DNA of 64,000 nt, from the NCBI RefSeq assembly GCF_963853765.1, contig NC_088855.1:29760001-29824000 (forward strand), read 5' to 3'. A model generated the notes under the pieces. The model worked only from the letters and a program-made list of their open reading frames with translations. It ran no database searches and was not told where the DNA came from. The stretch's first letter is position 1, and every line of letters starts with the position of its first letter. Position numbers and translations under genes: made by a program. Below, piece after piece: positions 1 through 64,000 of this stretch. Source of the stretch: Magallana gigas. Its lineage: Eukaryota.

Positions 1-829
1 TTATTTGCACTCACTTGCAGTATATGACGTCAGAAGTGACGCCATTTCTATAATTCAATCAAAATCAGCCAAAAATTGACATTTTTCTTATCTATTTACG
101 AATGGGAAATATAGAGCGCATGCTTGAACAAGGAAAATTTTTTTGTCACTTATTAGTCTTAGCTAGATACATCTCTGATTAAAATATTTTATTGTTTCAA
201 GAATGCGCTCTATGTTTCCGGAAGAAAAAACTGCTAGAAAACAAGCTGTTTTACGCTAAAAATGCAAAAATGGCGGGAAAAGGTTGTCTTTACAATCTTA
301 TATTTCTAAATTGTGGGCACTTGAAACAAAATGAATATTATGTAAACACGTCACATACATATCTGTACTAGGAAAACAAAGAATGATAGTTAAATGATGA
401 TGTTCATTTTAGGGGGCCATTTTAGGACCTTATTATATATAGTCCTGGCCAGATTCAAAGAGTTACCGGTGGATAATTTTACAGTGTTATTGCACTGTTT
501 AGAGGTTGTTTTATCTCTGGTGTTGTAATTAAAAGGAATATCAATGGAATTGGTAAGGATACAATGCATTATTGATGTAAATTGTTATTAATAATTTACA
601 ATTTGCAACGAGCTTTGATTACACCACAAATGATTCTGGGTCCTGTTTCTTCAAACTTGACTTTTGACGTTTTAACTTTAGTGAATCATTTTAGTCGTTT
701 TAACTTTCAAGCTTAAATTATGTCTATGTCGCTCCAAGTAAACATCTCACCAATACTATTTTTTATCAAAGGTTTTACTTATATCTTTTAAAGAACATTT
801 TGGCGTGTAAAACGTTACTTTATTCGATG

Positions 830-1200
830 ATCTTGCGATGTATAATCAATATCTTGGGATGTAAGTTCTATTTCTTGTAATGTATATTCTACAATCTTGT
901 AATGTTTGTTCGATATCTTGTGATGTATATTTTTTATCTCGTGATGTATATTCTGTACCTTGTAATATCTATTTAAAATCTTGTATTGTATGTTTAAAAT
1001 TTTGTAATGTATGTTCGATAATATTGTGATGTAATTTCAATATATTGTAATGTGTATGGTATATATGTAATTTTCATTTATATATTTCAATCTCTTATGT
1101 TCATGTGTATTTTATATCTTAAAACATACATCACAAGAAATTTAACTTACATCATAAGATTTTGAATATACGTTACAGGAATGTTAAATATAACAATGTT
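830..1200. repeat. Degenerate ~21-bp AT-rich minisatellite with an inverted (foldback) segment
   Basis: Repeated ATCTTGT(G/A)ATGTAT units. 852-884 and 1127-1159 are inverted copies (28/33 identical). Confidence 0.7.
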
Positions 1201-1839
1201 TTACATGCCATAAAAAACAAAACATTGATAAGGTATAGACGTTATTCTGCTGTTTAAACAAAAATTAAAAATACAGTATTGATTTTGATTTGTAAAAAAT
1301 GCATACTTTTCTATGAGAATGATGAAACCTATTTTTCATTCATAAAGTAGAGCTGTCTCTTGTAGTACATATAGATGTTAAAACATCAACGTATCATAGC
1401 ATAGGGATATAAATTTGCATAAAGATATAAACTTTGCAATTACTGTGACAGTAAAATCGTGAAAATTTTAGAGTTACTCTTAAATTTGGCAAGCAAAAAA
1501 AAATAACACAGGTATATATCACAAAAGCTGTTCACCCATATTTGACAGAAAAATAAATTCAAATAAAGAATGATTTTCTTACCTGCTTGTCTACGATTCA
1601 TTTCCTTAATTTTCTCGGAAGCGCCCAAAGCTGTAGACATGAAAACTAATACGACAATTCTATTCATTGTAAGGAACGTAGATTTAACTTGATTCTAGGC
1701 TCTTGTCATTCGTGCTTTGTGTTATCGTTTCGCTATTGTGCAGTCCTTTATATACACCTACTAAACTGTGACGTGATGCTTATGTTGTGATATTAGGTTA
1801 CTTCAATTTGAAATTCATTGTCGTGTAAATTTGAGTTTT

Positions 1840-3341
1840 GATTTTTGTCAAAAATTATTTTTTCCGTTTTTGATGTTTACAATGCTTCAGTAAGCCATTT
1901 ATGATAGTGGGTGTTGCTAAAACGCGAAACGGAAAACGGAACAAAAAGCAATACGGAAAATGTTATATAATGTTATTTACTTCAGAGATGTGTTTAACAC
2001 GCTAAAAACGATATAATTAAAGTAATTTTTTAATATTGCTAAGACTGTTATCCATATTAAAATTAATTCAATGAGAATAATATGTATGATTTTCTCAAAA
2101 CTAAAAATACATGTTTTGACCACTAGAAGTCCCAGTTTATCAAACTAAACAACATATCCAGCTCTCTATTCGGATTAAGTTGCAGGAATGTACAATCACG
2201 AAGGTAAACGTATAAAAACTGTAAAGTACTAGGAATAAGTAATCTAAAACGGTAGAAGATGTAGACAACGAATGCCGATATAAGACGAAAGAAATAAGAA
2301 TTTGCACTAAATCTAGAAAGTTAGTGATCCAATAAAATGATTTTGTTTCGATTAAATGATCTTTAAAATAGCGAGACGAAATGGATAGCTAACAGATGTT
2401 GCAGCAAACCCCGTAACAACGATAATGGATGCTGTTCGCCTGTCATGTTTTTGATATCAGGATTGCTAATAATAAAGTTTTAGAAGCATGGATCACTAAA
2501 AATTTAATGTGGATGAGTGTACATCATGTTTGAATTTTTTTTTCAGAATAAATTTGAAACCCGAAGCAAGTTTCGAAGTCATGAAAAACACATCCAATCG
2601 CTTCAAAAAACTGCCCTACATTTTTACAAAAGGAAAGTCATCAAAAATTTAAAGTTATTTCAATAGCTTATTTAATCACAATGTGTGTACAGTTCATTTC
2701 TCCGTTTCGTACTTTATTAAGCAAATTGAATGATAGACATTCGTAAGAATTATATCAAACAATTAAGCAACCTTTTGAAAATAATCATTCATTAAATATG
2801 TCATTGAATTAATGATACAAAGTACTATAAATAGTTCCAGTCTATACAATATTTAAGCGATAAACGTCATAGTATTTTTTCCGTCTTCCGTTCCGTTCCG
2901 CATTTTAGCAACACCCTATAATAGTCAACCAAAATTTGAGTGCCAGTGGTCGAGTGATACGCGAGATACAGAGCTCAAAATTCTTGGTTTTGTAAACAAA
3001 GTTTTTATCTACAATTTTAATGTTGATAAGAAATTTCCAAGTTAAGACTTAAAATGAATGTGACAAACGCTAGGAACTGTTATTTTATGTTACAACAAAT
3101 TAGAAGATAAAAAGAAATCAGCTTCAAGAAGAGTTTTTACTGGTATATTGACCAAATGTAAACAAAAACAGAGCCTTGTTTGCATAACAAAGAATTGTAA
3201 GCTTTGTATTTTGCTCTTAATTAACTCCACGACTGACACTCAAAATATGATTGATCAATAGAAATACATTTCTTAAGCTTTGTTAACAATAAAAAAAATT
3301 AAAAAGTCAAATTCGATAAAAATCGTGACCATGCCCCTTAA
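1840..3341. mobile_element. 5'-truncated TTAA-ended non-autonomous element (Kolobok-like), interrupted by the 1909-2916 element
   Basis: Right end ...CGTGACCATGCCCC|TTAA at 3337-3341. Family assignment and left extent come from my recollection of common oyster repeats. Confidence 0.45.
1909..2916. mobile_element. Non-autonomous DNA transposon with 26-bp TIRs and 9-bp TSD (Mutator-like)
   Basis: TIR GGGTGTTGCTAAAA(C/T)GCG(A/G)AACGGAA matches 24/26. Flanks TATGATAGT (1900-1908) and TATAATAGT (2917-2925). Confidence 0.8.
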
Positions 3342-6300
3342 GCCAAATCTGCAAAATATGCGACATATAAATTAATATTATATTAATGTGAAACAAAAAA
3401 GGGTAGTCAGATCAATTCTTCGCCTCGGCAAAAGAGCTGAGATCATTAGTTTAGTATGAATCTCAATGTTTAGATATACAATTCTCAGTGAAATTGGGAA
3501 GAAGAACAAAAAAGGTGAAAAATTACCTTTGTCAGCAATTGGACAGAAAATCCTCTTCAATAATGATTTGCTAAGACCTTTGTTTTGTCCAACTAAAAAG
3601 TATAATTCAATTCACGTCCAATCCTACATTGTAAGTCATGAGAAAACTGCTCATTGACCCAAAACTACGACGAATATTCATACAGCATTTATGTCAATCA
3701 TGTATGTTAATTAAACAAAATTGGAGTCATTTTTTTTCAGAAAAGTGTAAGTCAAAACAAAATAAAAAACAACAGGGGAGATATTATTTTTATGATACAG
3801 GCATCGTTGTCTTTTCTCTGTAATGTTGATGAAAGGAATAGATGTGATGTCAGTTTGCAATTCTGTCTGGTATTTCGACTTTTTTTCTTGCCGTTCTCCA
3901 ATAAAAATTATGTAACGCTGCATTGGCTTCAAAAATGAACCGTATCTGGAATCCAGCTTTTAAAGCATCTCTGCTTCTTTACAAAATTGTATCTTTTTAT
4001 TGTGTTCTATTTCATGTTAATAGTAGGGGAAAAGATAGACATATTGAGTCCACTTCTTTACAATGTTTTATCTTAACGATATTTAAAAATAAAAACCAGG
4101 ACCGAGTAGCAAAATTATTAGGGTAGCTTTTGTAGAGATATTAATTCTTTTTTTTAAATTTTTTTTTCCCTAATTTAAAGGCCAACACTGATAAGCCTGA
4201 CCAGCCTTTTGTGGTACAATAGACAATGCAGCTAATATGTGGGTAATTGAGCTAACGTTTTTCACAGATTTCACAAAAAGACTTATATTAAATATGTTTT
4301 GTCGCAACGTTATGCATTTTTTTTTCTTTTAAGCTTAAAAGCAATATAATTAACTAATGAAGAAGTAACAAATTACATTTTTGAATACTTTGTCAAGACA
4401 TAATTATACTGACAACAATCTATGAACAACTTTATTACTGTAACAACATATACAACAACATTAATTAGCATTGTTTAAATTACAGGTACCTCGAAAATGT
4501 ATTCTGCAAAAATAAGGAGGATATGATAACTTCTTTTCAACTGTTGGGTAAGTATATATAATTCGACTATTTTTTGTTAATTTTCAACGTTCTTAGCTGC
4601 GTTTAACGAAAGCACTGACGACAAAGTCGTAAATATTTTCAGTTTCATTGAATGATATTTAACGAAAAAAGCGTAATAAAACCATACTTAAACAACCATT
4701 CTGATGTTTATAATTATATTTTACAGCCATGAGAATAAAACATTGATTAGTTTGTGATTAGTTAGCGTTCATTAATTTAGTCGTAAGTCGTTGCTCGTTC
4801 TTTTGCAAAACGCACAACTGATTGTTGGCATAATGCGCATAAAGTGCATATTCTCAAACAAGTTCACAAAAGTGCATTAAACAACTGATAAATCCCATAC
4901 TACTTTTCAGATACTGTATATCTAAAACTATATTTGTCCGAATGACCAAGATAGAAAGTTACATAAATAGACTCATACATGTTCTCCTTGTACTAGAGGT
5001 TTGATTGGTACTCAAAACTACACCATTTCATCAAGTGCAGGGGAACATTGTTTTTTGCAATCAGAAGAATAATTTTAAAAGTTTTAAGAATTATTTATTT
5101 TATTGACACCTGTTGTTCGGTTTGATTTTGATAGTAAAACTTATAATATGACGCAATATGGTACTGAAAATTTCAGTAAAGTGGCATTTATAAATCTTTA
5201 TAACTGTCTGTATTTGATTGCAAACACCCTCAGACTGGTCATTCTTCCCAACCTGTTCAAGACTGCTTTTGCATTAGATAATGCAAAACGCAATAATTGT
5301 TTTACTTTCTGTTTGATTTTTCAATATGGTTGGAAAAGTTTTTCTTAATATCATATATTTTACCATGTTTATAATAATTTCAAAGAAACGCCTGGCGATC
5401 CGTAATAATTCAAACTGATGTAAGTGAGCCTTGTTGATGGAAACTGTCAAAACAATATTTAATCATTGAAAAAAAAGTGTATTGATTTTACTTGCTTTTA
5501 TGGCATATGCTTTGGTTGATGTCGGTTTTCTTTTCAATCATAAAGTCGTTTGTCTCTGTAGAGTACGGTGAACAAAGATAAATTACACGCGACTTGCGCA
5601 TGCATTATACTAATTTTGATAAGTATTATCAGTGTTAGTCAAATAAAAAATTACAGACATTTACAGTGATAGTAGAAAAGTGCCATGACGCAATGTGTAC
5701 ACAAGCATTGAAAAATATTGTCATTTAGAGTGTAGTCAATATGTTTGTAATGTAAAGATATACAAAGAAGTATTTTAAAACGGCAAAAAGAACACAATGA
5801 ATCTTAATGAGATATTTTTATATCAATTTTTTCGACAAAGTGTGATTTTTAAAGATCGTTAATAATGAACATTTAAACAGAGAATTTTCGCTCGGGTTTA
5901 TCTTCTTTTTCATAATGAAGATGTGTCATGTTGAAATTTTGAATTAACCGGCTGGCATTAGATAAAAATTTACATGACAAAGTTGTCTTGTTGTAAATTC
6001 ATATTTACTAACACCCAGTAAGTTCAAAATTGTCAACAAAAAAGAAGGATTTCATCCTCAGATATAGTTTACATTCTTAAATTAGCCAGAATGGATAAAA
6101 GATTATCAGCCCCCCCCCTCCCCCCCCCGTTATAAATCCCCATAAGAGGTATGTTTTCGATTCGGTCATTTCCTCGAATTAAAAGAACTAGGGGACATGT
6201 CAATTAGGAATTCTTTGACGGATATGTGCATGAGAATTTTTTTTTAAATGATGGAAAATGAAATAAGGGACAACTTCTTTTATGTATAAATTTTCAAATA

Positions 6301-6413
6301 TTTTTATGATCATCAATTTAACACAAAGAAATAAAATTACCTCTTTGCATAATCTTTATTTAATTCTATATAACAGTTCTTTTTGATCACTCAGAAATCC
6401 CAACCGTCAATGA

Positions 6414-8966
6414 TTAACAATTGATATCAGATTTTAACTCAAGAAGTTTAAGAGGAATCAGATTTGAGGTTGTCACATAGGAGATGTCTTTTGTTAAACC
6501 CTGTAGGGTAGAGATGAAGAAAGCTGAGGTCACACCCTGTACAAACTGACGGTACTCTGTTAAATGGGTGTCGTTTGTTGTCTTGCAGAAGTGGGTTACA
6601 TGACACACTGCACAAAACATCAAACAAAAAAAAATTAGAAAATGTTAACAATAATTATCTTCTTGAGCGATATCATCTAAAGTATAGAATGTTTGAAATT
6701 ATACATATGAAAATTGTATACATACTTTCCCACCCCGCTGGATCCAGTATGTCACAGTGTCCAAAATCCTGACAAATCAAAGGCAGACTGTAGTGTTTTT
6801 AAATTTTGATTTCTTTATAATTTGTTTCTTTAATGCAACATAAATTAGGTACCATATTTATATCGAATAAGAATATCTAGATAATACTGCCAGAAAATTA
6901 TAAAATGCTTTCATTCAAAAAGGATGCAGAATATGTCTACTTATACAGTCATATTCTTACAGGAGGTAGAATTTCGGTAAAAGGCGGTTCTTGATACCAA
7001 TCAAAAATCTTCAGCGTTTTTGTCATTGACATGATTTTGAGAACAATGCTTCTGGAAAGATTTTCGATGTCCTTAAAGTGTCCTTTTCTTTTGCAATAGA
7101 AAAGCGGTCTCTAGAGAGTTTACTAGCTAATACATACCGCTACATTCATGACAATTCGAGGACAGGACCAAATATCGTACAACTTGTTGTAGTCAAAACC
7201 AGGAATGGCGCATTTCAATCCCTCCTCGGAGAGCTGTGTTCCGTACATTAAGGCAGGCATGTCATTTTTGATGGGAGAATCAACGTCAGCCGTGAAAGGT
7301 TCCAAAAATGCAGTAGACTGGAAATATAACGAATAATTATCAGTTTCAATTATTTTAAAATATGGCAAAACGTAGACATCATTTTACAGTTTTCACTGAT
7401 ATATATCTTCATGATTTACAAGTAAAAAGAAGCAAGTCCTCAGTTTGGAATAGTGACAGACATTGGTATATTTGGTCAAACGTTGCCAAATAAGAACAGA
7501 TATACGTTAAAATTTCATTGACGCGATGATTTTTTTTCCATCAGGGCATCACAAAATTAATTAAATCAAGTTAAGTACTTTGAATAGATTTCTCTTTTCT
7601 TTAATCATTTTCATGCTGACGTCACATCCTGACGAATGACAAAGCAGCCCTGTTGAGTTGAAGACAGGTGTTGATTCGGTTCTGTTTCTGAAATAGTTTT
7701 CCAACTGAAATAGAATATTTTGGCATTTATTTTGCAGAAGTTGATAGTTTCTCTATTCTGTTATTCTAATGGGTTCTGGTTTTATATTGTTACAATCTTA
7801 CCCAAGTCAGTTGTTTGAAAAATTTGTCAATGTCCTGCTTTCCATATTTTGGTGGTTTGGTGAATTGCATCCTCTCGTCGTAAACGGGAAACTGGTAGTC
7901 CACTCCAAACACGAAGAAACCATGTGAAGCAATGGAGGATAGGACAACCGTGTATAGCTCGGATAGGACGTACGTGTTTAGACCGCCCAGGAAAATCACA
8001 ACTGGATAGTCACCATTTTCCAATGGGAAAAACGCTGAAATGTGATTAAATAATCATTATAATTTGGTTTTTTCAAAATCATAACAGAAAACCATGTCTT
8101 TAATTGTTTGGTTTTTTTTTTTAATTATTTTATGGTTACAAATTTATTAAGTCATTTTTTTTTATTTTGTGTCTTAAATGAATTAACCTTTACTGAATGT
8201 TATATTAGGAAACGTATTCGAATTAATATGATTCGCTGGCATAGACACACATGCAAAGGAAAGGTGTATTTACTTTAAGACAACAAGTGATGATATCATT
8301 AAAAATCAACACGGAATAAATAGAAAAACATTTCTATGACAGTGTTGTTACCTATTGTATGTAGCGGACTCCCAACTATGGTTTCCGACAGTGTAATTTG
8401 ACCGACTTTTAGGAGACCTTGTTTGTACGGATTCCCTTTGTCTACGTAAATACCGCCCACAATAGCACATGCTTAAAAGACAAAACAAATTTAATATGTT
8501 ATCTTCACATTACTGGGGTACATGTAAAAAAAAATTATCACAAGCATTTCAAATGTTATTATACTTTAAACAATATGGAATATGAATGTGTTTATTGCAT
8601 GTAAAGGCCAAAACTTGACGGTCTTTTGGTTAAAATGGTGAACCAATTCTTGTTTTACAAGCCTTAGACATTAATTTTGAAGCTGGTTCGAAAGCCCGAC
8701 ATTAAAATATAGTCATGCAGTGATCATTTGAACACTAGTTTTTATCGTATGCATTTTAACATCAGAAGTAAACATTTTTGTATGAACACGTCGAAAAATA
8801 TAACTGTATGTGTATTGTATTTTGCATCTGTCATGTATGTGTTCAAAGATATCCCCTCTCCTCGATATTAAAAAAGTATGATGTTTTTATATTTGAAACC
8901 AAAACATAAATGGAATAATAATCCCAACTTACTTGCAAATAAGCTTAATATCACGTCACGTTTCAT
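6414..8966 (-). CDS. Secreted chlorophyllase-like alpha/beta hydrolase, 7 exons, 309 aa
   Basis: Exons 8966-8933, 8471-8352, 8034-7802, 7704-7579, 7317-7138, 6768-6726 and 6607-6414 total 930 nt, all GT-AG and phase-consistent. Signal-peptide-like start MKRDVILSLFATCAIVGG. Motifs YPVVIFLGG, IASHGF, CHSSG, FLEPF, LMYGTQL..CAIPG, DFGHCDILD and RQFVQGVTSAFF are collinear with plant chlorophyllase motifs (YPV, IASHGF, GHSRGG, DPV, YGHxDxLD) as I recall them. Confidence 0.85.
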
Positions 8967-9546
8967 CTTCTTCAGCTTATTAAATCGACATGTATGGTAT
9001 TTACGATAATATAAATACTTGTAAATGTAAATAAACAACAACCCAGACGGTCACGAGTGCTCGATTGATAACGTTGACCTGTATTAAATACCTGTATGTA
9101 TTAACTATTTATCGAGGATCTATTTAATTATGGGGTCAATTTGATAATCCATTTCCATTTATATTTAAGGTAAATGTATCAGTGAACCCCATGATGTGCA
9201 AAGACGAAAGATGTTGGTTCCTGTTATATGGACAAGAATCCAATTTGATCGTTTCAATTGTAATGAAATCATACAGTATCATATCACAAACCGAATATTT
9301 TTACACCTTGTTTTACCTAGAGGTTATCTGTATTTTGCCCAATCATGTATAGCTGCAGATCTGCACCTATATAGAAAGTCGTGTCTACAGACCGTGGCTC
9401 TCTCCGTTAAGATAAAATATTGTACCGCTCCGCAAAATGATCTGAATGACATACGCATTTACCATATTGACAGTATACAATGTACATGAAGCTACACATA
9501 CATGTAACACATTAAAAATATTCCCTTTTTAATCATTTTTTTATTT

Positions 9547-10593
9547 TTACAAATGTTCATAGTGTACAAGCTCTGTTGCGAACGCTTTGAAGCCGGCAAA
9601 GGTTTCCTCTCCGGCGGGGATGATGTAGGAGGTAGGGGCAACGAATCCGTGTAGGCCGGTGTCTCTTAGCTCCACAGTGTAAGAATACTTCACTCCGCAT
9701 GCGCCCTTGGCATAATCGTCAGCTCCTCCGGCTGCAGCATCTGGAAAATTTAATGACGTCATCATTTCAAAGCATCAATCCCATCTAGCATAGGTAGGAA
9801 TGCTATATAGTGATTAATTTTATTTTTTTAAAGACATTTGAATTATGTTTGAAATGCATACATGATCAGCAGACCCTTTTATTTATCAAGGAGATTTTTG
9901 TAGAAATAATTCTATACGAGTTATCTCGCTTGTTGGAGAGGCGTTATACCTTAAGGAGTGAAAAAAAAAAGATTGGATCCAACAGCAATTGATATGCGAT
10001 TGGTGTTTAATTACTCTAGGTATAGGACTTTAAACAACCCTAGATAACTCTTAACTATTCTATTAATATTTAGAAAGGTTACATACACAGGACCCGGGTG
10101 TCCTCCCCTACAGTAAATGTCCTCCCGTGTGTGTGACGAATTGCAGTTGCTGCAGATCGGCCCAGATGATCCTTTAAAGTAAAAAAAGCTTCACTTCAAA
10201 ATACAAGCTACTGTACACAAAAGACAATTGTTTTGTTATCATTAGAAACACGTTTCTTGATAAAATTTCGACGGATCAAAAAAATAAAAATTAGATGGTT
10301 CATTTTTTAAAATTTCGTTCATATGAGTTAATTTCAAAATGTTATCAATAATGGCCATCTCACCAAGTCCCTGTAATCGGCGGGTAAGATTGGGGTGTAG
10401 CCCCAGGGATAGATCCAGTATTGTCCGTATGTGTGCACGTTCAGGTAGGCGATCAGGTTGCTATGGCTGCACAGGAAGTTCTGAAGATGTTTGGTCTCTA
10501 TTTCTGACGTGGCGTGAGTTCCTGCGTGGACCTCTTCACATGGATTACGGCTTCCGCCATTGTCTGTGGAAAGTGAGTGAAAGCTGGATTTTC

Positions 10594-10656
<63 letters not shown>

Positions 10657-11982
10657 CTGTCCTATAGGCAGCTACATAATGTACTTGCATGCACTTATTT
10701 TTATGATAGTTCAGACAAAGAATTTTTGTTGCGAGAAATGAGCGCAAATCAATGCACCGTTTTGGTTGAAGTTGAAAATCTTGCTAAACTAGACAATTAA
10801 CATATTTATATAGCAATTTCTATCTAACGGGAAATAAATCTTTTAAGTACAGTTTGTAATGATATCATTTGCACCAAAAAGGCATAGAGAGTTGATTTTA
10901 CCAGGGTTCCAGTGATAAGCAAAGTTCCTGTTGAGGTCTACACCATGGCAGCCACTGATTACAGGCCGTCTGTTCTTTCTCCACATTCTGTCCTATAAAT
11001 ATATAAACCAAGGCCGTAACCTTCAGGGCATATGCTGAAGTATATACATTATCACATTTTCGGGCATTGTTTTAAAAGCTTTTATCAGATGCACTCTGAT
11101 TTTTTTTACAAATTCATCTTGAAGTTCATTTTCTCTTAAGTCTTAAAATAGATGACTTTAAAGAACCGTTGAGAGTCATAGCAAGAGTTTATGCGTGAAG
11201 AGAGGGTAAAAGCTTTTTTCTTCAATTAATGAAGGCACCAGTATTTGCGGTATATATCTTACGTGGCTTCGACTGTATTCGTAACCATCGGGGTTTACCA
11301 CAGGAGCAAAGTAGAAATCGAACTTTCCGAGGAGAGCGTCGATTGTTCTGTCTTGACTGGGATTGTTGGCAATCTGGAAAAGAGCATGTTAATAATCAGT
11401 GAGAGGAAACACCGTTTATGCAATGACCAAGTCCAAACACACAGAACCAAAACAAAATTGCAACAGGGCAAAAGCTTTTCTTAACACATACATTGTCAAT
11501 ATTAATTGTATATTTAATTTATTGCTGATTTAATTATTGTAGTGCAGGTGTAGAAAATGCAAAAAGCTACCTTCTACAAGACAAAACTGCATCCAAATTT
11601 GATTTTATGTACATATATTTGAGGAAATACTTTGGGCATAAAAAAGCAAGTAAATACTCTTAATAACTGGACTATTTTAAAACTAAAAGTGACCTATCGA
11701 TGCAAAAATAGAAGAAGCTTTGTTGACCTGATCAATAAAGTAGAGGACTGTGGTAACTGCCAGCCATTCCCTGGCGTGGATTCCCCCATCAGCGTAGATG
11801 GCCTTCTTGTTGGCGCCGAGGTTGTTGCTGATCTACAGTAAAAGGACTGTATCCATCGAAAGAAATCTTTTGGTAAATACGTTAATTGACTGTATCATTC
11901 GAATAAATCATTTGGTATATACATGTACGTTAATTAAGCATTGAATCATTATTTTTTGTAAAGATGTGGTCTCATAACTGCA

Positions 11983-12016
<34 letters not shown>

Positions 12017-13819
12017 GGCGCGATATGAAAATTTGTTTGCACACACCGTTGCAGTTATGAGACCACATCCTTCAAAAAATAATGATTCAATGCTTATATT
12101 TACGATTTTTAACATTTATTCTCTTCACAAAAACATGATTTATTTTCAAAAATCTCTGCCTTATTCGACGAGTAATGTGCAATTAACGGAAGAGCCATTG
12201 GAACAGCCGAATCATGCTGACAAAAATAGTGCACAGAGATTTGATAACTTATAAAAGAATTTTATTTTTCATTCTTTAATTTGATGATAGTAAGAAATTA
12301 ATCAATTGAATTCATTTTACTGTTAAAATATGTTTACATCAAGAAATATTTATCAGCGTAAGAATAATATCATGTCGTGATCTGGCTTGAAGTCGCGATG
12401 AGAGTCAGTCATGTTCTTCGAGAAATACTAAAGGAAGACTGTATTCATACGCACCAGATTTGGTGATTGGGTCTTCTGTGTTATGCGTAAAAATCACTCA
12501 AATAAATCAATGCAATTTGATAGGGGGAAAGAAAGAAAATATAAATATTTGACTATATCACTCGCATGAATCATTTGGTATAAACGTTCATTGACTGTAT
12601 CATTCGAATGAATCATTTGGTATATACGTTAATTGGGACTTTTGTATTCCGAAACAATTGATCTTGCTTCACCTTCCCGGCAAATTTTTAAATAAATCTC
12701 CTCCGGATGTTTCTTTAATCTGAGCAGGTCATTTAAAAAAATCTACTGTAATATTTCTATCAGGTATATTTCTGTCGTTTAACCTACAATTATACCTTTA
12801 CGTATTTGATAGCTCTGCCCTCGTAAGAATTTCCCATGGTGTGTACAGTCACGTGAGGATTGGCAGAAGCCAGCGAGTCGAGGTAGGCATTGATCTACAA
12901 AAGACAACAGACGGGCGAGTTTAGTTTTCGTCAGGTGTGTGTTTGCAAACAGTCCTAAAGTTGATATATAAATCAAAGAGCTGAAGGGATGGATACATAC
13001 GGAAGCGTGGTCGTTGAAAGCACCGATACTGAAAGTTGCTCGGCGATCGCGACCAGTGGAAATTTCGTCAATAAGTCTGTAAAAATAAAACCCGATTTGG
13101 TTTGTTTTGGTTTTGGTATGTTTGTTTTTTGTTTTGTTTTAGTTTTTTTTTTTTTTTTTTTTTTTTGGGGGGGGGGGGGGTTGTTGTTGTTGTTGTTGGT
13201 TTTTTTTTTGAGGAGGGGGGGGGGCGGGAGCAGAAGTGATAAATTTTAGTAGAAAGTCACAGCAAATATATATTTTAAAAGTATTATTTCTATGTGATAC
13301 ACATACATTTACTTATTTCACATATTTGAAAAAAGATAACACGATGACCCACTTTTGAACGTCCGTGATCCAGTGGTTGGCCTTGAGACCTAGAGCCTCG
13401 ATGTCATTGACAAAGTCTGTGATCTGTTCAGGGTCCACTCTGACGTCAAAAGTCTCATTGAGATAGCGAGGAGACTTCCAAATGTCAAGCTAATTACAGA
13501 ATGGTAAATTATTGAAAGTTTAATGACCTTCTTTAACATTACTAAACATTGGCCACATGGTCGAACTATATATTCACACGAGTACATATATCACAGGAAT
13601 CTTCTCTCAAGAACCGTATGGAAGGAGAGTGTATACAAAATGATTCCAGTGGACTAAATAAGTGACACGTTCATTAAGTCTTTTTATAGTTATACATGTA
13701 CATGTATATGTGTTATGAAACCTATAAGAAAGTCCAAGTGCATGTAGTTGACCTGGTTAATATAATACATGTGCGTTTCAAGAACTTCAAATACGAAGAA
13801 GAAAAAGGTATATAATTAT

Positions 13820-13889
<70 letters not shown>

Positions 13890-14383
13890 TATGAAATGCA
13901 CAGAGATAAAAATGAAATATCTCACGTGGTACTTTTTAGCCAAAGAGAGCAGCTCGTGCACATCTTCGATTGTTTTGGGCAAGATCTGGAGTACTTCGTG
14001 CCTGTAAATTAATAGGATAATGTAAACACGGCCATACATACATGTATGTACAGATAGGGCGTGAAGATTGTACCTATCTGTGATATGTTTTATAAAAAAA
14101 ATTATCGATGAATTTATCTGTATGTTTCATGGTTACAAAAACGGGAGAAAGTATCTATCAAAGTGAATCTTATAACGTTGAATTCCTTGTAAAGTTGACA
14201 TTTAAACCGTATTTATATTCATTGCTAAAAGTTTTTTTTTTAAAGGGTTCCTTATTCTTGTCAAACGTTTGAAATAAATGCTATACGTATGTGACAAGCA
14301 TACCCATCATATCTAATAGTTGGGTTCGGGACGGACCAAGCGGTCGTACTCAGCATTACCCCCAGGACGAGTTGTGTCCACAT
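9547..14383 (-). CDS. Carboxypeptidase B-like metallocarboxypeptidase zymogen (M14A), 11 coding exons, 417 aa
   Basis: Exons 14383-14304, 14001-13926, 13489-13353, 13076-13001, 12894-12796, 11832-11728, 11373-11263, 10992-10902, 10563-10364, 10171-10087 and 9740-9547 total 1254 nt in frame. Signal peptide [17 protein letters not shown] and a prodomain. Zinc ligands GIHAREW and NVHTYG; WRKNR, DLNRNF; YAAAGGADD (Asp255-equivalent); YSYTVELRD (Glu270). Confidence 0.95.
10599..10650. repeat. (TA)n microsatellite
   Basis: Perfect dinucleotide run. Confidence 0.98.
13824..13883. repeat. (TC)n microsatellite
   Basis: Perfect dinucleotide run. Confidence 0.98.
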
Positions 14384-14672
14384 CTTTGGTCAATCTGTAA
14401 TAATATAGGTATACATACACATGTATAGCATGTAATGGGGAGAGGAGATGAGGGTAGGGGTTGGGGTTGGTTGTGAACATCACATGCACGAACACATTAA
14501 AATTTCCGATTTTCATATTATCTTAATATGTCACCTTTTCTTAATCAATGTGGGAATGTACAAATAAATAACTGCACTTGCTTTGTTAATTAATTAAGCA
14601 TGAACGAATGGTCATTACGTTTGTAAAACTTGACCATATGATGGTCGGTAACGTTTAACTTGTTGAACATAC

Positions 14673-14780
14673 CTGTGACACGATGGAAGTAAATTGTTCG
14701 AGTTATCTCACCGAGGCATTGATAAGGGAAAGACGTTGTACATCTTAGTACTTAGCTCCAATGCTCCACTTTATCTCTTA
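14673..14780 (-). other. Probable non-coding 5' exon of the carboxypeptidase gene (upper bound approximate)
   Basis: Strong minus-strand donor CAG|GTATGT at 14673/14672. The first coding exon has an acceptor (ttacag) at 14394, 11 nt before the ATG, so an upstream UTR exon is likely. Confidence 0.5.
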
Positions 14781-15594
14781 CATATACAAAAAAAAAATTA
14801 AAACACTTGTGTACATTTAAAAAATGTTACGGTTATTTCATGTAGATCTATATATATCGCCCGCGCATGACCAACCTATAGTCATTTAAAGTAAACTGTA
14901 TTTATTCTACATGTCTATTGTGACTTTGATAAAGAAGAGAACGTATATTTCGAAAGTGTCTGAAAATCACTTTCGCGAGGCCGAGGTACAGGTTGTGATC
15001 AATTGAAATTTATTAACTTAGCTAATGTTAAATCCAAATCGTACGCTATGTTCACGCCTTTTAGTTAATCACCATCGACCAGAAATAATCTTTTATCTAA
15101 AACCTGACGGAAGTCACGAAAACTCACACAACACGATTTTGATAATTTAAATAAAAATTATATCACACAGAGGCTTTTTTTCTAAAGTTTCTAAAGACAC
15201 CTCTAATTATTTGAATTGTCGGCAAAGTGAAAAATAAAAAGGCAGGTCTCTATTTCTTTTTTTTCTTTTGTCACTTAAATTTTGCCTTATTTAGATCCCC
15301 CCCCCCCCCCCACACACACACACTCACACAAACTATGAAGAACGATGAATATATTTAACTGATAAATGCAATGTAATGTTTAAAAAATAAAGACATCATG
15401 AAAGTCTTTGAGTCCAGGTAAAAAAGCACTGTTTTGATATTGTAAGCTGAGCAGAATGCAAATGAATATATAGAGTAAACCACAGAAGAAACTTATGCAT
15501 ATTTTCTCAGATTTTGGACAGACTGGGGGGGGGGGGGGGGTGTTCCGGAATTTTTAATTCCTATCGTGTCCTTTTCACATTTAGAAAATCCAAA
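14780..15594. promoter_or_regulatory. Short divergent promoter region between the carboxypeptidase (-) and NAE1 (+)
   Basis: Head-to-head start codons are 1.2 kb apart. CpG-containing patch at ~14855-15120 with an ETS-like CGGAAGT at ~15108. Confidence 0.45.
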
Positions 15595-18500
15595 ATGTCC
15601 GCCAAAGGAAAGAGTGGTCTTGACAAAAATAATAAATACGATCGACAGCTAAGGTTATATGCAGTTTTGTAAAACATCTCAACAAATAATTAGAAAATTA
15701 AATAAAAAATGATACCTCTTCGACCGGTTCATGAATTGTTATCGTATGATTTTATATTTTGGTAGATTGTGGGGTGACCATGGACAAACATCGCTGGAAC
15801 AAGCTCGAGTGTGTCTAATAAATGCTACAGCAACTGGGACTGAAATTCTGAAAAATCTCATTCTGCCAGGTGAAATGTCTGCTAGTTATCAAACAAGAAA
15901 TTTATTTTTTGTTATTTATTAATACCACATCTAATATTTAATAGCTAGCTCTTAGTGGAATAAAATCGGATTTCCCCAACTTCAAAAAGAGATAACTGTT
16001 ACTTTTAAATAGGATGTAAAAGTAAAAAAAAAATCAATAGTGATATAGCACGACAATTTCCTGACAAAAAAACTTATGGAGATCAGCAAATCGAGTATAT
16101 GACCAATAGTATATTATTAAAACCAATTTGGTTGGATTTTTCCGATCGATTCGAGTTCAACTCTATCAGCTATGTCATGCGTAAACAATACCCGCCCATT
16201 AACCACAAACTTTATGCACGGACAGAACAACAAATTATCAGGGAATGAACAATTCTTCGGGCTACTTGTGACTGTCAAAATTGGGGCATTTTTTGAAAGT
16301 GTACACTTGTGATAAAACATGCATATGGTACATATAGCTGTAGCTATTGGGTTAGCAAATATAAATCTACAGTGCATACCATACTTACGAAAAAATTGCA
16401 ATTTACGGGGCACAAAAATAACGCTATTTTTGAAAAGATTAACATCATATCATACCACATTTTATGCAAATAATCAATTTAAATAATTTGTCATTTAGTT
16501 AACTGGTGATAGTAATTGTCGCTTTACTTGCCCCAAACTTTCTCTAACTATACAACATTTAGGCTTACTCGAAAAGGGGATCAAGAGCTGTCATTTTTAT
16601 ATATAACAAACCAGTGGAACCACGCCAGTGTATGGAGCTGGTGATCGGTGGTTCAGAGACAAGCAAAATAAATAAATATTTACACCAAAGATGATAGGGT
16701 AACAGAAGGAGAAACCAATCGGACACTTGCCTAATGAAGGCTCACATGTACATACCCCCTTGCACTCTCCACTCCCGCCTCGTTCTTTCATATCATCATT
16801 CAATTTGTTTATTAATTGACTGTCGACTTTTGATCGAAAGTTGTATAAATCTAGGAATTCATATATATCTCGTCGGCTGGTGAGTTAGTAGGTAATACAT
16901 GTACATTATACATTTACGGTATATAGACTCAATTTATCGTGACGCTATCGTAAAAAGCCAACCAATGCGATTTTTATAATATCACCAATAGTCTTGCTGC
17001 TCTTAACGTAACAGGACATCAAATTTTTTTCTCTAGAGACTGTGGTAAGGCTAAGTTTAGGCTGGTCAAAAAGATTTTGTCCTTTTTTCTTATCACATTT
17101 TATGATTTAGAAAAGTTGTAGCATAGAGGTTCAAACTCATGCTGACAGGATGAAGGTCTGCATATGTATTAAATATTGGACACTCCAATGAGTCGCTTTT
17201 GTCTTTTTATATTATTTAGGTCTTTACGATAAGTATTGTTGGAGCAAATTTCATATTCAAAATTTGTAGTTCTGTGGTACCAGATGGAGTTGCTCTTTCA
17301 CCCACCTGTAAAAATGTAATTCTATGTGATTGATAACCAGGAAGTCTGAAAACATAACAAGCATGTTTCATCATTGGAACAGCCATATCCCAATGCAAGA
17401 TCAGGGGAAAATAAGCCATTACTGATTATATACCCGCAGTTACAAAAACCATTAACTTCTTTACTGTTTTACAAAAAAAATCATGATTTAACTTGATATA
17501 AGCATGAGTTGGTTGGAGTTACCAACATAATCTGATGGTGTGAATTGCTGGAAAATGTAATTTAGTGTTTTGATCTGGGCCATTATTCATATAGAAAAGA
17601 ACAGAAGATTTCAGATATACATGTATTAGATTTTAAGTTTTGAGAAGAGAATGTTTGTACACATTAAAAAAATGCAAAAAAAAAAGAGAGAGTGAGAAAT
17701 AGAATGTGAGAAGACAACACTACTTTTGTTAATTGACACTTGTTGTTTTCTGTTGTAAATTATAGCAAAAATATTGTGCAAGATGAAAAATATGGAGTCA
17801 TATTTAAAATAGAAAAACTTCTTTCATTATTATAACTTGTATTCCAGAGAGCAATTATATTTCTCTAGAAATGAGATCTCTCTTATCTCATTTAATTTTA
17901 AATTTACCTGTTTTAAAGTGCTCTTCCGTATTGGAACTTGGTGCAGGTAGCCACAAGTGTCACTGACAATAAAGTAATTGAATGGCTCTTATTTCTCCTT
18001 AATCCCAATGCATGTGCACTGTATAAAATTATATGGGTATGTTATGTGTATATAAGTATATATATGGATATGTTATACAAAATAAGATATATGTGTCTTG
18101 CTTAATACATGTGTTATTGAGGACTGTATCAAAAGTAGGAGACAAGACCAGGAAACTAAGAGGAAGAAATGTTATGTAGGTGGGATGTAGATCTGTGGTG
18201 GAGACTTCCTGTATCATGTGTAGTACTGTGCTGAGACCAAGGGACAAAATGAACTGTTTAAACACTTGTTTACTCTCTGACAGTTAGTGACTGGTAATCA
18301 AATTAAAAAAGTACTGTTCATGTACTTTGGAATATCTTTCTACTCATCGACAATCAGTGACTAAAAGATGTTTTCATGTCTTCAGTAACTTAAACTACAT
18401 GGTTACAGAGAACACATAACTTACAGCTATGTCAGTTTTAACCCCCCCCCCCCCCCCCCGAAATCTTGAATTGTAAACTTTGATAATAAATGGACATGAG

Positions 18501-21500
18501 AAACCAGGTATATGAAGAATCAAAATTATTTGTCCCCGTGTACAATTTATACTCTATTCCACAATGAGGGGAAATGGTGCATTTAACGTAGTGTAAAGTA
18601 TTTACCGGTACATGAAAATGATATTTATTTTCTCTCTTTCTCTTTTGTTTCAGGAGTTGGTTCATTTACTATTGTGGATGGAAATAAAATCAAAGGAGAA
18701 GATGTGGGAAACAAGTGAGTACTCTTACATAACATCTAAATGAAATTGTGACATGTATAACTGTCTTTTATATTTTATTTTATTTTCAGTGATGTTTTGA
18801 ATCAGTTTTCTTTTACCGTAATACCAGATTTTTATTCACATTTCTGAAACATTCTTTTATACATGTACATGTATGTGATAATGAATAGAATATACATGTA
18901 CTAGTTTTTGCAAGTGAAAAATAATTCAGAATTAAGTATGTTAAAAAATAGTTGGGTAAGGTATTTGATATTAGTTCTGTATCTTTTTCAGTTTCTTTTT
19001 ATCACAAGAGAATATTGGAGAGGTAAAAGAGATTTTTTTCTATTGTTGCCAATCATTCCATTTGTAAAAATAAAAATCAGTTGATGAAATTCGTGCATAA
19101 ATTTCTTTGTATTTATTCAATTTTATCTATGATCTTTCAGTCTAGAGCAAAGACTGCCATGGAGCTCCTGAATGAACTGAATGATGACGTCAATGGATGC
19201 TATGAAGATGAGGTTTGTATTTTTAAAAAAGTTTGTTGTATTGTTTTGGTAACATTAATATTATGAATCAGTTTTGATGACTCTTTACATTTTACATGCA
19301 GAATCCAGAGACTCTGCTCGAAAACAACCCAGAATTCTTCAAGAAATTTACAATTGTTGTAGCAACTGGACTATCTGAAAGGTAGGAATTCTTTTATAAT
19401 ATATTTCATATAAAGAGTATACATGTATTGATGAACTAAGTGAAAAAAGAAGTGCAGGATACTGTGGTTTCATCAATATTCGTTGGATACCAATTTTCTT
19501 GGATTTTGTTGTTTTGTTGATCCACGAAATTAAGTGTTCATTGAAGTGCAATTTTTATTAACATTTTGTATTGATAGGGTTATTGGCCACGAAACTGTGA
19601 TTTTCACTTTATCCATGAAAATTGGTGCCCTTGAATATTAATGAAACCACAGTATTGTTTTACTTTGTAAAAAAAAAAATTCTTTTTTTATGAAATAATA
19701 GTACTTAAAGTTGAGTGAAAAGAATTTTAAAAAATCTTTGTTTTGTTTAGGGTACTTTTACAGTTAGCTGATGTTTTGTGGCAACAATCCATTCCCCTAC
19801 TGGTTTGTCGATCCTATGGCTTCATTGGGTACATGAGACTGGTTGTTAAAGAACACACAGGTATTGCTGGATTATTACACCTAATTCATGTTCAAGATGA
19901 CAAAGTCAAGTGATTTAGACTTCTTTGCATTTGTGTACATGCAGAGATTAATCAAGTCAAATATGGAATCATACATAGGGTTAATTTGGCATCAGGAAGT
20001 TTTGGCTATAAATTTAATTCTTTTAAAAACCAAAATTCATTGAATTGTGAGCGCTTTATTCTTTTGCAGATATTCATAATTTAGCTATTACCGCAAAAAA
20101 AATTGGCAGATTTTAAAATTGATAGTTTGTATTGGCAATTATGTTTTGATTCATTAAAAGATAGGCTGAAGAAAGCTTCAATCATAATTTGCAAAAGATA
20201 TCCTGTGATATTAAGAATGATTATTTTAGGACACAATAATGTGATTAAAGGTTATAACGTAATGCAATGATAAATTTCCAGACATGATATGATTTCTCTA
20301 ATCATGTTTCGAATCTTATGGTTACAGTGATAGAATCTCACCCTGACAACGCCCATGAAGACCTGCGGTTGGACCGACCGTTCCCCGCCCTTGTTAAGTA
20401 CTGTGATAGTCTCAATATGGATACAATGAACAAAAAGGTCAGAGTTAACAAGGGGTTGATCGGTTTGAAATAAGAAATACAGTATAAGCAACAAATGGAA
20501 TGAAATTGAGCCCAATAAATACAGTATAAGCAACAAAAGAAATGAAATTGAGCCCAACAAAGGACTTTGAATTAATTTTTGAAATTTCATTCTGTTTACT
20601 GTGGTTTCATCAATATTTCTTGAATATGGTGATCCATGAAGTTAAATGTTCATCAAAATACACATATATAGTGATAAGATCGCTGTTCACAAATTTATTT
20701 ATCCTTGAAATATGTGTTTTTTATTAATTACACGAAAATTGATGTTCCCAAATACTGATGAAACCCAAACACAAAAGAATTTAATTCTTTGATTAAGATT
20801 TTTTTTTTGGTTATATCAGAATTGTTTAATGTAAGAAAGAAATGAATATGTATTCCTGATCCTTTTACATTAGTTTCATAAGATAAAGTAATTTTTTTCT
20901 GTTCTTTAGGATCATTCACACACGCCATGGCTAGTTATAATCTATAAATATCTCCAACAGTGGAAAAATGAGGTAAGACACAGCAGCACAAGAACATATA
21001 TTTGATTTACATTTATTAAGTCTGATTCAAGGGAGGTTATTTTGTCAGCCAGTCTTTGATGTTATGTACAAAACTTGTCAATTTCAGCATAATGGTTCAC
21101 CACCACAAAATTATAAAGAGAAAAATCAATTAAAACAGATGATAAGAGAAGGTAATGTATTACTCAATGTGTTTATAGAAAAGTATGTTATAAATTATGC
21201 AATATTACAAGCAGTATTACTGTGGAATCATTAGATTTCATGGTGGCTCAATTTTTGTGGAATTCTCGGGCACCGCTCACCCACGAATTAACATCCTCAA
21301 CGAATAAATAAATTAGGACTGTAAAGTCTTACTTCCTTTTGTAAGTATCCAAGAATACACGAAATTACGTCCCAACAAACTGTAAAATTTAAGCAATCCA
21401 CGAAAATTGGCCCCCACCAATTTTAATGATTTCACAGTATCTAGATATTTTACTGTGTCCAATGCTCTCTAATGACTTCCTCTTAAACCATGTAGTCATT

Positions 21501-24500
21501 AGTAAATTGTTGATTAAGATAAGTATGTACATTTGGTACTTAGACTGCATCTAAATACTAATGTATCATGTAAATTTTTTAATCAAGGTATAAGAAAAAA
21601 TGAGGATGGTATTACAGAAGATGAAGAAAACTTTGACGAAGCAATCAAAAGCGTTAACATGGCATTAGTTCCAACCAGAGTAAGACAATATTGCATGTGC
21701 CATTCTTTATGACTAATAATTAATACATGTATTTGCAACTAGTTGTGTTAAATGTGAAGTCAGATTTTGTTTGGATTTTGTTTCAGATACCAAGTGAAGT
21801 AGAAAAACTGTTCAATGATCCATGTGCAATTAATCTTTCACCAGAGGTAAATTAAAGTACATGAAAATTCCCAACTTACGATGTACATGTATATTCACAC
21901 CACAATTCCTGTACAATTGATTATGCAATAGGTAAACACTCAGTATTTTTTGTTATTGATTTGACACCAGATGTTCCCGCATGAAATCCTGAGTATAAAG
22001 GACGCTTGTGTCAAATTTTGAATTTAAAAAAGATTGCCTGGTATTCAAGTTCGATTTAGATTGAGGCTATAAAATTGAAGATTATCATTTAGTCATAAGT
22101 GATTTGTTGGGTTTTTTTGTTTTGATTTTAGAGCAAGCCTTTCTGGATTTTACTGAGAGCTGTGAAAGAATTTGTTGAAAATGAAGGAAATGGTAATGGT
22201 TGATAATTGAAAAATCATTTTTGTGTTTTGATCCAAAAGAATTCATAGCTGGTTATTATAATTATCAGACATTGATATTATAAGGTAATAAGAAGAAAAC
22301 ACTGATCATCTTTATCATTAATAAAAGAGAAATTTTGTGATTATATTTTTAAGTCTTTGACTCTGTGGATGATCTTCAGCTGTTGTTTTATTTAAGGTGC
22401 TTTACCTTTACGAGGAAGTATACCAGACATGACCGCAGATTCAGGGAGATACATTCAGCTACAGAACGCTTACATCGAACAGGCCAACAAAGACGTCGCT
22501 GTCATAACAGACAAAGTCAATATGTTAATCAACAGTCTAGCAAAGGTAACTTTTTGATTGAGAACATAGTAGAAGTTTTGTATGACTTTCTTCTTTTCCT
22601 TTCTGGATCAGTAGATATGAACATGGGATGTTTAAGTTGTAGTTTCTACTTTGTTGAAGACTCAAAATTACAATGTGACACTTTGAATCTGCAGCAGTTC
22701 TTTCCTTTGCTCTAAACCTCTGCAAAGTCAAATTATCTGACATCTTTCGGATGGAGAGGATAAAGTTTTCTCAAAATACCCTGTTTTCCTCAGGAAAGTA
22801 TTCAGTTGGAAAACAAAGGTTTCTCCTATATACCGGTACAATAATACAAATGTAGCACTCGCCCACTTTATTGTTGTTGAATTCTTACTTTCAATAGAAT
22901 AATGTTTATAACTCTTTGTTAAGAAAGCCTCAATAATTTCCTAACATCACTAAATTTGGTTAAAGGGTATGGTAATGGTTTTTTATCAAATTTTTAACAT
23001 TTTAATTTTATTTGGAATAAATAAAAATACAAATGTTTTTTGGGACATAAGTTTTCAATGTAACAAAATTAAATGATGTCTGACGTCCATGTACGAGTAA
23101 GAGAAAATAGGAAACGAATCCCCCCAAACTACCACTATCTGATCACCGCTGTTTCTTTTTAGGAGGTTAAGCTGAGCGAGATTGGGCCCGAGTTGACCAA
23201 TGTACGCATTAACTTTTTGACTTGTTTCTTCATGTTTATAAGTTTCATTTGCTTTTGTCACTCACACCCAAACATATTCTCTGTGTTCTAGACAATTGCC
23301 TGCTTGTGTTGCAGGCAACAGAAACAGAATGTCAGAATTATTTGTTTTTGTGAACATTCTTTTTTGGTTCACATCTTTTAAAGGCTTAGTTAGAAGTAAA
23401 GGCGTATCTAATGATCTTTCTCGTTGAATTCATATCTTAATTTTACTACTGAATGAATGGTTGCATAAACATAGACAATATGTTTTGAATGCTCTACCCA
23501 GTTCGTTTGCACTTAGCAGCTGCCAAATGATATAGTGTTAAAATTATAGACTGTAGTAATGCCAAAAGGTCAAAGTGTTTAGTTTGATAAATGGGCATTT
23601 GTTTCAACCCAAAATCTGAAATAAGGAGAAATTATTATATCAAAGTACCTGTTTTAAATATTCATATTTACTTACAAATTAATTTTATTTGGTCCACTGA
23701 TTTTCTCTTTCTTACTGAAATGGTACTAAACAAATTGTGTTTGTCACTTTAAGCTTTATACTGGTTATAGGCATTGGCAGTTGGCATATTCCATCTATCT
23801 AATAACATTAGCCCCCTTCCCCTCCAATTTCTTTTCCTTTTTGTTAGGTTTTGGCATGCATTGCTTTGTGAAAGTCATCTCTGATTGACAGGGCATTGTA
23901 ACGTATATATTATATCACTTTTTGCTGAATAGAATACCATGACTGTTATGAAAGAAACCTTCTGATTGGTTCATGACTCAAAATGAAAAAGGTCATTATC
24001 AAAGATGACCACCAAGTGATGCATTTCTAATCTTAATGTCATAAAAAGAAGGGGGAGGGGATAATCAGATTTTGATATGTACTCAGCAGTTTCCTTTGAA
24101 AGTGATTCCCTAGCTAGCATGTTATATGTGCATGATGAATTCTGGGGATAAGTGTATAGATTCATACTTTCTTTATAAGATTAGAAATGTGCGAATACAT
24201 GTACTGGTATATATTTAAGCACAAGATGCTTGCATGCATATTCTAAAACCAACCAAAAAAAAATGTCAAATGGGCTTTTTAGAAATAGTTTAACGAAACA
24301 TACATGTGTAAGAAGCAAGTTAAAATTCAAAGAAAGAAAACAAAAATGTTGTATCTGTGCGACATTGCATGGCATGAATTTCCTTTGGCAGATCATTTGT
24401 TTTGTGAATTAATGTTACAAATTCTGTTATTTGCTCTCTTAATAGTTTCATAGACTGATATATATGCTGTTTGTGGCTACATATATGTATACACCGGTAA

Positions 24501-27500
24501 CTGGCTAGCATATAGAATTTTTAAATCTTAAAGAATTTTCCTTTTCTTCATTAAAAAATGTTTATAGATTCTAAAATGTTTACAGAATCTTTAAGTAGTT
24601 GGTATATATAGGTTTAATTTAATTAAAATGTAAGATAGATTTCATCATCTCAAATCCTTAGCTAGAACCATCAAAGTATAATCAGAGTTTTTGAATTGGT
24701 ATAGTTCAGTGTATATATTCAAATATACATGTACATATATACTAGTATAATAGAGATCAATTGATTAGAAATATATATATATTAATTATCATGTAAGTAT
24801 TTCCATCCCTGTCCATTTGTTCTGTTGGGGACTGGTTTGCCCCCCAAAAAATTTATTTTGTTTGTCAAGCACAACTGTTTTTGTCAAAATTTTTGTGGAA
24901 ATACATCCAGGGATTTTAGATTAATTGCCGTTGCATATTTAAAGGAACCCTTTCCTCAGGAGCATTCATTGATTTAATTTGTCCCCTGGTGGTGTAAGGC
25001 TTGATATGCACGTGTATGGTTCCCTCTGCCTCACCCCATCTGTTCAGAGAACCTGCCTACATGTATATCCAGATTTTAAGAATGGCCTTTCTATAAAACA
25101 GATTTGTGGCTAATGGTGATGTTACAATACCCAAGAATACTCTTAGAAAAAGGGGCTGTTCATTCCTGTTTGTTTTTTTTTTCTGTTTTGTTGGTCAATT
25201 TACAAAGATTTACTGTGCAGAAAAAAGATATAAGGATGAAGGAAATAGAATCAAAATGAATTCGAAAAATAATCGTTGATTTTCTTAGACAACCATTTTA
25301 AAGGGCAAACACAGGCCTTTAAATGAATAAATGTTCTACATGTATTGTAATAGACAGCATTATATACATGTACATGTACTCTAGGTTTTGTACATGTCAC
25401 ACTACATGCAGTGTATAATTATATGTATTATATATTTTCTCTCATTATTTCAGGGTGTATCAATATCAGATCAGGAAATCAAATTATTTTGTAAGTATTC
25501 ACTCATAGATATTTACAATACGTTAATTAAATATATATAACCAATTTTGATAATAATGCAATCTGTAGGAACCATTGGAATACAAAAATGCTGCAGTCAT
25601 ATATAATTGCTATTATTTTATAACATTCTTCAAACTATTTGCAAGGAATTTGGAGAGGTTGAATTAACTATCATTCAAATAATAATTGATAATTGTCTTA
25701 TTGAAGCGTGGGTATTCACAATTATCCTTAAGGTAGTCCATTAATAGCTGAGGTGAATTTAACAATTTTGATTGATATGAACTATATTGAATACCTGTTT
25801 TAGAATTATCATGCGGCCGACATAACCAAACTCGGAAATATGTATGCAGTCGATTAAATAAACTTTTTTGCACTTGGAACTTTTTTTAAAGAGTTGTCTG
25901 CCCCTTGCAAAAATTAAAAATATTCAATTATTAAAAATATGTACGGTAAATATTGAACACTTTGAAAAAAAGTAAAGCTTTTGCAAATTTTTACCAAGAG
26001 ATTTGCGAAAAAATTATTTGTACTATGAAGATATATTCAAAAATGCATTTTTTCCCATAGACTTCAATGTTAACTTTAAGATGGGAAAAATTTTTTATAT
26101 TCCAAAATTTTTAAAAATTTAAAGATGAATCTTTATCATTAAATAAACCTCTTAAAACCACACTAAGATTTTAGTAATCAAACTTGCAATCTATTAGATA
26201 TGAAATATGATAGGTATGGATGGACTACCTTAACCAAAACATTTCTTTCTCATGACATTGTTTTAATATGTTTTGGGTTTTTTTGCAGGTAAAAATTCTG
26301 CCTTTGTTCGAATTTTGAGGTGTACAAGTCTAGCGGAAGAATACAATAGTCAAACGATCAACACCCAGGATATAGGTAGAGTACTACCTGAGATTTGTTT
26401 GTATAGAAAGCAGAATTATTTATTTATAAACATTTTTCTTAATATTATGAATTATTTTTGATTAAAGACACTAAAAAATTTTGTTATTAAATACATGACG
26501 TTTTTTTTCTCTCATACAAGTTGATACGGTATTATTTTTTGGTTAAACTATTCAAGACGATTGATTTATGCTTTCCTATTGATGATAATTGATTAAGATA
26601 TTGACATATTTTGAGTATGTTGCAAAGAAAAATTGTTGCAATAAAGAAATGAAAATGCTGCAAACATTAGAGATGCACTGTATTATATGTATTATACAGG
26701 TAATCTAATTCATATACTCGTACATGTATTACTGGTACATGTACCAGATATGTTCACACACAAAAAAATTATTAAATATTCCTTTCATCATAAATTACAG
26801 GTATACAATTATTTATGATCCTTATCATGGTAGACTTTCTACCCTAAATGTGACCTCAATACTTTGTATGTAAGAATTATTTCAGAATGAATTGCAAGTC
26901 CTAGGTGATAAATTAAAACCTGTAGTTAAGGAGATATTTTAAACTGACCTCAAAATCTACACATGTACCTCAAGATTAATACCATTCAGTAAGGAGAATA
27001 GCCATTTCATAATAATTGTTTTCCACCTGATGCATACATACACATTTACATGTACCTGCAGGTTCACACCTGGAGGATGAGGACGGAGATAGCGAGATGA
27101 TATTCTACGTGTTACTGCGAGGCGTGGACAGATTTTACGAGGAATACAACAGATATCCAGGGGGAGATAATGACCAGGTGGAGCCGGATGTTCAGTTGCT
27201 CAAGGTCTGTATTAAGTTATCCCCCTTTGATGCCTCACTCTGTTTCTCTGGCCTAGCCAACAGTGGGCATAAACAACCTTAAATGTTTTTTATAGGTATG
27301 CATGACAACATCAAGAATGTACTCAACATTAAATATTTTCTGTTGGTGTGCTTGACAACCCCCTTTTGTTATCATGAATATTAATACGTATCAATTTCCT
27401 GTCGAGTTTTGATCTAAACTTCATTGAATGCAATGATGTAAACTAATAGGGTACACAAAGTTCTCTGAAAACCAAAGAACAAGCTATTGTAAGTATGAGC

Positions 27501-27913
27501 AGATGACTGATTTTGTAACTGCTAGCTTTTCATTGTTGTAGGGCATTATATCCAAATTAATCCATGAATGGGGATTAACATCCAATGTGAAGGAAGACTA
27601 CATCCATGAAATGTAAGTAAACATTTAAACTTCATCTGTCAGCCCCCCCCCCTCCCTAAAATGTCCCCCACCCCCTCTTGAAAAATCCCAGTAAATTTTA
27701 TATAGACTAAGGTTGATCTAATTATGGTTAGCTATTTTCTTTCCTGATTTCAGATGTCGTTATGGAGCGTCGGAACTTCACACGATTGCGTCCATCATGG
27801 GCGGATGTGCAGCTCAGGAAGTGATCAAAGTAATCACAGGACAGTTCGTTCCAATAGACAATACGTTCATCTACAATGCCGTCAAGCAGACTTCTTTTGC
27901 CGTTAAGTTATAA
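15595..27913 (+). CDS. NAE1: NEDD8-activating enzyme E1 regulatory subunit (APPBP1), 19 exons, 537 aa
   Basis: Exons 15595-15653, 15766-15869, 18654-18714, 18992-19022, 19141-19212, 19302-19381, 19751-19860, 20328-20437, 20910-20972, 21088-21151, 21588-21679, 21787-21846, 22132-22192, 22397-22545, 25454-25490, 26289-26375, 27062-27204, 27542-27612 and 27754-27913 total 1614 nt in frame. Diagnostic motifs [84 protein letters not shown]. Confidence 0.97.
19460..19654. mobile_element. TA-flanked MITE (family A: TACTGTGGTTTCAT...ATGAAACCACAGTA)
   Basis: Terminal inverted repeats; internal sequence shared with the copies at 44789 and 58971. Confidence 0.85.
20475..20557 (+). repeat. 42-bp tandem duplication in a NAE1 intron
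   Basis: AAATACAGTATAAGCAACAAA..GAATGAAATTGAGCCCAA at 20475 and 20517. Confidence 0.9.
20598..20765. mobile_element. Degenerate/partial MITE family A copy
   Basis: Starts TACTGTGGTTTCATCAATATT; contains the GATCCATGAA and CACGAAAATTGAT blocks; right end decayed. Confidence 0.6.
21218..21439. mobile_element. MITE related to family A (TACTGTGGAATCATT...AATGATTTCACAGTA)
   Basis: TIRs with TA flanks and the shared CCACGAAAATTG motif. Confidence 0.75.
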
Positions 27914-28221
27914 CAGCTGGAGCTCTTTAGTTGTTGTATGTTTTGTTATTAATGCTATTCAATGTGTTTATTTACATGTATAAACTGCCTCAATTTACCT
28001 CAGAATGAGACGGATGCTGCAATGCAGTTTAATAACATTAGTTCATAATAATTTTCTGTGCACAGCCAAAGCTTTCTCTTTTCTTATACTTTAAGGATAA
28101 AATTTATTTATTAGGTTATTGGAAATACTTACAATTGTAAACATGTCTAAGGAATAAAAAAAAAACGAAATAAAAATGATGGTCACATATTGTGGCACAA
28201 TAAAACTTGAAGTTTTAATAA

Positions 28222-31200
28222 TCACTGGTATTTGGACATGATATTTAAAATGTCTGTGTAAAGAAGTTGATGGGCGTCTTTTCCAATGATAAAGTCCACA
28301 TGATTCCAGTTTGGGAGCTCCTTCTGATGAACAATGTTAGGTAAATTGTCCAGTAGATACTGCACGTCAGTTCTGTCCGCCAAGAAATCGTTATCCCCAT
28401 AGAACATGGCCACTGGGACCGCCATGTTTTGTGGGTGATATTCTGGAGGCGTCGTCTACAAAAGCATATTCAATAAATCCTGTATATTTCCAATTAGATT
28501 TGATTTATGATCAAGATTTGGATGTTAGACACTTTGAAAACTTAGAACCATTTTAACAAGAGCTTGGACTTTGGGTAGTTGTGTCAAACAGCAATGTGAC
28601 GTAGGCCTTTCTACATCATTGTAGGCTACTCAGCCATGGCTCTTTGAAATCAACAAGATTTGTCTGGCTTTTGAGCCAAGACTACGCAATTGGTGTATAT
28701 TTCGCTTGAAACCAGCGTCATTTTCAACTTGTTTTGACACAAGAAATAGAAACCTGTAGCTACGTCCTACTGAAAGTCCAAGGCCTTGTTAAAATGGTTC
28801 TATGATGAATGTCATGTTCATTCTAAATTGGTATTAATGTGTTAAAAACTTCTTTAAAAATTTTCTTTAATTTTTCTTTAAAAAACTTGGGTTTTATTTT
28901 CAGTATTGTGGAATACTTTACATTTTAAACTTTAATAATTTGAATTCTTGTGTTTGTGTGAATATTATCACCTGGTTATAGCGTTTCATGTTACCATCAG
29001 GTCCATAGTCGTATTTCTGAAATTTATCAGCTTTGATACCCTGCGTTGGTAGAATAGAAAAAAAACCACACTGATGTTATGTTTACAACTTTCTATGACA
29101 ATGATTTATTCTTTGCAATCGCACAACAAATTTTTGGCCGATGTTACGTTAAAAAAAAAACCCCCAAAAACGGCCACTTGAACTCACTTGTAGGAAATGG
29201 ATGATGTCTTTGGCAGATGCCCCTTCATTTGAATGGGCCTTAAACACGGGGATTCTTGTCTATTAAAATAAGAATTTGTGTACACCTACTACAAAATTAC
29301 GATTTATGAATTACATTTACTTTCTAACGTCGCCTGTTGTTGTTGGTTCATGACAAACCGTCGGTATGTTACGATGTATTAAAAATGATTTCATTTACCA
29401 TTGTTATATGAAAATAAACTGGTAACGTTAATTTCGTCTTCAAACGAATTTAACAATGATAATACATCTACAACATAAAAAAAGAAGACTTGCCCAGTTG
29501 AGATTTGTTCTGTCCCAGCCCATGACAATGGAGGATAGTCCGTTACATATATACTGTGCAGGCAAAAAAGTACAGAATGTGTCAGCATACCATTTTGTCA
29601 GGGTGGAGTTTTGATCAAAGGCTTTCTTTCCTAGCACCAGTTCTGCTTCCTGTTAAAAATAGTTTGCATTCGATTCCTTCATGTTCTTGATATCTTGATA
29701 AAAAAAAAATTAGAGAAGGGAGGGGGTGTTTGTTTGTTGCGAGCGGCGAATTGCTATTAAACAAAAAAAAAAGGGGGGGGGGGTCACACATAGGGTACCC
29801 TGGATCTGAATGTTATGTCCTATATCCTTAATTAATTTCTCATTTCAATGTTTAAAGACCTACTTTCTGTGTAACGTACGGGTTGATGAATCCAAGGAGC
29901 CCTCTAACGTGCGTGACTTTGGCGATCGGGGCCATGGATATGAACAGTTTGATCTTGGAGGCTAGGTCTTTGTCCACGCTGAACTGGGCGTTAGCGATCA
30001 TCGTTCCCTGGGAGTGACCGATGTAGTAGACCGTTGTCGCGTTGGTTGTATTGAGGACGTAGTGGATAACGGCGGGAAGGTCGTATTCCGCCATTTCCTG
30101 CCAACTGGAACAAAATTGCGTCACCATAACCATATTGCGTCATCTGGCCACGTTACCTTCTGTAGTCTTTGGACTAAAAATTCTCGTTCAATTACGGAAT
30201 TGTGGTGTGTATACAGAGGTTAAATACACGATAAAACAGGGACTGTGCATGATAAGTCAATTCCAAATTCAAAACGCACTATTTCATATCTAACTCTGCA
30301 TAGATACCTCCAATCCCAAAACTCGTCTTGCGAGGGGTTGTACTTTTTGTGTGTCATTGAGTAGACGTTGCCCCTGCTGTTGGACAGCCAGACGTCATAT
30401 CCGGCGTCTGCCAGCACGAAGCCCAGACTTCCGGGAATCAGATTGATTAGGAAGTCGTCGGACGCCCCGGTCAGTCCGTGTTGGATCACCACCACACCCT
30501 TTGTTGCTTGAAGAACGACAATCAGTGCCATCAATGATAATGATCGATTTTGTTTCTTAAAAGAAAATAACGCCAAACCCGCAAGACAACAGACTCTGAT
30601 TAATCAGTATACACCGTATGCCGTTATAATAACTGGTTTGGGTATTATCTTTAATTTTTCATTTTAGAAAAATAACAATTACATATATAGGATTTGCGGT
30701 ATCAAAGATCTACGCCAGTTTCAGGATGATAGATAAGTTTGGAAGGCAAAACGGCGGTGGGTTTCATGCACGGATCTGTAAAATTCAAATTTCTTAATCT
30801 TTCATAGTAAAATTACAAAAGTATGCCTCGGACCCCCACCCACCCCCCCCCCCCCCCTCTTTTCCCCGGCAAACTCAAATATACCTCGGATCTCCCGTTA
30901 ATAAATTCTGGATCTGCGCATGGGTTGTTGTTTTTTTTTAGGGTTTTTAGGGGTGGTGGTGGTGAAATATAAAAGTTCTTTGAATATACCTTTTGTTGCA
31001 AACCGACCGTGCGGGATTCGCTGCATGTTCAGTATGAATCCATCCTTTGTTTCTACGTAGTGATTTTCCGCGGGGAATCCGTTATAAACTATAAGACTGG
31101 TCTGTCAAAGAGAAAAGCACAGTGAAGTATATAGCAAAGAAATATACATATATTATTTATTGCAACACTCTTAAACCCATTTTAAAATTGTTAATGTCCC

Positions 31201-31892
31201 CATCTTTCTTCATCAACACAAATTTTAAATTGTGTAATTGAAATGCATATTGTAAGTCTTCTACATATGAATTGGGACACTTGATCTTGCCAGAAAAGAG
31301 GTATCAATACAATTAATTAAAAAAGATTTTTGCATCATGTATGATTTAGTATTAATTGAAACTAAGCTCTAAAACACCAGATTCTTCTGGAAATTTTAAA
31401 TTGCTCTCAAATACAATCTACTTAAAATTCAGTGTTGCTATGCTTCTGGCACGAATAAATGTCTACCGCAATAATTTAAAAATAATGAAATATTCTACAT
31501 ACGTTGCTTGCGACCTATCAATTTCTGGGGCATTTGCATTTTAAGATGCATGCAGACAAGTGCTGACGTTTCACAAAATAGTACATGTTTGTGGTAGGGT
31601 TGAACATATCTTATTGTTTTTACATGGTGATAACAAAATAATGAAATATCGGGCACGAGACTTAGTTCTGAAAAATTAAAATGACCCGTTTACCCTGTGT
31701 TATTATTGATAAAGCAAAGTATTGTTCAATATTCAGATCAATGATATCAAATATCATAGAACATAGAGAGATCGCTCAAAACCTTAAAACAGTGACACTT
31801 ACTGCGTTCATATAAACTTCGGGATCGTCACAACAAGCTTTGGCGACGAAATAAAATACAAGGATGGTGAAGAAAACCAAGGACCGAAACAT
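28222..31892 (-). CDS. Acid lipase family (lysosomal acid / gastric triacylglycerol lipase-like), 8 coding exons, 390 aa
   Basis: Exons 31892-31803, 31101-30990, 30506-30308, 30104-29864, 29649-29494, 29259-29188, 29040-28972 and 28455-28222 total 1173 nt in frame. Signal peptide MFRSLVFFTILVFYFVAKA; DPEVYMN; QHGL; GYDVWLSNSRGN; catalytic GHSQG, GDNDFLAD and WNHVDF. Confidence 0.95.
28545..28800. mobile_element. MITE family B (TIR GAACCATTTTAACAAG..CTTGGACTTT, TA flanks)
   Basis: Clear TIRs; a related copy lies in the opposite orientation at 40533-40728. Confidence 0.85.
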
Positions 31893-32068
31893 TGTCACAA
31901 TATGTACATGTACCTTAAAGCGTGCCTCAAATTCGAATAATACGCAGTTTTATTCTTATCACACGTTGTTGTCGGCCTATTTATCTTTGACGTTTTATCT
32001 CATAATGCTACATATGTCTTTTCAGCACCTGTTCAAAAGTAAATCTCAGTTGTTTTGAAATACATGTT

Positions 32069-32080
32069 GAGAGAGAGAGA

Positions 32081-32125
<45 letters not shown>
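32069..32125. repeat. (GA)n microsatellite, one interruption
   Basis: Dinucleotide run just upstream of the lipase coding start. Confidence 0.97.
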
Positions 32126-32129
<4 letters not shown>

Positions 32130-33600
32130 CATGCATTTTTTCATGGGTGAGTGACCATCAAACAGAAACGCTGCAAATAATTACATGTTTCAGCAAATTT
32201 GAAACTCTTCATTTAAAACCGAACACATTAAAATTGATAATCTGATTCCCCATTATATTTTTATAGATTGTTCGACGTACTAACTTATCTAGATTTGATT
32301 GACATTAGTTTGGACTGCGAAAGTCAAACTGAGAATATGATTAAAGTAATTCAATATTGATTTCATTAAAACCATGGGTCCGGTTTGATATGGAGACTCG
32401 ATTAAATTAGCCACGATGTATTTTTACATTCTCTCTCTCTCTCGTTTCTTTTTCCTTATTATTTTCAAAACATTTTTTTTTTTTACTTCTTTTGTAAAAT
32501 AAACTCTAATTTTTCACAATAATTTCAAATCATATTGCAAGATTTCCATGAATTGGTACATATTTTTATTTTAAAAAAGATTATTTACTTGTTTCATCAA
32601 TTGGATACGTATCTATATACGAAATAATTCGGCAAACCTCGGACGATTCCGTAACCATCAATAAGATGAGGAACGAATCGGCCGAGATGTGGCAAATGTC
32701 TATCCCATTTCATAGATGAAATCTGTTTTTAAAAAAATGATTAAAATTACGCTTGGTTGAGAGTTGAGTTAATTAGTTTCAGATATTCATCTGGATTATC
32801 CTCCAATGAAAAGACTTTTCAATCAAAATTCAAATCTCATATTAGCGACTGGACTTTTGTTCATTGAATCGATCAAACAAAATCAGATGCTTGAAAACAG
32901 ATCACCATAAATTCTTGCCGGTAACGCGATTACGTGGAAAGTTCTACAATCATATCTACTGTAGTAACCTAGGCCTTACATTATAAAAATGACTTTTCTG
33001 GTTCAAAAAATTGTTTCCCTAGCTCAGACCTTTGTACTTATCTGTCTTCAAAATCGTCTGAGTACAAAACGTTATGGCACCGAGTAATTTTACAGTAATA
33101 TTTAATTTCACGCCAGTTTATGTTTTCTTTTATGCAGTGCATTCTGTTTATAGAGATGAAATGAACACAACGTAATAAGATATACTGATCAGTAATCCAG
33201 ATTTATCTAGATGTGGGGATTAACTACGGAGGGGATTTAATCTGAAATAAGATACATCGATTTAAAACAAAACTGTCGGAGTTCATGATGTTTATCAGTG
33301 TTAAATTCTGCATGCTTCTTTTGAGGGTTTTTTTTATCATGCTCCTTTCGCAATCATTTTTTAGGTCGCAAAAAATAATAATAATAACAATGAAACACGC
33401 AGAAAATTTCTATGTTCAATACTATGTACTATAAAATACTTTGAGAACAAAAAACATTATGCAAAGAAAAAAAAGGTGTAATACAGGGTGTATTTTGATG
33501 TTAACCTGACAGTGTTTATAGTAAAGACTGGTTTTATAAATTAATGCATTAAAGACAAACGACTTCACTCCATACTATTCGTAGAAACGGCTGCAGTTTA

Positions 33601-33900
33601 AAACAAGAGACCAGCAGGCCTTAACGGTCACATGAGTACAAAAGCCCAAACACGGATCTGTTGAGGAATTACATATACTAGGCATTTAGTTAAATTTCGT
33701 TCTGGAGTGAAAAAAAACACATTAAAATGTGATAATGGCCTAACCCCTTCCCTACCTGAAATCTTGCAAAAGGATTATGAAACCAATAATTTTGGTAAAA
33801 AACTTTAAGATCATAATAGAGTGTATGGCCTGATATTGAAAATGTTCAAGACATGTATATGTAATTTAATTTAAGAATGTCAGAATAAAGTTTTTAAACG
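33601..33900 (+). mobile_element. Fragment of a Helentron-associated non-autonomous element (left end; right extent approximate)
   Basis: AAACAAGAGACCAGCAGGCCTTAACGGTCACATGAG resembles the reverse complement of 52720-52755. Confidence 0.55.
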
Positions 33901-36689
33901 CTTGTCAATGTAATATTTTGCATGCGTGCTTAATTTTTTTAACATTACTTATTGTGTTAAAAATCCCTGTTGTAAACTTGAATTATAAACATTTCCTTCC
34001 GAAAAAGGGATTTCAAAACATTGTACGCAACAACGTGGAAAGTTGATTCACCCCCCCCCCCTTTTTTTTTTTTACTGGGTATGCTGTTTTCAAGGATACA
34101 TGTACAAATGTACCGGTTGTTAAAAGCAGAAATAAGTCATTGAAAAAGTATGAATCAGTGATGAATCAAAAGTTAAATGAAAATATGTTCGAATGAATTT
34201 GTTCCACCTTTTTATCTACACTAAATTAATTTATCTACACTAATTTATCTACACTAAATTAATTCAATTTAAATTAAATTAAATCTTATAGATACTATAG
34301 AAACATGCGACGGTTTTGAAGAGCAAGTATCTGAATAATTCATGTGCTATTTTAAACACGTTGGGCAGTGGAAATCAAATCAAATTCATATACATCGTAT
34401 GTTTACATTTAGGTGAGAATATATGGTCAACTTCCTAATTATAACTGTATTTATGAAAATCAAAGGGTAGTTGCCGTGTTCGATATAAATGCGCGTAATT
34501 TTTTTTTTTTTTTTTTTTTTTTTGTAATTTCCTTGACCATGTAAACGTGGTCGTGTACGTAATGTGTCTATATTTAGATATGACTCTTGCTGGTGACCTG
34601 AATATAATGGCATTCCTGCGGAGAAAAACTTGAACAGAATGCGCCAGTTGCCAAGATTCTGCTGAGTTTATGAATGAAATAAGTTTAAATTGAAATGTTA
34701 TGCATAACCAAGAGGCATGTAAGGTCTTGCCATTTCTTTGACTGTACCCCTCCTAATTTAATATTGGTGAAATAGGATCGTGACCGTCCCATAGTGTCAA
34801 CCAAATCAGATCAACCGGTCATTAACAAGAACTTTATATGGGTACCGTGGTACGCTGGTCTTTTATAATCATGAAATCGATCTTTGATTTACGCGATTTT
34901 ATTTCGATCACGAAGCTTAAATAAAAATAAATTATCCATCGATAATGTTCAGTTTAAAAAAAAATTATAAATTTTAAGCCGAAAGTCGCAGAAACAAAGT
35001 TATATATGAAAATAACATTCATTATATTGATATGAATTCAACACGAAATAAAGATATGATCTTTTTATTCACCCCCTCTCCTCCCTTAAAAAAAATTATC
35101 TGGCGGATGTTCTTTTTATCCTTTTTTTAAATGCTATACTGAGGCGAAATATTTGTATGGGTTATCCATGAAAACATCTAGTGATACATTCTGAGGAAAG
35201 CCTAAGGATATTTGACAGAATTTTGCCGCAATAACATCGTTATATAGAAATTATTGCTCTGCTTGTACCAGCTAATGCAAAACTTTGTCCAATATTTACT
35301 AGTGAACATTTCCAATAAAGAAAGTTTCTACATTTTTGGTACCTTAAATGAAGGTTGAAAGCTTATACCGGTAGCAAGTTTAATTTGTAAAAACAGAGGA
35401 AATTATTTAAATGGTCACTTGGATTCTGTTGACACATACAAAAGATTACCTCTTGACACCCTCATACCCCCGGGTGTAAGCTAACCTTGCCATCATTGAC
35501 TTTTCTATGCGTCTATATTTCAGCTAAAATATTTTCTTTTTCCTTTTCATGCATCTGAATGCATGATGAATAAAATTGCAACGAAAATATTATGGTATTT
35601 TAATTGATCTCTAAAAGGTATCAGCATTCTGATAATTAAAGTGCAGTAAGTCAATCCGTGTTTAATGAATAAACAAATTTTTCGTTACTACGTGAGTAAG
35701 GTATACCTGATGCTTATGAGTTCAATAGAGACCTAAAAAGATGGGTATTAAGTTTCCCAGGGGGTAGTATCTAAAATAATGTTCACAATTAATCCTAGCC
35801 GCTGTTCAGGTCTGTCTGTCATTGAATCCCGACATCACATTCAGGTAAGTTAGTTAATTTATCTTTTTCATTTATCTTGAAACATAGGAAAATATAAAAA
35901 TCAATTAAAAGGGAAGTGTTTTTCCCAAAAAGTTGTTACATGAATAAACAATTGGTATTAATTATTTTCGAAGATTTCGAATGTTGTGATTTCAAGTGAA
36001 TTTAAAAAAAAGAAGATACCGATCATGCGCGATCCAAATTATTTTTTTTTAAAAGTGATTAGAAAGTCCTTTGCGTACACTTTATAATGTATGAATTAAA
36101 AGCTTTGAACATATTTAAAAGATATGTAGCCTATATTCATAATCAAATATTTTATAAAGTAATTTTTTTTTCTATTACAAAAAGTTCATCTTTTTTATCA
36201 AAATATCATGCCTATGAATTTACATGTTTAACGTATAGCTTGCACATGTTTATTTATACAATAGTGTACAGTTTATAAGGAAAATTAATAATTTTTCATG
36301 AATAAGTTTTGAAAAGCAGTTTCTAACTAAAAAATTCTAAATCATTATTTTTTCATATTTTAGATCAGTTCTTGATAACTTTTGATATTAAAATTTAAAA
36401 AAAAATGTTTTGATAGTATTTTAAATACATTTGTGCATTAAATTGAAATTTAAAAAAATTATCACTGTGTAATAATAACTTTTACAAAATTATATAAAAC
36501 TGCCCTGCAGAGTTTGAAATGAAAAATATATGGGTTACTAAGGGTGTTGAACCCACTTTCTTCCTGTAAAATAAACCATTGCACCTAATAATATATTGTC
36601 ATTGAAGTTAGCTGGGATATGCATGCGCAGCTTAAATATTTAAGGAAGGTCAGGTGCATAATTTTTTTTTTTTTTGGTGGGAGGGAGGG

Positions 36690-39460
36690 TTGTTATATGA
36701 GAACATTCCAGGGGGATCCCCCTTTATATCAGCCTAGAGCGGGGTAACAAAATTCAGTATCCCGCGGACCGACTCCCATTTCTGGATCCGCTCATGAAAG
36801 AAATCGATCGGTACGGTATGTTCGCGTGAGGACAAAAATAACATTGGAATCCATAGCTTCACATATGCTTTACTGTTTGAATTAATATCAAAAAAAAACA
36901 ATGGCAGATTATTAGCCACCCCCCCCCTAAAATTGTCAAAATTAATTAAAATCATACTCCTTTTGGCAAAAAAAAAAATGAACAACTTGTGAAATTTAGT
37001 TATATATTTTGTGGAAACTCAAAGGATTTCTCTACATATAATCGATTTTAACGGTATTACATAGAATGAAGAAAACCCGTGCAGGGATTCATTGGTGTCG
37101 TAACTGTTACGTTTAACGTTATAAGTTAGGAAACCCAATTATAGTCACGCTCCCCGTCTGTTCAAATGTGACCAATCAAGCAACCACCTTGGATTATTTT
37201 AATCGGTTATACTAGTCTTCCTAATGTACATGTACTATAATACTGGCGCGTTTAATTTATTTTAAAATTTCATTTAGATCATCCCACTGAACTTATTTTT
37301 TTTAAACTAATTAATTTAGAGGCACTCCTCTAATAAAAGGGGTCTCTGCAAGACAGGAGAAGAACTATCACAAAAGTCTGACTCTGATGACTTCATTTTC
37401 ACCGTACAAAATCTCTATAAATTTATAAAAATCGACCAAATTTGCTGCATAAAATATCTTGGGGACATAGTATTACTGGGGATCCAGGGAGCTTCCGGGG
37501 GCTTCTTCCCAAATTTTGGCATCAAGGCGCATGCACATAGCATCATTTTAGAAAGTTGGGGGGGGGGGGGGGCCGGGGGGGGGGGCTCCATCAAAAAAGG
37601 AAAAAGGTTACTTTCCAAAATCCTGAAAATCCTAATCCGTGGGAGGGGGGGGGGGGGGGGGGGGGAAGTAGGAGTTGGTATAACTTTTAACGTCAAATTC
37701 ACTGTTTATTTCTTTATTTTCCATTCAATTTTTCAATGGGTCAAAGAAAAAGGGGGGGGGGGGGGGGGCAACTCCCATCAATTTTCAATTTTTTGTATGT
37801 AAGAAAAATCTTCGCTGCGCAAAAAAGTGTGTGTGTGGGGGGGGGGGGGGGGGGTCAGCCCCCTGATGTTACGTGCCTGAGGCAGCCCCAAGACCACTGC
37901 CTACATTTTGCGCGTGCCCCTCTAGATCCACCCCTAAAATTTGGCCTATTACATGCAACGCAAACGGCTACCGTGATGATAGTTCTTGATCAATGATGAC
38001 GTCACATATGACATCACAAACCCATACACGTATAAGCCTATTCACATTTTGACCGTTGGAAAAGATTGAGTCTGAGGGTAAGTTTACTTCCAGAATATTT
38101 CTTGCTTAATATGGTCTGAATTATATAAAAACCATTTTAAGATGTCCGCGCNNNNNNNNNNNNNNNNNNNNNNNNNNNNNNNNNNNNNNNNNNNNNNNNN
38201 NNNNNNNNNNNNNNNNNNNNNNNNNNNNNNNNNNNNNNNNNNNNNNNNNNNNNNNNNNNNNNNNNNNNNNNNNNNNNNNNNNNNNNNNNNNNNNNNNNNN
38301 NNNNNNNNNNNNNNNNNNNNNNNNNNNNNNNNNNNNNNNNNNNNNNNNNNNACGTATAAGCCTATTCACATTTTGACCGTTGGAAAAGATTGAGTCTGAG
38401 GGTAAGTTTACTTCCAGAATATTTCTTGCTTAATATGGTCTGAATTATATAAAACCATTTTAAGATGTCCGCGCGCTTTCAACATTTTGTAATGATATTG
38501 TAGATTGTTATAGATAGAAAATGAATGGACAGAAATACGGATTTTTTGCTGTTTCACACGTCCGTAGTCTAAAATGACAATATACAATGTACTTTAAATC
38601 GACCGAGGCCTCATAGACCTACAGTCCAACGACTGTCATTGAACGCTATATTGAGTTGTGTCCCTTTGCATTGCTTGGGTGCCCTGGTGGGTTTTTTTTG
38701 TGTTTTTTGTTGTTGTTTTTTTTGTTGTTTTTTTTTTTTTTACAGTTTGAACTGTAACTTATCTTACTTGTTTTTTTTAATGGCAACCCATACCTGAAGA
38801 AATTAAAATACAATATGCGCGGGTCTCTAGAAAAACGGGGAAAGAAGGATCCGTACTATAGGCGTTGGAACCGGGGGGGGGGGGGGGGGGGGGCAAGCCC
38901 CCCACTTTTTTGCAAAGTTAGACCTAACCATTAGGCACATGGGATCAGGGAGGGTCCAGCATCCCACTTTTTCTCGCAGCAAACATAATTGTTCCTAAAT
39001 TTACCTTTTAAAAAAGAAAACTTAAGTCATTGGTATACAAGCCCCCCCCCCCCCCCCCCTTAGGATTTTCATGTTTTGGGAAAAAAATTTGGCAGGTAAG
39101 AATTTTTTTGGAGTCATAGGGATACTTCCATCCCCCACAGCCCCCCCCCCCCCCCAACCACCACCACCACCACCGATTAGGATTTTCATGATATTGGTGG
39201 GAATTAGGTTTTTAAATTTTTTTTTTTTTTTTTTTTGCTTGTCAAGATTTTTTATGATCAGTCTAGCCCCCCCCCCCCGGTCCCCCATTTTCAATTTGCT
39301 TCCGACGCCACTGCGGATCGGACCCCCCCCCCCCTTAGAAAATTCAAGTTTCTTAGATTTACAGGGTAAAATTGCCGAAAATATGCCCCCTCTCCGGCAA
39401 TTTTAAATATCCCTCAGACCCCCACCCCCTTGGTAAAATTTTCTAGATCCGCACGTGCAA
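36690..39460. repeat. Cluster of short repeats rich in G/C homopolymer runs
   Basis: More than ten G or C runs of 9-20+ nt, with recurring GGATCCGC-like and AATTTT motifs. No spliceable coding signal. Confidence 0.6.
38152..38351. other. Assembly gap (200 N) with duplicated flanks
   Basis: 38028-38151 is repeated at 38352 to ~38473, differing only in homopolymer length. Confidence 0.98.
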
Positions 39461-39768
39461 TTATGAATTTCCTATATAAATGCTTATACCATTTCATTAA
39501 AATTAAATACTTTTGTACCAGTTATTATTTAATAAGATAATTTATTACAAAAGATCAAAACACTTGAGTTAAATACGTTTCTTTCTAGTAAGTTTTTAAT
39601 ATGTGTAGGCCTATAATAGATAATTTCCCATTGATGATTCTATACACGTTGTAAACATGTATGTGTCAAGGGGACTAACTCGCAGAAAAGAAGTCTAATT
39701 TTGTTGTTTTACTAAAACATAGACATTATACGTTGAATTTGATTTCTTCTTCTTTTGTTTTAGGTTCC

Positions 39769-41162
39769 ATGATGCTATCCCGGCAACTTTTACTCATCTG
39801 TGTCCTTTCTACAGTGGTACTGCATAACTGTAAGTGTCTGTATATATTAAAGTATTTATCTATTGGAATAAAATCCATAGCTACATATTTTTTTCATTAA
39901 ATCCACCGTCTATTACAACACATCTATCTAAAGTAGTCCATGTTTTCCAAAATTCTACAACTGCACTCACCTTATCTGTAATTAGTATAAGACTTTAAAA
40001 CAGGTTTAAAAATTAAGATTTTCTAACTGTATGTTTTACATACAGTTGCTGTACAAGGTTCAAGTACTACTGAAACTCCAACCGAGGCAACTTCAGCGTC
40101 ATCTGATAGCTCAACCGCTGCAGCCGCTGCTTCTTCAACTGCATCATCTGATAGTACAACGGCTGGTGGTGCAGCTACCACAATTGGTGGTGCCGCTACT
40201 ACAGCTGGTGGTGCCGCTACCACAACTGGTGGTGCCGCTACCACAACTGGTGGTGCCGCTACCACAACTGGTGGTGCCGCTACCACAACTGGTGGTGCCG
40301 CTACCACAACTGGCGGTGCCGCTACCACAACTGGTGGTGGGTGTCGCTACTACAGCTGGTGGTGCCACTTCTACAGCTGGTGTTGCTGCTACTACAGCTG
40401 GTGTTGCTGCTTCAACTGGAAATTCAACCGGATCATCTCAACAACAAGGTAGACTATAAAACTGCACGGAGAAGGCTTATTATATAGGCAATATTCCTAC
40501 TGCCTAATCCAATTATGCGTTCATGCATAATTGAACCATTTTAACAAGACCTTGGATTTTCGGTGCGATGTAATTGCAATGTATCTGGTTTTGAGTGAAA
40601 TATACATAGATTGCGTAGTCTCAGCTCAGAAGCCAGACAAGTCTTGTTGATTTTAAAGAACCATGCTGAGTGGCCAGCAATGAAAAAGACAGAACTAGCC
40701 GAAGTCCAAGCTCAAGTTAAAATGGTTCTAAAATAACCCAGGGATTTATCAGCCTCTTTTGGGAAATGACGTTTTGGGGAATTAGGAAGATTTTAACGAC
40801 AATTTGATGAAATTGGGAAAAGAGCTTCTATGTTGAATACACTATGATTTTAGGGAAGTCCACATATACATCCAAAGAGCTAGACTTTTAAGCATGATCC
40901 AATTTCTATATTAAAGATTCCTATTTTTGGTCATTAAAACAAGTCTTTTTCTGAAATAATATAATCAAAATAATAAATATGAATAATATAATTGTAAATA
41001 ATTGTATGTTATTAGATGAAAAAAAAAAAAAAAAAAAGTCACAAAATAGTGATTGAGTGTGTGTTTTTGGTCTTTCAGACAGCAGTGTGTTGTATATACT
41101 ACATCAATGGAGCCCTGCTTATCGCCTCTCTCGTTATGGCCAGATTTTGGATGAGCAACTGA
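39769..41162 (+). CDS. Small secreted mucin-like Ser/Thr/Ala/Gly-rich protein with GGAATTT heptad repeats and a GPI-signal-like tail; 4-nt frameshift in this assembly
   Basis: Exon 39769-39829 (MMLSRQLLLICVLSTVVLHN), exon 40046-40448 (FAVQG-SSTTETPTEATS...(GGAATTT)n...STGSSQQQG) and exon 41083-41162 (AVCCIYYINGALLIASLVMARFWMSN*). Canonical splice sites. An extra GGGT at 40339-40342 breaks the frame. Confidence 0.7.
40165..40338 (+). repeat. 21-bp coding tandem repeat (GGTGGTGCCGCTACCACAACT), 8 full units plus degenerate units
   Basis: Units start at 40165, 40186, 40207, 40228, 40249, 40270, 40291, 40312 and 40333. Confidence 0.95.
40533..40728. mobile_element. MITE family B copy (shorter, reverse orientation)
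   Basis: GAACCATTTTAACAAGACCTTGG...CCAAGCTCAAGTTAAAATGGTTC|TA; its internal part matches the reverse complement of 28620-28700. Confidence 0.75.
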
Positions 41163-42279
41163 TGCAGTTTTCCTATCTATCTAGCTGTTATAACTATGCA
41201 ATGAAACCAATGAAAATGACCGCTACAATGTAGTGCGATGACTCTTACAAATTGTTTTTACCGTCAAATTTTGTTGCCATAGCATCAACTGTTTTTATTT
41301 TTTACACATTTCGCCTAGATAACGGCCGTCAGGTGAGCAGAAAAAAAAAAAAAAAAAAAAAACTTGCTCATCTGACTAACTTTTGTAAAGCGATGTGGGA
41401 GAAAAATGTTGATTGCTTTGTTACAATGTATTCTGAATAAATTTAATATTCTTTTTATTTTAAGTCTGTTGCAAATTACAAATTGTGGATGTTGCAACAA
41501 CAACAAAAAACGAGCAAAAAAAAAAAAAAGCAAAATAAGCATGTTCTACAACCGGTTTGATTAGGCACATGTAATTATGTAGCAACGGGGTAGTGGGGGA
41601 GGTGGTCCCCTTTCGAAGGGGGAGGGGGTAGACATTTTTTAAATATACCGGTAGATGTGAAAATATGAACTAGTAAATCCCCCCCCCAAGCCTTCCCCAG
41701 ATCTTATTTTCTAAAATATTTGCGTTTTGTGTATGAAACTATGTACATCAAACCCTTCACTGGAATGTTCTTGTCGATATGTCATTTTAACCCCAGGTTC
41801 ATCTTTTGAAACGTTTTGACCTTTTACCCCTTCTCATCAGCTGTTTAGAATGTAATATTAGTAGTTTACCTTTCAATTTCTTTGTATCTATTCTTGAAAT
41901 CCTCATCCACTTCATTACTTGCAGTAATTCAGTTTTAGAATATTTCATATATCTGCCAAGAGAAAGCAACCGAGAGCACAAATATTATACATGCACATAA
42001 AAGTGTCGTATCAATATGTGACGAAATGTGTAAGATTTTTAAAACCAAATCACGTTTCATTAGGAAATGAACGAGATAAATTATTCTCTTGTAAAATACC
42101 CGTTACTGAGATTGTAGTGAATTTCAAAGACCACGGATGAAAGCTTTTCTTAATCTGTTGGCGTCTAACAACCTAGGTTGCCACCTCTCTTGCTCAGAAC
42201 TGTTTTTTAAACGGCACACTTAGAGAACTAGAACATGGAATGTTAAAACTTTTTCAGTCTCACTTTTACAAAAGAATAT

Positions 42280-42830
42280 ATGGTGGAAAAGTGAGACTGA
42301 GATCAAATGTGAGATCGTCTAACTTTTATGGCCCGGGATCAAAAGTGATCTCGTCTAAATTTTATGGCCCCAGGGCCATTTGATCTCAGCCTCTTTTTTA
42401 CAAAAGAATATATACATGTTTAGTATAGTGGAAAAGTGAGACTGAGATCAAAAGTGAGCTCGACAATGGGGAAGAGTTAAGCACCCTTTCCTACGTTTCT
42501 GGAAAGTGTAGTTAAGACTTTAATTGTGAAATGGTTCTAGAATAGGTTATGGTAGTTGGTTTTGCCGTAGGGCCATAAAAGTTAGAAGAGCTCACTTTTG
42601 ATCTTAGTCTCACTTTTCGACGATAAATTAATTTTCTTATGTAAAAGTGAGACTTTGATTAAAAATGAGCTGGCCCCAGTGCCATAAAAGTTAGAAGAGC
42701 TCACTTTTGATCTCAGTCTCACTTTTCCACTATATGTTCCTTTGGTAAAAGTGAGACTGAGATCAAAAGTGAGCTTGTCTAACTTTTATGGCCCCGGGGC
42801 GTCTAATAAGTTTTATGGCGCCGGGGTCAG
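42280..42830. repeat. Array of ~55-bp units in direct and inverted orientation
   Basis: GTGGAAAAGTGAGACTGAGATCAAAAGTGAGCTCGTCTAACTTTTATGGCCCC is forward at ~42282, 42428 and 42746, and reverse at ~42572 and 42681. Confidence 0.8.
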
Positions 42831-44788
42831 ATTATCATCAAAATTTCGTTCAACATATTATGAAATATTTCAAAACTGTAAATATCATTTTGGTAATTAT
42901 ATTAATCTTAACATCATATAGTTACGTGTTCCATTTTTACTTGCAAAGCAACGCGTCTATTCTAGCTTGAAGTATATTAAAAAATTGATATTCAAATGAA
43001 AAGAAGACATCAAAGTAATTAGGGCTTTATTAATCCATATCATATGAGATTATCAAACAATACTCAACAACGTTACTGACAGCAAGATCCCCTTTACACC
43101 ACTTATCAGCACGTTCTACTGAAGGAAGACAAAAGGTACTTGGGTTATTTATTGTATTGATCATTTATGTGTGTTGAGCTTAAAAGATAACAATTTCCCT
43201 TTCAACCTTCAGAAATATAAGCTATCATATTCAACTAATTTTTCGGGGCGACCTCCGGACAAGATTTATGTGTGGGTGCTCTGGAATACGATTATTTAGA
43301 TTATAGAAATTGATTTTTTGATCGAGTTTCGGGTAGACCTTCGATAGTCTTTGCATTCCAGATTTCAACGTTAACAGATTTTGATAAGATTAAAAACATC
43401 AAAGAGGAAATATTGGTTTTAATCGATGCAGTTTAACTTAATTAATATTGCTAGATGCGCACAGTTGTACAAGTTCTGAATTTTTCTTCAAAAGTAACGA
43501 TATAATCAAAAACATTTCACTTTGTTTTGAACAACTACAAATGTATATGATGAGTCATTGTAGATTTTTACAAAATGCAATGGTTTCTTTGGTTATTCAT
43601 GCGGGTATTAATCTTCAAATACAAAGTATTATAGAAACAAAAATTACACAGAGAGAAAGTTAGTCTACCCACAGTTCCAGTTCGATCTTTTGCCGAACTA
43701 TGAAAGTCATTTGCGCATGCGTAATCTTGAAGAGGTATTAAGATCAAGAAAATAATATATTCAGATTTATGAAATAATAGTACTTGTACTTATTCTCATC
43801 GTTAAAAGGCTTAATATATAAAAATAAAATACGTATATGTCTGAAATAAATTTCGTTAAAAATCATTAATGATCTGCAAATTAGTGGCCTGTTCAAACAT
43901 AACCTTAATTAAGCAATGGATAGGAATATCTGTTTGGTACAAAAAGAACATGATATTTCAAAATTGTTTTCTTATTTCAACGCAGTTTACCAAAGATTGA
44001 TATTACATTTGTAGCATTCAGCTTTAAAAAAAATATGAAATTTTTCTCTTTCACACATCAATCGAATGGTAAATTTTAATCAGGCTCTTCGGTACATTGA
44101 GTGAGAGAAATCGAAAGACTGTGTCAATATTTCTATGTAGCCTGACACCAGACAGTAAAAGCTCGCCTATAAAATAGAGTAGCAATATTGCTTAAGAGAT
44201 GCAGCCAATTAAGAAACTTATCAATACACGGGGTTAATCGATTTGAAATTGTTTATTTTACTTTCGGGAATATAGAGCCAGAAAGAGAACATCGATTGAA
44301 CTAAAGAAGGGGAAACGTCAATCCACAAAGGCTGGCAATTACCTCAGGTATACTCCAGAATTCACAATTATGTCTTTAACATACAGCAGTACAATAGAAC
44401 AATACTAAACTTGAATTTAAAATCTTCTCAAAATTTGAAGCAATTTAAAAAAAAATGGATTTTCCTCTCAATCAAAATATTTTTTTAACGAACTTTTTAC
44501 CAGAGTTGCATCTCCATGTCAACATGAACTCGGGGCAAATTAAGAATTGATAAAGATTTTGAAAATAATGGTTTTATGATTCATTTTCAAAGCACAATTT
44601 ATGCTGTTTTAATAAATATTTCTTTACGGTTAGATTATATTAAAATCTTATCATTTTCCTTTAAAAAAAAACAAACAAAATTTTGAACGTAATAATTATA
44701 ACTATATACATGTACATCCTATATATAAGACAAAAATTAATTTTAATAAATATTATTAAACTGGTATTTCATCAACTATGTTAAGTTA

Positions 44789-45002
44789 TACTATGGTTTC
44801 ACCAATTTTCGTTGAATACCAATTTTCATGGATTTCGTTTTTAAGTTGATCCATGAAATTAAATGTTCATTGAAATGCAATTTCTATTAATAGCATTTTG
44901 TATTGATGGGGACATTGGCCACGAATTTACATTTCCTTGAAACTGTGATTTTCACTTTATCCACGAAAATTGATACCCTTGAATATTAATGAAACCACAG
45001 TA
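44789..45002. mobile_element. MITE family A copy
   Basis: TACTATGGTTTCA...ATGAAACCACAGTA; collinear with 58971-59181. Confidence 0.85.
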
Positions 45003-45200
45003 GATATAAACAGCTGCAAATGTTATATCATCCAAGTTTCAAAATAACACACTAAATTCCCTTTTTGTTACCTCCTTTAATCTTCGAGAATATTTCATTC
45101 AGACATTACCGTTGGGAAAACTATGATATTATTTGACAAATAAATAGATATTGTCTCGAAAATAATTAATCAAAATTAAGTCTTGGAAATTCTAAACAGC

Positions 45201-45912
45201 TATGGTGTTCCGATGGGGCCTCTTCGACCTTCGCACTTTCGCCTTTAGGTTGAAGTGCGAGAGTGCGACGGCGAAGGAGCGAAAGTGCGAAGATGCGAAG
45301 GCGAAAGTGAGAAGTTGCGAAGGCGAAGAAGCGATACTACTATCGCTCCTTCGCCATCGCAACTTCGCACTCTCGCCTTCGCACCTTCGCGCTTTCGCCT
45401 TCGCCTTTTCATGAGATCTCTATCGTTTAAAGACAATTTTAGCTGTATAAAAGGGCATCTGAGGCAGGCGATGAACTTTTTAGAATTTATTTTCAACAAC
45501 CTGCGCAGATCCATAACTTTTTCGGGAAGGGGGGGGGGGGTGGGGGGGGGGGGGGTCGATGGATAATTATATTTGCGTACCAATAATATCATGAATTAAT
45601 CGGAAAACCTTGGCGAGTACGGTGCCTGCATCAAATTCTATGTAATCGACCGAGACTTTCTCAATGCTATCAAAAAAGTCGAAGGCGAAAGTGCGAAGTT
45701 GCGAAGGCGATAGTGCGAAGTTGCGAAGGCGAAAGAGCGATAGTAGTATCGCTCCTCCGCCTTCGCACCTTCGCGCTTTGCCGTTGCATCTTCGCACTTT
45801 CGCTCCTTCGCCGTCGCACTCTCGCACTTTGGCATTCGCAACTTCGCACTCTCGCATCTTCGACCTAAAGGCGAAAGTGCGAAGGTCGAAGTGGCCCCAT
45901 CGGAACACCATA
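45201..45912. mobile_element. Foldback non-autonomous DNA element with long TIRs and 6-bp direct flanks
   Basis: Terminal 50 bp match 49/50 as inverted repeats; flanked by AACAGC on both sides; each arm is itself palindromic. Confidence 0.85.
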
Positions 45913-46299
45913 AACAGCAGTTATTTTCCAAACCGTAACCATTAAAGACATTATATCTAAGGAAACTTCTATTTTGATACAGTTTCGATTAAAAAAATTT
46001 CTTGACTAGTCAAGTTGACAAAATTCTGTAACAAGTCTTTAAATTTGGAACAAACCCCTCATTGGGAGATACATGTATATCTGAGCCACAGTGGTTACAG
46101 TATTACATATGTACTAAACTTAAACGTTTTGCGACAAGCTTGTTTCTATATTCGTGACTTTCATGTATACTTTAACAGTTTCTTCTATATTTATGTCTAT
46201 GACGAGCTTAAAACCCCGCGAAAGCTCTTCATTTATTATCCCCTAATATAGAGAGGATATGTGTTTTGTTTTTCTTTGAGTAAAATAAGAAGGCCTTGA

Positions 46300-46600
46300 G
46301 ACAAGTATGCTTTTTTGGCAAGTTTAATGGAAATTGGTTTAGAAATATAAAAGTTAAAATAGAGTCCCTCTGTTACAACGCACTTGTAACTACAAATTAC
46401 ATGCACGGAAATATTTTTCAAAATGCGTTGATTTGGTCCCAAAATTAACGCACTTTGAATTTTTTAAGTGTAATTTTTTGTAGTTTTTTCATGTAATTTT
46501 TTTTCAAAGTGCGTTGCCACGTGGCGCAGACGACAACGACAGACACCGGGAAAATTCTGATTGGAAAAACTCACTTGAACCTGTAGTTCAGGTGAGCTAT
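46300..46600 (+). mobile_element. Helentron-associated element fragment (3' end hairpin; left extent approximate)
   Basis: CAGACGACAACGACAGAC microsatellite remnant followed by the hairpin CTCACTTGAACCTGTAGTTCAGGTGAGCT. Confidence 0.6.
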
Positions 46601-48677
46601 AAAAGGTATAAAAACCAAATCCAGAAATGAGTCCTTTATTAAGGTTACAAAGAACACGAGGGTATTTTGAATTAACGCCAGTCCTTTCAAAGATTGCTTA
46701 ATTTTACTGTAAATGTCATTCCAGTTCATGTAATTGGCGAACTATTGATGGAAGATATTGTTTGCAAAAGTCTCTGAAATCGATTCGAACATTTCGCTAT
46801 TCAGGTATATCCAATAAGTTTATCCCAGCGAAATTCCAAACAACCTGCATTGAAAATATTGATCAAATACTGCCGATCTGTTAGTTCTGTTTAGTCCGGC
46901 GAAGGAAGAAAGTCCCCTTGTAATGCTAGGATGTAGGATGGTTAATTTCCAAGGGGATCATGGTTTTTCTGGATGGAATTTTTACCCTTCTGATGGTGGT
47001 ACAAGTTTTAGGTATATATTATATTTACTAACTCATTTTGATTCTTTTCATTTTCAGTCTAAAAATATACAAATATTTTGGTTATACATTTCTCTTCTTT
47101 TCTTTAGATCCGCTCTTTCATAAATTATATTTTTTTTCCTAATTAATGTCAATTAAGGTTTGTTTTTTAATGAATTGGGTGTTGCACCTCTTTTTTTTTT
47201 TGGTAAATATATATTTAATTTTTTTAAAGTTACTATCCGCATTCTTTAAATTTTGGTCTTTCGTTAAAAAGTTTAGATACTTCTATCACATAATAAGCTA
47301 TGGTATATATAAAAGACACCCATAAACTAATGAAAAAATGCTACATATTAAACATTGAATTAAGTCTAATTTCTTAGGAGAAGATGGAATGATATGTATA
47401 TCATGGTTGCGTTCGTTTCATAGACGAGAAATTTTTTTATTAATGAATTTTATTTGATATTTCTACATTGTCGACCATTTCTTTACAAAATTATTTTCTT
47501 TTTCGCAGGGGGGGGGGGTGTTTATTGAGTGTCATATTTACATAGTAGGTTCACAAGAAGTGTCATTTCTTTTGACAAATTTCTTAACCAGTATATTAGA
47601 TAGGAGAGGAACATCAATGTATCTTTAATCTAATGTACATAAACATAGATATTTTTTCTTTATATAATTATGGTTTTAAGCATGTATGTCGTTTGGAACG
47701 TAAAGTGACTTGAAAAATGTTTGTTACGATATGTGTTGTTATCCGTTATCAGTTAATTGTGCGTTTTCAAAATTATACTGTAGAAGCACATATTTTCGTT
47801 GGGTTAAAATTTCGTTGTTTTTAAAATAAAACCAATTTCGTTGGCAATTCATTCAATCATATCATAATTCCTAAAATGTTTTTGTATCAACTCTATATTT
47901 ATTAATATTTGGGTTAAAAATACGTCATGGGTTTAATTTCGTTGATTTGTACTGCCAAAGAAAATAACGAAATTAAATCGTCAACAAATATTTCTGCATT
48001 TACAGTAATATCAAACAATAAATTCCGTTTTGTTTTTACTTTTTTTAATGACAATGATATAATTTTCTACTCTGTTTTCAAAAGTGAGCAAAATCCTTCT
48101 AAACAAGAGATTCAATTATAGATAGTACGCTTTCTGTAACTAGTATTAGTGTTCTAAGTTTTGTAATGGATATTTAAATGAAGAGGGGGAAAAGGGCAAA
48201 TATCTGGCTGATGAACAATATGGAGCAAAAATACTTAAATATTGTGTACTTTTCAGTAATTGGTTTGACCTAGATTTACTGTCTGAAAATGGTATAAAAA
48301 CAAACAAAATAGCAAAAATTGATTTACGATACATGCGCATTCTAACAACTTTTAATGTAATATTAGTTGTTCTAATTTATGTAATAGCAAATTCATTTCA
48401 TTTTTGTTTAAATCTTAAAAATTTTAGTTAATATATATGTCAATGTAAAAGCAACATTCTTTAAATCTTTCATATTATAATTGCTATTTCATCTTTAAAA
48501 AATACTACTAATTTTATTTTAATTTGTTATAAATTATCGTTTAATTTTCGCTCACTAAGTCAATATTACAATTATGAAATAAAGATATTTCAAATAGAAA
48601 CAAAGGATTTTTGATGTCATAATTTTTAATGTTTTAAAAAAAAATACTTTCTCTCTCTCTCTTCTTTAATTATTCAG

Positions 48678-51186
48678 CATTTCTTATTTTGTAACTATCC
48701 TAGAGGTCCAATGTACAGAATTTGAGTACATAGACGTCAAGGTTCAGTTTAATGAAGCCGTGGCAGACTGTGAAGCCCGAGGAAAGATCCTGGCCATCAT
48801 AGATACACCGGAAAAATTCAACATCGTCTACGACCTACTGACGAACAATGGCAGGTATGAACTCATTTATATTAGGGGGAGGGGCATCAACGATAATTAC
48901 TTAAAAAATTCAAAATATTTAAGCTTTAATTTTTTTTTCTATATCTTTAAACTGAACTCTTCGTCCAAAGAAGGTGGCATATTGTAAAACCCATTTTTTT
49001 TGTAGGTTTATGCCCTCCGCCCCTGTTTACATCGGACTGAAATACAATACGGTGAACAAACAGCATGAGTGGCTGGACGGGACCCCTGTCACGTGGGTCA
49101 ACTGGTACATCAACGAACCTTTCAGTGTGGAGACACGTCATTGCGTCAGACTTGATCTGGATTCGAACCTGCAATACCGCACCACTGACTGTACATATCA
49201 ACACAACTACGTATGTTCGTCAGAGGGAGGTATGTCTGTATGGTATACATGTGAAAATCATAAGACCATTGATGTAGAGGATTAATAATTTTCGTCCTGA
49301 GATAATTTGAAAGGTTTTTTTAATTTGAAGGTTTTTTAGTTCGTTAGGTAGTTGATGCGTTGCAAGTACACCATATCAGGAATAAAGTTAAACAAAAACA
49401 AAGTATTTTAGAAAACAACATCTCCCAGACCAAAGAATTGTTTTAAATTGAAATTTATTTAATGATGACAAAAGCCAAACAAAAATCCAAGCTATTTTTT
49501 TATTCTAAGTTACAGCTATAAAATGGTGATCCGTTCTAAATGCTCTAGTGGCAGTAAATTAAATGGAATGCGTGCGTCATACATATTTTCGTATTCAATT
49601 TCAAATGTCATTCCGAACATTTCAACCAAAAATATGCCTGTCACATTGCGTCGCATCGATTTATACATCGTATAAAGCAACAAATAATCAATAGGATTCA
49701 ATGTCCAAAAAAAGGGGTTTTAAAATTCAGTGCCAGAAACCATTCTATAATTACAAAGTTTATTAGTTATCTTCCTATGATCATCAAAATAAATCTAGTA
49801 CCTTCCCCCAAGTTGGATTATTATCACAATTCTTTATAAGACAAGGCTTGCTGAACATTGTATCAGATTTGACAGAATGGCTAACCGACTTCATCAAATT
49901 CCCATGCTGTAATCCGTAGTATATAGCATAATAACACTTGCACTTATAGTAATAGCGGAAAGCTGTACGCTTTGGCTCTTGGCTATATATATACGAAAAG
50001 CCTGCCATTGTGGGAATTGGAATGAATTTGAAAATATGCTTTTGGCTATAGACTTGACTAACACATAGATATTGAATGTTAAGAGATAACAAAATCTATT
50101 CTTATTCCATTAAAAAAACGATAACTAATGGAATTAATGATAAAAATAAACGTGCGGCAAAACAACACAAGACAAAATTAACCTATTTATTCAATGCTAA
50201 AAAAAATAGTTATACTTTTGGCACTTTTAACCAAATCAGGGAAAAGGATCGGAAGGTGTTTTTCAAGCTTCGATCCGAGGCCCCGTAATAATCTCAAACA
50301 AATGACGCAGACCGTCAATAGCAACTTTGATTAAGTTTTTTTTTCCCTAGAACTATTGATTTCGCAGATGAGAAAAGTTTCTATTTCAATAGGCAAAAGA
50401 TTTTACATGCACGAGAAAAAAGCAAAATAAATTTGTCGCCTAAAACATTGATGAATTTAAAAGAGTATTGATAAATTGGATAATTTTTTAATGTTTTTTT
50501 TTTCAATTCGATTTAGTTGTGAAAAATGACACTACTGTATACTAGTATTGCACAAAAAGTTAAGTACGATCAAATATGATTCAGATGCATTGCTCGTTTT
50601 ATTTCCCAAATGACGTTTTCAGTTAAAATTCAAACGCCCATATTTATATATGCGAGTAAATAAAATAGAAAAAACAGTCTGGAAATGAACCTTTGCGCGT
50701 TGCAATATTTTTTTTAAATAAAACATGATCTCATTATAATTATGAGTTTGGTCACATTGTCTAAATCTTAGATAAATTGATTGATCTATCGATTGTGTAT
50801 TGTACATGTTACGTCTCATTTTAATGTATTTTCAATCTTCCATGGGAGGGGGGGGGGGGGTGCCATGGGTTTGCGTTGACAATTGTACCCTCATATATCA
50901 CTTCTTTTTTTTTTTTTTTTGGGGGGGGGGGGGTCACTGATCGTTGCAAGCATCAAACATCCACACTCTAATTGATGGCGCCGCGTCTGAATAAGTATTT
51001 GGTCATGAACCTGTGGCACGCTATTAGACCAAGAGTCTATAGCTGACTGCACCATTGAAGCCCGGATGTACGTTTAACTGACTCAGAATTCGAAGTTGTA
51101 ACAATGTTCACTTCCAAGGCAAAACGTTCTAGACCAAAGAACAATTACAACCATTTTTTTTATTGATTTCGCGGTTTGTTGCGATG

Positions 51187-51245
<59 letters not shown>

Positions 51246-51579
51246 GAAAATAACAAGTCACAGCTCTGTTAAAATCAGTTATTTGTAGACCTACCACGTA
51301 ACAATAGGTACATGTATGTCTATAATTGACTTTTACGATTTTTGTAAGGATTTTTTTTATTGGATTAGAAATATTGAATTGGAGCAAAAAAAGGTGTAAT
51401 CATGTCTTTTACACTGAAACCTAAGAATATCAATAGCTTGTTCCGTTCTGGTGTCCGAATATACATTATTTTATCATTCTAATATTTTAATATAAACATA
51501 TCAACATTTTCAGTTTACAATCTGTAAGTAACGTGTGCCGCATTAGTTGCCAATATGCAGTTTTGTTCCAATTTCCCGA

Positions 51580-51643
<64 letters not shown>

Positions 51644-54112
51644 GATCCATTAAATCAACACAACTCCTTTGCTTGGTCTATTTGTTGACTTTCAACTTCG
51701 GTAAAGATTGATAAAATCGACATTTCACGTTTTATGCCAGGTCATAGCAATTATTGTAAATGCTCGCAGTTTTTATACAAATACTTTAACTTTATGTTCT
51801 TTGTACCTTGGATAAAAGAACTCAGAAATTTTTATGAAGCAATTAAAATAAAAAGAAGAATAAATTAACAATTTGACATTTCTAATTTCTTTCAAACTAC
51901 AAGGCCACATGTTACCATTTTTCGTTTCATGCTTTTCTATAAAACGGGGAATCTAAATTGTGAAAATTATGACCTTACAACCTTCGGGGCCTCATGGACG
52001 GGGCCAAACATAGGGTAAAAACCAAAAAAATCTAACAAACAAACAAACCAACAACAAAAACAAACCATTTTTATTTAAACAATTTCTTTTCTATAACATC
52101 ACAGTTGAAAAAAAACTAAATGCATGATTATGTGTTCATAAAGCCCCTACCTGAATTGTATTCGTGGCCCCTGGGTCAGGAGCCCAGGTCCTTTAGCGGG
52201 GTCAGTATGGTTACATAGTGAAAATGTGCTAAATCTTAGAAAATCTTCTTCTCTACCCCCATGCATGTTTATATTTCAGAAAACATAAATGCATGTTTGC
52301 GCTGCCCATGAATACCCTCTACCTAAATCGTAAAATTTACGGCCTTTGGGTCAGAAGTTCAAGCCCTTGGGCGGGGCCAATATGGCCAGATAGTGAGAAT
52401 GTATAAAATTTTATAATATTTTCTCATGTACTTCCACAGTCATTTGAGATCAACTAACTTCAATGTAATTTTGTCCATAATGGCATTATGGACATCTTCT
52501 AAAATTGTGAAATTCACTGCCCATGGGGGGGGGGGGGGTGTACCATATACCACATGTATTTATTCAATTTTATTGAGATTATTTCCCAGGTAACTTATTG
52601 GTTTTGGTAAACATCAAATGATAAATGCCGGGATAACAGTCAAAGGAGTCTCAGATTAGGGTTTAAACTCAAAAATAAAACATGAGACCCCTTGACAGGT
52701 CCATATACGGGCTATGGTACTCAGGTGACCGACAAGGCCTGTGGGCCTCTTGTTTTATGGTATATTCATAGTCTTGTATTGTATGATAATTGGTTCTAAT
52801 TTTCTTTCAGGGGAAAGTTCAATGGTTCCAACAGTAAGTAAAGATTCATTATTTTTATCACTCATGCCATTGCAAAGCAAAGAAATAAAATTCGAATGAA
52901 CATGCACGCGTTTTAATAAACATTAAAATTAACCATAACATAATTTTTCTATCACAATTTTGATATTGCACTTTGGGGCATTTGCAATACTATGGTTTCA
53001 TTAATTTTCGTGTGTATCAATTTTCGCGGATTTTCTGAAAACCAGAGTTTCAAGGATACGTAATTTCGTGGCCAATGATCCCGTCAATACAAAACGGTAG
53101 TTGAAATTGAATTTCAATGAACATTTGATTTCGTGGATCAACTTAAGGTACTTCACTACACCGAGACTTCTACTTTTTAAGACACTACGTCACAAGATGG
53201 CGATTTAAATGTTTTGTTAAACTGTTTGTATCAATCGATTCAGATGTACACGTATCGTCATAGCTCAGTGGTTAAAGTATCAGGCTTGTGAACCGCAGGT
53301 CATGAGTTCGAATCCACCTGGGGCTTTTGTTTATGTTTACTGAATGAAATTTTTTAAAACATCATTTTTTATCTAAAATTGCACATTTTTTCGCCTATTT
53401 GACATAGATACTTCTTATCCATCATGCTTTCTATCATAATCAAGTAATTTTCTGCTGATTTGAGAAACTATTTCACGGTGTAGTGAGGCACCTTAAATTA
53501 ACAACAAAATTCACAAAAATTGGAATTCAACGAATATTGATGACTAGTATTTTGCAGGCATGTTCAAAATGCATTTCTTGCTGAAATGTTGTACAAAACA
53601 GTGATTATATTTTTATATACATTGATTAATACCTCAATATATCCTTCTCTTAACATTTTAAATCTGTTTCTTTCTTAAAGAGCTCAAAGAAATCCTCAAA
53701 CGATGTGATGATAGTTGGTTTATCGGTCGGGTTCGGTGTCTCAGCAGCCGTGATAGCGCTTTGTTGTCTGATGTGTTACTGCTGCTGCAGCTCACGTGAC
53801 CAACCAAAGCGCCCTCTCATCCAGTATAAATGCCCGTCCAAACCCCGGGCTGTAGTTGGAAACCTTTCCAGCGTCCGTAATGGGAAGCCTCCAGAGCATG
53901 CTGTTTATTACAGTAAGCATTCGTCTGGTCGCAACAGCAATAACACTTCTCGCACTGGGAGCAGTCGGATAGAGGACTATGATGACGAAATGGACGCAGC
54001 CATTATAGACACAAACGACAGGCGCATGTCTGTGTACAGCGGGGGCACAGGTGACTATCAGAGGAGCAGTGCTTCTCCAAGGGACCCCAATGATATATTG
54101 CATTACATATAA
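48678..54112 (+). CDS. Type I transmembrane C-type lectin domain protein (first exon not located)
   Basis: Exons 48678-48854, 49006-49229, 52811-52833 and 53681-54112 are phase-consistent. CTLD: AVADCEARGKILAII, VYIGL, HEWLDGTPVTWVNW, EPFS, HCVRL, YRTTDC..NYVC. Short Ser/Thr stalk; TM IVGLSVGFGVSAAVIALCCLMCYCCC; cytoplasmic tail of about 105 aa. Confidence 0.85.
51191..51242. repeat. (TC)n microsatellite
   Basis: Perfect dinucleotide run. Confidence 0.98.
51583..51638. repeat. (TA)n microsatellite
   Basis: Perfect dinucleotide run. Confidence 0.98.
51895..52755 (-). mobile_element. Helentron-associated element (reverse orientation) with degenerate ~165-170-bp satellite monomers resembling oyster Cg170/HindIII
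   Basis: Terminus CTCAGGTGACCGACAAGGCCTGTGGGCCTCTTGTTT; two to three similar monomers containing TAAATGCATG, CTCTACCTAAAT, GGGTCAG and GGGGCCAATATGG. The Cg170 match is from memory. Confidence 0.65.
53147..53492. mobile_element. TTAA-TSD non-autonomous element (Kolobok-like) carrying a tRNA-like segment
   Basis: TTAA at 53143-53146 and 53493-53496. TIRs GGTACTTCACTACACCG / CGGTGTAGTGAGGCACC match 15/17. Confidence 0.8.
53257..53328 (+). pseudogene. Degenerate tRNA-like sequence with A box, B box and T4 terminator
   Basis: TAGCTCAGTGG (A box, 53261) and GAGTTCGAATCC (B box, ~53304), followed by TTTT. Acceptor and anticodon stems are poorly paired, so this is not a functional tRNA. Confidence 0.6.
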
Positions 54113-57100
54113 CATACTTACGTAGATTGTTTTATTCTATGTTGCATTTTCCTTCATGTCAACAACGACTTAATTGCTTGCAAATGTCTGTTTGGGCACA
54201 TGCATTTAGCATCACTGTGGGCTTTTTTTTTTTAGGAAAAACACTCGAGTGTGATCATCTCCTCTTTGCTTAAAAGTTCACAGATAAATATTTAAACGGC
54301 ATCTGTTTTAATAATTATGAAAATGGGTGGGGGCTGGTTCGGCGACAATGGCGAAATACATCCGTTTGTTGGACGCAACATACCATTGCTGTTTGTGTGT
54401 AAACCAAGTCGTTTTAATGTTTACTCGTACCGTTTGTTATCATAAAGATGTGTATTTTGAAATTGTTGCATTATTATTGTTGTTATTATTATAATTTTAC
54501 TACTGAGACCTGTTAACCGCTAACGGATATTGATATTTTTAACAAATTTCAATGATCGTGATGTTCATGTAACCTATGTTATTCATTGGATTATATTTTA
54601 ACAAATTAACTTAATAAAATTCTAAATTTGTATATTTACTGTACATTTTCCAGTGGTTTTGTCTGAGATAAGACTAAGAATCTATTTTGTAACGTATAGC
54701 AATACAAAGAAGATAGGTGGATAAGGCGTGTAAAATGCCCATACGCGGTTTTACAGGCTACTAAATAATTAAAGTATCAACAAATCTGATGGGTTTTTTT
54801 CAAATCATTTAAAACAATATATATTTAACGAATCATTGATTTGTAACCTGTAGGTATGTTCAATACTTGGAATATGTTGACTCAAACAGGCGTATACGTA
54901 TCAAAACCTGCAAATATTGTCATTTTTTAGAACTTCAGGGCATTTTCTTTTATAGAGTGGGTCTGTGCTCCATATTTTTCTCATAGTCTAATTAAGGTCT
55001 AATGGAAAACAAACCGATTTCAATCAACAAAAACGTGGGGAGATGACCCACTATACATTAAAAATATCATTTTGTGTCCCAACAACTGAACGTATTGAAA
55101 AAATAATACAAGTCCGGTAATTCGTGACCTTAGTCACACATAATATTTAAAAAGCCGCCTTTGTTGTGTCTGAAACGGCTCAGTGGTTAGAGTACCTGGC
55201 ATAAGCTAACCGTATATATCTAGGGGTTTTTATGTTACGGGTTCGACACCACCAAAATTACCGACAATATTTTTTTCCTTATTTTTTGTTAAATAATTTA
55301 AAAACTGACTATAGTTAGAAATTTTGCTTTTGCAAAGTTGTATTATAATATATTTGAATAGATTCAATTGGGAAAAAATAAATTTAAAATTGTATTTCAC
55401 TACTTAACCGAATGGGCATTTGCCCCATCTTATTCATCACGCACTGACTAATTTAAAGATTTAAACATACAACTGAAAATTATACAAATATTATAAATAT
55501 AAGTAATATGGAATCATTCTTTGAATATTATGAAGTGTTCATCGACAAATACTTTGTGCTTTTAACTGAATTTGATCACATCGACCGTATTTGATCACCT
55601 CATACTACTCAAAGAATGATCCTTTGTTCTTAATTATAATCTACATGTATTAAATAGTTCTCTTTTAAACTGGAATAGTCTGTCATTAGTTGAAAAGCCT
55701 GAAATCATAAAATGTTAACTCTATATTCCTGATTGCGTTAAAAAAAACAACCCGAAGTTTCGGCTTTGCGAAATAACTTTAGCACAATTGTTCATTGGCA
55801 CTTCAGGCAGAACGATGGTCTAAATCTGAATTCTCTTTACCTTAAGTGCAATTTTAACGTCTTAAAATAAGTGGTACATTCTCTCCCAGGCAGAAAAATC
55901 GATTAATAAAAAAAATTCAAATCCAAGTCTGGAATATTGTCGTGTAAACAACCAATTGAATCGGACTTGGTGTTACCATAAAACCTTCATATTTGGTGTA
56001 CCAGCAAACCCAATAATGCTCAAGTACGGGAGAAAATGGAAGCATCAACATTGTGATGTATATATGGTACAACGACTTGCATACAAAAACTCAGTTTTCT
56101 TTTTTTTTAGTTTTCACAAGGCCGGAAGTTTGTGAACGCTACATGTATTGATTGATAGCATAACTCCGGAAATTTCGGCCAGCAGCCAATGAAAATCACC
56201 GATTTAATTGATAGTACATTTAAAAAAGGATAAAGTGGTTAGCAAAAAAAGCTTTTAGCCAAAAAATTGACATTATTATGAATAATAATGTGGCCGTAAA
56301 ATCGATTACATGTATGTGATCGAAATACCTTTGTTAAACATCGATCGCTCTAGATTGTGAGAATATCTAATACATGTAGGCAATATTTTTCTCTTCAAAC
56401 ATAATTTGCGACCGTTGGCGTTGTTTTCGATAGTTGAAAACAATAACATAATTTCCACCGCTGCTGTGGAGAGGTCAATATGAAATATCTAAAACTCCAA
56501 GAGCTATAAAAAAAAAGGGTTATTTTTTAAAAGAATTTCACAATTATTTTGTCACAGATACATGTAGGGCTGTCCTACTTTGCATGTATATCGAACACGT
56601 GTGCTTTTATAATTTCGACAATGATTCAAATGACGTAATAATGGCGCAAGTGCAGGGGAGGGGGTGCATACATTACTCGAAATGAAAATACATTGCAACT
56701 TTAAAATGTCAATAATTTAATATTTAATTTATGAAATTACTGAAAATCATAAATATATAAGCAATAAGGAATCATTCTTTGATTATCATAAGGTGACCAT
56801 TACGATATTGGCGTGATTAAATCTATAATATAGTCCTAATTAGGCCCTGGCATTAGAGACATTTTAAAAAGATATTGGACTTTTGGTAGGATGTACAAGT
56901 GAAGTCTGTACTTTTGGCCTGTCGCATAAGTATGATGTCACATTACCGGTATACATGTCCATGAAAAATAATAAAATTTAAGAAAGTTGGCAAGAATTCC
57001 TTTAGACTTTAATTGATTGTAATCAATCGTTTAAATATAACAAATAATATATGTAACAGGATTAAAAGACAACTCACAATCAACAATATAAATCAGACAC

Positions 57101-57682
57101 TATTTCTAAGGTATCCATAATTCAAAATAGGTAACTATGATTTTAAAAAAGAGATTTGTAATTGTACGTGTGATTTTTGATAATTAACAAAAGCAAATAA
57201 TTATTTCCGAAAAATAAAATGATACCATATGATTCATTCATTACTTGTGCTTAAAACTTCTTGTGCATAAATCTGTTTAACAATATAAATTACTTTTTAA
57301 ATAATATCTAATTACAATACCTGTAACTGGATATGATGTACTGTAAATCAACTTTTATTTATGTGATATACTTTCTTGAAAATTTGTCAGAACTTCATTG
57401 TCTCCAATATTTCTCGCCTTTAACAAGTGCTTTTGATGTCATTCATATTTTGAGAAATATATATACCGAGAAATATTCAACATTTGCATCAAAATTATCC
57501 GTGAACATATATCTAAAAGAACTATCACTGACTTAAGTATATCACTTGAAAATCAAAATAAAGAAGGCTTAATTTGGGTATATTTGATAGCTACTTAAAT
57601 TTAGTTTGATTCAAAAACAACTTTCAACTGCATTTGATTAACAATGCTGCTCTAGCTGATATATTTGTAAACACAGTACAAT

Positions 57683-57815
57683 TCAAAAGCACTGAATATT
57701 TGGATTTTCATTAACTTCATGTACATGTAATTAATTGCATCTCAATCAGCCTATCAAAAGCACTGAATATTTGGATTTTCATTAACTTCATGTAATTAAT
57801 TGCATCTCAATCAGC
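57683..57815. repeat. Tandem duplication (68 bp and 62 bp) in the probable LONP2 3' UTR
   Basis: Copies at 57683-57750 and 57754-57815 differ by one 6-bp indel. Confidence 0.92.
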
Positions 57816-57912
57816 TGGATGATCTACACATTAGCAGTTTGCTGTCTAGACTCTGATCCTGCCAAATGGCTGTTCAGTCATAGCGGTATTGGTGTGTACT
57901 CCCCTCTGCACA

Positions 57913-60900
57913 TCAAAGTTTGCTTGTGGCAGGCTGTTCCTTCATGAGTGTGAACTCCCCATTGAATGCGTCTTGTATCACATCATCCAATGTATGGGCC
58001 AAGACAACAGTTAGCTCTTGCTGAAATTGTAAAAATAAAAGAAATCAAAATACTGTTCATCATTCAGGAATACAAAGTCTTCTTTGAATACCTCCCCCAC
58101 CCAAAAAAAACCCCAGCTCATGATCATGCACATTCCTGAGGGAAAAATATGATTTTGTAATCATGCATTAATTACTAGATTTGTCAAATAATTGTTAATC
58201 TGCATGCTGCCTGCTTAAGTTATTTTGCTTCAATTTAGTGTCTGTTTGTGTTCTTTTAATAGATTAGTACATGTATAACCAGTACATGTAATGGTTTATC
58301 TACCCTGATATTGTTGGGGATTTCGAGTAGGTCCTTTTCGTTCCTGTACGGCATTATGATTCTCCTGATCCCCGCCCTGTGTGCTGCTAATACTTTCTCC
58401 TTGATCCCACCAACCTACATGAAAACAAACAAATGAACATAGATATCACCATTGGATATATGAGTATCATGCATAAATATCACATTTGGACATTTTCTGA
58501 TTTTCTGGAATGAGTTAACTACAACAAAGTGAAGTACTGTATAAGAGTTTTTTTGCCCCATGTAATTTTCACCCTTAGACACTAGTCTTGCCAAAAATTT
58601 TGCCCCGTCTTGAATTTAACCAGACACAGTTGTGTTTGAAGAGAGATAATTTGAGACATTGGAATTTGCTCAGTCTTAGATTTGCTCGCTGACACCAAGG
58701 GGGAGAGGGGCAAATAAAACAGGGGTGAGTATTCCCCAGTATACAGTATTTCATTTCTTTTTGATACACCAAGCTGCTATGAATTGATCATAAATGAAGT
58801 TATTGTAGAAAGAGTTCATATCAATACAGTTACATATACTAAATTTTGTATTGTCCAAATAAAAGATTTATAGATTTGTTTAATCAAAGTTTTTGACACT
58901 GAAAGACAATACCAATATAATGTAACAAAGTTTAATGTTTCTAGCCTATTTCATTTTATCTTTCTTTGTTTACTGTGGTTTCATCAATATTCGTTGAATA
59001 CCAATTTTCGTGGATTTTGTTATTAAGTTGATCCACGAAATTAAGTTTTGATTGAAGTGCAATTTCTATTAACATTTTGTATTGATAGGGTCATTGGCCA
59101 CGAATTTACGTATCCTTGAAACTGTGATTTTCATTTTATCCACAAAAATTGATACCCTTGAATATTAATGAAACCACAGTATCACAAAACTGGTATGAAC
59201 CATACAATCTTACATTTCACCAACGCATGCAGATTCTAATGCTTAACTGTGGCAGCCATTTTCAAAAGTCATGACCACCAATCAAATCGAACAACAAAAT
59301 GTCACATGTACTTGTTGTATAAATATTACACAATAACGTACCGGTAATACTAGTCCTCTGAGAGTTATCTCCCCTGTCATTGCCACATCTGACCTGACAC
59401 ACTTCTTACTAAACAATGACACCAACACAGTTGCTATGGTAACTCCAGCAGATGGACCGTCTTTTCCGACTGCTCCAGCAGGGAAGTGGATGTGGATGTC
59501 CTTTTTCTCCAATAATTTCTTTTCCTTCTCAATGCCAAGCTGATATTGAAATGATTACAGTGTCAATACGTTAGGTTTAGAAATTTTAAATAAATATCAT
59601 CAACACATCCTTTATGAGTCCTATGCATTAAAAATAAACCTAGTACAAAGTGATTTGCCCTACTGATATGTGACAAAAATATACATCTGGTACTACAATG
59701 TACTCATAGTACATTTAGCCATGATTTAGGAGGTCATGAAACTTCAGTGTGTTTTGCATTGACTCCTATCAAAGGATTAAACAACTTCAGAATTATACAC
59801 TCACCCTTTTTGCATGGGACCTGACCCAGTTCATGGCAAGCTCTGCTGACTCCTTCATCACATCCCCGAGTTGTCCTGTCAAGGTCACCTTGCCCTCCCC
59901 GTCCATCTGTGAGGCCTCTACAAACATGATCTCCCCACCCATGGGGGTCCATGCCAACCCCACAGCTACACCTGGCTGTCCAAGTCTCTGGGACACTTCA
60001 CTCTCATATGCAGGGGGCTTAACAAGAATACTTGTACATTCAAAATCAGTTAATAACTGAGTTATAAACATCTGTACATATACTACAAATGTCATTATGT
60101 CAAAGTGACGGAATAAACAGTAAAATGAATAGATAAGGCCAATTAATAAAACTGAAAACTTTGGAGAAAATCTAGAAATATATTGTTAACTGTAAGAAAG
60201 CTTGCTTGTCACCTTACCCCAAGAATATCTTCCAAAGCTGTTTCATCAATCACTATAGGCATTTCTGGAGGATGGGCCAGGGTGGACACATCTTGTGATA
60301 AAGCGGCAGGCAGGTTGGTGTTGGTGACCTGCTTTTTGTCTGCCCCGACATCCATCTTCTCGTGTTTGGCTTTGGAGGCATGTTCTGCCACCCTGACAGC
60401 CACAGCCCGACACACACCCCCAATCCTTCGCTCCAGGGTCCTCACCCCAGCCTCCCGAGTGTACTTGGCAACTATAAATAAAGACAAACATAAACTCTAT
60501 GGGACCAAGATCTTTAAGATATCCTAGGATATACAATGTACCACCCCAGCCTCCTGTGTGCATTTAGCAACTATGATAATACAGTTAAATCTTCTTATCT
60601 TTAAGCTCTATGTGACTGAGAAAAATCTTCAAGGTAAAAATACTGAAAGAATAAGTTGTTGGGGCGTCTATTTCACTACTGACATATCCATGTTATTCAA
60701 GATACCAGTGGAACACTTTTGTATGATTAACTCAAACAAACAGAAATTAAAAATGAATAATTGAATAGTGATTTCAAAGTAATGCACATCAAATTGTACA
60801 TACATTGTAACAGTTTTTTCTCTGCTGTTGCTTTACATATTAAAAACATAGGTAATCATAGATTACTAAGCTCACCGAGACGGAGCATCACCCTTATGAG

Positions 60901-63780
60901 ACATCACCTTCATAAGACCACCTTTATCATTTTATATGAAAATCATACTTTATGACCTTGGATATTCATGGATTCTGTTTTGACAAAATATCGTATATCA
61001 TCTGATAAATTTTTTTATGATAATCACATGTTCATATGTTATTCAATACAATGATATAAAATGAAATATTGCATCATGTCATATTTATAATATATATCAT
61101 ATAATACAATAAAATACCATAATAAACAATAATGAGATATGATATTGTAACGTATGATATGACATTGTATTGTGCTATACCTTATTGTATTTGATCACAT
61201 AATACAATATCATAAAATATAATACAATATAGTATTATATTACAATATCATATTACATAATACAACATAACATTGAAACATGATATTATATTGTATAATA
61301 TATTGTATTGAATGACACTGAAACATATTTGATACATTATATGATATTATATCATATAATACGTCAATATAATTTGATTCCAACATTGTATCTTATCAAA
61401 TGATACAATATTATGTGATAAAGTAAAATATTATAAAATACATTATTATATTATACATATTGTATCATATGACACAATAATATATATTACAATATCATAT
61501 AATACAATTTCATGTGATATGATAATATATCATATAAACCAATATCATATCATACAATATCGTATGATACAATATTATATAATATTACAATATCATATTA
61601 TACAATTTCATGTGATATAATTCTATATTACTGAAACCAATATCATATTATACAATATTGTATGATACAATATTATATAATATACAATATTGTATCATAG
61701 GATACAATATAATATTTTGCAATATCTTATGTAATTGTATCATGTGATAAAATAATAAATTAAAAATACAATATAATAATATACAATATTGTATCATTAT
61801 ATACAATACTATACATAACAATATCATGATACAATATCATATAAAATATCAAAAAAATTGATACAATATCATATCTTATCGTATAACTTTTTATAATATA
61901 ACATTAGATATCATATATTATCATATCAAACAATATTGTTTAATATCATACAATACTATATCATAGGAATCATGTTATATCATTTTAATATCAACAAACA
62001 CATCTATCTATCGAGCTGGTTTGAGTGAGGTAGGAGATTTCTTTAGCATCCTTGATAATGGAGATCAGGCTCTGCATCTGAAGCAACCTCTGCATTTAAT
62101 TTATAATAAAGTTAAATCAACTATGCAAGCTATCATCTATAAAACATGTGACCTGTTCCAAAAAACTAAACCTCATCCAGCATCCGAAACCTATGGCTCA
62201 GATTCAGCATTCAAGCCCATCAGGTGCATTGGTATCATAAGACGCATCATCCATGCAAGTTTGGTGAAGTTTGGACCAGTAATAACTAAGATATCATCAT
62301 CAGAGGGCACTAGCAATTAAAACCTTAACTTCCTCCAGCATCCGCAACCTATGGCTCAGATTCAGCATCCATGCCTGTCAGGTGCATCTGTATCATAAGA
62401 CACACCATCCATTAAAGTTTGGTGAAGTTAGGACCTGTAATAACTAAGATTTATTTTTTAGCATCCTTGATAATGGAGATCAAGCTCTGCATCTGAAGCT
62501 ACCTCTGCGATTCATTCATATTACAGTTAAATCAACTATGCAAGTTTGAAATAGTACTATCATCTATTAAACATGTGACCTGTTCCTAAAAACTGAACTT
62601 TATCCTGCATCCGAAACCAGACTCAGCATTCAAGCCTGTCAGGTGCATCAGTATCATAAGACACACCATCCATGGAAGTCTGGTGAAGTAAGGACAAGTA
62701 ATAACTAAGATATCATCATCAGAGGGCACCTGTTTCAAAAACTTTATTTAACCAGCTCTTAAAACCTTAACCTCCTCCAGCATCCGCAACCTATTGCTCA
62801 GATTCAGCATTCAAGCTTGTCAGGTGCATCAGTATCATAAGACGCACCATCCATACAAGTTTGGTGAAGTTAGGACCAGTAGTAACTAAGATATAATCAT
62901 CAGAGGGCACCTGCAACAAAAACTTTAACCAGCTCTAAAAACCTTAACCTCTTCCAGCATCCGAAACCTATTGCTCAGATTCAGCATTCAAGCTTGTCAG
63001 GTGCATCAGTATCATAAGACGCATCATCCATACAAGTTTGGTGAAGTTAGGACCAGTAGTAACTTAGATATTGCTATCAATGGGCACCCGCAACAAAAAC
63101 TTTAACCTGCTCCAAAAACCTTAACCTTCTTCAGCATCCGAAACCTATAGCTCAGATTCAGCACTCAAGCCTGTCTGGTGCATCAGTATCATAAGGCACA
63201 CCATCCATGCAAGTTTGGTGAAGTACGGACCAGCAGTAACTAAGATATTGCTATCAAAGGCACCTGCAACAAAAACTTTAACCTGGTCCAACAACCTTAA
63301 CCTCCTCCAGCATCTGAAATTTAGGACCCAGATTCAGCATCCAAGTCTTTCAAGTCCATAAGTAGGTCCAGATGCATCATCCATGCAAGTTTGGTGAAGA
63401 TAGGACAAATAATAGCTTAAATACAGGACCTGCAACAAAAACTTTAACCAGGTCCGGACGCCGACGCCGACGCCACCGCCGACGCCGACGCCGAGGGTAT
63501 AGCATAAGCTCTCCTTGACTTCGTCTCGGTGAGCTAAAAATGTTTACCAATGACTTTAAGTGTGTCTTCGGGTATCTGTATTTGCTCTGGGGTTAGCCCG
63601 TTTTCTGTAATCTGTTTAGGAAGTAGGTGCCTCAATGCTATGGTGACTTTCTCTTCCTGTGTATAGCCTGGTATCTGAATGATTTCCATCCTATCCAACA
63701 ATGCAGGGGGAATGGTGGCCATATTGTTAGCTGTTGCTATGAACAACACTTGTGATAGGTCAAAGGGCACATTTAGATAG
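57913..63780 (-). CDS. LONP2: Peroxisomal Lon protease homolog 2, 3' part (gene continues beyond the window end)
   Basis: Exons 63780-63548, 60471-60218, 60017-59805, 59539-59342, 58414-58304 and 58020-57913 are in frame. Motifs [56 protein letters not shown] (catalytic Ser) and VGGIKEK (catalytic Lys); C-terminal PTS1 ATSKL*. Confidence 0.97.
58971..59181. mobile_element. MITE family A copy
   Basis: Intact TACTGTGGTTTCAT...ATGAAACCACAGTA ends. Confidence 0.9.
61000..62000. repeat. AT-rich low-complexity degenerate repeat (ATACAATAT / ATATCATAT units)
   Basis: About 1 kb that is nearly devoid of GC, with recurring TACAATAT and TATCATAT motifs. Confidence 0.85.
62040..63450 (+). repeat. ~177-bp tandem satellite-like array (about 7 monomers)
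   Basis: CATC(C/T)G-anchored units at 62181, 62339, 62608, 62781, 62958, 63135 and 63311; last periods 173, 177, 177, 176. Confidence 0.9.
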
Positions 63781-64000
63781 CTGAGTAGGGTCAAGGTAAA
63801 AGTTTTTGTTCAATTATACAAATAATATTTTAGAATTAAAATATTTATGATCAAAACATGTTCTTTTTCATGAAAAATAATTTAAGCAACCATCAAAAGT
63901 TAAAATACATATACATTCTAGAGAATTATGTTAACAATATTTTTTCCATTCACAACCTTGCTAAACTCAAAGTCATATTCCATAAATACTGAAAGAGATG

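What the first reader, a model, noticed from the sequence alone, without database searches (positions are those of the whole stretch)
6414..8966. Complete, intron-containing, secreted chlorophyllase-like gene in an animal genome
Seen: a 7-exon, 309-aa ORF with a signal peptide and, in order, the motifs I recall from plant chlorophyllases (YPV..F..G, IASHGF, nucleophile elbow, CA.PG, GH.D.LD, C-terminal R.FV.G..AF). Six canonical introns and host-like neighbours argue against algal contamination. Established: chlorophyllase (EC 3.1.1.14) removes phytol from chlorophyll and is characterised in plants, algae and cyanobacteria. Inference: a phytoplankton feeder may secrete it into the gut to de-phytylate dietary chlorophyll (detoxification, phytol salvage, tissue greening). 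I know of no biochemical characterisation in an animal, but cannot exclude existing automated annotations.
Basis: partly seen in the sequence, partly recalled or inferred. Interest (0 to 1): 0.8.

Follow-up and report, generated by a model that had tools for sequence, protein, structure and literature searches.

The report
Oyster chlorophyllase-family esterase gene, already annotated
This is a real, expressed Pacific-oyster gene for a probably secreted esterase of the plant chlorophyllase family; it is old in animals and already in public annotation, and nobody has tested whether it cuts dietary chlorophyll.

Summary
A minus-strand gene of 7 exons (8966-6414, six GT..AG introns) encodes 309 aa. 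The protein is identical to RefSeq XP_011453368.3 of Magallana (Crassostrea) gigas. All six splice joints appear in RNA assemblies of three runs, and one independent transcript contig covers the whole gene.

Chlorophyllase is the best match by every measure: Pfam PF07224 at 75.8 bits (cut-off 26); wheat chlorophyllase 8FJD best by profile (85 bits, against 48 or less for cutinases/PETases) and by fold (TM 0.78-0.81). PAF-acetylhydrolase stays below threshold.

It is not contamination and not a recent transfer. Introns 2-6 share position and phase in oyster, scallop, Lingula and amphioxus. A choanoflagellate has a homologue. Bacterial relatives are only 20-26% identical over their longer matches.

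Differences from plant enzymes: a signal-peptide-like N-terminus, Glu177 in place of the catalytic Asp, a C-H-S-S-G-C elbow whose two Cys co-vary, and Cys at two substrate-pocket positions.

It is not new. The gene has been named "Chlorophyllase-2" since the 2012 genome (UniProt K1QVM5), and a 2025 Nature paper lists the family in aquatic animals. Chlorophyll de-phytylation in the gut is plausible but untested.

The parts
8933..8966 (-). Exon 1 coding part (Met1 to the first base of codon 12). The transcribed exon reaches upstream at least to 9036.
   Evidence: Model. An in-frame stop at 9051-9053 upstream leaves this as the first ATG. Transcript L005 starts at 9036. The joint 8471|8933 is seen in 3 runs.
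8352..8471 (-). Exon 2: end of the putative signal peptide (to about Gly18, 8452) and the start of the mature domain (conserved YVD.GNPY).
7802..8034 (-). Exon 3: strand with YPVVIFLGG (oxyanion-loop Leu70 at 7979-7981) and the IASHGF motif.
   Evidence: This exon alone scores 29.4 bits on PF07224. The joints 8034|8352 and 7704|7802 are seen.
7579..7704 (-). Exon 4: nucleophile elbow C-H-S-S-G-C. Ser153 codon is 7633-7635, Cys151 is 7639-7641, Cys156 is 7624-7626.
7138..7317 (-). Exon 5: catalytic acid Glu177 (7300-7302), Cys207 (7210-7212), Cys223 (7162-7164), and the polymorphic Asp190 (7261-7263; 7262 T>C gives Gly).
6726..6768 (-). Exon 6, 43 nt: the GHCD motif with catalytic His235 (6757-6759) and Cys236. 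The exon has the same size and phase in scallop, Lingula and amphioxus.
6414..6607 (-). Exon 7 coding part with Cys247, Cys253, the RQFVQG helix, C-terminal Cys309 and the TAA stop (6414-6416). The 3'UTR continues to at least 6347.

Best explanation
The locus is the single Magallana gigas gene LOC105346495. It encodes a ~290-residue mature serine carboxyl-esterase that is probably secreted. The fold is the lid-less alpha/beta-hydrolase fold of plant chlorophyllase.

Shown here:
- The gene is spliced and transcribed as modelled.
- Its closest family by profile and by fold is chlorophyllase.
- Ser153, Glu177 and His235 align with the wheat triad Ser145, Asp172 and His248.
- Cys207 and Cys253 align with the wheat active-site disulfide Cys220-Cys264.
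- The gene structure predates the protostome-deuterostome split.

Inferred:
- The protein enters the secretory pathway.
- It forms four disulfides: 151-156 across the nucleophile elbow, 207-253, 236-247 and 223-309.
- It acts in the digestive tract or digestive gland.
- It hydrolyses a hydrophobic ester. The leading candidate is the phytyl ester of chlorophyll or pheophytin from ingested microalgae, which would give chlorophyllide or pheophorbide plus phytol.

I put about 0.9 on 'active secreted esterase of the chlorophyllase family, ancient in animals'. I put about 0.45 on chlorophyll or pheophytin being the physiological substrate. The confidence given is for the whole statement with the substrate marked as leading candidate only.
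For: - Gene model and identity to RefSeq.
- Splice joints in RNA.
- Pfam PF07224 scores 75.8 bits over profile positions 6-294 of 301, against 15.2 bits for PAF-AH, which is below its cut-off of 20.
- The family profile hits 8FJD at 85 bits (E 4e-23) against 47.8 bits or less for cutinases/PETases, with the triad and Cys columns aligned.
- The AlphaFold model has pLDDT 90.7. Its best PDB fold match is 8FJD at TM 0.78/0.81, against 0.58-0.66 for PETases.
- In the ESM Atlas the nearest non-mollusc clusters are streptophyte chlorophyllases, TM 0.80.
- His152, Ser153, Gly234, His235 and four Cys are invariant in 34 homologues. Glu177 is nearly invariant. The Cys pairs co-vary.
- Introns 2-6 are identical in alignment column and phase in oyster, Pecten, Lingula and Branchiostoma.
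- A choanoflagellate homologue exists.
- The tree within molluscs groups sequences by taxonomic family.
- Digestive context, all circumstantial: a co-oriented M14 procarboxypeptidase ends 581 bp upstream. Host 'chlorophyllase' is among the abundant Gammarus gut proteins and falls on a chlorophyll-free diet. The family is lost in terrestrial lineages.
Against: - No enzymatic, tissue or localisation data exist for this protein or for any animal member in the searchable literature.
- Identity to wheat chlorophyllase is only about 21%.
- Wheat residues shown to shape substrate use (Phe71, Phe72, Leu249, Ile260, Arg146; PMC10011514) are Leu70, Tyr73, Cys236, Cys247 and Ser154 here.
- The acid is Glu, not Asp, and the first elbow Gly is Cys.
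- NCBI now calls the product 'uncharacterized protein', and a Haliotis orthologue is named 'cutinase 1-like'.
- The signal peptide and the disulfides are inferred only.
Confidence: 0.6

Rival explanations
1. It is a secreted digestive esterase of the same family whose real substrates are other hydrophobic esters of the algal diet: wax or steryl esters, galactolipid or triacylglycerol acyl esters, carotenoid esters. Chlorophyll is no substrate or a minor one.
For: The active site is lid-less and open in this fold (PMC10011514). Pocket residues differ from wheat. The next-nearest solved relatives are broad-specificity cutinases and polyesterases. The digestive neighbours (procarboxypeptidase, lipase exon) fit any digestive esterase.
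Against: Chlorophyllase is clearly the nearest characterised family by sequence and by fold. The active-site disulfide typical of chlorophyllases is retained. The diet response in the Gammarus gut follows chlorophyll content, but that is only correlative.
Confidence: 0.3
2. It is a PAF-acetylhydrolase-like or immune/stress lipid hydrolase that acts on oxidised or signalling lipids, not on food.
For: There is weak local similarity to PAF-AH around the ASHGF strand. Snail 'Chlorophyllase-1' differs between schistosome-resistant and susceptible lines. Crustacean genes respond to cold stress.
Against: PF03403 scores 15.2 bits, below its cut-off of 20, and covers only about 40 residues. No PAF-AH is among the 60 best PDB profile hits or the 50 best fold hits.
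Confidence: 0.06
3. It is algal or bacterial contamination, or a recent horizontal transfer from a photosynthetic organism into oysters.
For: The family is best known from plants. One paper proposes plant-to-crustacean transfer for the crustacean genes (PMC13163145).
Against: The gene lies in a 61-Mb chromosome record between animal genes. It has six spliceosomal introns, five of them shared in position and phase with a scallop, a brachiopod and a cephalochordate. Orthologues follow mollusc taxonomy. The choanoflagellate homologue carries the same Cys signature. The best bacterial matches over their longer segments are 20-26% identical. A very ancient transfer into an early holozoan is not excluded.
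Confidence: 0.02

Closest known systems
Plant chlorophyllase (EC 3.1.1.14; Pfam PF07224; Triticum aestivum structure 8FJD, PMC10011514)
   Same: Same homologous family and the same lid-less alpha/beta-hydrolase fold (TM about 0.8). Nucleophile Ser preceded by His. Catalytic acid on the loop after strand 6. His in a G-H-x-D-x-L-D motif. The active-site disulfide positions are retained (Cys207/Cys253 = wheat Cys220/Cys264). The length is similar.
   Different: About 21% identity. N-terminal signal-peptide-like segment. Glu177 instead of Asp. Elbow C-H-S-S-G-C instead of G-H-S-R-G-G, with a co-varying Cys pair. Invariant Cys236/Cys247 sit where wheat has the pocket residues Leu249/Ile260. There is an extra Cys223-Cys309 pair. 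The wheat metal-site His76 aligns with Glu77 here. Activity on chlorophyll is untested.
Annotated metazoan 'chlorophyllase-like' genes (UniProt K1QVM5 'Chlorophyllase-2' and A0A8W8K438 of M. gigas; C. virginica, Pecten, Lingula and Branchiostoma entries; the homology group in PMC12804077)
   Same: This is that gene. XP_011453368.3 is identical, and the orthologues are 80-82% identical in other oysters and 39-62% in other bivalves, gastropods, Lingula and amphioxus.
   Different: Nothing differs in the sequence. None of these was found stated in the papers searched.
Bacterial cutinases / PET hydrolases (Pfam PF12740; e.g. 5ZOA, LCC, IsPETase)
   Same: Same clan. The N-terminal half aligns (residues about 32-207). 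Both are lid-less and carry an active-site disulfide near the His loop.
   Different: Much weaker match (47.8 bits or less against 85; TM 0.58-0.66 against 0.78-0.81). No PF12740 hit for the oyster protein at E 0.1 or below. The C-terminal third does not align in most hits.
PAF-acetylhydrolase, plasma/type II (Pfam PF03403; 3D59)
   Same: Local similarity of the strand-loop 'YPV..F.HG...ASHGF'.
   Different: Below the Pfam threshold, about 40 residues only, and not among the best fold or profile hits.

Membership tests
Chlorophyllase homologous family (Pfam PF07224) | Profile match above the curated gathering score over most of the domain | tested here: met
   75.8 bits against a cut-off of 26, profile positions 6-294 of 301. 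Exon 3 alone scores 29.4 bits.
Chlorophyllase homologous family (Pfam PF07224) | Lid-less alpha/beta-hydrolase fold closest to a solved chlorophyllase | tested here: met
   Model pLDDT 90.7. 8FJD ranks first with TM 0.78/0.81 and E 4e-18. Streptophyte chlorophyllase clusters reach TM 0.80 in the Atlas.
Chlorophyllase homologous family (Pfam PF07224) | Catalytic triad in the order nucleophile-acid-His at the positions of wheat Ser145/Asp172/His248 | tested here: met
   Ser153, Glu177 and His235 fall in the aligned columns. Ser and His are invariant and the acid is nearly invariant in 34 homologues. The carboxylate is Glu, not Asp; it is Asp in 2 of 34 and Gly in 1.
Chlorophyllase homologous family (Pfam PF07224) | Canonical G-H-S-x-G-G nucleophile elbow | tested here: inconclusive
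   H-S-x-G is kept, but the flanking residues are Cys151 and Cys156 (C-H-S-S-G-C). The two Cys are both present in 29 of 34 homologues and both absent in 5 of 34, which suggests a disulfide. No coordinates were available to check the geometry.
Chlorophyllase homologous family (Pfam PF07224) | Active-site disulfide equivalent to wheat Cys220-Cys264 | tested here: met
   Cys207 and Cys253 align to those columns (numbering from PMC10011514) and are invariant. Bond formation itself is not shown.
Chlorophyllase as an enzyme class (EC 3.1.1.14) | Hydrolysis of the phytyl ester of chlorophyll or pheophytin | not testable with these tools
   This needs recombinant protein and an HPLC or LC-MS assay. 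No animal enzyme assay was found in ten literature searches.
Chlorophyllase as an enzyme class (EC 3.1.1.14) | Conservation of the wheat residues shown by mutagenesis to shape substrate binding (Phe71, Phe72, Arg146, Leu249, Ile260) | tested here: not met
   The aligned residues are Leu70, Tyr73, Ser154, Cys236 and Cys247 (residue list). This lowers the claim 'same substrate' but not family membership.
PAF-acetylhydrolase (Pfam PF03403) | Profile match above the gathering score | tested here: not met
   15.2 bits against a cut-off of 20, residues 59-98 only.
PETase / cutinase-like (Pfam PF12740) | Profile match above the gathering score, or best structural match | tested here: not met
   No PF12740 hit for P0055 or P0003 at E 0.1 or below. 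PDB profile hits score 47.8 bits or less against 85. TM is 0.58-0.66. The Lingula homologue does pass PF12740 (32.2 bits), which shows how close the two families are.

The most novel reading that the evidence does not exclude
The holozoan clade of PF07224 proteins would be genuine secreted digestive chlorophyll/pheophytin de-phytylases. They would be inherited from before the choanoflagellate-animal split and lost on land. They would use a Ser-His-Glu triad and a disulfide-clamped nucleophile elbow. In that case a grazer enzyme, and not only algal chlorophyllase and gut acidity, would produce the chlorophyllides and pheophorbides found in guts and faecal pellets of aquatic herbivores.
Probability: 0.4. 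Interest if true: 0.6.

Novelty: already known. Interest (0 to 1): 0.3.

Why it matters
Pheophorbides and chlorophyllides are standard markers of grazing in aquatic ecology, and they are phototoxic to the animals that make or absorb them. If grazers carry their own secreted chlorophyllase, the origin of these pigments, the salvage of phytol and the way filter feeders handle a phototoxic diet become directly testable with one recombinant protein. As it stands, the gene is an ordinary annotated member of a family that comparative genomics has already noticed in aquatic animals.
- Evidence that the gene is ancient in animals and not transferred recently.
- A list of active-site differences that argue for caution about the substrate.
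- RNA confirmation of the gene model.

Tried and rejected
- The spliced protein could not be handed to tools by reference, so I scanned the exons singly first. That gave the C. virginica orthologue and, through it, the exact database copy P0080.
- Raw-read run X19 laid no reads, because only about 1% of the run was read. It gave no strand, depth or transcript-start information. Run metadata are coded, so tissue could not be read.
- Literature searches for tissue expression or enzymology found nothing. The term pairs were chlorophyllase with oyster, hepatopancreas, digestive gland or zooplankton, plus the gene and protein accessions. One search was badly framed and uninformative.
- Plant and algal chlorophyllase sequences were never returned by the word search and have no reference here. 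No tree with plants, algae and bacteria was built. The intron comparison was used instead. The third word search was left unused because it would not change the verdict.
- The bacterial genome scan gave only distant relatives.
- Model coordinates are not exposed, so Cys-Cys distances could not be measured. The disulfide pairs rest on co-variation and on alignment to 8FJD.
- No signal-peptide predictor was available.
- No paralogue exists elsewhere in the window.
- The N run 38152-38351 was left untouched.

Full report
**1. The observation**

Reading the minus strand of 6300-9100 in three frames and anchoring the splice sites gives seven exons: 8966-8933, 8471-8352, 8034-7802, 7704-7579, 7317-7138, 6768-6726 and 6607-6414. 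Every intron starts GT and ends AG after a pyrimidine-rich tract. The intron phases are 1, 1, 0, 0, 0, 1. The CDS is 930 nt, giving 309 aa and a TAA stop.

An in-frame stop at 9051-9053 leaves the ATG at 8966 as the first possible start. The window holds no second copy of the gene.

**2. Is it a real, expressed gene?**

Yes, on three grounds.
- RNA-library contigs from three runs (X1, X2, X4) contain all six joints at exactly the modelled coordinates. The skipped ends read CT..AC on the plus strand, which is GT..AG on the gene's strand.
- One run also holds a form that retains the last intron.
- A separate Logan transcript contig (L005) aligns as 9036-8933, then the five middle exons, then 6607-6347, and translates to the exact protein.

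The raw-read run gave no reads and is no test.

**3. Identity**

A search with exon 3 alone found an 82%-identical full-length protein, which the word search named as Crassostrea virginica 'chlorophyllase-2, chloroplastic-like'. Its relatives include a 65-member cluster of Magallana gigas alleles.

One member, P0080, is identical to my model over all 309 residues. It is XP_011453368.3, named 'uncharacterized protein [Magallana gigas]'. Earlier names of the same entry and of its UniProt records are 'chlorophyllase-2, chloroplastic', 'Chlorophyllase-2' (K1QVM5) and 'Chlorophyllase' (A0A8W8K438).

The window equals part of the 61-Mb record OY970747.1 of assembly GCA_963853765.1. That is now verified.

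**4. Family**

- Pfam, full length: PF07224 Chlorophyllase scores 75.8 bits (cut-off 26) across profile positions 6-294 of 301. PAF-AH_p_II scores 15.2 bits, below its cut-off of 20. There is no PETase hit.
- Profile search: a profile of 34 homologues (A2) finds wheat chlorophyllase 8FJD first among solved structures (85 bits, E 4e-23, nearly full length). Cutinases and PET hydrolases follow at 47.8 bits or less and cover mainly the N-terminal two thirds. No PAF-AH is among the best 60.
- Fold search: an AlphaFold model built on that alignment has mean pLDDT 90.7 and pTM 0.89. Foldseek ranks 8FJD first (TM 0.78/0.81) ahead of PETases and cutinases (0.58-0.66).
- ESM Atlas: after the protein's own mollusc cluster, the nearest clusters are streptophyte chlorophyllases. 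The feature score is 0.96 and TM is 0.80.

**5. Active site and differences from plant enzymes**

I used the residue numbering of the wheat structure paper (PMC10011514) and the profile alignment.

| Wheat residue | Role | Oyster residue |
|---|---|---|
| Ser145 | nucleophile | Ser153 |
| Asp172 | catalytic acid | Glu177 |
| His248 | catalytic His | His235 |
| Cys220-Cys264 | active-site disulfide | Cys207 and Cys253 |
| Phe71, Phe72, Arg146, Leu249, Ile260 | residues whose mutation changes Km or substrate preference | Leu70, Tyr73, Ser154, Cys236, Cys247 |

Across the 34 homologues:
- His152, Ser153, Gly234, His235, Cys207, Cys236, Cys247 and Cys253 are invariant.
- Glu177 is present in 31 of 34. 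The others have Asp (2) or Gly (1).
- The elbow reads C-H-S-x-G-C. Cys151 and Cys156 are both present in 29 sequences and both absent in 5, never one alone.
- Cys223 and Cys309 are absent together in three sequences.

This pattern predicts four disulfides: 151-156, 207-253, 236-247 and 223-309. The prediction could not be checked geometrically, because model coordinates are not exposed.

The mature protein has 8 Cys and 3 N-glycosylation sequons. Every homologue begins with a hydrophobic N-terminal segment before the conserved YVD.GNPY. This fits secretion, but it is an inference.

**6. Origin**

Named relatives occur in:
- oysters, mussels, scallops, clams and unionids;
- gastropods;
- the brachiopod Lingula;
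- three Branchiostoma species;
- the choanoflagellate Codosiga hollandica.

I fetched the genomic loci of the Branchiostoma floridae, Lingula anatina and Pecten maximus genes and mapped each protein exactly onto its DNA.
- Exon sizes after exon 2 are 233/126/180/43 nt in oyster, 236/126/180/43 in Lingula and 239/126/180/43 in scallop.
- In amphioxus they are (90+158)/141/186/43, with one extra intron.
- On the protein alignment, introns 2-6 fall in the same columns with the same phases in all four species. Intron 1 lies in the variable signal region with the same phase.

Such conservation is strong evidence that the gene structure existed in the last common ancestor of protostomes and deuterostomes.

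A maximum-likelihood tree groups oysters, scallops, mussels, unionids and heterodont clams as separate starred clades. Its deep branches are unresolved and long-branched.

A scan of 185,579 bacterial and archaeal genomes found only distant relatives. They are 20-26% identical over their longer matches, or match just the ASHGF strand.

Contamination and recent transfer are excluded. A very early transfer into a holozoan ancestor cannot be excluded without plant and algal sequences, which the tools did not return.

**7. What is already known**

- The 2014 oyster SNP study lists 'Chlorophyllase-2' with a non-synonymous Asp-Gly SNP as a balancing-selection outlier (PMC4169597).
- A 2025 Nature paper on terrestrialisation names the chlorophyllase family among the homology groups lost in terrestrial lineages (PMC12804077). 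Its supplement lists rotifer, amphioxus, crustacean and mollusc members.
- A crustacean study notes CLH genes and suggests transfer from plants (PMC13163145).
- A snail study lists 'Chlorophyllase-1' among differentially expressed genes.
- A Gammarus gut metaproteome finds host chlorophyllase among abundant intestinal proteins, lower on a chlorophyll-free diet.

I found no enzymatic characterisation of any animal member. The two chlorophyllase structure papers do not mention animals.

**8. Function**

What is shown is a conserved, transcribed gene for a protein with an intact serine-hydrolase triad in the chlorophyllase fold.

What is inferred is secretion and a digestive role. The support is circumstantial:
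- A co-oriented gene for a 417-aa M14 procarboxypeptidase ends 581 bp upstream. This kind of zymogen is typical of digestive proteases.
- An acid-lipase-like exon lies at 30.2 kb.
- The crustacean gut proteome and the loss on land, both cited above.

The substrate remains open. Chlorophyll or pheophytin is the best single candidate by homology, and I give it about 0.45. A broader or different ester specificity is a serious rival at about 0.3, because the active site is open and several pocket residues differ.

**9. Verdict**

The novelty class is already known. Interest is modest. The useful residue is a cheap, well-defined biochemical test of a hypothesis that matters for grazing-pigment ecology.

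Noticed in passing
window 9547-14383 (-): A co-oriented gene for a 417-aa Propep_M14 + Peptidase_M14 procarboxypeptidase lies directly upstream. Its last exon (9547-9765) ends 581 bp before the chlorophyllase ATG. This adjacency is not seen in the amphioxus, Lingula or scallop loci.
   Followed up: partly
window 8933-9200 and upstream to about 9555-9833 (-): RNA contigs that end at or splice from the exon-1 donor (8933) run on upstream, unspliced, into the 3' end of the carboxypeptidase gene. In run X1 their depth is about 735, against about 182 for the chlorophyllase CDS. Overlapping UTRs or read-through transcription would both fit, and contigs cannot tell them apart. Another transcript contig starts at 9036.
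   Followed up: partly
window 7262 (codon 7261-7263): Asp190 of the reference is Gly in all three RNA runs laid and in 10 of 12 listed alleles, as in other oyster genera. This may be the Asp-Gly 'Chlorophyllase-2' SNP reported as a balancing-selection outlier in 2014, but D184G and D258G also occur. The alleles differ at many residues, and there is a 3-aa indel in the low-confidence loop 103-112.
   Followed up: partly
window 6608-6725: Run X4 holds an RNA contig that retains the last intron while all other introns are spliced out.
   Followed up: no
window 30220-30573 (-): An open frame with weak Abhydro_lipase and Abhydrolase_1 matches, probably an exon of an acid-lipase-like gene.
   Followed up: no
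window 15595-18966 (+): The annotated 550-aa ThiF-family (E1-like) gene overlaps this range, according to the gene calls on the public record.
   Followed up: no
L001 6633-7458 (Branchiostoma floridae): The amphioxus orthologue has one extra phase-1 intron, at the position of oyster residue 81, splitting the exon that is single in the three lophotrochozoans. Branchiostoma has at least two divergent paralogue groups.
   Followed up: partly
protein P0101 (Pinctada imbricata, 556 aa) and P0008 (Tegillarca granosa, 344 aa): These gene models look like tandem or fused duplicates of the domain. P0008 matches the query twice. They may be annotation fusions of neighbouring paralogues.
   Followed up: no
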